Source: a bacterium (GTDB lineage: Bacteria > Bacillota_I > Bacilli_A > RFN20 > DUOZ01). Taken from it: 35,604 nucleotides of DNA. The stretch spans positions 1-35,604 of the forward strand of contig DUOZ01000100.1 of the NCBI GenBank assembly GCA_012838555.1. The letters run 5' to 3'. Both the position numbers and the translations under genes were made by a program. Below the pieces are notes generated by a model. The model saw nothing but the letters and a program-made list of their open reading frames with translations. It searched no databases and was not told where the DNA came from. Positions within the stretch are counted from its first letter, which is position 1. Each line of letters starts with the position of its first letter. Positions 1 through 35,604 of this stretch are shown here, in pieces.

Positions 1-883
1 TACCGCCACCAATAGCAACATTTAATAAGAAGTGAAATTCTTGATCAAACGGCCAAGCTTCATAAGGTTCTATAGAAGGCTTATAAAGTTCAGCAGCTGT
101 TAATTTATAGTATGGATAATCATCAAATAACCAAGTGATTGATCCAGGTTCCCAAATTATAGAATAAACATGGAAATCATCAACTAAGTTTGTTCCACCT
201 GGATGATATTTATCATATTTAATATAACCTGAACCTTTTTGTGTACCAATACTATGATGATAAGCTTTTGTATGGATTGTGCCCATGTAATGATTTAATG
301 CATAAGTAGCAGAATGCTCCATAATATCAATTTCGCCACTTCTAGGCCATCCACCATACACTCCCTTAGTTGGCATCATCCAAATCGCAGGCCAAGAACC
401 TTTAGTTCTAGGTAATTTAGCCCTGATATCAAATCTTCCATATTTAAAGTCTGCTTTACCTGAGGTATTAATTCTACTAGAAGTATATTCCTTACCACCA
501 TATTTTTCTTTTCTAGCAATAATATGTAAGAAGCCGTCTTTTACTTCAACATTTTCGCCTTTAGTATAATATTGGTGTTCTCCATTACCCCAGCCATTTC
601 CTCCGACTTGATAATTCCAAATTGATTCATCTGGTTTACCTTCATAGTTAAACTCTTCACACCATGTCGGAACCCAACCATCAACTATTTCTTTATTTTC
701 GCAACCTTCAAAGACCTTAGGTGCATCATCTGGTTCTACTTCTAAAGAAATACTATCAATATTAGATACTACTGAGGAAGGTTTTTCACTAGAAACCGAA
801 CTACTTACTTCTAAATCCTCACATGATATTATTGAAGTAGAAATTATCGCACTTATAAACAATAATGATATTATCTTCTTCAT
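1..883 (-). CDS. GH16 beta-1,3-glucanase (laminarinase-like) lipoprotein, 3' end runs off the window
   Basis: Absent from the ORF track; translated by hand from ATG 883 (RBS GGAGGGG 896-890). MKKIISLLFISAIISTSIISC signal/lipobox, Ser-rich linker, then WCEEFNY, GWGNGEHQYY, KYGRFDIRAKLP, WPAIWMMP, catalytic EIDIME (334-317) and FHFLLNVAIGGG at the edge. Confidence 0.93.
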   Translation of the reverse strand, partial: MKKIISLLFISAIISTSIISCEDLEVSSSVSSEKPSSVVSNIDSISLEVEPDDAPKVFEGCENKEIVDGWVPTWCEEFNYEGKPDESIWNYQVGGNGWGNGEHQYYTKGENVEVKDGFLHIIARKEKYGGKEYTSSRINTSGKADFKYGRFDIRAKLPRTKGSWPAIWMMPTKGVYGGWPRSGEIDIMEHSATYALNHYMGTIHTKAYHHSIGTQKGSGYIKYDKYHPGGTNLVDDFHVYSIIWEPGSITWLFDDYPYYKLTAAELYKPSIEPYEAWPFDQEFHFLLNVAIGGG

Positions 884-895
884 CTTTGTCCCCTC

Positions 896-909
896 CTAAA
901 ACGCTTTCA
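896..909. promoter_or_regulatory. second LacI-family/cre-like operator over the GH16 transcription start
   Basis: minus strand TGAAAGCGTTTTAG between the -10 and the RBS. Confidence 0.55.
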
Positions 910-937
910 TTATAGCAAATTGTAAGCGCTTTGTAAA
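909..937 (-). promoter_or_regulatory. SigA-type promoter of the GH16 gene
   Basis: TTTACA (937-932), 17 nt spacer, TATAAT (914-909) with extended -10 TG. Confidence 0.75.
921..934. promoter_or_regulatory. LacI-family/cre-like operator in the GH16 promoter spacer
   Basis: TGTAAGCGCTTTGT, a CG-centred pseudo-palindrome resembling the cre consensus TGWAANCGNTNWCA. Confidence 0.65.
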
Positions 938-940
938 GTT

Positions 941-966
941 AAGAAAAAAAGGCACAAGGCCTTTTA
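941..966 (-). terminator. intrinsic terminator ending the ecf-truA-ABC operon
   Basis: minus strand AAAGGC-CTTGT-GCCTTT followed by a T run, starting at the stop codon of 964..3375. Confidence 0.7.
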
Positions 967-3375
967 AATATCATATTTTGTTAAGATTTGTGATGGTGTT
1001 TTTCTTAAAAGTAGGATGACTGGTAATAGTCCAAAGAAGAGATAAAATGCATATATCGCTAATAGCCCTAAGGCAACATTATACCAAGGGAATAAAAGGA
1101 CACTTCCAAAACTTACCATTAAACTATTTACATAATCAATAAAGTAAACGACTAAACCATATCCAATCGCGGTTGTAAAGGTTGTTAAGATTAAAATTTC
1201 TAACACAAAGAGATTGATAACCTTAATTCTACTAGCACCTAAAGCGCGATAAACACCAATATCATAAATACGATGAATAACTTTTGAACGCATCATAAAG
1301 AAGACAAAGATTAATAAGGCTGATGCTAAAACTAAAGAAGAAATAATCGGAGCCATTAGATATTGAATTCTTTGTTTAGAATATTCACTCATATCTTCCT
1401 TATTTGGATCATTAGCAGTATAACCTAAGTTTTCTAAATGCTCTATTGATTTTGTTTTATCATTACTTATAAAATATAAATTATATCCTACAAAGTAATC
1501 TTGTAATAATTTCTCACCATCTTCAATTGAAATTAAATTATATGCATAATATTTAGTATGACAAACACCAACAATTGTAAATGTTTTACCTAGAGAAACG
1601 CCATTAATTGAAGTAAGTTCTTGACCAATTTCATACCCAAATACCTCATGAACAACAATTTCTCCACTTTCAGATGGTAATCTTCCTTTAACTAATACAA
1701 CTTCAGAATCTGATTCATCTGTAGCAATTCTAAAAACTGGTAATTGAGAAGAAACTTTAAAAGCACTATTTAAGTATGTTGGATAATCAACAAATAAGAG
1801 ATAGGCATCCCTGTTAATAATACCGCTTATAGTAAATGTATCCAGATTATTCCGCATTGATAAAGTTCTACCTACAAAATCTTTACAAGAAAAGGAACCA
1901 CCAACAGTTGTTTGGGCATGCTTAGTTAAATCATCACAGACCCATTTACTTAAAGCAATTTCTTTATTACCACTAGGTAAAGCACCATATATTAAATCTT
2001 TTTCACTTACAATATTCGTTGGCATCATCTTAACATCATTAAAAACAACACTTCTATTTCTTGTTTGAAAGTTAATACTTACATCAACATTAAAGCTAAA
2101 ACTATTATTTAGATAAGCTACATACTCAATTGATTCATCACTTAAAATTTCCTCAAAATTTACATCTAATACTTCTTCTTTACTTGAAATCCCAACTAAA
2201 GTTGAGTCATGTCTTTTATAAGCTTTTTCATCTAAAGTATAAGCATTAGATATAGTCGCCGCAGTATAGGCAATAAACATACCAACAATCATAAAAGCTA
2301 AATACATTAATTTATATCTGAATTTAACAAAATAGAAATTAGAAAAGGCAACTTTAAAATCGTCCCACATCTTTCTAAAATCAAATTTTCTTCCTCTTAT
2401 ATCTTTAAAGAATGAGTTATCATAATCAAATTTATCAACATCAGTTAATTCAAGTTTCTTAAAGTGTTCATCTTTAAGTGTTACCTCACTATTTGATGTT
2501 AAATATTTGACTTTAAAATTAGATTTAACATCAACAATTAAAGAACCATTTTTATAAACAACTTTAATTTCAGGTTTATCCTTAACATCTTCATCATAGT
2601 AAAGTTTTAATGAATATGCTTCTTCTTCAAATTCTTTTTGATTTAAATCTTTCAAGTAAATAACTTTTCCATCATCATGATGATAAGAACTACTTGAAGT
2701 ATTAATTTCATCACTAACAACTTTACCATCTTTTAATTCAATAATCCGATCAGCATAAAAATTAGCTAATTCCCTATCATGTGTAACTAAAATAACTAAA
2801 CAAGTCTTACTAACCTTTTTAATAATGTTCATAACTTCAATCGTATTACTACTATCAAGGTTACCTGTTGGTTCATCTGCAATAATTACTTTTGCTTTCT
2901 TAACTAAAGCTCGAGCAATTGCCACACGTTGTTGTTGACCACCTGATAAAGCCGAAGCCCTTCTTCTTTTATAATTAATCATATTAACTGCATTTAAGCA
3001 GTAATTAATTCTTTTTTCAACTTCATCTTTATCATAAATATTTGCCAAAGATAACGCAAATTTAAGATTATCATAAACAGTCATCTCTGGGAAAAGTAAA
3101 TAGTTTTGGAAAATATAACCCATATTATTACGACGATATTTATCGATTTTATACATTTTGTAATTTTTAATTCTTAAATCGTCATAATAAATTTCACCTT
3201 TAGCCTTATCTAAACCACCGATAACATTTAAAAGTGTGGTTTTACCACTACCAGAGGCACCAAGTAAACAAACTAAACCCGTAGATGGAAATTCAAGTGT
3301 TGTATTGTTAATTACATGAATTTCATTAGCTTTACGACGATTAAAATATTTATTAATTTTGTTTAACCTAATCAT
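964..3375 (-). CDS. MacB/FtsX-type ABC transporter, fused ATPase-permease
   Basis: Walker A GASGSGKT, LSGGQQQRVAIARAL, ADEPTGNLD; one TM, large extracellular region, then C-terminal FtsX TMs with DIGVYRALGAS. ATG 3375 is preferred over GTG 3384 because of RBS AGGGGTGA. Confidence 0.9.
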   Translation of the reverse strand: MIRLNKINKYFNRRKANEIHVINNTTLEFPSTGLVCLLGASGSGKTTLLNVIGGLDKAKGEIYYDDLRIKNYKMYKIDKYRRNNMGYIFQNYLLFPEMTVYDNLKFALSLANIYDKDEVEKRINYCLNAVNMINYKRRRASALSGGQQQRVAIARALVKKAKVIIADEPTGNLDSSNTIEVMNIIKKVSKTCLVILVTHDRELANFYADRIIELKDGKVVSDEINTSSSSYHHDDGKVIYLKDLNQKEFEEEAYSLKLYYDEDVKDKPEIKVVYKNGSLIVDVKSNFKVKYLTSNSEVTLKDEHFKKLELTDVDKFDYDNSFFKDIRGRKFDFRKMWDDFKVAFSNFYFVKFRYKLMYLAFMIVGMFIAYTAATISNAYTLDEKAYKRHDSTLVGISSKEEVLDVNFEEILSDESIEYVAYLNNSFSFNVDVSINFQTRNRSVVFNDVKMMPTNIVSEKDLIYGALPSGNKEIALSKWVCDDLTKHAQTTVGGSFSCKDFVGRTLSMRNNLDTFTISGIINRDAYLLFVDYPTYLNSAFKVSSQLPVFRIATDESDSEVVLVKGRLPSESGEIVVHEVFGYEIGQELTSINGVSLGKTFTIVGVCHTKYYAYNLISIEDGEKLLQDYFVGYNLYFISNDKTKSIEHLENLGYTANDPNKEDMSEYSKQRIQYLMAPIISSLVLASALLIFVFFMMRSKVIHRIYDIGVYRALGASRIKVINLFVLEILILTTFTTAIGYGLVVYFIDYVNSLMVSFGSVLLFPWYNVALGLLAIYAFYLFFGLLPVILLLRKTPSQILTKYDI

Positions 3376-3386
3376 GACATTCACCC

Positions 3387-5525
3387 CTAGCTTCTTCTAA
3401 TGACCACATTAACGACACTTTCAAACATCTTGCGTGAGAATCTAACACTAAGCATAAAGGCTAAGATAACAATAATAATTAGTAAAATCAACATCGATCC
3501 ATAATCTCTATATTTAATGATGTTCATAACACCAAGGGAATAATATTGATTTATAATAATAACACCGACAAAGGTTGTAATATATGCTATGATTCCTAAT
3601 GTTATATTTTCTATTGAAACAATCGAATTTAAGTTCTTCCTGTTAGCACCTAAAATCCTTAAGATTGAATAGTCACGTTTTTTACTATTCATAACTAAAT
3701 GTAAAATCATATAGGTAACAAAATACAAGAAGACAATACCGAGGCCAGCAACAAAGGTTTTCATTATAGTTTCTATTAACATCATTAAACCATCAAAGCC
3801 ATATGAAGGGAAATCACTAACATCAATTACACGATATCCTTTATTTCTTAATTGACTCATTAAAGATCCCTTTATAAAAGAATCATCTAGAATAACAGAA
3901 ATTTGATATACTTCATTATCAATAAGATTAAAGAAAGTATTTTCGTTCATAAATATAAAATTAGTGTAATTATCTGGTTCACGTATAATTTCAATTGTCA
4001 CATCAGTTATTTCTTTTTCTCCATATATAGATGTTAAATAAACTTTAATATCTTCATCGTTAAACTCTAATTCACTTATTTGAGCTCCTAATGAAAGTCT
4101 AATAACTCCATCTTCATAACTAGGTGCAAAAGCAAAACTTATTCGCTCTAAATAACTATTTTCTTCTAATTCATCAATGCCTTTTAAAGAAAAATCAAAG
4201 TATGATTGACCTTGTTCAATAATTTTTTGTTTTCTTAGTAAGTCACTCGCATAGATTGTGCCACTACCATAGTAATTACTTTGATAATTCTTATCCGTTA
4301 TACCTACGATTTCAAATTCATATTTTTTATCATAAAAACTTTGATTAATCTTTTTACCTAATAATTTATCATTAGTAACAACTACCTCTAAATCATTTTC
4401 AGGCATACGACCTTGAATTATGTCTGCTTCTTTTAATTGATTAATACTTTGAAGAATCAAAGTATAAGACTCCCAATTATCATCATCATAGAAATAAATT
4501 GCCGAATCTAAATAAAAATCATTTTTATGAACATAATTTACTCCACTAATCTTACTTATATCTTCTATTTCTTGTTCACTAAATGGTGAATAATCCGGTT
4601 TATTAAGGATTAACCTGCGATTATCTGTAAAAGTATAAGTATACGAATAGCGATAATTAGTTGGTTGAGCTAAAAAAGTACTATCATAAATTCCAACGAT
4701 AGTAAAAGTTATTGCAATATAAACTAATAAAGAAAATATTGTTCTTTTTGGTGTCATTACTAAATTTCTTAAACCAAATAATAAATTTGTTAAAAAACGA
4801 GGTTGATTATTAACTAACTCTGTTTTATCTTCAGCATCAGGCTTTTTAGGTTTTAAATTAACATCTTCAACTATTTCACCATCAAATAAGCGTACCTTTC
4901 TAGTTGCATACGGCTCTACTAAAGAATAATCATGAGTTACTACTACAACTAATCTACCAGGAGCAACTTCATTAATTAAAGACATAATTTGCTCACTATT
5001 TTCACTATCTAAATTACCAGTTGGTTCATCACACACTAGGATTTTTGAATCACTAGCAATAGCTCGTGCAATAACTACTCTTTGTTTTTCGCCACCACTT
5101 AACTTAGCAGCTCTTGATCTTTTACGATTACTTAAACCAACACGTTCAATAATTTCTAAAGCTCTTTTACGAGCATCTTTTTTACTAACACCTCTTAAAA
5201 GTAAGACCGTTTCAACGTTTTGTAAAACACTATAACTTTCAATTAAATTATAATTTTGAAAGACAAACCCGATATTATTCTTTCGATAATCTTCCCAATC
5301 ACTCATCGAATAATAAGAAGTTTCTTGATTAGAAAAATACATTTCGCCTTCTTCGTAGGAATCAATCCCTGAGATAACGTTTAAAAGAGTCGTCTTCCCA
5401 CTTCCTGATTCACCAACTATGGCAACAAATTCATTTTTTTCAAACTTAATATTGATATTCCGTAAACCAAGTGCAACATTTCCTTCACTTGAATAGTATT
5501 TCGACACATTAACTAATTTCAACAT
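3387..5525 (-). CDS. MacB/FtsX-type ABC transporter, fused ATPase-permease
   Basis: GESGSGKT, LSGGEKQRVVIARA, CDEPTGNLD; C-terminal DYSILRILGAN FtsX motif. Confidence 0.9.
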   Translation of the reverse strand: MLKLVNVSKYYSSEGNVALGLRNINIKFEKNEFVAIVGESGSGKTTLLNVISGIDSYEEGEMYFSNQETSYYSMSDWEDYRKNNIGFVFQNYNLIESYSVLQNVETVLLLRGVSKKDARKRALEIIERVGLSNRKRSRAAKLSGGEKQRVVIARAIASDSKILVCDEPTGNLDSENSEQIMSLINEVAPGRLVVVVTHDYSLVEPYATRKVRLFDGEIVEDVNLKPKKPDAEDKTELVNNQPRFLTNLLFGLRNLVMTPKRTIFSLLVYIAITFTIVGIYDSTFLAQPTNYRYSYTYTFTDNRRLILNKPDYSPFSEQEIEDISKISGVNYVHKNDFYLDSAIYFYDDDNWESYTLILQSINQLKEADIIQGRMPENDLEVVVTNDKLLGKKINQSFYDKKYEFEIVGITDKNYQSNYYGSGTIYASDLLRKQKIIEQGQSYFDFSLKGIDELEENSYLERISFAFAPSYEDGVIRLSLGAQISELEFNDEDIKVYLTSIYGEKEITDVTIEIIREPDNYTNFIFMNENTFFNLIDNEVYQISVILDDSFIKGSLMSQLRNKGYRVIDVSDFPSYGFDGLMMLIETIMKTFVAGLGIVFLYFVTYMILHLVMNSKKRDYSILRILGANRKNLNSIVSIENITLGIIAYITTFVGVIIINQYYSLGVMNIIKYRDYGSMLILLIIIVILAFMLSVRFSRKMFESVVNVVIRRS

Positions 5526-7293
5526 TGATTTTCTCTCCCATCATTTCTTGAAGTTTGTGAGCATCATACATTTTCTTATACTTACCATTTAACTCTAATA
5601 ATTCTTGATGTGTTCCTTGTTCTACAATTTTACCTTCTTCAAGCATATAAATACAATCCGAATGTTCGATTGTTGATAAACGATGTGCAATCATAATAAA
5701 TGTAGTATCTTTTAAATAATTTCTAATTCCATTAATAACTTTTAACTCAGTATTATTATCTAATGCACTTGTTGCTTCATCAAAAAGGATTAATGAAGGA
5801 TTACGTAAGATAATTCTTGCAATACCTATTCTTTGTCTTTCTCCACCAGATAACTTAACTCCATTTTCTCCAACTAAAGTATCTAAACCTTCTTTATTCT
5901 TAGCAATAATTTCATCAACACAAGCTATTTTAATCGCTAAATTTAATTGTTCTTCACTAGCTTTTGGAGCCGCAAACATAATATTTTCCCTAATTGTAGC
6001 ATTAAACAAGAACGTATCTTGGAAAACATAACCAATATGTTGTCTTAAAGATAGTTTATACTTTTCATCCATTGGATAACCAAAAACTTCAATTTTGCCT
6101 TCATCAACTAAATATAAACCTTCAAGCACTTTTAAAATCGTTGTCTTACCACAGCCTGTTGGACCAACAAAGGCATGAGTTTCTCCTTTTTTAACTGTAA
6201 ATGAAATATCATCAATAACTACTTTATCTTTAACATAAGAGAAAGTTACATTTTCAAATTTAACAACTGTATCTGATTCATCTATATCAAGTTTTTCTTT
6301 TTTAGCTAAGTAAGCTTTATCAATATCATATCCCATGATAGTATTAAGTCTACCTAAAGAAACACTGACATTTTGCATTTCTAAAAACATTCCAACAAAG
6401 TTAGATATTGGCGCAGCTAGTAAATCATTATACATTAATATCGCACTGACTCCACCTATACTTACCATGCCTTTTACAACCATGATACCTCCAAATGATA
6501 ACATTGTCGTTATTATCAAAACAAAGAAGAAGGTATTCATGAAGTTAACTTGAACATGATATTTTTGTGTTTTTTTATGATTATCAATAACTAGATAACT
6601 CGTTTCAATAACTTGTTCATATTTTGTTTCTTCTTGACTTGCAGCATGGATATCTCTCATCCCTTTAATATTTTCTTGATATTTTCGCCACATTCTTGAA
6701 TTACGTCTACGATTTTCTCTAGCAAAGCGCCAAAACTTAGTTCCTGATAATCTTGTAATAATTCCACTAGTAATCGCTAGAGGTAAAATAATTAAAGTTA
6801 ATCTAATATCAATTTGTGACATAAAATAAAAACCAAAAGCAAAACTAAAAATTGATCTTGTTAAATATGTTATAGGTACCATAAAACCTCTAATTGCAAT
6901 TGAACTATCTTGAATTAACCTATTTAATAATTCACTCGAGTCATTTTCATCAAAAAAGTTTTGAGGGACACTACTTAAATGCCAATAAACCTCACATCTA
7001 ACATCATGAGCTAGTTTTTCTTGTAATGTTGAATTATAATAATGCGAGAAATTATGAAATAAACTTTGCAAAACTTGCAAAATAAAATAAGTAATTGCTA
7101 AAGTTATAATCTTTTCAATCCCTGCATCAGCATCAAGTCGTCCTTCAAAAGCAGCAACACTTGTATCAATAACTTCTTTAAGCATATTAAGTGGATAAGT
7201 GCTTAAAAATGAAGTAATAATAATTAAAACAACAATTATAATCGCTTTAGGCCAATTCTTTTTTAATAATTTCCAAATCGTGATTTTCCCCAC
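5509..7293 (-). CDS. ABC exporter, fused TMD-NBD (MsbA/Sav1866-like)
   Basis: N-terminal multi-TM domain; GPTGCGKT, LSGGERQRIGIAR, FDEATSALD, IAHRLST; GTG start overlaps the upstream TAG. Confidence 0.92.
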   Translation of the reverse strand: MGKITIWKLLKKNWPKAIIIVVLIIITSFLSTYPLNMLKEVIDTSVAAFEGRLDADAGIEKIITLAITYFILQVLQSLFHNFSHYYNSTLQEKLAHDVRCEVYWHLSSVPQNFFDENDSSELLNRLIQDSSIAIRGFMVPITYLTRSIFSFAFGFYFMSQIDIRLTLIILPLAITSGIITRLSGTKFWRFARENRRRNSRMWRKYQENIKGMRDIHAASQEETKYEQVIETSYLVIDNHKKTQKYHVQVNFMNTFFFVLIITTMLSFGGIMVVKGMVSIGGVSAILMYNDLLAAPISNFVGMFLEMQNVSVSLGRLNTIMGYDIDKAYLAKKEKLDIDESDTVVKFENVTFSYVKDKVVIDDISFTVKKGETHAFVGPTGCGKTTILKVLEGLYLVDEGKIEVFGYPMDEKYKLSLRQHIGYVFQDTFLFNATIRENIMFAAPKASEEQLNLAIKIACVDEIIAKNKEGLDTLVGENGVKLSGGERQRIGIARIILRNPSLILFDEATSALDNNTELKVINGIRNYLKDTTFIMIAHRLSTIEHSDCIYMLEEGKIVEQGTHQELLELNGKYKKMYDAHKLQEMMGEKINVEIS

Positions 7294-8087
7294 TATTTCA
7301 CCTTCTTTAACTTAACATTCTTTTCAATATCGATATTCCAATTCTTAACTAAATTATAAGCATAAATACGATTTACCGGATGAAAGTAATCAAAAGGCGA
7401 ATGGGCATCAATTCCCATCACAAACTTATTTTTATGTCTTTTAGCTATTTCAAAAAACTCTCTAACTGGATATTGGTAACGATATTCTTTATCAATTAAG
7501 CGTTGACCCCTTCTCATTCCGCCTTGATTCACTTCTAAATAAACATCATTTTCAAAAGCACTCTTACAAATACGGTGAGCTAATTTAACTCCATCTTCAT
7601 CTAATCCCTTTTCAGTCAAAAACAAATCAGGATGAACTAATATTGAAAAAAGACCTGTCTTTAAGCCTTTTTCAATTAAACTTACATATTTTTCGGTACT
7701 TATTTTACTAGAAGCGATATAACCTTCCATTTTATTATCTTCATATGAAATATAATGTTGACCTAAAATTAAATAATCAACTTTACCACTCATTAATAAA
7801 TCACGGTAATAATCTTCTAACTCTTCAAAATACTCACATTCAAAACCGATTAAAACTTCAATTTTATCTTTATATTTATCTTTTAAATGATTTAAAGAAT
7901 ACAAATAATTCTCTAATTCATCATAATTTCCTCTAATACCTTCTTGAGTCATATTAGGAATAAAAACATGATCAGAAAAACCAATAATCTTGTGATTATT
8001 TTCTATTGCTGCGATAACATAATCTTCATCTTCACCAACAGCATGACCACATCTTTTCGTATGAGTGTGATAATTATAAGTAATCAT
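7293..8087 (-). CDS. PHP-domain phosphatase (histidinol-phosphatase HisJ-like family)
   Basis: YHTHT..CGHA, FSDH, GFECEY, LGQH, HPD and GIDAH metal-binding motifs. Confidence 0.85.
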   Translation of the reverse strand: MITYNYHTHTKRCGHAVGEDEDYVIAAIENNHKIIGFSDHVFIPNMTQEGIRGNYDELENYLYSLNHLKDKYKDKIEVLIGFECEYFEELEDYYRDLLMSGKVDYLILGQHYISYEDNKMEGYIASSKISTEKYVSLIEKGLKTGLFSILVHPDLFLTEKGLDEDGVKLAHRICKSAFENDVYLEVNQGGMRRGQRLIDKEYRYQYPVREFFEIAKRHKNKFVMGIDAHSPFDYFHPVNRIYAYNLVKNWNIDIEKNVKLKKVK

Positions 8088-8824
8088 TAATACATAACCT
8101 CCACTAAATATAGGCCTTCTGCAGGTGCTTTATAAGGACATGGTTTATCTTCTTTTTTATCTAGTCTTGTTGTAATTTCTTCAAGACTAATCTTATTTTC
8201 GCCTATATGAATTAAAGTACCTACCATCATTCTAACCATATAACGAAGAAAGCCACTTCCTATTATATCAAAAATTACGATATCGTTTTCCACTTTTATC
8301 GAAAATTCATTAATAAACCTAACAAAACTAGTTACTTCACTATCTTTAGTCGAAGTAAAATTCCTAAAATCATGTTCACCAACAAAAAGACAAGCTGCTT
8401 CTTTCATCTTGTTTATATCTAACCTTTTACCATATTGATAAATGTAATTAACTTTTAAAGGATTATATTCACCCATATTTAAATAATAGCGATAATGCTT
8501 CTTTTTAGCATCAAATCTAGCATGAAATGATGAATCAACCTTGTAAACGTCTTTTACATAAATATCCTTAGGTAAATTACTATTTAATGCTTTTTTATAA
8601 TTTTCAGGTTCAATCTCAAAAATCGAATCAAAATGAATAACTTGATTTAAAGCATGAACGCCAGCATCAGTTCTTCCAGAAGCATATACTTTTATTTCTT
8701 GTTTATTGATTTTTGATAAGGCAATTTGTAATTCCTCTTGAACTGTTCGACCATTATTTTGAATTTGATATCCCACAAAGTTAGAACCATCATAACTAAA
8801 AATAACTTTGTATCTTAACGCCAT
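8087..8824 (-). CDS. truA: tRNA pseudouridine(38-40) synthase
   Basis: SYDGSNFVGYQIQ, catalytic SGRTDAGVHA, FHARFDA, GFLRYMVR, APAEGLYL; follows ecfT as in other Firmicutes. Confidence 0.96.
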   Translation of the reverse strand: MALRYKVIFSYDGSNFVGYQIQNNGRTVQEELQIALSKINKQEIKVYASGRTDAGVHALNQVIHFDSIFEIEPENYKKALNSNLPKDIYVKDVYKVDSSFHARFDAKKKHYRYYLNMGEYNPLKVNYIYQYGKRLDINKMKEAACLFVGEHDFRNFTSTKDSEVTSFVRFINEFSIKVENDIVIFDIIGSGFLRYMVRMMVGTLIHIGENKISLEEITTRLDKKEDKPCPYKAPAEGLYLVEVMY

Positions 8825-9654
8825 AAGTCAATCCCTAACAGGCTTTCAATCATTTCTTTATTAAAACTTAGATAGACAAAACCTGCGGTAATTACAACAA
8901 TAAGAGATAAAGATAACCAATCACTAGATGTAAATTTTAAAACACGATATCTAGTTCTTTTCGCTGATGGGTCATAACCTCTAGCCTCCATAGCATCTGC
9001 AAGTTCATCAGATCTTTTAAAAGCCGAGAAAAATAAGGGGATAATCAGTGAAATAATCGCTGGGATTTTATCTTTTAATTTACCCTCACTTAAGATTGAA
9101 CCTCTACTAGCTTGAGCTTTCATGATTCGTTCGGTTTCATCTAAAAGTGTCGGAATAAATCTTAATGCAATTGAAATAATCATCGCTATTTCATGCGTTG
9201 GAAATTTAATAATTTTTAAAGGTGTCATTAAATATTCTAAACCATAAGTCATATCTAAAGGTTTAGTCGATGTCGTTAAAATCGTTGTGATTGTAATCAT
9301 AATAACTAATCTAATAATAATATATAAAGTTTGATAGATGCCACTATCATAAATTTTAAAGAATTCTAAATCTAATAAAACATTTCCTCTTTGAAATGAT
9401 AAGATATTAATAATAAATAAAAACAAAAACATGAACCACATATTTTTAATTAATCTAAATAAAGTTCTAAAGCTAACTTTAGTTACTTTAAGTAAAATTA
9501 ATAAGAAAATCCCTAAAATAAAATAACCTAAAAAACCAATTTCCATAAAGACAATTACTAATAAGAAAATCATAGCTAAAATTTTAGTTCGAGGGTCTAA
9601 ACGGTGGATAAACGTATCATTAGGAATGTATCTTCCTAAAGAAAGATTCTTCAT
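8815..9654 (-). CDS. ecfT: ECF transporter transmembrane component T
   Basis: IHRLDPRTKI, ALRFIPTL, and the AQASRG and AMEARGY coupling motifs. Confidence 0.95.
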   Translation of the reverse strand: MKNLSLGRYIPNDTFIHRLDPRTKILAMIFLLVIVFMEIGFLGYFILGIFLLILLKVTKVSFRTLFRLIKNMWFMFLFLFIINILSFQRGNVLLDLEFFKIYDSGIYQTLYIIIRLVIMITITTILTTSTKPLDMTYGLEYLMTPLKIIKFPTHEIAMIISIALRFIPTLLDETERIMKAQASRGSILSEGKLKDKIPAIISLIIPLFFSAFKRSDELADAMEARGYDPSAKRTRYRVLKFTSSDWLSLSLIVVITAGFVYLSFNKEMIESLLGIDLWR

Positions 9655-10514
9655 GATTGTTTACCCCCTTTATTTAAGGCAATTTCATCAGCTAAGGTTT
9701 TAACATCCTTAACTTTACCTAAATCAATATCTAAACCTTTTTCAATTAATTTATTCGCAAATGAAAAGACAGTTGGTAATTCTAAATTTAATTCTTTACA
9801 CAACTTAGTATTCTTAAAAATATTAAGCGGTGTATCATAGGCCTTAAGCATGCCTTCACTCATAACAATGACTAATTCACTATATCTTAAAACATAATCC
9901 ATATCATGAGTTACTAAAATAACCGTTATACCTTGTTTATTTAATCTTGAAAATAAATCCATCATTTCTCTAGCTCCACGAGGATCTAATCCTGCGGTAG
10001 GTTCATCTAAAATTAAAACTGATGGTTTCATTGCTAAAATACCCGCGATTGCCACTCTTCTTCTTTGACCTCCAGAAAGTTCAAATGGAGACCGACTTAA
10101 TAACTCTTCATCAATTCCAACAAGTTTTGCAGCATCTTTGACTAAAACATCAATTTCTTCACTTGTTTTACCAAAGTTTTTCGGACCAAAAGCAATATCT
10201 TTATAACAAGTTTCTTCAAAAAGCTGATATTCAGGGAATTGAAAGACAAGTCCAACTTTTGATCTTAATTTTTTAATTTGTTTTAATTTAGAATTAGGAA
10301 AAATTTTGTAATCTTCAACAAATACAGTTCCACTAGTAGGTAATAATAAAGCATTAATATGTTGAACTAAGGTTGATTTACCACTTCCTGTATGACCAAT
10401 AATCGCAGTAAAACTACCTTCTTTAATTTCACAATTTACATCTTTTAAAGCTTCAGTCTTAAATACCGTATTGGGTAAATAAGTGTAACTAACATTTTCA
10501 AACTTTATTGGCAT
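9651..10514 (-). CDS. ecfA2: ECF transporter ATPase A2
   Basis: GHTGSGKST, VFQFPEYQLFEET, SPFELSGGQRRRVAIAG, DEPTAGLDP. Confidence 0.95.
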   Translation of the reverse strand: MPIKFENVSYTYLPNTVFKTEALKDVNCEIKEGSFTAIIGHTGSGKSTLVQHINALLLPTSGTVFVEDYKIFPNSKLKQIKKLRSKVGLVFQFPEYQLFEETCYKDIAFGPKNFGKTSEEIDVLVKDAAKLVGIDEELLSRSPFELSGGQRRRVAIAGILAMKPSVLILDEPTAGLDPRGAREMMDLFSRLNKQGITVILVTHDMDYVLRYSELVIVMSEGMLKAYDTPLNIFKNTKLCKELNLELPTVFSFANKLIEKGLDIDLGKVKDVKTLADEIALNKGGKQS

Positions 10515-11329
10515 AATTCATTCACCAACATTTCTTCACTATTACAATTACTAACTTCTATTTCGTGTTTAGCTAGTTCATTTCTTAATTTATAAACAAA
10601 AGGAATATCTAAATCAATCGCTATTAACTTTTCTTCTTGCAAGAATATATCATTACTATTACCTTGATAATAGATTTCACCTTGATTTAAAACAATAATT
10701 TCATCCGCACCTAAGGCTTCTTCGACATCATGAGTAATTGAAATTACCGTTAATTCTGGATATAATTCCCTCATTTTGCGTGTTAACTCAATGATTTCTT
10801 TTTTACCTTTAGGATCTAACATGGATGTCGCTTCATCTAAAATGACAATTTTAGGTGTCATTGCTAAAACTCCAGCGATGGCAACTCTTTGTTTTTGACC
10901 ACCCGAAAGGAGGGTAGGTTCTTTATCTAAATAATCTTCCATACCTACCTTTTTAGCGTATTCATTAATAATATCATCCATCTTAATTTGAGGGACACAT
11001 CTATTTTCTAAACCAAAAGCAATATCATCTCTAACAGTCGCTCCAATAAATTGATTATCAGGGTTTTGAAAGACAACTCCAATTTTTGAACGAATCTCTC
11101 TTAAATTTTCTTCATTTAAGATAAGACCATCAACAATAATTTCTCCACTTTGTGAAGGCAATAATCCAATGATGAGTTTAGCTAATGTTGATTTACCACT
11201 ACCATTATGACCTAAAATCGCCGTATAACTTCCCCTTTTAATACATAAAGAGATATTTTTTAAAACTTCATCGTTTTCTTCATAAGAGAAAAATAAATCT
11301 TTTATTTCAATAATCATTTCACTCATCAT
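10505..11329 (-). CDS. ecfA1: ECF transporter ATPase A1
   Basis: GHNGSGKST, VFQNPDNQFIGATV, LSGGQKQRVAIAG, DEATSMLDP; RBS AAGGAGG. Confidence 0.95.
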   Translation of the reverse strand: MMSEMIIEIKDLFFSYEENDEVLKNISLCIKRGSYTAILGHNGSGKSTLAKLIIGLLPSQSGEIIVDGLILNEENLREIRSKIGVVFQNPDNQFIGATVRDDIAFGLENRCVPQIKMDDIINEYAKKVGMEDYLDKEPTLLSGGQKQRVAIAGVLAMTPKIVILDEATSMLDPKGKKEIIELTRKMRELYPELTVISITHDVEEALGADEIIVLNQGEIYYQGNSNDIFLQEEKLIAIDLDIPFVYKLRNELAKHEIEVSNCNSEEMLVNELCQ

Positions 11330-11353
11330 ATTGCCTCCTTACACAACTACTTT

Positions 11354-11381
11354 ATTTTACTATAAAGAAATTAACTGTCAA
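11354..11381 (-). promoter_or_regulatory. SigA-type promoter of the ecfA1 operon
   Basis: TTGACA (11381-11376), 16 nt spacer, TAAAAT (11359-11354). Confidence 0.65.
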
Positions 11382-11496
11382 TTAATCTCATCAATATTTT
11401 CACCTGCATAACAATTAATATTATAACTTATACCATCCTTAATTTAAACAATTATAATTGTATGACTTTTCTGTATCATTAATAAAACTTAATCAA

Positions 11497-11520
11497 TAAA
11501 AAAATCCTCACTAGGAGGAA
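11497..11520 (-). terminator. intrinsic terminator after cwlD
   Basis: minus strand TCCTC-CTAGT-GAGGA-TTTTTTT. Confidence 0.65.
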
Positions 11521-11522
11521 CA

Positions 11523-12224
11523 TTAACTTAGCTCTAGATAATTTATAATTCCTTTAATTATTTTATTAACTAAAGTATATTGATAATTTTCATTAGTTAA
11601 CTTTTTACGATCTTGATAATTACTAATAAAACCACATTCAACAATAACACCAGGATAAATTGAATTATTCGTTAAATAATAATCACCACTTTTAGCTACC
11701 TTATTTTTCTTATTTAAATCATTTAATGAATCTTGTAAACAATTGGCTAACAGCTTACCTTTTTCATTTCTTCTATTATAAAAAACCTGAGCACCACTTA
11801 CATTAGGATTAGGAAAATAGTTTAAATGAATACTTACAAATAAATCTGGACTCGTTGAATTAATATAACTAACTCTTTTTCTCATATCTTCATCTTTTCT
11901 GTTTCTAGCATAAAAACTAGCTAAATCATAATCACCATTCCTGCTAATATAAGCAATCGCACCAAATTCAACTAACTTTTCATATAATTTCTTTGCAACA
12001 CTTAAATTAATCTCATCTTCTAAAATTTCTTCCCAAGATGTTCCGTTATCATGACCACCATGACCTGGATCAACAAAAATGACTTTTCCATTTAAAAGAT
12101 AATAAGAATCATTATTAACATTAGCATTTAAATAATACCGATTAAAAGAAATAATAATAGCGAGTAATGTAACTACTACAACTGTAGGATAAGTTAAAAC
12201 TGATAATATTTTTTGTTTATTCAT
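11523..12224 (-). CDS. cwlD: CwlD-like N-acetylmuramoyl-L-alanine amidase (Amidase_3; spore cortex muramic delta-lactam synthesis)
   Basis: N-terminal TM; LNGKVIFVDPGHGG, DYDLA..RKDEDMRKRV, SIHLN, SGAQVFY and VECGFISN resemble B. subtilis CwlD; lies downstream of rpsI as in Bacilli. ATG 12224 has an RBS overlapping the upstream TGA. Confidence 0.8.
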   Translation of the reverse strand: MNKQKILSVLTYPTVVVVTLLAIIISFNRYYLNANVNNDSYYLLNGKVIFVDPGHGGHDNGTSWEEILEDEINLSVAKKLYEKLVEFGAIAYISRNGDYDLASFYARNRKDEDMRKRVSYINSTSPDLFVSIHLNYFPNPNVSGAQVFYNRRNEKGKLLANCLQDSLNDLNKKNKVAKSGDYYLTNNSIYPGVIVECGFISNYQDRKKLTNENYQYTLVNKIIKGIINYLELS

Positions 12225-12228
12225 AAAA

Positions 12229-12717
12229 TCACCCAAGAACTTTAATACTAACTAGATTACTAAATTGTTCTAAATTAATTAACATTTCATTATCATAAAA
12301 AGAATAAGTAACTAAGGCTTGCGAAAAAGTTTGATTACTCGAGGAAGGAAATACCTTACACATGAAAACAATATTAATTGTTTCATATGTTGCTAAAGAG
12401 CCTATATAAATACCATTGCGCAAATCACCTTTTTTATAAAGTCGTTTATTAACATAAACCGAGGTGATAATTGGGATTAAATTTTCAGAAAAATTAAAGA
12501 AGACTTTGGTGTTAACTAAAGCTTTTCTTCCTAGATTATGAATATTTAAATTAAAAGTACAAGGTTCTCCTGCATAAGCACTATTTTTAAAACATTCATA
12601 ATCAACCATTAAATTATGACTAAGGAGTTCAACTTCAACATCATTAGAACTTATTTTCCTAATCTTATTAAAGTCCTTATACGTTACAATTGAACGATTT
12701 TTAACTAGTTTATCCAT
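12229..12717 (-). CDS. protein with a single DUF11-like repeat, no signal peptide
   Basis: SNDVEV..AYAGEPCTFNLNIHNLG..SVYVN..GIYIGSL..SNLVSI follows the repeat pattern of the divergent neighbour. Confidence 0.6.
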   Translation of the reverse strand: MDKLVKNRSIVTYKDFNKIRKISSNDVEVELLSHNLMVDYECFKNSAYAGEPCTFNLNIHNLGRKALVNTKVFFNFSENLIPIITSVYVNKRLYKKGDLRNGIYIGSLATYETINIVFMCKVFPSSSNQTFSQALVTYSFYDNEMLINLEQFSNLVSIKVLG

Positions 12718-12811
12718 ATCGACACCTCTAATTAATGATATTAATTACCTAGATTAAAAATGTTAATAATTATTATCCTTATTTAATATCATTTAATGAA
12801 GGAGTGAAACT

Positions 12812-13975
12812 ATGGAAGAAAAAAAGCAAATTATCGCTTCATGCGCCTATGCTAGGTATGACTATGAAATCAAAAGTAATGAAAAGAGCGAAAGTCACAC
12901 ACGGTCTAATAATATAGTCGTTGATATAATTTCTCCACAAATTGAATTAGTTAAAACGATTATAAGTCCAATTGAAGTTAACCAAGATTTTCTAACGTAT
13001 AAACTAGTCATTGAAAATGAAGGAAATATTGAAATAACTAATATTGAAGTTTCTAACCCACATAACGATAATTTACTATTTAAAAAAGGATCACTCACAA
13101 TTGATGGAAAATTAACTGATTTTGATATTTTTAAAGGTTTTAATATCTCTAAACTAAGACCTAAACAAAGATTAATTATTATTTATGATTCCATCATTAA
13201 AAAAGATACCCCTACTTATAAAGTACCTAATCTAACAACCTTAAAATATGATTATAAATTAAACGGGGCTCTTATAAGTGAAACAAAAGTATCTAATACT
13301 GTTTATGCTGATATTTTAGTAGAATTAATTACAATTAATAAGACATCAAATAAAAATGTCGCTTCATGTCAAGATTTAGTCACCATTACAACGATTATCC
13401 AAAACTTAGGAAACACTTCTTTAAAAGACATTCATGTTGAAGAATTTGGTAATAACAATTATGAAGTAGTTGAAAATTCTATATTTATAAACGGAATCCT
13501 TTCTAATCAAAAATCTCCAGATATAATTAACATTCCTTTAATTAAAGAAAATTCACAAGTGATTATTACTTATGATATAAGAACACCAAAACCACCACTT
13601 AAGGACGATGAAATTAACATTGAATCAATTTTAACTTATAAAAGTAATAATGAATTAAAATCTATAACATCAAATAAAGTAATTGTTAATATTAAATACG
13701 CTTACTTAGTCGTCACAAAAACAGTCGATAAATTAAAAGCTAGAAGTGGTGAACAATTAACGTATTTAATTGAAATTAAAAACCAAGGAAATGTTAAAGC
13801 ATCTAATATCTTCTTCAATGATATCATCGCAGAAGGGATGAAGTTTATTTATGGCACATTAAAAGTAAACGATGTAATTAAAGGAGATTTAAATCCCACG
13901 ATTGGTTTTTTCTTAGATGATATCGATGCAAGTGAAAGTGTTCTAATTAGTTATCAAGTAGATATTGTTATATAA
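12812..13975 (+). CDS. DUF11 repeat protein (about 3 repeats), no signal peptide
   Basis: three SNxV..K...TYxxxIxNxGN..N..GSLxIxG units, e.g. VTKTVDKLKARSGEQLTYLIEIKNQGNVKASNIFFND; RBS AAGGAG. Confidence 0.8.
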   Translation: MEEKKQIIASCAYARYDYEIKSNEKSESHTRSNNIVVDIISPQIELVKTIISPIEVNQDFLTYKLVIENEGNIEITNIEVSNPHNDNLLFKKGSLTIDGKLTDFDIFKGFNISKLRPKQRLIIIYDSIIKKDTPTYKVPNLTTLKYDYKLNGALISETKVSNTVYADILVELITINKTSNKNVASCQDLVTITTIIQNLGNTSLKDIHVEEFGNNNYEVVENSIFINGILSNQKSPDIINIPLIKENSQVIITYDIRTPKPPLKDDEINIESILTYKSNNELKSITSNKVIVNIKYAYLVVTKTVDKLKARSGEQLTYLIEIKNQGNVKASNIFFNDIIAEGMKFIYGTLKVNDVIKGDLNPTIGFFLDDIDASESVLISYQVDIVI

Positions 13976-14007
13976 AAGAAAAACGCCAGAGTAATCTGAC
14001 GTTTTTT
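13976..14007. terminator. terminator between convergent DUF11 gene and rpsI, probably bidirectional
   Basis: minus strand AAAAACGTCAGA-TTAC-TCTGGCGTTTTT (fully paired with one G-U); A/T tracts on both sides. Confidence 0.8.
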
Positions 14008-14017
14008 AATAAGCTTC

Positions 14018-14425
14018 CTAACGTTTTGAGAATTGAGGAGCACGACGAGCGCCTTTAAGACCGTATTTCTTACGTTCTTTAGCTCTAGGGTCTCTAGTTA
14101 ACATACCAGCTTTTTTAAGAACTGGACGATAATCTAAACTAGCTTCATTTAAAGCACGAGCAATACCTAAACGGATTGCACCAGCTTGTCCTGTGAATCC
14201 TCCACCTGAAACATTAACACGGACATCAAAAGCTGCTTCTGTTTGAGTCAATGTAAGAGGCTGTTTTAAGTCCATTACTAGTGTCTCATAAGGCATATAA
14301 TCATTAACATCACGGCCATTAACGGTAATTTTACCAGTACCCGGAGTTAAAATGACACGAGCAGTAGATCTCTTACGGCGTCCAAGACCTCTATATTGAA
14401 CTATTGTTTTCTTTCTTGCTGCCAT
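14018..14425 (-). CDS. rpsI: 30S ribosomal protein S9
   Basis: [48 protein letters not shown]; ATG 14425 lies 8 nt after RBS AGGAGGT. Confidence 0.98.
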
Positions 14426-14438
14426 TTTCACTTACCTC

Positions 14439-14879
14439 CTACTCAATATCAAGCACTTGTGGATTTTGTGCTGCATGTTTATGTTCATTACCTTCATAAA
14501 CAAAAAGTTTTTTATAAATTTTTCTTCCAAGTCTTCCTTTAGGTAACATACCCCAAACGACTCTTTCAATTAACTCAATTGGATATCTATCAATCATTGT
14601 TCTTGCTGAACGTTGTCTTAAACCACCTAAATAGCCAGAAACATTATAATACATTTTTTGGTCTAATTTGTTATTTCCATTTAAAACAACTTCCTTAGCA
14701 TTAATAATGATTACATAATCACCGCAATCAAGATGAGGAGTATAGAATGGTTTATTTTTACCGATTAAAATTTGTGACACTTGTGAAGCAAGACGTCCTA
14801 AAGTTTTTCCTTTAGCGTCAATTACATACCATTTACGTTCGATTTGATCAGGTTTGATCATAGTTGTTTGACGTTGCAT
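14439..14879 (-). CDS. rplM: 50S ribosomal protein L13
   Basis: RKWYVIDAKGKTLGRLAS, YTPHLDCGDYVIIINA, GMLPKGRLG, HKHAAQNP. Confidence 0.98.
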   Translation of the reverse strand: MQRQTTMIKPDQIERKWYVIDAKGKTLGRLASQVSQILIGKNKPFYTPHLDCGDYVIIINAKEVVLNGNNKLDQKMYYNVSGYLGGLRQRSARTMIDRYPIELIERVVWGMLPKGRLGRKIYKKLFVYEGNEHKHAAQNPQVLDIE

Positions 14880-14889
14880 AATTTTCCTC

Positions 14890-14940
14890 CTTACTACATT
14901 GTAGTTGTACCGGGGCTACAATAATAGCAATAGTGCCGAC
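14890..14940 (-). ncRNA. L13 leader, putative autoregulatory cis element
   Basis: 5' UTR hairpin GCTATTATTGTAG-CCCCGGTACAA-CTACAATGTAGT directly before the RBS; I recall a CCCCGG loop as typical of Firmicute rplM leaders. Confidence 0.7.
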
Positions 14941-14944
14941 TTAT

Positions 14945-14973
14945 ATATTATAACTTATAATATAAAATGTCAA
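14945..14973 (-). promoter_or_regulatory. SigA-type promoter of rplM-rpsI
   Basis: TTGACA (14973-14968) with TAATAT at 17 nt (overlapping TATAAT at 15 nt). Confidence 0.7.
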
Positions 14974-15004
14974 TCATTTTTGCTCTTATCTACATGTATT
15001 TTCT

Positions 15005-15283
15005 TTAATAATCATAATCTTCTTCTTGAAAGTGTAACTCAATAATTGTGACACCTTTATTTAATAAATCTGGTCTAACATTTCTTACATAAGGAGAATT
15101 AATGATTTCATCACTTTCTCTAATCGCTGTTTTAATTGCATCTCCTTTATTATAACCATGAATAACTCTAACTTCAAAGTCATAATTAAAGTAGGCTCTT
15201 TCGATTGCATATAAAATTCTAGTGATAGCTTTTTCAACACTTAATCCATGAACATTAATTTCTTGAATCTTTGTTTTTTGCAT
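15005..15283 (-). CDS. stand-alone Smr (MutS2 C-terminal-like) domain protein
   Basis: EINVHGLSVEKA..VRVIHGYNKG..IKTAIR..NKGVTIIEL; the start is uncertain (ATG 15283 chosen, ORF open to 15310); overlaps the typA 3' end. Confidence 0.8.
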   Translation of the reverse strand: MQKTKIQEINVHGLSVEKAITRILYAIERAYFNYDFEVRVIHGYNKGDAIKTAIRESDEIINSPYVRNVRPDLLNKGVTIIELHFQEEDYDY

Positions 15284-17090
15284 TTTCGTGTCGTTTCCTT
15301 TCATTAGCATTTAATATTTTCTTTCTTAAACGAAATGTTTTAGGAGTTATTTCCACTAATTCATCGCTATTAATATAATCAAGTGCACTTTCTAAAGTAA
15401 ATAAGCGTGGTTTCCTTAAGACAACCGTATGGTCTTTAGAAGCTGAACGCATATTTGTTAATTGTTTAGTTTGACAAGGATTTACTGTTAAATCAGTATC
15501 ATAACTATTCTCTCCCACAATCATACCTTCATATACCATTGTTCCAGGTGTAATAAACATCACACCTCGATCTTCGATTTTTTCTAAAGCATAAGCAGTA
15601 GATTGACCGTTAGCCATCGAAATAAGCACACCATTAACTCTTTCACCATAACTAACTCCTTTATAAGGACGGTACTCTTTAAATGTATGAGCGATAATAC
15701 CGTATCCTTTCGTTAATGTTAAAAAATCTGAGACAAAACCAATTAAACCCCTTGAAGGAATGATATATTCAGCGCGAACTTGATTTTCAAAGTTAATCAT
15801 ATTCACTAATTCTGCACCTCTAGGTCCTAAAGCTTCCATAACTCCACCTAGAGATTCTTCAGGTGTTTCAATAAATAAAGACTCATATGGCTCACATTTA
15901 ACACCATCAATTTCTTTTATAATTACTTCTGGCTTTGAAACTTGAAGTTCAAAACCTTCTCGGCGCATATTTTCGATTAAAATAGAAAGATGAAGTTCTC
16001 CTCGACCAGAAACAATCCAAGATTCACTATTAGCAATTCTTTCTACTTTTAAACTAACATCTCTTTGCGTTTCTTTAAATAATCTCTCTTCTATTTTTCT
16101 TGCAGTCAATAAATCGCCATCAAGTCCTGCAAATGGAGAATTATTAGTATAAAAGGTCATTTGCATCGTTGGTTCATCAATATGAAGTTTAGGTAGAGGT
16201 AAATGAACATTTTCTTGATTAATTGTTTCACCGACATTAATATCATCTAAACCAGCAATAGCAATAATATCACCAGCATAAGCTTCTTCAATTTCAATTC
16301 TCTTTAATCCTAAATATCCATACAATTTTTGAATCCTAAACTTTTTAATTGTACCATCTAACCTAATACAATCAACCATTTGACCAACTCTTATTTTACC
16401 TTTAGCTATCCTACCAATCCCAATTCTTCCGACATAGTCATTGTAATCAAGTAAAGCAGGTTGAAATTGTAATGGTGATTCTATATCTATATCAGGAGAA
16501 GGAATTTCTTTAATAATAGTTTCAAAAACCGGATCCATTCCTTCTTTTTGAGTACTTACATCACTTGAATAACTAGAAGTTCCATGTAAAGCCGAAACAT
16601 AAAGAACAGGAAAATCTAACAAGTCATCACTAGCACCTAGATTAATAAATAATTCTAATGTTTCATCTACAGCTTTTTCAATATTAGCATTAGGTCGATC
16701 GACTTTATTAACTATAACGATAGGACGTAATTTAGCCTCTAGTGCCTTTTTTAAGACAAATCTTGTTTGAGGCATGGTTCCTTCATAAGCATCAACTACT
16801 AATAAAACCCCATCAACCATATGCATGATTCTTTCAACTTCACCACTAAAATCAGCATGTCCTGGAGTATCTAAAATATTTATTCGATAATCCTTATAAT
16901 TAATCGCAGTTGTTTTTGCTAATATTGTTATTCCTCGTTCTTTTTCAATCGCATTTGAATCCATTACTCGATCAGCAACTTCTTCATTTTCTCTAAAAGT
17001 TCCTGATTTTTTAAGCAACTGGTCAACCAAAGTTGTTTTTCCATGATCAACATGGGCAATAATTGCGACGTTTCTAATTTTTCTTTCCAT
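15255..17090 (-). CDS. typA: translational GTPase TypA/BipA
   Basis: RNVAIIAHVDHGKTTLVD, ERGITILAK, DTPGHADF, GRGELHLSILIENMRREG, DELVEITP. Confidence 0.98.
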   Translation of the reverse strand: MERKIRNVAIIAHVDHGKTTLVDQLLKKSGTFRENEEVADRVMDSNAIEKERGITILAKTTAINYKDYRINILDTPGHADFSGEVERIMHMVDGVLLVVDAYEGTMPQTRFVLKKALEAKLRPIVIVNKVDRPNANIEKAVDETLELFINLGASDDLLDFPVLYVSALHGTSSYSSDVSTQKEGMDPVFETIIKEIPSPDIDIESPLQFQPALLDYNDYVGRIGIGRIAKGKIRVGQMVDCIRLDGTIKKFRIQKLYGYLGLKRIEIEEAYAGDIIAIAGLDDINVGETINQENVHLPLPKLHIDEPTMQMTFYTNNSPFAGLDGDLLTARKIEERLFKETQRDVSLKVERIANSESWIVSGRGELHLSILIENMRREGFELQVSKPEVIIKEIDGVKCEPYESLFIETPEESLGGVMEALGPRGAELVNMINFENQVRAEYIIPSRGLIGFVSDFLTLTKGYGIIAHTFKEYRPYKGVSYGERVNGVLISMANGQSTAYALEKIEDRGVMFITPGTMVYEGMIVGENSYDTDLTVNPCQTKQLTNMRSASKDHTVVLRKPRLFTLESALDYINSDELVEITPKTFRLRKKILNANERKRHENAKNKDSRN

Positions 17091-17150
17091 TTTAACACCT
17101 TCTTATAACTTGGTAATTATAACACCAAATTATTTAGAATAAAAACTTTT

Positions 17151-18353
17151 TTAGGATAATTTTCTAATAATTGAGTGCTCTGCTAATTCAAAATCAACAT
17201 TAATATAATATAGTTTATCAGGTGTATTTGATATTTCTATCTTTTCACCTTCAAGTGTATAAATATCACCTAGATTAAACTTTCTAGTAATTCCACCTGG
17301 TGATAAAGTTTCAACTTCAATATTACTTGTGAAATAGTTGCGAGTTTTAATTAAAGCACGTCTATTCTCTTTATCATAACTTACAACAAACGCGATAAAG
17401 TCTTGATTTGGTTGCTTTGATTCATTTTCAAAAATTTGACCTTCATGAGTAACATCTCCACCAAAAAAACCACTACCCATCGCCCGATTTTCAAATCTAG
17501 ACATCTCTTGTTCATAATCTAGAAGTCGATTGTTACTAATTTGATAGTCACTTTCATAAATTTCATCTATTAATTTACGATAAAGACTAACAACAGTAGC
17601 AATATAATGATGAGATTTCATTCTTCCTTCAATCTTTAAACTATTGACGCCAATTCTAATTAAATCTTTAATATAATTAATTGACATTAAATCCTTTGAA
17701 GCAAATAAGAAATCCTCTTCACTTATTTTTTCCCCTTTATCTACTAAATCATAATGCCAACGACATGAATGTGCACATCCTCCACGATTAGCATCTCTAT
17801 TTGCCATATTATTAGATAAAACACATCTTCCAGAGAAAGCTGCACACATCCCTCCATGAATAAAGACTTCTAAAGCTACATCAGTATTATTTCTTAATTC
17901 TTCAATTTGATCTAAAGTTAATTCTCTAGCAAGAACAATTCGTTCTGCTCCAGCTTTTTTAAAGAATTCAATAGATGAAGTATTTGCAACTGATTGTTGA
18001 GTTGAGACATGGACTTCAAACTTACAACCTAATTTTCTAGCTGTGTCAATAATATGTAAAGAAGATACGATAATCGCATCAACACCAATTTTATCAAGTT
18101 CTAATAAATATTCTTCTAGACCTTCTAAGTCTTCATTTCTAGGATAGATATTAACAGTTATATAAACTTTTGAACCATGTTTATGAGCAAATTCTACCCC
18201 TTCTTTAATATCACTTAATTCAAAGTTACTTGCTTTAGCTCTTAAACTAAACTTTTTACCACCTATAAAAACAGCATCTGCTCCATATAAAACCGCAATT
18301 TTTAATTTCTCTAAATTACCAGCAGGTGCTAATAATTCTACTTTTTCTCTCAT
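17151..18353 (-). CDS. trhP1: peptidase U32 family tRNA U34 hydroxylation protein (TrhP/YrrO-like)
   Basis: ELLAPAGN, GADAVFIGG, HGGMCAAFSGRC..NRGGCAHSCRW Fe-S cysteines, SLKIEGRMKS. Confidence 0.8.
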   Translation of the reverse strand: MREKVELLAPAGNLEKLKIAVLYGADAVFIGGKKFSLRAKASNFELSDIKEGVEFAHKHGSKVYITVNIYPRNEDLEGLEEYLLELDKIGVDAIIVSSLHIIDTARKLGCKFEVHVSTQQSVANTSSIEFFKKAGAERIVLARELTLDQIEELRNNTDVALEVFIHGGMCAAFSGRCVLSNNMANRDANRGGCAHSCRWHYDLVDKGEKISEEDFLFASKDLMSINYIKDLIRIGVNSLKIEGRMKSHHYIATVVSLYRKLIDEIYESDYQISNNRLLDYEQEMSRFENRAMGSGFFGGDVTHEGQIFENESKQPNQDFIAFVVSYDKENRRALIKTRNYFTSNIEVETLSPGGITRKFNLGDIYTLEGEKIEISNTPDKLYYINVDFELAEHSIIRKLS

Positions 18354-18365
18354 TTTAAAAACCCC

Positions 18366-19241
18366 TTACTTATAAATACCTGTTTGATGGTGTAAGAAGC
18401 CAGTTGTAAAATCAACTTCTTTAAATTCTTCTTCAATTAATTTTTGATAATCACCATCAATACCGTTTAAAATCTTCTTATAATAATCTAGTGCATTTTT
18501 AACATGTTCTTTACTTAAAAAGATACTATCGATAATAAACATCTTTAAATCACTATTAACAATTTCCTTAAAATCATTTAGTGAAGACATACATCCATGA
18601 CTAAAGATATACGAGCCATTTTCATCTTCATAAATCGGATAGTATTCATTTCTTTTTTGTTCCTTTAATTTAAGTGTTCTCTTATTTTGATATTCATATT
18701 CTTGATTATATTTTTCAAAAAAGTTACGTAAAATTTTTCTTTTTGAATAAAACATATGTAAATAACCATGAATTATCATACCAAGATTACCCTTAACTAA
18801 CTTTGATGTCGTAATAATGTCTTCAAGGGGTAGTTCCTTAGATAAAATTACACCTTTTAATCCTTGATTAACAAAAAACTCACAATCTTTATGATTAACC
18901 ATTTGCGTTTCACTAAAATAAACTAATTTATCCTTAATACCTAGTTGTTCCCCCATAGTTATAACTCCTAGATCGGAAAAAAAGATACCATCAACATCAA
19001 TACTTTTTAACCAACTTAAGTAATTAAATAAGCCGTCTAACTCATCCTGTAAGAAAATCTTATTAACTAAAATATATAAACGTTTCCCTCTTTTACTTAC
19101 GATATCTTTTATTTCTAACGTTTCTTCTTTTGAAAAAACTCTATTTGTACGAACCCCGTATTTGTTTCCAATTAGGAAACTATCTGCATCTAGATTTTTA
19201 ATTTCATCTATCGATGAAGTTATAACAATTAAATCTTTCAT
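18366..19241 (-). CDS. trhP2: peptidase U32 family partner protein (YrrN-like)
   Basis: ILSKELPL, HGYLHMFYSKR, YPIYEDENGSYIF, FTTGFL; tandem with the YrrO-like gene; ATG 19241 follows RBS AAGGGAG. Confidence 0.7.
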   Translation of the reverse strand: MKDLIVITSSIDEIKNLDADSFLIGNKYGVRTNRVFSKEETLEIKDIVSKRGKRLYILVNKIFLQDELDGLFNYLSWLKSIDVDGIFFSDLGVITMGEQLGIKDKLVYFSETQMVNHKDCEFFVNQGLKGVILSKELPLEDIITTSKLVKGNLGMIIHGYLHMFYSKRKILRNFFEKYNQEYEYQNKRTLKLKEQKRNEYYPIYEDENGSYIFSHGCMSSLNDFKEIVNSDLKMFIIDSIFLSKEHVKNALDYYKKILNGIDGDYQKLIEEEFKEVDFTTGFLHHQTGIYK

Positions 19242-19430
19242 ATAGTCATCTCCCTTTAAGGTCAACATTTATAATTATAGCACCTACATATGCTTTCATC
19301 CAAGAATTTTACCTTGTCTATGAAGATATATACCTCATTGACTTTAATAAATTTCTTTCTACTGTTATTATTTACTTATAAAGCCGATTTGACATATAAT
19401 AAGTAATGTGTTTGATTGGAGGATTTTTTT

Positions 19431-20357
19431 ATGATTAGTTATCGACGCTTAAAACCAACTCAATTTGAAGAATGGATTGACCATTGTGCTAATGTATTTG
19501 CAAGTAATGAAAATGAAATCGAACACTTTAGAGATTATTTTCGCCGTCACTTCTTAAATGATCCAGATCGAGATATATCTACAATCTTTGTAGCACTTGA
19601 TGATGATAAAATAGTTGGTTCAGTTAGATTATTTAAAAGAAAGATTTATTTAGATGGAAATATTATTGATGCAGGTGGCATTGGTGAAGTAGGTGTTAAT
19701 CCTAATTATCAAAAAAAAGGAATAGCTACTAATTTACTCAATTTAGCTTTTGAAGATATGCATAACTTAAATATTAACTTATCATTTTTATTTGCTTCTA
19801 GACATTCTTTTTATAATCGACTCGGTTATGAATTAGTGAGTTACAATTATTATAAAACCAAAGTTATTAAAAGCGAACAAAATGTTAAATACAAACTAGC
19901 TACGATGTTAGATTTTGAAACTTTAACTGATTTATATAATAATTATGCTTCTAAGTTAAATGGACCAATATATAGAAACTTATTTTATTTTGAAAACTGG
20001 GTTAAAGCCGAATTGAATGATATTTATCTTATTCTTAATGAAGATGATGAAACTGTCGGTTATATAAGCGGTTATACAAGAGATGATAGTTTGATAATTA
20101 AAGACTTTGCAATTAAAGATGGTTATAACTTTATAGATATTACTAATCATTTTGCATCTATTTATTTTAAAGATTATAACTATGTTAGTTACCCTTCAAT
20201 GCATTATACTCCTTCAACATATGAAGGAACTAGAGAAATTCCACACTTAATGATAAAAGTATTATCACCTTTAAGTGATAAAATTCAAAATACCAATGAC
20301 TTAAAAGATTATTTGTTAAATTCACGTTATGGTTATTACGAAACCGATAATTTCTAA
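19431..20357 (+). CDS. GNAT acetyltransferase (Eis-like, tandem GNAT)
   Basis: GGIGEVGVNPNYQKKGIA acetyl-CoA motif, FYNRLGYE; ATG 19431 follows GGAGG. Confidence 0.8.
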   Translation: MISYRRLKPTQFEEWIDHCANVFASNENEIEHFRDYFRRHFLNDPDRDISTIFVALDDDKIVGSVRLFKRKIYLDGNIIDAGGIGEVGVNPNYQKKGIATNLLNLAFEDMHNLNINLSFLFASRHSFYNRLGYELVSYNYYKTKVIKSEQNVKYKLATMLDFETLTDLYNNYASKLNGPIYRNLFYFENWVKAELNDIYLILNEDDETVGYISGYTRDDSLIIKDFAIKDGYNFIDITNHFASIYFKDYNYVSYPSMHYTPSTYEGTREIPHLMIKVLSPLSDKIQNTNDLKDYLLNSRYGYYETDNF

Positions 20358-20358
20358 G

Positions 20359-20394
20359 AAAAAAGGATTTCTACTCTTAAATAGAAATCCTTTT
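20359..20394. terminator. terminator between convergent GNAT and darA, probably bidirectional
   Basis: AAAAGGATTTCTA / TAGAAATCCTTTT perfect 13 bp inverted repeat; a second small hairpin ACCAAG/CTTGGT lies at 20406-20421. Confidence 0.8.
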
Positions 20395-20440
20395 AATTGT
20401 TAAAAACCAAGTTGCCTTGGTCTTTTTGTGTTATTAAATT

Positions 20441-20764
20441 TTAAACTTTTTCATAACGATCTACATCAATGACAAAAATGGTAGCCCCGCCAACTTGAAC
20501 ATCAATAAATTGGGATTGAATCATCCCAAACTCTTTAGATGAAATCACCGGCATTGGTTGGACTCTTTGTTTCGAATAGCTCTTAATAATTGAAATAACG
20601 TTATCAACTTCTTTTTCCTCAGTACCAATTAATAAAGTTGTATTTCCTGATTTAAGGAAACCACCTGTTGTTGATAACTTGGTAACTGAATACTTGGCTT
20701 CTATTAATGCTTGAATCAGTAACGTACTATCATCATTAGAAACAATTGCAAAAACAAGTTTCAT
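20441..20764 (-). CDS. darA: cyclic-di-AMP receptor DarA/PstA (PII-like)
   Basis: MKLVFAIV..TKLSTTGGFLKSGNTTLLIG..VQVGGATIFVIDV. Confidence 0.92.
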   Translation of the reverse strand: MKLVFAIVSNDDSTLLIQALIEAKYSVTKLSTTGGFLKSGNTTLLIGTEEKEVDNVISIIKSYSKQRVQPMPVISSKEFGMIQSQFIDVQVGGATIFVIDVDRYEKV

Positions 20765-20788
20765 AACATCACCTACTTTAGTATTAAT

Positions 20789-20817
20789 ATATTAGCAGTT
20801 TTTGGAAATTATATCAA
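20789..20817 (-). promoter_or_regulatory. SigA-type promoter of darA
   Basis: TTGATA, 17 nt spacer, TAATAT with extended -10 TG. Confidence 0.65.
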
Positions 20818-20827
20818 CTTGTGCATT

Positions 20828-20865
20828 AAAAAACCTTTTATAGATTCTAACTTTCTATAAAAGGT
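20828..20865 (-). terminator. terminator after the DUF1540 gene
   Basis: 12 bp inverted repeat ACCTTTTATAGA/TCTATAAAAGGT followed by TTTTT on the minus strand. Confidence 0.7.
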
Positions 20866-20888
20866 AATTAACATTAAAGTTCATCTAA

Positions 20889-21224
20889 CTATCGAGGTTG
20901 GAAAGTATGACAATGACTTTCATCAAGGTTATTTTCACTTCTAGAATCAATAATTACTTTTTCAGCTTCACATCTTTTATACTTATTAAACACACACTTA
21001 TCTACTTCACAAGCGATTCCAGTGTAAACATATTTATCAATTGATAAATCATATGCAGCTTCAATATTCCAAGTTCTAAATCCTTTGTCATAATAACTTG
21101 AACAAAAAGTATTTGGTCTTAATAACTTTCGTTTATCCATTTTTACAAAAATAACACCTTTATGACAATTAGATGCTTGATTATATAAACAACTATAAAC
21201 TCGACATTCAACTCTATTTTCCAT
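20889..21224 (-). CDS. tandem DUF1540 Cys-rich small protein
   Basis: two C-x-V-x-x-C-x-[YF]N-x4-C...C-x-[ST]-[YF] units (VECRVYSCLYNQASNC..FCSSY and IACEVDKCVFNKYKRC..HCHTF); ATG 21224 lies 7 nt after GGAGG. Confidence 0.78.
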   Translation of the reverse strand: MENRVECRVYSCLYNQASNCHKGVIFVKMDKRKLLRPNTFCSSYYDKGFRTWNIEAAYDLSIDKYVYTGIACEVDKCVFNKYKRCEAEKVIIDSRSENNLDESHCHTFQPR

Positions 21225-21295
21225 CACTAATCCTCCATTCATCTCTATTATTAGCCTTATAGTTAAGGATAATACAATAAATGGAGGTGGATGAA
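21220..21295 (-). promoter_or_regulatory. RBS/start-sequestering mRNA hairpin containing a SigG/SigF-like promoter
   Basis: CCUCCAUUUAU (21287-21277) pairs with AUGAAUGGAGG (21242-21232); inner stems UAUUAU/AUAAUA and CCUUA/UAAGG; outer stem UUCAUC/GAUGGA; GTATT-N18-AATAATA lies inside. Confidence 0.55.
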
Positions 21296-21299
21296 TTTG

Positions 21300-22631
21300 C
21301 TATTTTTTAATTAACATTGATGTATGAGATAATCTCGGAGCGACATAATTAATAATTTCATCATTAATTATTATTTGCATTTTTACATCATAAACATTAT
21401 TATTTGAAAAAATTAAACCAATGCTTCCATCTTTGTTTTTAAATGCTACAGATTGGATTACATCATCATAATTTGAATCTACTCTAACAGCATTAGGACG
21501 TGCTACTTTTGAGAAATGTCCTAAAACAAAGTAATCAACACGGTTAAAAATAACTCTTTTTTCACTTTGAGAAATTGTAACTAAACCATGACATGTACTT
21601 TTTCCAAAACCCGGAACAAACGGACCATTATTTTCATCAAGAGCGATATTCCACAAAACATAACTTCTTGACCAGTTGCGGAAAACATCGATTCCCGTTT
21701 TAATCATACTACTTAATGGATTATGGACCCATTCTCCACCGCTAGATTCACTAAAATGAACTTCTTTAGTTGGATATAATTCATGAAGTTTTGATTGCGA
21801 ACTGACATGTCCACCATAAACATGCCAAGCAATTCCATCAACTTCATCATTAGCAAGTTTTAAGACTGCTTCAGGGTACTCATAATAATCCCAGTTATGG
21901 TCATAACATAAAATCTTAGTTTTAAGATTATTATTTTTAAAAGCTGGATATAAATGATATTTAATAAAATGAGCTTGTTCAACTGGTGTCATTTTCATTC
22001 CTGGATAATGACCAGGAGAATAATCAGGTTCATTTTGGACACTTATATAATCAATATCTAAACCATGCTTTTCATATTCTTTAATAAATTTAACAAAATA
22101 ATTAGCATACACATCATAACATTTATATCTTAAACTTCCTCCTATGGTTGAATCACTAGTTTTCATCCATCCAGGAGGACTCCAAGGAGTTGCCATTAAT
22201 TTTATTTCAGGATTAATTTCTTTAGCCCATCTAGTTAAAGGAATAATATCCTTTTCATCATGAGCTATGCTAAATTTCTTTAAATCAAAATCTTCTTCTT
22301 TTTTATTTAAATCATTATAAGTATAGAAATCTCTAGCAAAATCAGAAGCTCCCATTGGGTTTCGAATAAACGATAATCCTATACCTTCATTAACATCAAA
22401 CAACTTCATCATGAAGTCTTTTCTGTCTGCTTCATTTAAGACTTGATTAACTAAATAAGCGCTAGAATCAGTAAAAGAAGCCCCACAGCCATCGATTGTT
22501 TGATATTCTTTACTTAAATCTATTTTTAATTGATATGAATTGCCATCAATTGTACTATCAAAGCTAGTAACATCATTAACTTGTTTTAATAAATTATCAT
22601 TTTTTGAAACATAAACATCTACTTTTTTCAT
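21300..22631 (-). CDS. GH30 glycoside hydrolase (probable beta-1,6-glucanase), no signal peptide
   Basis: YQTIDGCGASFTDSS, RNPMGASDF, ATPWSPPGWMK, acid/base QNEP, YDHNWD, nucleophile region HFSESS, WNIALDE. Confidence 0.9.
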   Translation of the reverse strand: MKKVDVYVSKNDNLLKQVNDVTSFDSTIDGNSYQLKIDLSKEYQTIDGCGASFTDSSAYLVNQVLNEADRKDFMMKLFDVNEGIGLSFIRNPMGASDFARDFYTYNDLNKKEEDFDLKKFSIAHDEKDIIPLTRWAKEINPEIKLMATPWSPPGWMKTSDSTIGGSLRYKCYDVYANYFVKFIKEYEKHGLDIDYISVQNEPDYSPGHYPGMKMTPVEQAHFIKYHLYPAFKNNNLKTKILCYDHNWDYYEYPEAVLKLANDEVDGIAWHVYGGHVSSQSKLHELYPTKEVHFSESSGGEWVHNPLSSMIKTGIDVFRNWSRSYVLWNIALDENNGPFVPGFGKSTCHGLVTISQSEKRVIFNRVDYFVLGHFSKVARPNAVRVDSNYDDVIQSVAFKNKDGSIGLIFSNNNVYDVKMQIIINDEIINYVAPRLSHTSMLIKK

Positions 22632-22632
22632 G

Positions 22633-23604
22633 TTACACCTCGTTATTCCATTTATTTACTAATGAATACATAATTTCCATAACTTTTAAACTTATTTGAT
22701 GAGTCATTACATCACTTTCTTTAAGCCCCTTATTAATTAAATCAACAAAATGACCGACTTGATATTTAAACTCATTAGATGCATCTCCAGTTATGATTTT
22801 TGTTTCTCTTCCATCATAATAATCAATAAAAGCTTTTGAAGCTACCCAGAATTCTGGAATAAAAATTTTACCTTTTGTTCCATAAATATAAACACCTTGA
22901 TATGTGTTTACCTCAATTCCACCTCGAATATTAGCGATGACTCCATTTTCAAATTGTAATATAACACTTGCAAGAGAATCTGCACCTGTAGGAGCCTTTT
23001 TAGCATATCCACAATAATCTTTAACTTCACTATCAATAAAGAATAAAGATATAAATAAAGGATAAACTCCTACATCGTACAAGGCTCCTCCACCATTACC
23101 TTTAATAAAATGGAAATGGTCATATCTAGGACCTCCATTATAGGTAAACGATCCTTCTAGAGTAATGATATCTCCAATTTCACCTTGATCAATTAACTTT
23201 TTCACTGCGATATTAACTGGTATAAAAGGAGATTTCATCGCTTCCATCAATAAAAGACCTTTTTCTTTAGCAATTTTAATTAATTGTTTTAATTCATCGA
23301 CATCTACAGTAAAAGGTTTTTCACATATAACATGTTTTCCTTTTTCTAAGGCTAATTTTGTATTAGGAAAATGCATGAATGGAGGAGTAGCAACATAAAT
23401 AGCATCTACTTCCTTGTTATTTAAGCATTCTTCATAATCATCATAAGCATATTTAAGATTGTATTTACTTGCGAAACTTTCTGCTCTTTCTTTGCTTCTA
23501 GAAACGATTGCAATTACTTCAGCATTATCAAGTTCATTTATACCATTCATAAAAGAATGTGCGATGGTACCTGGACCAATAATAGCAAATTTAACTTTTT
23601 TCAT
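22633..23604 (-). CDS. Gfo/Idh/MocA family NAD(P)-dependent oxidoreductase
   Basis: IIGPGTIA, DAIYVATP, KHVICEKPF, GGGALYDVGVYP; ATG 23604 follows RBS GAGGTG. Confidence 0.9.
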   Translation of the reverse strand: MKKVKFAIIGPGTIAHSFMNGINELDNAEVIAIVSRSKERAESFASKYNLKYAYDDYEECLNNKEVDAIYVATPPFMHFPNTKLALEKGKHVICEKPFTVDVDELKQLIKIAKEKGLLLMEAMKSPFIPVNIAVKKLIDQGEIGDIITLEGSFTYNGGPRYDHFHFIKGNGGGALYDVGVYPLFISLFFIDSEVKDYCGYAKKAPTGADSLASVILQFENGVIANIRGGIEVNTYQGVYIYGTKGKIFIPEFWVASKAFIDYYDGRETKIITGDASNEFKYQVGHFVDLINKGLKESDVMTHQISLKVMEIMYSLVNKWNNEV

Positions 23605-23621
23605 TTTACACCTCTTATTAG

Positions 23622-23651
23622 AAAAAAGAAGTGCAGAGACCTGCACTCCTT
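23622..23651 (-). terminator. intrinsic terminator between the CBM lipoprotein and Gfo-GH30
   Basis: minus strand AGTGCAG-GTCT-CTGCACT-TCTTTTTT. Confidence 0.75.
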
Positions 23652-23671
23652 TTAATTATTATTTTTTCGTT

Positions 23672-25258
23672 TTATACTTCTTCAACTACTCTAACAAACC
23701 TGAAATCATAGAACTCAATCTTTCCAAGATCGTTTGCTCCACCGCCGAAGTTACCAAATTGAACTGAGAATTTATATCTTTCGCCAGCTGCTACAAATGC
23801 AGGGTCAAGTGAAACTTCATTTTCTCCAGCTTCTAATTCGAAGACTTGATCATTCATCTTGAAACTTCTAGCATTTTCAACGTTAACTTTAAATTTAACA
23901 ACATAGTATCCATCAAAGAACATTGCTGCTGAGTAGTAGAACCATTGTAAGGACCAATCATTATCTCCAGATTCTTTAACATCAAATGATAGTTTACCAT
24001 CTTTAATTTCAGCATCTGCACTAGATAGAGCACCACAGCCCCAACCTAAATCTGCAACATACCAGAAATTAATTCTGCCATCAGGAAGTAATTCTTGTTC
24101 ACCTTGGCCAACATTTAATGTTTCATTATTGATTAATGGGTTACCGAAGTAATCAAATAATTCATCAATTACTACATCATCGATAGTAACAGTATGTTCA
24201 CCTTGAGGAGCTGTATCTCCAAGTTTACCTAACATGAAGCCAATTTGAACTGGTTGAGTTAAGTTATAAGAGACTAAGAATTCAGCTTCATAAACTTTAG
24301 TTTCTTCATCAAGTTCTGCAACTACTGTGCATAGTCCATACCAGCTATTAACTTCTTGGATTCTAAGTTCGATTGTTCTAGCAAGAGTTGAACTAGCTTT
24401 GAAGCTAACTTTATAACGTTTACCAGTAACAATTGGAACTTCACCTTGAGTTAATTGAGGTTCATGAGCTGCTCCACTACCAGAAACATCCATTGTCATG
24501 ACAAGTCCATTTTCATTGATTACATAATCAAATTTAGAAGAACCATTAGTACTTAAGCCCCAGTCTGTTAATTCTTCACCCTCGAATGAACCATTTTTAA
24601 GAATGTTAACAACTTGATCTGGGTCAATAACTTCAACTTTTCTTGTAACAACTGCATCTGGTATATCATAGTAATCTTTTACTTCATACTTAACTTCACA
24701 AACTTTAATTTCTGAGGTATCTAGTTTACCATCTGTAATTGTACAATTAACTTCAGTTACAGTTAATAATTCAGTTAAATCACGGCCATTGTCACCAGCT
24801 GCTGTAACGCCAGCATTAACATCAAATTCTTCACCAATTACGACAGCCGTATCATTAGCGCCAGAAATAATAATTTCTGTCATACCTTCAACAAATTTGA
24901 ATTCTTTTTGCGCTCTTAAGATTTTTCCGCCAAAAGATACTTTGTAGTCAACAACACATACATAAGGTTCCGCTAGATATTCTGCTTTAGCATCATCAGT
25001 TAGTGATAAAATATCTTTATCGTCGATTTGGCAACCTTCGGTTTTTGTTGTTGCTTCAACTTTAGTAATGTAGTTATTACCAGCTGAATCCATAGCGGTA
25101 ATTGAAGCTTTTGAATTAATTTGATCAAATACTTTGACTTCTCTTGTTTCGTCCATTCCACCCCAACTAAAAGTTGCAGGTTCAGCACATGAAACAACTT
25201 GAAGCATAATCGCTAGTGCTGCGACTAGAGAGAATTTTTTAAAGTTACTTTTCTTCAT
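23672..25258 (-). CDS. surface lipoprotein with two Ig-like (DUF5011-type) and one or two CBM4/9-like modules; no catalytic domain seen
   Basis: signal peptide ending LQVVSC; ISGANDTAVVIGEEFDVNAGVTA..D..DLT..DTSE..VKYEVKD..VTRKVEV; NILKNGSFE..W..GKRYKVSFKASSTLARTIEL..VTIDDV; a second, more divergent module contains NDWSLQW. Confidence 0.75.
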   Translation of the reverse strand: MKKSNFKKFSLVAALAIMLQVVSCAEPATFSWGGMDETREVKVFDQINSKASITAMDSAGNNYITKVEATTKTEGCQIDDKDILSLTDDAKAEYLAEPYVCVVDYKVSFGGKILRAQKEFKFVEGMTEIIISGANDTAVVIGEEFDVNAGVTAAGDNGRDLTELLTVTEVNCTITDGKLDTSEIKVCEVKYEVKDYYDIPDAVVTRKVEVIDPDQVVNILKNGSFEGEELTDWGLSTNGSSKFDYVINENGLVMTMDVSGSGAAHEPQLTQGEVPIVTGKRYKVSFKASSTLARTIELRIQEVNSWYGLCTVVAELDEETKVYEAEFLVSYNLTQPVQIGFMLGKLGDTAPQGEHTVTIDDVVIDELFDYFGNPLINNETLNVGQGEQELLPDGRINFWYVADLGWGCGALSSADAEIKDGKLSFDVKESGDNDWSLQWFYYSAAMFFDGYYVVKFKVNVENARSFKMNDQVFELEAGENEVSLDPAFVAAGERYKFSVQFGNFGGGANDLGKIEFYDFRFVRVVEEV

Positions 25259-25285
25259 ATCTATTTCCTCCGTTCGTCTATTTAT

Positions 25286-25322
25286 ATTATACTATAACTT
25301 TTTTAATTGTAAAGCGCTTTCG
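25286..25322 (-). promoter_or_regulatory. SigA-type promoter with an overlapping LacI/cre-like operator
   Basis: TTTACA (25313-25308), 16 nt spacer, TATAAT (25291-25286); the palindrome AAAGCGCTTT (25311-25320) overlaps the -35. Confidence 0.7.
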
Positions 25323-25356
25323 TGAAATTTAAATTGAAACCTAAAACCTATTCTTT

Positions 25357-25395
25357 GATAAAAAAAAGCCTTATTATTTCAGGCTTTTTCTTATC
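25357..25395 (-). terminator. terminator after GH17
   Basis: AAAAAGCCT/AGGCTTTTT stem extended by GATAA/TTATC, with a T8 tract on the minus strand. Confidence 0.7.
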
Positions 25396-25398
25396 TAT

Positions 25399-26325
25399 TT
25401 ACTTGTTTTTTATATCTAATAAATATTCCATGAATTTTTTAGGCGTCCTATCCTCATTAAAGATACCCCAGTGTTTTTCCGGTTCATCTTCATGGTCTGA
25501 ACCTTTCCACGGTTCATCAAAAGCTTCAAAAATAAAGCCAAGAATTTGTTCTTTATCTAACCAATTAATTAATTGTTTTAAATAGATGAATTGATTTTCT
25601 TCATTAACTTCTTCATGATTCATTACTCGATTCGATTTAGTTGTCCATCCAAGTTCAGTAAAGATAATTGGTTTATCTAGATACTTATTTTTAACATTTT
25701 GATAATCTTTTTGATTACAAACTAAAGCGTCATTTAAAGAAATTCTAGCCCATAAAGGATAAGAGTGTACCGAAATAAAATCGACGACTTCAACTAATTT
25801 TTCTAACTTATTAATCCATCCATCTGGTCCTTCACAAAAAGTCACTAAATGTTTAGTTTCATTTTTAAGTAATGTCGCATATCTAACTAAACTTTCAACA
25901 CTGACCATTCTAATATTCCAAGAAGATGTATTTTCATTACCACAACTAACAGCGACAATAATATCTTCATATTCATTGGCTACTTTAATTAATTCCTTGA
26001 TTTGATTTAAATTACTTTCTTTATTTTGTTTTAATTCTTCTTCACTTCTTACTCTTTTATCCCAAGGACAATTAGGATTATTAACTTCTCCTACTAAATC
26101 AGCACCTAAAATTACTTTAAGTGGTATATTATTTTCTCTTATTACTTTTAATGTTGTTTTAGCATGGGTAGAAGGATCATACATCCTAATATAAGAAAAA
26201 TGATCTTTTAATAAGAGCAAATCTTCTTTTATTTGCTCATAACTAGGATATATCTTTTCAATCGGACTTTGTCCCTTGCGATATCCTGAATAACAAATAG
26301 CTCTCCCATATGGCATTCTTAACAT
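25399..26325 (-). CDS. GH17 beta-1,3-glucanase/transglucosylase family protein, no signal peptide
   Basis: AICYSGYR, YIRMYD, acid/base VSCGNE, ISVHSYPLW, nucleophile IFTELGW, FEAFDEPWKG, EKHWGIF. Confidence 0.87.
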   Translation of the reverse strand: MLRMPYGRAICYSGYRKGQSPIEKIYPSYEQIKEDLLLLKDHFSYIRMYDPSTHAKTTLKVIRENNIPLKVILGADLVGEVNNPNCPWDKRVRSEEELKQNKESNLNQIKELIKVANEYEDIIVAVSCGNENTSSWNIRMVSVESLVRYATLLKNETKHLVTFCEGPDGWINKLEKLVEVVDFISVHSYPLWARISLNDALVCNQKDYQNVKNKYLDKPIIFTELGWTTKSNRVMNHEEVNEENQFIYLKQLINWLDKEQILGFIFEAFDEPWKGSDHEDEPEKHWGIFNEDRTPKKFMEYLLDIKNK

Positions 26326-26338
26326 CAAAATTCCCCCT

Positions 26339-28387
26339 TTAAATCTCTATATTTGCATTAGCCACTTGTGAACGATAAATATTTGCATATGCTCCATTCT
26401 TTCTAATTAATTCGTTATGTTTACCTTCTTCAACCTTAATACCATTTTCTAATACGATGATATTATCAGCATCCCTAATTGTAGAAAGACGGTGAGCAAT
26501 AACAATTGTCGTTCGATTTTTAGAAACAACTTTTAAAGCTCTTTGAATCATCTCTTCTGTTTCAGTATCAATATTAGCCGTTGCCTCATCCATGATTAAA
26601 ATAGATGGATCATGAACTAAAGCTCTAGCAAAAGCTACGATTTGTTTTTCTCCTAGTGATAAATTGGTACCTTTACGACTAATTTCCTGGTTAATTCCAT
26701 CAGGATGTTTTTTAATTATATGTTCGCCACCAATACTAATTAATACTTTTTCCAACTCTTCATCACTTACATTTTCTTTTCCAAAACGGATATTATCAGC
26801 TAATGTTCCTTTAAATAAGACTGGATCTTGTAAGATAATGCCTATATGGGTACGATAGGTACGTTTAGAATATTTATTAATATCAACATCATCAACGGTA
26901 ATTGATCCCATATGTTCTTCTTTATCTAAATCATTAAATCGCATTAATAAATTCATCATCGTTGATTTTCCACTCCCTGTATGACCAACTATTCCTAACA
27001 TTGTTCCAGGAGGGATTTCAACATTTACTCCTTTTAATACATATTCATTCTTTTTATAACCAAACCAAACATTATCAAATTTAACCTTGCCCGTATAAGG
27101 AGCGATTTCAATTAAAGTATCATCTTCTAAATCGCCGTCTAAGATTTTAAATAATCTTTCGGTTCTAACTAAAGAATGTTCAAAACCACTAACTTCTCTA
27201 AATAAAATACCAATTGGTTCAATTAATTTTAAGATGTACTCATTATAAGCATAGATTAAACCTGCTGAAATCACTAAATCACCAAAATAGACTTTATTCC
27301 AACCAAAATATAAAACAACTAAAGCTGTAATAAAACCTCTAATTAAGTTAATCATATTCCATCCTAAGGATGTATGAAGTTTTACTTCTTCTAATTGTTC
27401 ATTCATATATGATTTAGATAACTTATTAAATCTTTCAATTGTAGGTTTTTTATAATTAAAGATTTGTAATATGGAGATACCATTAATAATTTCATTAATA
27501 GATGCCACGATTTGCGATCTAAATTCATTCACTTTTGTTGCTATTTTATTTAAAGTTTTAGAGAAATATTTAATCCATAAAAGAATTAAAGGATAAGCAA
27601 AAAATGATAATAAGGCTAAACGATAGTCTAGATAAAACATACCTACATATGCAGTAACAAAACTTAAACCTGCATATAATACGATATTAACAACAGCTCG
27701 ATAAAGCTCCATTAAACCATTAACATCATGTGTAATTCTAGCAGATGTCTTCCCTGCTGGTTCACCTTCAAAATAAGACATTGGTAATCTTGATATTTTC
27801 ATCGCTGCTTCAGATCGTGCAGCATGAACAATCCTTACATTGGTTTGCTCGGTTGTAATTCTTTGAATATAACCAAATATGATAGAAAGTAAAGCTCTTA
27901 AAAATAATATACCTATTAAAATAGTTAAAATTTTAACTGAAGGTTGATAAAATGCTGTTACATTTTGGGCTGTTAATTTAACTACATCTTCATATATATA
28001 AATAATTCCTTTACTATTAACCGTTAAAACATTACTTTTTTCATCTAAATTTCTTGTTCCTTCTTTGATATCGCCTTCAACAAAATAGAAACTATTATTA
28101 TACAAGAAGATAGAAGCAACATCAGTTTTATGAATAACATCATCATCATCAAAATTCTTTTCTTGTTTATAATAACTTCCGTTAAATAAGACAGTTGTAT
28201 CATCTTGATTATCGACTTTGTACCACGGTTGTTCAATCCCAATAATATGTTCATCTAAAATTTCTTTAACAATTAAAGGGGAAAGAAAACCCAAAATTTG
28301 GTTTAAAAGTAACATGATTAAAGAGACAACAACTAAAAACTTACATCTTTTAAGAAAACGCAAAATCTTCTTTAAGGTTTTAAACAT
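26339..28387 (-). CDS. heterodimeric ABC exporter subunit, BmrD/YheH-like
   Basis: long extracellular loop between TM1 and TM2; GHTGSGKST, degenerate signature LSLGEKQ, MDEATANID; ATG 28387 follows GAGGTG. Confidence 0.85.
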   Translation of the reverse strand: MFKTLKKILRFLKRCKFLVVVSLIMLLLNQILGFLSPLIVKEILDEHIIGIEQPWYKVDNQDDTTVLFNGSYYKQEKNFDDDDVIHKTDVASIFLYNNSFYFVEGDIKEGTRNLDEKSNVLTVNSKGIIYIYEDVVKLTAQNVTAFYQPSVKILTILIGILFLRALLSIIFGYIQRITTEQTNVRIVHAARSEAAMKISRLPMSYFEGEPAGKTSARITHDVNGLMELYRAVVNIVLYAGLSFVTAYVGMFYLDYRLALLSFFAYPLILLWIKYFSKTLNKIATKVNEFRSQIVASINEIINGISILQIFNYKKPTIERFNKLSKSYMNEQLEEVKLHTSLGWNMINLIRGFITALVVLYFGWNKVYFGDLVISAGLIYAYNEYILKLIEPIGILFREVSGFEHSLVRTERLFKILDGDLEDDTLIEIAPYTGKVKFDNVWFGYKKNEYVLKGVNVEIPPGTMLGIVGHTGSGKSTMMNLLMRFNDLDKEEHMGSITVDDVDINKYSKRTYRTHIGIILQDPVLFKGTLADNIRFGKENVSDEELEKVLISIGGEHIIKKHPDGINQEISRKGTNLSLGEKQIVAFARALVHDPSILIMDEATANIDTETEEMIQRALKVVSKNRTTIVIAHRLSTIRDADNIIVLENGIKVEEGKHNELIRKNGAYANIYRSQVANANIEI

Positions 28388-28398
28388 AAGCGACACCT

Positions 28399-30135
28399 CT
28401 ACTCAGGCATTGATGTTTGGCGAATATATTGATCTTTATACCAACCATCTTGTGCTAATAACTCTTCATGAGTTCCCATTTGAGTAATTCTTCCTTTTTC
28501 TAAAACAATAATTTTATCAGAATCTTTAATCGCACTAAAACGATGTGCGACAATGATATTAGTTTTATCTTGACGTGTTTCTTTAAGATTCTTTAATATA
28601 GTTTGTTCAGTCGTTGCATCAACCGCGCTTAATGAATCATCTAGTATTAAAATTTGAGGATCTTTAATTAGTGCCCTAGCTATTGATAAACGTTGACGTT
28701 GGCCCCCTGATAAGGTTGAACCAAACTCTCCGACCATCGTATTAAGTCCTTGCGATAAGAACTGTAAATCTTTTTTAAAGTCAGATACTTCTAGAGCCTT
28801 TTCAACATTTTCAATTGTTGCACCTTCATTACCAATGATAATATTTTCATCGACTCTTCCTTTAAACAAGAAGTGTGATTGAGGAACATAACCTACTAAA
28901 TTTCTAACATCTTCGATTTTGTAATTTTCAATTGGTTCATCGTCAATATAAATATCACCTTTTGTAATATTATAATCTCTTAGCAATTGACGAATTAACG
29001 TTGATTTACCTGCTCCTGTAGGACCAACAATCCCAATTGTTTCCCCTTTATTTATAACAATATTAATATCTTTAATAACGCAATGCCGGTCAAAAGGATA
29101 TTTAAAACTAACATTTCTAAATTCAATTTTTTCAAATTTGCAAATACGTTTTGAATCTTCTAAATCTGTTACTTCAGGTTTTAATTTAATTATTTCTTGA
29201 TACCTGTCATTAGCAATCACTGAATTATTAACACTACCTAAAACGCCACCAATCGCTGCTAAAGGTCCAAATAAGGTTCCAATATACATTGTAAAAGTAA
29301 CTAAATCACCGACACTTATTTTGGAATTAATTACATAATAAGTTCCAACAGCAAAGGCTAAGAAATAACTAATCGCATATACAAATTCAAATAAAGGAGC
29401 AAAAAGTGCTTCAAATTTTAAAATATATGACCATGATTTAATATCATTATCTATTGCTACTTTTAACTTCTTAAAATCATTTTCTTCTTGAGTATAAGCT
29501 TTTAAAGTTCTAATACCTTCGATAGTTTCTAAAACTTTTTCTTGCATCTCAGAATAGATAACGCGATGTTTAACATAATACTTTCTCATTCTTTGTCTTA
29601 AGATAGTTAAAATAAAAATCGATATTGGCATAATCGCCATTGTAATTAAAGTTAATTCCCAACTGATTGTAAAAAACATAATAGAAACTGTAAAAATAAT
29701 AACACCACTATTATAAACAATTGTTTGTAATAATCCAGTCGCTGCATTAGTTAATCCATACATATCATTAGTAACACGTGAAATTAAATCACCTTTGGTA
29801 TATTGTTCATAATTTTTAGCGTCTAACTCAAATAAATGTTCTAAGTAATTATGTCTTAAAAGAAAGGTTAATTTATGACCTTCAGCATTAATTAAATAAT
29901 GATAAATATAATTAACTACATAACCAAATAAAGGAACACCACTTAAAAGTGCGACAAGTAAAAAAAGTGATGATGAGTTAATATTTCCATTGACAATTAA
30001 ATCAATCGCTCGACCTAGTAAATTCGCAGGTATTGTTGGTAAAATCGAAAGGATAACGAGCATAATCGCCATCATTAAATAAGATTTCCATTCTTGTTTA
30101 AAAAACCACCCTAAACTCTTGTAGACCTTAAACAT
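28399..30135 (-). CDS. heterodimeric ABC exporter subunit, BmrC/YheI-like
   Basis: LGWFFKQEWKSY, GDLISRVTND, GPTGAGKST, LSGGQRQR, non-canonical Walker B LDDSLSAVD; start is 30135 or 30150. Confidence 0.87.
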   Translation of the reverse strand: MFKVYKSLGWFFKQEWKSYLMMAIMLVILSILPTIPANLLGRAIDLIVNGNINSSSLFLLVALLSGVPLFGYVVNYIYHYLINAEGHKLTFLLRHNYLEHLFELDAKNYEQYTKGDLISRVTNDMYGLTNAATGLLQTIVYNSGVIIFTVSIMFFTISWELTLITMAIMPISIFILTILRQRMRKYYVKHRVIYSEMQEKVLETIEGIRTLKAYTQEENDFKKLKVAIDNDIKSWSYILKFEALFAPLFEFVYAISYFLAFAVGTYYVINSKISVGDLVTFTMYIGTLFGPLAAIGGVLGSVNNSVIANDRYQEIIKLKPEVTDLEDSKRICKFEKIEFRNVSFKYPFDRHCVIKDINIVINKGETIGIVGPTGAGKSTLIRQLLRDYNITKGDIYIDDEPIENYKIEDVRNLVGYVPQSHFLFKGRVDENIIIGNEGATIENVEKALEVSDFKKDLQFLSQGLNTMVGEFGSTLSGGQRQRLSIARALIKDPQILILDDSLSAVDATTEQTILKNLKETRQDKTNIIVAHRFSAIKDSDKIIVLEKGRITQMGTHEELLAQDGWYKDQYIRQTSMPE

Positions 30136-30172
30136 AAGCCCCACCCGCATTCATCTAAATAGGTACTCTTTT

Positions 30173-30254
30173 TATTAAATTCATTATATCATTAATAATG
30201 ATAAATACAATCGAAATCGCTTTAAAAAATGATATAATATCATTGAATTTAATA
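30173..30254. promoter_or_regulatory. divergent extended -10 promoters with inverted-repeat arms and a central LacI/cre-like site
   Basis: TGATATAAT on minus (30191-30183) and on plus (30230-30238); CGAAATCGCTTTAA at 30212-30225. Confidence 0.6.
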
Positions 30255-30277
30255 TAAATAAAAAGGAGGTAAATAAT

Positions 30278-31927
30278 TTGAAAAAAGCATGGTATAAAGA
30301 AGGAGTCGTTTATCAAATTTATCCACGTAGTTTTAAAGACTCTAATAATGATGGTATCGGTGATTTAAAAGGTATCATAGAGAAACTCGATTATTTAAAA
30401 GAATTAGGGATCGATATTATATGGCTATCCCCAATTTATGAATCACCACTAGATGATAATGGTTATGATGTTTCTGATTATCGAGCGATTTTAAAAGATT
30501 TCGGTACCATGGAAGATTTTAAAAAGTTAGTTAAAGAAGTTCATAATCGAGGAATGAGAATTATTTTAGATATGGTTATTAATCATACCTCAAGTGAACA
30601 TAAATTCTTTAAAGAAGCTTTAAGTGATGTTAATAGTAAATATCGAGATTGGTATTTCTTCAAAAAAGGAAAGAAAAACAAATTACCTAATAACTGGACT
30701 TCCTTCTTTGGTGGAAAAGCTTGGACTTATAATAAACAAACTGATGATTATTATCTTCATTTATTCGCACCTTCTCAACCTGATTTAAATTGGGAAAACG
30801 AAGAAGTTAAGAAAGAGTTCAAGGATGTTTTAAAGTTCTGGCTTGATGAAGGGGTTGATGGTTTTAGACTAGATGTAATAAACATTTTATCTAAAAGAGA
30901 AGGTCTACCTAATGGTAAGAAAAGACTTGCTTTAACGGGTAAAGAACATTATGTAAACGGACCTAAAATGCATCAAATCCTTCAAGAATTAAATGAAGAT
31001 GTGTTTAATAAATATGATTGTTTTACGGTCGGTGAAACGGTCTTAATTGATACAAAAGAGGCTTTAAAATACACCGGCGGAGACAAACGAGAACTTGATA
31101 TGCTCTTTAGTTTTGAACATACTTCAGTTGATACCATTAACAATAAATGGTTTATTAGAAAATTTAGACCTTATCATTTAAAAAAAGTTTTAGATAAATA
31201 TCAAGAAGCACTTAATAATAAAGGCTGGAACACCTTATTTTTTGAAAACCACGATCAACCCCGCGTTGTATCTAGATGGGGAGATACAAAAGACTATTAT
31301 AAAGAAAGTGCGAAATTACTAGCGACTATTTTATTCTTCCAACAAGGAACGCCATTCATTTATCAAGGTCAAGAAATCGCGATGACGAATGCTGATTTTA
31401 AAGAACTAGATGAATACAAAGATGTTGAAACTCACAACATCTATAAATTAGGTAGAGAGGTTTTCCATTTCACTCATAAGCGAATGATGAAAAAGATCAA
31501 ATATATGTCTAGAGATAATGCGAGGACACCAATGCAATGGGATGATTCAAAAAACGCTGGTTTTTCTAAAGGAACTCCTTGGATTAGGGTTAATTCAAAT
31601 TATAAAAAGATAAATGTTAAAAATAATATTAAGGATAAAGATTCAGTTTATCATTATTATAAAAAAATCTTTGCTTTAAGAAAGAAATACCCAGTAATTG
31701 TTTATGGTGATTATAAACCATTATTTAAGAAGTCTAGATATTTATATGCTTATGAAAGAACTCTAGATAATAATTCATTAATAGTAATTTCTAATTTCTC
31801 TAAAAAGCAAAGAAAATTCCCAAAACTTAACTTAGATGACTATAAAGTTATTTTACAAAACTATAAGACTTTAGATAATAATTATTTAAAACCATATGAA
31901 GCTAGAGTCTATCTAAAAACTAAGTAA
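30278..31927 (+). CDS. malL: GH13 oligo-1,6-glucosidase / alpha-glucosidase (GH13_31-like)
   Basis: YQIYPRSF, DNGYD, VINHTS, QPDLNW, GFRLDVIN, TVGE, ENHDQPR, SRDNARTPMQW; TTG start follows AAGGAGGT. Confidence 0.88.
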   Translation: MKKAWYKEGVVYQIYPRSFKDSNNDGIGDLKGIIEKLDYLKELGIDIIWLSPIYESPLDDNGYDVSDYRAILKDFGTMEDFKKLVKEVHNRGMRIILDMVINHTSSEHKFFKEALSDVNSKYRDWYFFKKGKKNKLPNNWTSFFGGKAWTYNKQTDDYYLHLFAPSQPDLNWENEEVKKEFKDVLKFWLDEGVDGFRLDVINILSKREGLPNGKKRLALTGKEHYVNGPKMHQILQELNEDVFNKYDCFTVGETVLIDTKEALKYTGGDKRELDMLFSFEHTSVDTINNKWFIRKFRPYHLKKVLDKYQEALNNKGWNTLFFENHDQPRVVSRWGDTKDYYKESAKLLATILFFQQGTPFIYQGQEIAMTNADFKELDEYKDVETHNIYKLGREVFHFTHKRMMKKIKYMSRDNARTPMQWDDSKNAGFSKGTPWIRVNSNYKKINVKNNIKDKDSVYHYYKKIFALRKKYPVIVYGDYKPLFKKSRYLYAYERTLDNNSLIVISNFSKKQRKFPKLNLDDYKVILQNYKTLDNNYLKPYEARVYLKTK

Positions 31928-31955
31928 AAGAAAACTCCAGGAATTCTGGAGTTTT
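31928..31955. terminator. terminator between convergent GH13 and lipoprotein genes, probably bidirectional
   Basis: AAAACTCCAG-GAATT-CTGGAGTTTT perfect 10 bp inverted repeat. Confidence 0.85.
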
Positions 31956-31963
31956 AGTAAAGA

Positions 31964-33100
31964 TCAGTCATGATGATTTTTATGATGTGGAATTTTGTCT
32001 CTTATTTCTTTTACCTTTTCTTTGATTTTTTCTTTAACTTCCTCTTTTATCTTTTTTATTTTTTCATTACGACATTTAAAGAATTCTTGTCCATCAAAGA
32101 AATGATAACGATAGAGTGTTTCTCCAGTTTCTTCATCAGTAATGATAAAGACTTTGATATCAATTACATTACGGTCTTTAATGATTCTAATTTTAATTAA
32201 TTGTTTACCTTCTTCTTCAATCTTTTTGAAACTGTAGTCTTCATAACTTCCATTTTCATATAATCTTAATTTAATTTCTGTTTTAGATTCAACGTTTTTA
32301 ACATTAATATCAGAAATTGATTCGATTTTACCGTCTTTAACAATTCGATATTTAAAGTTCTCTTTATCTTCATTACTCATATGAGAAACTCTTACATAAT
32401 TAAAGCGGTCAATAAATGAAATAAAGCTTGTTTTAGTAAATGTTTCATGAGCGATTCTAACACCTTTGATTTCATAATGTTCTTCCCCGACAATCATTAT
32501 TCCTTCAATAAGTGTAGAGACTTCATCAATTTTATCTCTTATACGGTCTAAATGACGAACTTCTTTAACCTTACTATGATAATTTTCAACGATTTCATCA
32601 ACTGACTCAACTTCATTACCAACTTCTTCTTCATCAGTGATATCCTCTTCAATTTCATCTTCAACATCAATAATTACTTCATTATAATATAGAACATAAC
32701 TTTGAGTTTCTCCTAGTAAACTTTTTGTTGAAATAATCATCATATAATCAAATTCTTCAATATCAGAATTTGAGATATTACTACTTAAGACACCTTCATC
32801 ACTTAATAAACTTTCAAATAGATTTACATAATAATTAATCTTTTCAATTTCTTCTTCACCGACTTCATTCCAAGCTAGATTCATCGCTTTAGATGCATTT
32901 GTCTCAGCTGACATATCAAATTGAGAAAGTAGTGACGCACTAGTTAATGCAGAAAAACCATAAACATCGTCGACATCATTAATTTCTGTTATGTATTCAC
33001 TCTTTTTTTCAGTATCTACATCTGAAGAATTAAGAGTTGAACAACCTCCTAGGATTAAAAGTGATACTAAAATTGATAAAGCAAAATTTTTCTTTTTCAT
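31964..33100 (-). CDS. uncharacterised lipoprotein with an acidic loop and a Lys/His-rich C-terminus
   Basis: MKKKNFALSILVSLLILGGC lipobox; D/E-rich segment; ends KIPHHKNHHD; RBS AAGGAGG. Confidence 0.75.
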   Translation of the reverse strand: MKKKNFALSILVSLLILGGCSTLNSSDVDTEKKSEYITEINDVDDVYGFSALTSASLLSQFDMSAETNASKAMNLAWNEVGEEEIEKINYYVNLFESLLSDEGVLSSNISNSDIEEFDYMMIISTKSLLGETQSYVLYYNEVIIDVEDEIEEDITDEEEVGNEVESVDEIVENYHSKVKEVRHLDRIRDKIDEVSTLIEGIMIVGEEHYEIKGVRIAHETFTKTSFISFIDRFNYVRVSHMSNEDKENFKYRIVKDGKIESISDINVKNVESKTEIKLRLYENGSYEDYSFKKIEEEGKQLIKIRIIKDRNVIDIKVFIITDEETGETLYRYHFFDGQEFFKCRNEKIKKIKEEVKEKIKEKVKEIRDKIPHHKNHHD

Positions 33101-33138
33101 ATCTTTTCCTCCTTACTAGTAAAAACTAGCATACATAT

Positions 33139-33170
33139 ATATAACTCTTTAAGATTTCATTTTGTTGGTA
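33139..33170 (-). promoter_or_regulatory. putative ECF-sigma promoter of the lipoprotein gene
   Basis: TACCAACAAA-N15-GTTATAT, with both boxes and the spacing identical to 34897..34928. Confidence 0.75.
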
Positions 33171-33174
33171 AAAT

Positions 33175-34290
33175 TTATTTATGTTGATGATGTTGTTTTT
33201 TAAAATCATTCTTTTTCGTATCAAATTCACTTTGTAAATCATCTAATTGCTTCTTTAACAAGTCCTTATAATCATCTAATAACACTTTAAGTGCATTAAT
33301 TTCATGCTGATCTTTAGGATCGTTAATTTTAAACTCCCAATCTAAATGATTTTCTAAAATGAAATTATTAAACTTTTGCTTTACTCTATTTAAGAAAACT
33401 TTATTTTTAATTTTAGGTAAATCTTTTAAGATATCTTCGATTTTATCAATTCTTTCATTGATTAAATCCCTAGTTTCATTAAACTCTTTTCGAAACTCTT
33501 TAAATTCATCTTTTAAGGCATCATGATAATTATCGATTTCTTCTTTATTAAAACCATTAATTAACTCATTAAGTTCTTTAACTGAAAGAACTCTAGCTTG
33601 TTCAAAGGTTAAAGTTTGATCTTTATCACATGCTTTAGTGATTAATAAATATCTACCAACACTAACACCTAGTTCTTTAGCATGATTTTTAAAATCATCA
33701 TTATTACTCATTAAAACATTAACACGATTATCTAATAATTGCTCCTGCAAATAAATAGTAATAGCATTTTTTATTAATAAAGAAACTTCATTTTCTTTTA
33801 CCTCATCATCATTAATCGCTGTTATCATTAAAGCATTATCAGTTGTATCTTTATTAATATAACCTACTTCAATAGCTAAATTTACAATTTCTTTAACAGC
33901 ATCTTTAATATCTAAATCAATAAGTTCACATTCAAATAGTAACAACATCGCTTCTTTATTTAATGGACGATAAGAAGTTACTTTATTATCTTTATCAATT
34001 TCTAATTCAATTGATGGATTAATATCAATCGAAACATATGTGTTTAATTCTTCTACCTTAACAATACTTGATGGTGTAAAGGCATCTTTAAAAAGTGGAA
34101 TAATTGTAAATAAAACAAGTGCCGCAGCAAAAACTAAACTAATAAATGAACGCTTCATTTTCTTTTTAACTATATAATCATTACTAGGAGAATAGTAACT
34201 ATCAAGCTTTGACATTAATTCATCTTTAAGATTAGGAACGATAGAATCTGCTTCTATTTTTAATCTTTTTTCAATTTCTTTAATCTTCAT
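33175..34290 (-). CDS. membrane anti-sigma factor with an RsgI-type extracellular (SEA-like) domain and a coiled-coil C-terminus
   Basis: about 48 aa cytoplasmic N-terminus, one TM, then YVSIDINPSIELEIDKDNKV..LNKEA..AIEVGYI..KELGVSVGRY; overlaps the 3' end of the sigma gene. Confidence 0.8.
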   Translation of the reverse strand: MKIKEIEKRLKIEADSIVPNLKDELMSKLDSYYSPSNDYIVKKKMKRSFISLVFAAALVLFTIIPLFKDAFTPSSIVKVEELNTYVSIDINPSIELEIDKDNKVTSYRPLNKEAMLLLFECELIDLDIKDAVKEIVNLAIEVGYINKDTTDNALMITAINDDEVKENEVSLLIKNAITIYLQEQLLDNRVNVLMSNNDDFKNHAKELGVSVGRYLLITKACDKDQTLTFEQARVLSVKELNELINGFNKEEIDNYHDALKDEFKEFRKEFNETRDLINERIDKIEDILKDLPKIKNKVFLNRVKQKFNNFILENHLDWEFKINDPKDQHEINALKVLLDDYKDLLKKQLDDLQSEFDTKKNDFKKQHHQHK

Positions 34291-34825
34291 TACTAATTCC
34301 CCCTTTCTCTAAATGTTCTTTTAAGGTATTCAAAGCTTTTAAATATTTCCAAGTAATTGTACTTATAGGTTTATTTAAGATTTTAGCAACTTCTTTACGC
34401 TTCATATTTAAGAATAAACACATCGCTAGAATCTGATATTCATCATCAGGTAAAACTTTTTTGGCTAGATCGATGGTCGGAGTATCAATATCACGTTCAT
34501 TTTCTTGGACTCCAAATAAATACTCATTTTCACTAACATCAATTGATTGTTCTTTCTTTCTAACTCTTAATTCATCTAGTGAAAGATTTCTTACTATTGT
34601 TGTAATCCATGCTCCTGGATTTGAATTATCTTGATATGATGATATTTTTTGCATGATTTTAAGATAGGTATTTTGCATAACATCTTTAGCTAATTCTCTA
34701 TTTTTTAAAATCGATAAAGCATAATGAAACACGTATTTATGAGTCATATCATAAATAGGTCCAAATGCTTCTTTTTTACCGTACTTAAACTCTAACATCC
34801 ATTTATTTAATGCTTGGTGATCCAT
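34280..34825 (-). CDS. ECF (group 4) RNA polymerase sigma factor
   Basis: only region 2 (AKDVMQNTYLKI..AWITTIVRNLSLDELR) and region 4 (KEVAKILNKPISTI..ALNTLK), about 181 aa; ATG 34825 follows GGAAGGT. Confidence 0.9.
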   Translation of the reverse strand: MDHQALNKWMLEFKYGKKEAFGPIYDMTHKYVFHYALSILKNRELAKDVMQNTYLKIMQKISSYQDNSNPGAWITTIVRNLSLDELRVRKKEQSIDVSENEYLFGVQENERDIDTPTIDLAKKVLPDDEYQILAMCLFLNMKRKEVAKILNKPISTITWKYLKALNTLKEHLEKGGISNED

Positions 34826-34851
34826 ACACTTACCTTCCATCTAATAGTCAA

Positions 34852-34860
34852 ATTATACCA
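34852..34860 (-). promoter_or_regulatory. extended -10 SigA-type promoter of the ECF sigma gene
   Basis: TGGTATAAT, with TATAAT ending 26 nt before the start codon. Confidence 0.55.
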
Positions 34861-34896
34861 CACTTTTTCAAAAGTAAATGTAGTCATCACTCAATA

Positions 34897-34928
34897 ATAT
34901 AACGATGAAGTGATATTGTTTGTTGGTA
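34897..34928 (-). promoter_or_regulatory. putative autoregulatory ECF-sigma promoter
   Basis: TACCAACAAA-CAATATCACTTCATC-GTTATAT, which contains the general ECF pattern AAC-N17-CGT. Confidence 0.75.
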
Positions 34929-34966
34929 GGAAAATCTTTTAATGTTATAATTTAGAGGGTGAAAAT

Positions 34967-35604
34967 ATGGACATACTTAATTTAATCAAAGATGGAGACA
35001 TCATTATTACTCCCTATGAAGTAAAAAAGGAAATATTAAAAGAAATATCAAAAAGGAAATTATTCCATCACTTTCGTTTTTTCACTAAAAAGGAAATTAT
35101 TGAAAAGAGTTTATTTATTTATGATTTAAATACAATTGCTTATTTAATGGAAAATTATGAGTTTAGAGTTGAAAATGCCATTATGTATTTAAATAATTTA
35201 TATTATATAGATAATAAAACTTATAATATTGAAAAATTAGACTTTTTAGTCAAAATAAAAAAAGAATTAACTAGAATAAAGTTACTTAAAGAAGATAACT
35301 TATTTAAACAGTTAGTACTTAACAAAAGAGTGATTGTTGTTGGTTACCAAATTATTGACAATTTATTTAATAGAGCATTAAATGAACTTAATAAAGTCTC
35401 AGAAGTTCAAATAATTGAGTTTGAAAATAAAGAAATCCCTAAATTAGATGTCTTCCATTATCATCATTTAAATGATGAAGTTAACGGTGTTGCAGTTAAA
35501 ATTTGTGAGTTAATCGAACAAGGAATTAATATTAACAAGATAAAGCTTTCTAATGTAAATAATTCTTATTATTACACTTTAAATAAAATTTTTAATTTAT
35601 ATAA
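34967..35604 (+). CDS. N-terminal part of a large protein, possibly an AddB-like/PD-(D/E)XK nuclease family member; runs off the right edge
   Basis: Absent from the ORF track; open frame from ATG 34967 (RBS GAGGGTG, TGTTATAAT at 34943-34951): MDILNLIKDGDIIITPY..DEVNGVAVKICELIEQGININKIKL resembles the AddB E-V-x3-A-x2-I-x2-L...G...I pattern. The nuclease domain itself is not in the window. Confidence 0.5.
   Translation, partial: MDILNLIKDGDIIITPYEVKKEILKEISKRKLFHHFRFFTKKEIIEKSLFIYDLNTIAYLMENYEFRVENAIMYLNNLYYIDNKTYNIEKLDFLVKIKKELTRIKLLKEDNLFKQLVLNKRVIVVGYQIIDNLFNRALNELNKVSEVQIIEFENKEIPKLDVFHYHHLNDEVNGVAVKICELIEQGININKIKLSNVNNSYYYTLNKIFNLY

Follow-up and report, generated by a model that had tools for sequence, protein, structure and literature searches.

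Two copies of a bipartite sequence word, one upstream of an ECF sigma factor gene and the other upstream of a lipoprotein gene in the same unit, are very probably recognition sites of the sigma factor encoded at the locus and would act as its promoters. The stretch of DNA analyzed here, which we refer to as the window, covers 35,604 nucleotides of contig DUOZ01000100.1 in assembly GCA_012838555.1, from an uncultured anaerobic-digester bacterium. Autoregulation of the sigma factor, with the lipoprotein as a direct output, is supported by sequence comparisons, and the circuit is of an ordinary kind, although found in a little-studied bacterial group.

A search for TACCAACAAA-N15-GTTATAT in the window yielded exactly 2 matches, both on the minus strand, at positions 34897-34928 (copy 1) and 33139-33170 (copy 2), and no further matches at up to 3 mismatches. 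In shuffled versions of the window, scored at the 3-mismatch setting, a mean of 0.40 matches was observed and 2 or more matches were obtained in 6 of 100 shuffles, which understates the improbability of 2 exact matches since the shuffles were scored at 3 mismatches. Both copies are intergenic and oriented toward the next gene, as read from the sequence and the open reading frames, and an alignment showed that the 15-nt spacers and the flanks of the 2 copies are unrelated. No longer repeat family spanning both copies was found, and the region 31800-35604 contained no Rfam matches at E≤1. The first-pass annotation had described an identical, correctly oriented and intergenic pair with unrelated spacers and with no third copy in the window, and all of this agrees with the results obtained here; a third exact copy is located elsewhere in the genome.

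In copy 1, an exact match that precedes the sigma operon, the −35 region is TACCAACAAA at positions 34919-34928, in which CCAAC is followed by an A-tract, and the −10 region is GTTATAT at positions 34897-34903, which reads CGTTATAT together with the preceding C. The layout, CCAAC-N17-CGT, is that of the ECF type. Autoregulated promoters of ECF (group IV) sigma factors, such as SigW, SigM, and SigX of Bacillus subtilis, carry AAC in the −35 region and CGT in the −10 region, about 16 to 17 nt apart. The end of copy 1 is located 56 nt from the longest open reading frame of the sigma gene (ATG at 34840) and 71 nt from the likelier ATG at 34825. Based on a TG conserved 11 to 12 nt after the G of GT in the orthologs, transcription from copy 1 is predicted to start at about 34891-34892 on the minus strand. 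Copy 2, also an exact match, begins 4 nt past the stop codon of the anti-sigma gene and ends 38 nt ahead of the lipoprotein ATG at 33100, with a predicted transcription start at about 33133-33134 on the minus strand. It likewise consists of TACCAACAAA, a 15-nt spacer and GTTATAT, and its preceding base is an A, resulting in AGTTATAT. The −10 region of copy 2 therefore reads AGT instead of CGT, which counts against its being a promoter. Two other features of the sites also count against this reading: TACCAA in copy 1 is the reverse complement of TTGGTA, the −35-like hexamer of a divergent sigma-70-type promoter at 34923-34951 on the plus strand, and the −10 region is AT-rich, with TATATT agreeing with TATAAT at 5 of 6 positions.

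Between copy 1 and the start codon of the sigma gene, the word TGGTATAAT was read directly at positions 34852-34860 of the minus strand, where an extended −10 element of the housekeeping-sigma type had been proposed. The consensus promoter scan omitted this word because it found no −35 hexamer. Among 13 orthologous leaders of at least 46 nt, TGnTAnnnT was present in 5 and TATAAT in 2 more, and it is plausible that TGGTATAAT supplies basal expression.

To examine the conservation of the sites, we inspected the regions upstream of orthologous sigma genes. Within the order of the window, CCAA[CT]AAA was found on the coding strand in the 225 nt preceding 24 of 29 orthologous genes, and on the reverse strand for none of the 29, with a chance expectation of 0.058 per region. 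Across the GTDB, CCAAYAAA was present at 65 of 78 testable loci, which partly overlap with the 29 loci of the window's order, and the full CCAAYAAA-N15-(G/A)T at 58 of 78, as compared with 2 loci when the reverse strand was read. With the 8-mer as the sole anchor, a G occupied the position given by N15 in 49 of 63 distinct sequences and a T the following position in 60 of 63, and the T and the G located 11 to 12 nt after the G of GT were conserved in 51 and 47 of the 63, respectively. Furthermore, CCAATAAA ranked first in a motif-free test for 8-mers enriched upstream of the sigma genes (55 of 77 regions, 34-fold). The resulting family consensus is CCAATAAAA-N14-GT(T/A)(T/A)A, and the A-tract after CCAAY is invariant in all copies. 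The motif accompanies the ECF gene in several families of the window's order and in metagenome-assembled genomes (MAGs) labeled Izemoplasmatales and Acholeplasmataceae.

The closest relative, G005, whose sigma factor is 46% to 47% identical to that of the window, contained one site before the sigma gene and one before a homolog of the lipoprotein gene, and these 2 sites were the only zero-mismatch matches in its genome. The latter site (positions 8446-8471 of locus L048) has the same position and orientation as copy 2. Copies of the motif before lipoprotein homologs were also found at further loci, and in the genome G048 a site is located ahead of a lipoprotein-sigma operon. The prediction of the first-pass annotation that the motif would be conserved at orthologous loci thus held for the degenerate form, CCAAYAAA-N15-(G/A)T, but not for the strict form: in 40 relatives, CCAACAAA-N15-GTTA gave 14 matches, most of them within open reading frames, as compared with 20 in the backwards control, and preceded an ECF gene in a single relative (G010). 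Since the strict motif is no more common than the control, the conservation is visible only with the degenerate family motif. One-mismatch scans of the genomes of 5 relatives gave counts near the control, and 25 of the 30 loci examined were located within open reading frames. One match was rejected because it represented a terminator adjoining a tRNA. It was also noted that another match precedes a gene for a 67-amino acid membrane protein.

Conserved words ahead of regulator genes can also be operators, and the bipartite word could be the binding site of a repressor or activator inherited together with the sigma locus, to which the A-tract and the AT-rich second half would be well suited, as they are for many helix-turn-helix proteins. 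We consider this quite unlikely, since the loci contain no conserved regulator gene besides the sigma and anti-sigma pair, and the word is strictly oriented, as seen from the reverse-strand counts above. It also lacks dyad symmetry, has a fixed spacing with a varying spacer sequence, and displays the AAC-N17-CGT geometry of ECF promoters.

The main reading, in which the sites are recognized by the ECF sigma factor of the locus, agrees with the sigma gene content of the genome. The sigma gene is located at 34280-34825 on the minus strand and encodes 181 amino acids from the ATG at 34825, which is preferred over the start of the longest open reading frame at 34840 (186 amino acids) because of a GAAGG ribosome-binding site and the alignment with the orthologs. 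The protein matched Sigma70_r2 in Pfam (8e-14, 51.6 bits) and, below the cut-off of 25.7 bits, Sigma70_r4_2 (0.0016, 18.5 bits), while the NCBIfam model TIGR02937 for ECF sigma-70 factors scored 69.3 bits (cut-off, 42.9), with the ECF models aligning over the full length. Its best solved relative is SigW (5wuq), which aligned with residues 7-170. A protein of 181 amino acids with the domains sigma2 and sigma4 only corresponds to the ECF group, the members of which have about 170 to 200 amino acids. Of the 7 genes of the sigma-70 family in the genome, this is the only one of the ECF type; the other 6 encode a primary sigma factor of 405 amino acids, a SigK-like and a SigH-like protein, and 3 proteins of sporulation-sigma size.

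The first-pass annotation had also mentioned SigI promoters. A kinship of the sigma factor with SigI was not supported by the NCBIfam matches, the solved relatives or the profile comparison, and the protein is a canonical ECF sigma factor that is not SigI-like. No SigI model was included among the best 25 of its 83 NCBIfam matches, and no SigI chain among its solved relatives at E≤0.001. A search of the genome with the SigI model (E≤1e-5) gave matches to other sigma genes, on contigs C109, C141, and C151, and not to the sigma factor of the window. An alignment with 5 SigI-like proteins in hhalign was restricted to 44 columns of domain 2, with a probability of 19.7%.

With the 6 additional sigma factors in mind, the sites could instead be promoters of a housekeeping or sporulation sigma factor that controls the ECF gene, and in addition to TATATT in the −10 half, TATAAT shows a 2.7-fold enrichment in the regions preceding the orthologous sigma genes. 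We find this highly improbable: the consensus scan detected no minus-strand promoter of the sigma-70 type at either site, and by our own reading the hexamer 17 nt upstream of TATATT is AACAAA, which agrees with TTGACA at 2 of 6 positions, with no TG extension. Moreover, conservation falls on CCAAY and GT rather than on a TATAAT hexamer, and the motif tracks the ECF gene over several families and the Izemoplasmatales and Acholeplasmataceae MAGs.

The whole genome, 1,628,973 bases (1.63 Mb) with a GC content of 29.3%, contained 3 exact copies of TACCAACAAA-N15-GTTATAT and 1 copy with a single mismatch, whereas no match at up to 1 mismatch was obtained in the reversed genome. Of the 22 occurrences of TACCAACAAA, 3 were followed by GTTATAT at N15, and only about 0.002 exact copies would be expected by chance, according to our own estimate from the base composition. 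That the identity of the 2 copies in the window is a functionless product of chance or of a small duplication is scarcely credible, even though short AT-rich words recur in an AT-rich genome and the 3-mismatch shuffles occasionally reached 2 matches, given the number of exact copies over expectation, the empty control, the conservation at orthologous loci, and the unrelated flanks and spacers, which leave no duplicated segment.

The third exact copy, at positions 12355-12386 on the minus strand of contig C91, precedes a gene for an HtrA-like lipoprotein protease. All 3 exact copies are intergenic, located on the coding strand, and 19 to 59 nt ahead of a start codon, and copies 1 and 3 both read CCAACA...CGTTATAT. 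The degenerate patterns CCAAYAAA-N15-[GA]T[AT]TA and CCAAYAAA-N15-[GA]TTTA gave 2 matches in this genome, both within open reading frames, and the control also gave 2. Weak homologs of the HtrA-like protein were identified in 8 of 100 other genomes, with no copy of the motif at the loci that were fetched, and the HtrA-like target with its motif is not conserved in the relatives, which counts against the main reading.

The gene for the anti-sigma factor (33175-34290, minus strand; 371 amino acids) is located immediately downstream of the sigma gene, at position +1, and overlaps its stop codon by 11 nt. The protein has a short cytoplasmic N-terminus (approximately residues 1-48), a single membrane helix (approximately residues 49-67, read by eye), an RsgI_M/SEAL domain (PF23750; residues 84-218; 5.2e-28, 98.7 bits), and a coiled-coil-like C-terminal part. 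An Asn91-Pro92 motif is located in the segment DINPSIELEID, and the solved periplasmic structures of RsgI2 and RsgI9 (8heq and 8hdj) align from Pro92, at which their chain B begins, suggesting that the protein would undergo autocleavage at Asn91-Pro92. Pfam did not report the RsgI_N family in this protein at E≤0.01. A motif in the N-terminus of about 48 residues is common to the +1 proteins at 12 loci with ECF orthologs, and all 16 orthologous loci examined encoded a single-pass, anti-sigma-like +1 protein.

A model of the complex between the sigma factor and the N-terminal 46 residues of the anti-sigma factor scored 0.67, as compared with 0.02 for the best of 3 controls. The mark used was attained by 116 of the 157 solved complexes, as opposed to 2 of the 215 mismatched pairs, figures that are only approximate here because our own alignments were used for the model. 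At least 91% of the contacts were shared among 3 runs, and the pLDDT of the partner was at least 79. The pass may reflect likeness to solved complexes of ECF and anti-sigma factors. As is characteristic of the ECF group, the sigma gene is thus adjoined by that of a cognate anti-sigma factor, which according to the model binds the sigma factor. The genome also contains a gene for an M50 site-2 protease (193 bits).

The lipoprotein gene (31964-33100, minus strand) encodes 378 amino acids with a signal peptide and the lipobox LLILGGC. No Pfam or NCBIfam family was assigned to the protein, none of its 22 homologs had a name or a Pfam domain, and its neighbors in the Atlas were likewise without names. 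Homologs adjoin orthologous sigma genes at 4 loci (L048, L065, L066, and L067). An AlphaFold2 model of modest confidence (pLDDT 66.4) displayed a β-meander, for which a Foldseek search of the PDB gave nothing at E≤0.001. Porin-like barrels were rejected as relatives, since the best match in a wide VIA-align search (Z 8.3, rmsd 4.9, 142 aligned residues) was at background level. A terminator-like hairpin at 31931-31955 on the minus strand, the only such site in the region 31800-35100, closes the unit of sigma, anti-sigma, and lipoprotein genes, with no terminator-like site between the latter 2 genes.

In assembled contigs from 4 metatranscriptome runs, which cannot reveal 5′ ends and the libraries of which may hold DNA, the lipoprotein gene was covered at 31976-33080 (X15) and 31974-33107 (X16), and contigs were also obtained for the sigma gene (X15, 34258-34821) and for parts of the anti-sigma gene, with the junction between these two genes crossed by a single contig (X17, 34156-34403). 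The contigs did not cover 33115-33177 or extend past 34821, and neither of the predicted transcription starts was reached.

Taken together, the comparisons favor the proposal of the first-pass annotation that the bipartite word is a cognate, autoregulated promoter, given the single ECF sigma factor, the ECF layout, and the conservation at 24 of 29 and 58 of 78 loci. The lipoprotein was correctly singled out as a probable direct output, as indicated by the 2-site layout in the closest relative and by the further homolog loci, but it would not be the sole output, since the third exact copy precedes the gene for the HtrA-like lipoprotein protease.

We suggest that both words would serve as promoters for the RNA polymerase holoenzyme that contains the ECF sigma factor. 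Domain 4 would recognize the −35 region, CCAAC followed by the A-tract, and domain 2 the −10 region, (C)GTTA, located 17 nt past AAC, with transcription beginning about 11 to 13 nt downstream of the G in GT. The sigma and anti-sigma operon would then amplify its own expression through copy 1, copy 2 would give the lipoprotein gene a sigma-dependent start of its own besides read-through, and the copy on contig C91 would add the HtrA-like lipoprotein protease to this small regulon. At rest, the sigma factor would be sequestered by the N-terminal segment of the membrane anti-sigma factor. The SEAL domain would be autocleaved at Asn91-Pro92, and loss of the ectodomain would lead to intramembrane cleavage by the site-2 protease and to release of the sigma factor.

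This provides a precise candidate recognition sequence for the single ECF sigma factor of the bacterium and a proposed regulon of 3 operons, for the sigma and anti-sigma pair, the lipoprotein, and the HtrA-like lipoprotein protease, while the family consensus holds across many small-genome lineages of the Bacilli. Pairs of ECF sigma factors and promoters serve as orthogonal switches, for which a new, well-defined pair could be useful. More tentatively, the window may represent one member of a widespread and apparently undescribed module, in which a canonical ECF sigma factor is paired with an autocleaving SEAL anti-sigma factor and the conserved direct outputs are lipoproteins. Such a module would occur in low-GC Bacilli, that is, in the order of the window and in MAGs labeled Izemoplasmatales, Acholeplasmataceae, and Mollicutes. 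In many relatives, the outputs would include free-standing lipoproteins with a SEAL domain, and these might exert feedback on the sensor. The SEAL sensor has so far been tied to SigI. Within the window's order, SigI scored over the cut-off in none of 101 genomes and RsgI_M was found in 29 of 101. RsgI-type SEAL anti-sigma factors adjoining ECF sigma factors widen the known use of this autoproteolytic sensor. The promoter of the module (CCAAY, A-tract, CGT(W)) has the layout of a SigI promoter, though sigma4 is not SigI-like.

A motif similar to that of the window has already been predicted for the ECF subgroups ECF213s3/s5 of the class Bacilli (Firmicutes), for which the excerpts of Text S2 in Casas-Pastor et al. 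(2021, NAR, PMC7826278) give CCAACA as the −35 and CGTTATCTA as the −10 element. Copies 1 and 3 are identical to this motif in the −35 element and, of the 9 bases in the −10 element, in the first 6, and the relatives of the window's sigma factor are likewise labeled Bacilli and allied lineages. In contrast, the consensus of the window family is CCAATAAAA...GT(T/A)(T/A)A, a comparison made with the published motif. Furthermore, the authors found no anti-sigma factor at +1 in ECF213 s3/s5/s6, according to the same excerpts, whereas the window encodes a single-pass anti-sigma factor at +1 and thus differs in genetic context. These excerpts do not mention CCAATA, Acholeplasma, Coprobacillus, Erysipelotrich*, or Haloplasma, and CCAAT appears in them once, in the −10 element of ECF29. 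It was also noted that the excerpts name no member organisms for ECF213s3/s5. Among the literature matches listed, none described a pairing of ECF and SEAL proteins or an ECF promoter of Acholeplasma.

The SigI/RsgI systems of Bacilli and Clostridia, as described in excerpts of PMC10328401, PMC10575876, and bioRxiv 10.1101/2023.06.27.546760, resemble the window in the anti-sigma factor, which has the RsgI periplasmic/SEAL domain with the conserved Asn-Pro autocleavage motif directly behind the membrane helix. In SigI promoters, the −35 region contains an A-tract and the −10 region reads CGWA (PMC10575876, in excerpt). The −35 word of the window is followed by an A-tract and its −10 region begins with CGT, and many relatives have CGTA, which fits CGWA. 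The −10 regions of the window itself differ in reading CGTT or AGTT, and the sigma factor differs in being a canonical ECF protein rather than one of the SigI type (TIGR02895), in which a SigI C-terminal domain takes the place of sigma4.

As compared with the ECF promoters of B. subtilis, the −35 region of the window family is CCAAY with an invariant A-tract rather than GAAC or GGAAC, and the −10 region continues as the AT-rich TTATAT. The RsgI-type SEAL ectodomain also distinguishes the anti-sigma factor from those usually associated with ECF sigma factors. In other respects, the locus resembles the ECF (group IV) systems: the sigma factor consists of domains 2 and 4 only, its gene overlaps that of a membrane anti-sigma factor at +1, and its own promoter has the layout CCAAC-N17-CGT, with more copies before genes for envelope proteins (the lipoprotein and the HtrA-like protease). 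As in those systems, a conserved bipartite promoter precedes the sigma gene itself, in the window and at orthologous loci (24 of 29 and 58 of 78).

The motif upstream of the sigma gene was read directly on the minus strand as TACCAACAAA-CAATATCACTTCATC-GTTATAT (34928-34897) and the motif upstream of the lipoprotein gene as TACCAACAAA-ATGAAATCTTAAAGA-GTTATAT (33170-33139). With as many as 3 mismatches tolerated, a pattern search recovered only these 2 sites in the window, both exact, in agreement with the first-pass annotation of 2 identical bipartite words at a spacing of 15 nt and no third copy in the window; the two-copy feature is real. Copy 1 was located upstream of the ECF sigma ORF (181 to 186 amino acids, 34280-34825/34840), and copy 2 between a 371-amino acid ORF (33175-34290) and the 378-amino acid lipoprotein ORF (31964-33100), the stop of the former being separated from the start of the latter by 74 nt. 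The spacers and flanks of the copies showed no relation when aligned, and a repeat search found no longer repeat spanning either copy.

In the genome assembly (1,628,973 bases, 151 contigs, 29.3% GC), all 17 specified bases were matched exactly at 3 sites and with a single mismatch at 1 further site, compared with 0 at up to 1 mismatch in a reversed-genome control. The corresponding numbers were 5 versus 4 at 2 mismatches and 85 versus 58 at 3 mismatches. About 0.002 exact copies were expected by chance, as estimated from base composition, and 3 of the 22 TACCAACAAA words in the genome were followed by GTTATAT exactly 15 nt on.

The third exact copy was identified on the minus strand of contig C91 (12355-12386; 1498-1529 in locus L003), 19 nt upstream of a gene for a 276-amino acid lipoprotein (L003 651-1481, minus strand) with a signal peptide ending in AVSC, for which the best NCBIfam matches were HtrA/DegP-type serine proteases, all below their own model cut-offs. 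Taken with the comparisons below, these sites make it very probable, on computational evidence, that the adjacent ECF sigma factor recognizes the motif and that its direct outputs are the lipoprotein and the HtrA-like protease; the lipoprotein, originally singled out as the output, would be one output but not the sole one. Weak homologs of the HtrA-like protein were found in 8 of 100 other genomes, with the motif at none of those loci, and this putative target is lineage-specific. It was also noted that a 190-amino acid ORF (L003 79-651, minus strand) directly follows the HtrA-like gene, its start overlapping the protease stop. The single-mismatch copy, TATCAACAAA-N15-GTTATAT, was located on contig C121 (524-555, minus strand), 21 nt upstream of a 110-amino acid ORF beginning with MKKNLKICLVASSGGHLEEL, and an extended -10-like TGGTATTAT was seen farther upstream.

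The order was sampled with 201 genomes, this one included and without other members of its family or genus, and 126 of them encoded a homolog of the sigma factor (E ≤ 1e-8). For the 29 best non-self loci, we took as reference the position aligned to the first residue of the sigma factor and examined the preceding 225 nt. The word CCAA[CT]AAA was found in 24 of these regions on the coding strand, compared with 0 on the opposite strand and a background expectation of 0.058 per region; because the genomes are interrelated, these counts are not independent events. In locus L027 the word was located about 250 nt upstream, in L038 (genome G048) it preceded a lipoprotein gene located before the sigma gene, and L039 contained CCAATAAT instead, while the 225-nt regions of L023 and L043 contained no such word. 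The loci cover 5 families of the order, as judged by genome labels, and the exact 17 bases also occurred in L029 and L033, both from one genus.

When a profile built from 8 sigma orthologs was run across GTDB, each species being represented by one genome, it yielded 80 loci, including several genomes of the order-level set, with labels such as Bacilli, Izemoplasmatales, Acholeplasmataceae, Mollicutes/Tenericutes, Christensenellaceae, and Coprobacillus sp. CAG:698. Upstream sequence was long enough in 78 loci, of which 65 contained CCAAYAAA and 58 contained CCAAYAAA-N15-(G/A)T within 300 nt, compared with 2 that carried the full pattern in reverse orientation. When only the 8-mer was used as an anchor, the position after N15 was G in 49 and A in 9 of 63 distinct sequences, followed by T in 60 and then by (T/A)(T/A)A, and a TG located 11 to 12 nt after the -10 G was conserved in 51 and 47 of the 63. 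A motif-free count ranked CCAATAAA as the top enriched upstream 8-mer (55 of 77 regions, 34-fold). The family consensus is tttaCCAATAAAAa-N-ttGT(T/A)(T/A)A...TG, of which CCAACAAA...CGTTATAT in the window is a variant. The anticipated conservation at orthologous loci was thereby borne out as a degenerate pattern, and the comparison supports a cognate, autoregulated ECF promoter. Given the position of the conserved TG, the probable transcription starts are near 34891-34892 and 33133-33134, close to those guessed initially. By eye, a short hairpin was seen directly after the TG(A) in several leaders (GAGCC-ATA-GGCTC in L024, GTAAGCGC...GTGCTTAC in L032), a possible stem-loop at the 5' end of the transcript.

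The closest relative, G005, contained in order a promoter, the sigma gene, an RsgI_M anti-sigma gene, a second promoter and a homolog of the window lipoprotein, and these 2 sites were the only zero-mismatch matches to the family pattern in its genome. The sigma factors were 46% to 47% identical and the lipoproteins 26% identical (E = 1.4e-17). In the 80 loci, the family pattern occurred 98 times on both strands: 58 times before the sigma gene, 7 times before homologs of the window lipoprotein, 14 times before other lipobox proteins, 11 times before other ORFs, and 8 times without an ORF. The proposal that the lipoprotein is a direct output is well supported by comparison, because of the G005 layout and the pattern before the 7 homologs.

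All of the 13 non-homologous downstream proteins scanned (L129, L137, L139, L144, L159, L160, L162, L163, L167, L172, L181, L186, and L187) contained an RsgI_M/SEAL domain (68 to 102 bits) in which D(I/V)NPS immediately follows the signal peptide, and the RsgI_M scan identified a further such protein in L061 (370-1257, minus strand). We noted that the SEAL domains are here found on secreted or lipid-anchored proteins, not on anti-sigma factors, and that the mature part starts with the domain. SEAL-domain lipoproteins are apparently ECF outputs, and would replace the window-type lipoprotein as the second output in other lineages. The window lipoprotein matched no Pfam or NCBIfam family and its relatives were all unnamed; its AlphaFold2 model (mean pLDDT 66.4) consisted of 2 helices followed by a long β-meander, and fold searches with it gave background-level matches only.

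The protein encoded directly downstream of the sigma gene has a cytoplasmic N-terminus of about 48 residues, followed by a single hydrophobic helix and an RsgI_M domain (PF23750, 5.2e-28). RsgI periplasmic domains are described as autocleaved at Asn-Pro (PMC10328401 and bioRxiv 10.1101/2023.06.27.546760), and the solved domains, in which chain B starts at this Pro, aligned from Pro92 (...VSIDIN|PSIELEID...). In a model of the complex, the first 46 residues were placed between sigma2 and sigma4 with a score of 0.67, compared with 0.02 for the best of 3 controls, and the runs agreed in at least 91% of contacts, with a partner pLDDT of at least 79. Of the solved complexes, 116 of 157 attained this mark, as did 2 of 215 mismatched pairs, counts that are only rough for this model because our own alignments were used. 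Since ECF/anti-sigma complexes have already been solved, the model indicates a likeness to them and does not prove binding. The genome also encodes an M50 site-2 protease. Among 16 such downstream proteins scanned, RsgI_M was above the cut-off in 6, matched more weakly in 2 and was not found in 8. The sole terminator-like hairpin in 31800-35100 (31931-31955) follows the lipoprotein gene, so that the sigma, anti-sigma and lipoprotein genes would constitute a single transcription unit, within which the second promoter is located.

The extended -10 word TGGTATAAT was present at 34852-34860 on the minus strand, as annotated, and is omitted by a consensus promoter scan because it has no -35 hexamer. 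Among 13 orthologous leaders measuring at least 46 nt, 7 contained comparable words, and the regions preceding the sigma genes were 2.7-fold enriched in TATAAT; a housekeeping promoter providing basal expression is plausible here. A sigma-70-like site on the plus strand (34923-34951; TTGGTA and a TG-extended TATAAT, 17 nt apart) faces the divergent ORF at 34967-35602 (plus strand), and since TTGGTA is the reverse complement of TACCAA in copy 1, the 2 promoters would overlap back to back. The region was present in digester, bioreactor and biogas metagenome DNA runs, and partly in 6 RNA runs. Assembled RNA contigs covered the lipoprotein and sigma genes together with portions of the anti-sigma gene, one of them bridging the sigma/anti-sigma junction, but the contigs stop short of the predicted starts, are uninformative on 5' ends, and speak neither for nor against the promoter model.

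The sigma factor contained Sigma70_r2 and a weak Sigma70_r4_2 domain (Pfam) and scored 69.3 bits against the general ECF model TIGR02937 (cut-off 42.9); among the matches listed, none of 25 specific NCBIfam models reached its cut-off. The best solved-structure alignment was to SigW (residues 7-170). The genome has 7 sigma-70-family genes, and none of the other 6 was of ECF size and type, these being a 405-amino acid primary sigma, a SigK-like and a SigH-like one (both named from NCBIfam), and 3 of sporulation-sigma size (232, 240, and 270 amino acids), named by eye only. These other sigma genes are located on contigs C109, C151, C82, C141, and C114, 2 of the 3 sporulation-size genes being adjacent on C151. 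The sigma set of this 1.63 Mb, 29% GC genome suggests an endospore-forming lineage.

SigI promoters are characterized by an A-tract in the -35, CGWA in the -10 and an upstream specificity region (PMC10575876), and the window has a similar promoter layout and an RsgI-like anti-sigma factor. A SigI-like sigma factor was rejected on NCBIfam models, solved structures, a genome-wide SigI search and a profile comparison. A model search found SigI above the cut-off in 0 of 101 genomes of the order and RsgI_M in 29 of 101, and by coordinates 21 of 35 RsgI_M matches were located just downstream of an ECF match. SEAL-type anti-sigma factors in the order thus appear, from gene positions, to partner ECF sigma factors, not SigI. 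In L203, a locus with a true SigI/RsgI pair in a genome of the same class, we observed ACCCC...CGTATAT upstream of sigI (5' of 1441), where the -10 resembles the CGTATAT common to many members of the ECF family. [quoted passage not shown] The more interesting lead is a family-level module of a canonical ECF sigma factor, a SEAL-domain anti-sigma factor and lipoprotein outputs, including SEAL lipoproteins.

AAC-N17-CGT before the gene of the sigma factor itself is the textbook ECF arrangement, and the geometry at copy 1 is the same. ECF sigma factors usually autoregulate, according to PMC7826278. The predicted motif for ECF213 s3/s5 of class Bacilli in its supplement, CCAACA/CGTTATCTA, is nearly identical to that of the window, and such a promoter type has therefore already been predicted computationally. 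The supplement reports no anti-sigma factor at the +1 position for ECF213 s3/s5, whereas the window locus contains one.

What the first reader, a model, noticed from the sequence alone, without database searches (positions are those of the whole stretch)
33175..34825. ECF sigma factor paired with an RsgI-type Asn-Pro autoproteolytic anti-sigma
Seen: the sigma is a compact ECF with regions 2 and 4 only. The overlapping downstream gene has one TM followed by YVSIDINPSIEL (Asn91-Pro92, nt 34020-34015) and the later LGVSVGR motif. Known: these motifs mark the extracellular SEA-like domain of RsgI proteins, which self-cleave at Asn-Pro and normally control SigI-family sigmas through an N-terminal beta-barrel. 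Here the cytoplasmic part is only about 48 aa and looks helical, and the usual sensor (CBM or disordered PG-binding tail) is replaced by a charged coiled coil. Inference: a hybrid signalling module joining the RsgI autoproteolysis switch to a classical ECF, with unknown stimulus. It may already sit uncharacterised in an ECF classification group.
Basis: partly seen in the sequence, partly recalled or inferred. Interest (0 to 1): 0.8.

Follow-up and report, generated by a model that had tools for sequence, protein, structure and literature searches.

The report
ECF sigma with self-cleaving SEAL anti-sigma
A small stress-type sigma factor is paired with a membrane anti-sigma protein that carries the self-cleaving RsgI/SEAL domain but a different, very short sigma-binding head, and this pairing is common in low-GC Gram-positive bacteria though apparently undescribed.

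Summary
On the minus strand lie an ECF-type sigma gene (34280-34840, likely start 34825), an anti-sigma gene overlapping it by 11 nt (33175-34290) and a lipoprotein gene (31964-33100).

- **Anti-sigma:** RsgI_M/SEAL domain at residues 84-218 (Pfam 5.2e-28). Asn91-Pro92 sits at nt 34020-34015 as stated. It has no RsgI_N domain.
- **Sigma:** it passes only the ECF superfamily model and is not SigI.
- **Fold:** an AlphaFold model matches solved RsgI ectodomains (TM 0.69-0.80). Pro92 aligns with the first residue of the crystallised RsgI2 cleavage product.
- **Sigma binding:** the 48-aa head forms two helices with a conserved motif. It is predicted to bind both sigma regions (score 0.66, best control 0.00).

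The pairing is not a one-off. Of 75 non-redundant pairs from other genomes, 68 have an ECF-type sigma, 5 are true SigI/RsgI_N pairs and 2 have no sigma upstream.

An ECF-like promoter, ACCAACAAA-N15-GTTATAT, occurs exactly three times in the 1.63-Mb genome: before the sigma gene, before the lipoprotein gene and before a lipoprotein-anchored trypsin-like protease gene.

Most likely this is an autoregulated ECF envelope-stress switch that uses SEAL self-cleavage as its site-1 step. I rate it a new variant of a known kind. The stimulus remains unknown.

The parts
34280..34840 (-). ECF-type sigma factor gene (186 aa; the likely true start is ATG 34825, giving 181 aa)
   Evidence: ORF. TIGR02937 scores 69.3 bits against a 42.9 cut-off, covering residues 26-177. 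All named ECF equivalog models fall below their cut-offs. Sigma70_r2 matches at 8e-14. GGAAGG lies before ATG 34825.
33175..34290 (-). Single-pass anti-sigma factor gene (371 aa), overlapping the sigma ORF by 11 nt
34177..34290 (-). Residues 1-38: two-helix cytoplasmic sigma-binding head carrying the conserved motif (acidic residue, I/L, E, K/R, x, L, then V/T-P-D/N-hydrophobic)
   Evidence: Helices 3-17 and 22-32 at pLDDT 84-89. The motif recurs in the 61 anti-sigmas printed and in alignment A5. Predicted contacts involve residues 1-38. No Pfam anti-sigma domain was detected.
34093..34146 (-). Residues 49-66: transmembrane helix
   Evidence: Hydrophobicity scan; helix 48-66 in the model.
33559..34041 (-). 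Residues 84-244: SEAL / RsgI_M autoproteolytic domain
   Evidence: PF23750 at 5.2e-28. pLDDT 88-97. Foldseek top 10 hits are all RsgI ectodomains, TMt 0.69-0.80. PDB sequence hits to RsgI2, RsgI1, RsgI6, RsgI9 and B. subtilis RsgI.
34015..34020 (-). Asn91-Pro92, the predicted self-cleavage site in the hairpin between strands 84-89 and 93-98
   Evidence: Coordinates. Pro92 aligns to residue 1 of the RsgI2 C-terminal cleavage-product chains 8heq_B and 8hdj_B. D89, N91, P92 and S93 are at least 90% conserved in 75 sequences. The cleavage site is defined experimentally in PMC10328401 and PMC10556640.
33181..33546 (-). Residues 249-370: charged helical C-terminal region, a candidate sensor or partner-binding part
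   Evidence: Helices 249-288, 293-313 and 328-370 at pLDDT about 57-82. 43% charged residues. Shared only with P0002-P0006. No hit in other loci.
31964..33100 (-). Lipoprotein gene (378 aa, lipobox ...LGGC) of an unnamed family; third gene of the unit
   Evidence: ORF. No Pfam or NCBIfam family. Family alignment A6. The same family sits next to SEAL proteins in 7 other loci, 6 of them distinct. It has its own copy of the promoter motif.
34897..34927 (-). ECF-type promoter candidate P_sig: ACCAACAAA-N15-GTTATAT
   Evidence: The same motif lies upstream of orthologous sigma genes in L007, L008/L065, L021, L025, L033 and L069.
33139..33169 (-). ECF-type promoter candidate P_lipo: ACCAACAAA-N15-GTTATAT, 38 nt before the lipoprotein start codon
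34852..34860 (-). TGgTATAAT, an extended -10-like element closer to the sigma gene (a possible housekeeping promoter)
   Evidence: Read from the sequence. Not listed by the consensus scan, which requires a -35 hexamer.
31931..31955 (-). Intrinsic terminator-like hairpin plus T-run directly after the lipoprotein gene
   Evidence: The only terminator-like site in 31800-35100.

Best explanation

**Resting state.** The two-helix cytoplasmic head (residues 1-38) clamps sigma regions 2 and 4 and holds the sigma at the membrane. This step is predicted. Outside the membrane, the SEAL domain cleaves itself between Asn91 and Pro92. The two pieces stay together through the shared beta-sheet. This is inferred from homology to RsgI proteins in which it was shown.

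**Activation.** An unknown signal acts on the helical C-terminal part, possibly through the co-encoded lipoprotein, and dislodges the cleaved ectodomain. The stub then becomes a substrate for the genome's RseP/RasP-type site-2 protease, and the sigma is released. This step is inferred.

**Output.** The free sigma transcribes from ACCAACAAA-N15-GTTATAT promoters. These precede its own operon, the adjacent lipoprotein gene and a lipoprotein-anchored trypsin-like protease gene elsewhere in the genome. That is an envelope/surface-protein stress regulon, inferred from motif occurrence.

The pair belongs to a large, unnamed family of ECF/SEAL pairs in low-GC Bacilli and Clostridia.
For: **Sigma identity.** ECF superfamily model passed over the full length. 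It is not among the 5 weak TIGR02895 hits in its own genome.

**SEAL identity.**
- PF23750 at 98.7 bits.
- Foldseek ranks 1-10 are all RsgI ectodomains, E 1e-8 to 3e-5, TMt 0.69-0.80.
- Pro92 aligns with residue 1 of the crystallised RsgI2 cleavage product.
- The hairpin residues are at least 90% conserved in 75 sequences.

**Head-sigma binding.** ipSAE 0.66 (runs 0.66, 0.66, 0.67) against a best of 3 controls of 0.00. That mark was reached by 58 of 80 solved complexes and 2 of 110 mismatched pairs; these counts hold only roughly because my own alignments were used. The runs agree in at least 91% of contacts, and partner pLDDT is at least 77. Contacts lie on sigma residues 18-67 and 118-178.

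**Gene coupling.**
- 11-nt overlap here.
- Overlapping or abutting genes in 53 of 61 related pairs.
- 68 of 75 non-redundant pairs have an ECF-type sigma. RsgI_N occurs only in the 5 whose sigma is SigI.

**Site-2 protease.** A Peptidase_M50 gene of 420 aa, 193 bits, is in the genome.

**Promoter.**
- Exactly 3 perfect matches in 1.63 Mb on both strands, with 1 one-mismatch and 23 two-mismatch sites.
- All 3 lie 16-56 nt upstream of a start codon.
- A looser pattern gave a mean of 0.65 hits in 20 Markov-1 simulated genomes.
- The motif also lies upstream of orthologous sigma genes.

**Third target.** It is a Trypsin_2 protein (1.8e-21) with a lipoprotein signal sequence.

**Expression.** Contigs from RNA libraries of 3 studies cover all three genes, and one bridges the sigma/anti-sigma junction.
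Against: - Nothing here shows cleavage, release or binding in a cell.
- The complex score is a model's confidence. ECF/anti-sigma complexes are solved, so the pass may partly reflect likeness to those.
- Pfam region-4 hits of the sigma are below threshold.
- The regulon rests on a motif alone. The -35 part of P_sig overlaps, on the other strand, a sigma-70-like promoter for the divergent gene (TTGGTA-17-TATAAT).
- In two relatives' genomes the strict pattern was found only before the sigma gene, and in a third not at all. Regulon conservation is therefore not shown.
- The 80 loci were the best matches to this protein, so the 68 of 75 figure overstates how common ECF pairing is among all SEAL proteins.
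- The C-terminal 'sensor' has no detectable relatives outside a few close homologues, and the stimulus is unknown.
- In B. subtilis, blocking RsgI cleavage did not dampen signalling as it did in C. thermocellum (PMC10556640, passage). Self-cleavage therefore need not be the regulated step.
Confidence: 0.65

Rival explanations
1. The pair is a sigma/anti-sigma pair, but the SEAL domain is only a structural stalk. Release of the sigma would depend on another protease, such as the co-regulated trypsin-like lipoprotein, or on ligand-induced conformational change, not on self-cleavage.
For: Self-cleavage is constitutive in known RsgI proteins, so it is not itself the signal (PMC10556640 and PMC10328401, passages). 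One C. thermocellum RsgI lacks Asn-Pro (PMC10328401). A trypsin-like protease shares the promoter motif.
Against: The complete hairpin D-x-N-P-S-I-E is present and at least 90% conserved across 75 family members, which argues for selection on cleavage. The fold is modelled with pLDDT 88-97.
Confidence: 0.15
2. The SEAL protein is not an anti-sigma factor. It would be merely a co-transcribed envelope protein, like the SEAL lipoproteins found nearby in other genomes, with the sigma controlled in some other way.
For: No Pfam anti-sigma domain is detected in the head in any of 58 family members. 36 of 121 SEAL ORFs have fewer than 55 residues before the SEAL domain, and 25 of those 36 have a lipobox-like motif and so cannot bind a cytoplasmic sigma.
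Against: The head carries a motif conserved from Izemoplasma-like Bacilli to Clostridia. The genes overlap or abut in 53 of 61 pairs. The predicted complex passes with controls at 0.00. Head type and sigma type co-vary exactly in the controls: RsgI_N with SigI in 5 of 5, and short head with ECF.
Confidence: 0.07
3. It is an ordinary, merely divergent SigI/RsgI pair.
For: The SEAL domain is shared with RsgI. SigI proteins can also reach the TIGR02937 cut-off (44.5 bits).
Against: The sigma is 181-186 aa and not hit by TIGR02895. True SigI controls are 243-264 aa and score 183-238 bits. There is no RsgI_N in the anti-sigma, whereas the controls have it. phmmer with this sigma found none of the five SigI controls at E<=10.
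Confidence: 0.02

Closest known systems
SigI-RsgI of Bacillus subtilis and the SigI/RsgI1-9 pairs of Clostridium (Acetivibrio) thermocellum
   Same: Single-pass anti-sigma with a juxtamembrane SEAL / RsgI periplasmic domain. The Asn-Pro hairpin is conserved. Pro92 aligns with the start of the solved RsgI2 cleavage product, and the fold matches. A variable C-terminal sensor part follows the SEAL domain. An RseP/RasP-type protease is available.
   Different: The sigma is a canonical ECF, not SigI. The cytoplasmic head is a two-helix segment of about 35 aa without RsgI_N. There is no disordered linker, CBM or glycan-binding module; the C-terminus is a charged helical region. The promoter motif differs from the CGWA -10 quoted for sigI promoters in PMC4711584.
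SEAL-PepSY proteins noted by Brogan et al. 2023 (PMC10556640, section 14)
   Same: 27 of the 75 family members examined carry PepSY after the SEAL domain and lack RsgI_N. These are the same family as the window's protein by head motif and by partner sigma.
   Different: [quoted passage not shown] Here they are seen to have the short head and an ECF sigma gene directly upstream, for example L078 and L043. The window's protein has a helical tail instead of PepSY.
Classical ECF regulated intramembrane proteolysis (E. coli RpoE-RseA-DegS-RseP; B. subtilis SigW-RsiW-PrsW-RasP; SigV-RsiV)
   Same: A two-domain sigma with a co-transcribed single-pass anti-sigma. An AAC...CGT-type autoregulated promoter. 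A regulon that includes an envelope serine protease. A site-2 protease is present. The comparison with these named systems rests on recalled textbook knowledge.
   Different: Site-1 cleavage would be carried out by the anti-sigma itself. All named ECF equivalog models score far below their cut-offs, for example SigV 65 against 190 and SigW 65 against 209. The head is much shorter than a four-helix class I anti-sigma domain, and no zf-HC2, DUF4179 or RsgI_N hit was listed.
Short (class II, CnrY/NepR-like) anti-sigma domains
   Same: A cytoplasmic sigma-binding segment of only about 35-45 residues made of two helices that touches both sigma regions. The class II description is recalled and was not tested here.
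   Different: No sequence relation was found. Whether the head lies between the two sigma domains or wraps around them could not be read from the contact list alone.

Membership tests
SEAL / RsgI_M domain family (PF23750) | Sequence match to the family model above its cut-off | tested here: met
   98.7 bits against 25.3, residues 84-218. 102.1 bits in the genome search.
SEAL / RsgI_M domain family (PF23750) | SEA-like fold as in the solved RsgI ectodomains | tested here: met
   Model pLDDT 88-97 over the domain. Foldseek ranks 1-10 are 8hdj, 8t9n, 8heq, 8her, 8hep and 8u9o, with TMt 0.69-0.80 and E 1e-8 to 3e-5; the next hit has E 0.02.
SEAL / RsgI_M domain family (PF23750) | Conserved Asn-Pro in a three-residue hairpin between the first two strands | tested here: met
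   N91-P92-S93 lie between strands 84-89 and 93-98. P92 aligns to residue 1 of the RsgI2 chain B cleavage products.
SEAL / RsgI_M domain family (PF23750) | Actual autoproteolysis with the products staying associated | not testable with these tools
   Requires expression of the ectodomain and a cleavage assay.
RsgI anti-sigma-I factors | N-terminal RsgI_N domain (PF12791) that binds SigI | tested here: not met
   No hit at E<=1 on the whole protein or at E<=10 on the head. Five control RsgI proteins from the same survey score 34-47 bits.
RsgI anti-sigma-I factors | Cognate sigI gene directly upstream | tested here: not met
   The upstream gene is not among the TIGR02895 hits in the genome. Controls score 183-238 bits.
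SigI sigma factors (TIGR02895 / NF0061xx) | Match to SigI models; length about 240-260 aa with a SigI-specific C-terminal domain | tested here: not met
   181-186 aa. No SigI model appears in the best 25 of 88 NCBIfam hits. No TIGR02895 hit at E<=0.001 at this gene.
ECF (group 4) sigma factors | Regions 2 and 4 only, matching the ECF superfamily model | tested here: met
   TIGR02937 at 69.3 bits against 42.9, aligned 3-165 of 165. Sigma70_r2 at 8e-14. Region-4 Pfam hits are weak (E 0.0016 and 0.011, below cut-off).
ECF (group 4) sigma factors | Co-transcribed membrane anti-sigma factor that binds both sigma domains | tested here: inconclusive
   11-nt gene overlap. An RNA-library contig bridges the junction. 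The predicted complex scores 0.66 against a best control of 0.00. Binding itself is not shown.
ECF (group 4) sigma factors | Autoregulatory promoter with an AAC-containing -35 and a CGT-containing -10 | tested here: inconclusive
   ACCAACAAA-N15-(C)GTTATAT lies upstream of the sigma gene and at two other genes, with 3 perfect genome-wide matches. It is conserved upstream of orthologous sigma genes. No transcription start data are available.
Named ECF groups (SigV, SigW, SigM, SigX, SigY, SigZ equivalogs; numbered groups of ECF classification 2.0) | Score above a group-specific model cut-off | tested here: not met
   All NCBIfam equivalog and subfamily ECF models are far below their cut-offs. 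The numbered ECF-group HMMs are not available here, and the group descriptions are in closed supplements, so that part was not tested.
Known anti-sigma domains (zf-HC2 / class I ASD, DUF4179, Sigma_reg_N) | Pfam match in the cytoplasmic head | tested here: inconclusive
   58 heads were scanned at E<=10. None of these families appears among the 25 most frequent of 59 families, except Sigma_reg_N in 1 of 58 (E 0.057). DUF3379 appears in 5 of 58 (best E 0.0061). Short domains are hard for HMMs to detect.

The most novel reading that the evidence does not exclude
ECF/SEAL pairs are a large, unrecognised class of ECF regulation with their own two-helix mini anti-sigma domain. In this class, self-cleavage replaces the site-1 protease.

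The SEAL ectodomain may work together with a dedicated membrane-anchored partner. That partner would be the unnamed beta-rich lipoprotein family here and in 6 other distinct loci (7 locus records), or a second SEAL lipoprotein in 13 others. Partner and ectodomain would form a surface tether or folding sensor. Disruption of the tether would release the sigma and induce the partner and an HtrA-like protease as a feedback loop.
Probability: 0.2. Interest if true: 0.75.

Novelty: new variant of a known kind. Interest (0 to 1): 0.55.

Why it matters
SEAL self-cleavage has so far been tied, in the texts I could search, to SigI/RsgI signalling. If the same switch also gates canonical ECF sigma factors, it is a general bacterial module for turning an outside event into intramembrane proteolysis. 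It would not be a speciality of one sigma family.

- **Annotation.** Many 'hypothetical' or 'PepSY domain' proteins were described as lacking an anti-sigma domain. This finding would reclassify them as anti-sigma factors with a very small sigma-binding head.
- **Experimental access.** The system here is compact and testable: a 181-aa sigma, a 48-aa inhibitor head, a defined 31-nt promoter and three target genes in a 1.6-Mb genome.
- **Synthetic biology.** The same features make the parts attractive as orthogonal sigma/anti-sigma components.

Tried and rejected

**First promoter pattern.** My first search pattern mis-stated the -10 element and found nothing. I corrected it.

**Wall-less host idea.** The best matches are Acholeplasma/Izemoplasma-like, so I considered that a wall-less host would make force sensing odd. 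I rejected this because the genome has four Transpeptidase matches and an FtsW/RodA gene.

**Lipoprotein fold.**
- The AlphaFold model is weak: mean pLDDT 58.3, with a beta-meander at about 70-80.
- Foldseek against the PDB gave no hit at E<=0.001.
- VIA-align gave only generic beta-barrel rows. The best was 7vcf_I, Z 8.7, rmsd 6.0, 190 aligned; OspA 6kk9_O scored Z 6.6, rmsd 4.3, 136 aligned. This is within the range the tool calls common.
- The Atlas lists only unnamed clusters.
- No fold is assigned.

**C-terminal helical region.** A 4-sequence HMM of the anti-sigma's C-terminal helical region found nothing in the other loci at E<=1. I therefore could not link that region specifically to the lipoprotein family.

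**RNA contigs.** No contig of the four RNA runs covers 33116-33177, between the anti-sigma stop and the lipoprotein start. This fits a separate lipoprotein transcript but proves nothing, and loose ends at 33114/33115 look chimeric.

**Regulon conservation.** The strict pattern hit only the sigma-upstream site in G005 and G060 and nothing in G061, whose spacer is longer.

**Literature.** Searches for a described ECF-SEAL pairing found none: with passages read. Supplementary tables of PMC10556640 (domain architectures) and PMC7826278 (ECF group descriptions) are closed and may already list it.
Full report
**Observation**

Three genes lie head to tail on the minus strand:
- a 186-aa ORF at 34280-34840;
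- a 371-aa ORF at 33175-34290, which overlaps the first by 11 nt;
- a 378-aa ORF at 31964-33100.

The region 31800-35100 has a single terminator-like hairpin, at 31955-31931, directly after the third gene.

**The sigma**

It passes the ECF superfamily model TIGR02937 over its whole length (69.3 bits, cut-off 42.9). It fails every named equivalog, for example SigV at 65 bits against 190, SigW at 65 against 209 and SigY at 65 against 194. Pfam finds region 2 (8e-14) and only sub-threshold region 4.

A search of the whole 1.63-Mb genome with the SigI model TIGR02895 gives 5 weak hits, none at this gene and none over the cut-off. As a positive control, five sigma genes next to RsgI_N-bearing proteins in my survey score 183-238 bits on TIGR02895 and pass SigI equivalog or subfamily models. 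The sigma is therefore an ECF, not SigI.

**The anti-sigma**

- **Sequence.** Pfam RsgI_M (PF23750) matches residues 84-218 at 5.2e-28, and no RsgI_N is found. This is the only RsgI_M protein in the genome.
- **Solved relatives.** A sequence search of the PDB finds the periplasmic domains of RsgI2, RsgI1, RsgI6, RsgI9 and B. subtilis RsgI (E 1.6e-12 to 3e-5). The deposited RsgI2 chain B, which is the C-terminal cleavage product, begins at the residue aligned to Pro92.
- **Model.** An AlphaFold2 model built on 75 family sequences has mean pLDDT 79.5. It gives helices at 3-17 and 22-32, a TM helix at 48-66, a SEAL domain at pLDDT 88-97 with strands 84-89 and 93-98 flanking N91-P92-S93, and then three long helices (249-288, 293-313, 328-370) at lower confidence.
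- **Fold match.** Foldseek ranks 1-10 against the PDB are all RsgI ectodomains (TMt 0.69-0.80). The next hit has E 0.02.
- **Conservation.** D89, N91, P92, S93, N111, G143 and Y144 are at least 90% conserved across the 75 sequences.

According to the passages I read, cleavage between the conserved Asn and Pro was shown for C. thermocellum RsgIs (PMC10328401). Strain-driven cleavage in a three-residue hairpin, with retention of the ectodomain, was shown for B. subtilis RsgI (PMC10556640).

**The cytoplasmic head**

The 48 residues before the TM helix carry a motif shared by relatives from Izemoplasma-like Bacilli to Clostridia (61 sequences printed; alignment A5). The motif is an acidic residue, I/L-E-K/R-x-L, about seven residues, then V/T-P-D/N-hydrophobic. 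No Pfam anti-sigma domain was detected in 58 heads scanned at E<=10.

A complex prediction of the sigma (alignment A4) with residues 1-48 (A5) scored ipSAE 0.66 (three runs: 0.66, 0.66, 0.67) against a best of 3 controls of 0.00.
- That mark was reached by 58 of 80 solved complexes and 2 of 110 mismatched pairs. These counts hold only roughly because my own alignments were used.
- The runs agree in at least 91% of contacts, and partner pLDDT is at least 77.
- Contacts fall on sigma residues 18-67 (region 2) and 118-178 (region 4), and on anti-sigma residues 1-38.

This supports binding but does not show it. ECF/anti-sigma complexes are solved, so likeness to them may contribute to the pass.

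**How common the pairing is**

In 60 genomes of the same order plus the window's own, 23 of 61 have an RsgI_M match. Among the 23 SEAL ORFs I could recover from relatives' loci, 14 have an ECF-size sigma-like ORF directly upstream and 9 are lipoprotein-type with no sigma.

A scan of one genome per species found 533 pattern matches, of which 488 were confirmed and the best 80 kept. The closest are labelled Acholeplasmataceae, Izemoplasma, Mariniplasma and Mollicutes. Many others are Clostridia, including Christensenellaceae, Oscillospiraceae and Lachnospiraceae.

Over all 104 loci I found 121 SEAL ORFs:
- 85 have at least 54 residues before the SEAL domain.
- 61 of those 85 have an upstream ORF hit by this sigma at phmmer E<1e-10.
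- In 53 of these 61, the two genes overlap or abut.

I then took 75 non-redundant pairs with an upstream ORF of 140-300 aa.
- 73 upstream ORFs match TIGR02937, and 68 match ECF subfamily models such as TIGR02985 or TIGR02983.
- Five are SigI.
- Two are not sigma factors: one is a SEAL lipoprotein and one a GNAT.
- On the anti-sigma side, all 75 have RsgI_M, 27 have PepSY and only 5 have RsgI_N. Those 5 are exactly the partners of the SigI genes.

Head type and sigma type therefore co-vary. The sample consists of the best matches to this protein, so these proportions do not describe all SEAL proteins.

**Promoter and regulon**

Comparing sequences upstream of related sigma genes revealed a shared motif. 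In the window's genome, ACCAACAAA-N15-GTTATAT has exactly 3 perfect matches on both strands, against 1 site with one mismatch and 23 with two.

| Site | Position | Distance to start codon | Gene |
|---|---|---|---|
| P_sig | 34927-34897 (-) | 56 nt (to ATG 34840) | sigma |
| P_lipo | 33169-33139 (-) | 38 nt | lipoprotein |
| third site | contig C91:12385 (-) | 16 nt | 276-aa ORF |

The C91 ORF has a lipoprotein-type signal sequence and a Trypsin_2 domain (1.8e-21). A looser pattern gave 4 hits, against a mean of 0.65 in 20 simulated genomes. The fourth hit lies inside a coding region with a different -10.

The motif, or a CCAATAAA variant, also lies upstream of sigma genes in L007, L008/L065, L021, L025, L033 and L069. 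In L069 it lies additionally before the adjacent SEAL lipoprotein gene.

Caveats:
- The -35 part of P_sig coincides, on the other strand, with a sigma-70-like promoter for the divergent gene.
- In G005 and G060 only the sigma-upstream site matches the strict pattern.

**Supporting context**

- The genome encodes a 420-aa Peptidase_M50 (RseP/RasP-type) protein at 193 bits.
- It also has peptidoglycan enzymes, so the host has a cell wall.
- The stretch occurs in runs of 14 studies labelled anaerobic digester, biogas fermenter, bioreactor or simply metagenome.
- Contigs from RNA libraries of three studies cover nearly the whole lipoprotein gene (31976-33080 and 31974-33107), the sigma gene (34258-34821) and parts of the anti-sigma gene. 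One contig bridges the sigma/anti-sigma junction (34156-34403). DNA carry-over in such libraries cannot be excluded.

**The lipoprotein**

It has no Pfam or NCBIfam family. It belongs to a conserved family with several invariant aromatic and glycine positions (alignment A6).
- A 54%-identical homologue (P0039) and the 45%-identical anti-sigma homologue (P0002) are both reported from a 6015-nt contig of the same source. This suggests a conserved neighbourhood but does not prove it.
- With an HMM of A6, the family is found next to SEAL proteins in 7 other loci.
- In L034 and L008/L065 the order is the same: sigma, anti-sigma, lipoprotein. L008 and L065 carry the same sequence, so these 7 loci are 6 independent cases.
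- In L032, L050, L102 and L109 it lies next to SEAL lipoproteins.
- In 13 further loci, a second, short-headed SEAL ORF accompanies the ECF/SEAL pair.

The lipoprotein's role is open. I read it as a regulon member and a candidate partner of the ectodomain.

**Comparison with what is known**

The system works like RsgI on the outside and like a classical ECF pair on the inside. It fails two defining features of the RsgI/SigI family, namely RsgI_N and SigI, so it should not be filed there.

In the texts I could search, I found no description of SEAL domains paired with canonical ECF sigma factors.
- The main text of PMC10556640 has no occurrence of 'ECF'. [quoted passage not shown]
- The main text of the ECF classification paper (PMC7826278) has no occurrence of RsgI or PepSY.
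- Supplements of both are closed and may bear on this.

**Verdict**

It is best described as a new variant of a known kind that is widespread but uncharacterised. The stimulus and the function of the C-terminal region remain unknown.

Noticed in passing
window 31964-33100 (-); L034:2843-3844, L008:2565-3407, L065:4284-5183, L032:1364-2479, L050:564-1646, L102:1855-2955, L109:1834-2925: An unnamed lipoprotein family with no Pfam match recurs directly beside SEAL-domain genes. It is modelled as a beta-meander behind two helices. Its neighbours are both ECF-linked anti-sigmas and SEAL lipoproteins. L008 and L065 carry the same sequence, so these 7 loci are 6 independent cases.
   Followed up: partly
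G000 contig C91, L116:1012-1839 (-), promoter motif at C91:12385: A lipoprotein-anchored trypsin-like (Trypsin_2) protease gene carries a perfect copy of the ACCAACAAA-N15-GTTATAT motif 16 nt before its start codon. It is a likely third target of the sigma.
   Followed up: partly
G000 contig C121:554 (-): This is the only one-mismatch copy of the promoter motif. It lies 21 nt before an ORF of at least 110 aa whose start looks glycosyltransferase-like by eye. No family search was run on it.
   Followed up: no
L033, L035-L039, L042, L044, L045, L051, L069, L088, L096: In 13 loci the ECF/SEAL anti-sigma pair is accompanied by a second SEAL gene with a short, mostly lipoprotein-type N-terminus. 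In L069 that gene has its own copy of the sigma's promoter motif.
   Followed up: partly
window 34923-34951 (+): A sigma-70-like promoter (TTGGTA-17-TATAAT with a TG) for the divergent gene at 34967 overlaps the -35 element of the ECF-type promoter on the other strand. The two promoters could interfere with each other.
   Followed up: no
window 33175-33195 and 31964-31990 (-): Both the anti-sigma and the lipoprotein end in short His-rich tails. These tails are absent from their closest homologues P0002 and P0039 (alignments).
   Followed up: no
window 31944/33094, run X16 record 5: One low-depth RNA-library contig joins 31944 to 33094 with 30 other letters in between, skipping the lipoprotein gene. 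Only 22 letters fit on each side, so it may come from another organism or be chimeric.
   Followed up: no
window 30278-31927 (+) and 34967-35602 (+): These are the flanking genes. The first is a 549-aa ORF that by eye resembles a family-13 alpha-glucosidase; this was not tested. The second is a 3'-open ORF with no Pfam match at E<=0.001.
   Followed up: partly
L043, L062, L064, L067, L070, L071, L082, L091, L097, L104, L108, L112: A group of SEAL-PepSY anti-sigmas, mostly labelled Lachnospiraceae, is paired with 185-192-aa sigma factors too divergent for phmmer with the window's sigma. The one tested, L043, still passes the ECF superfamily model.
   Followed up: partly
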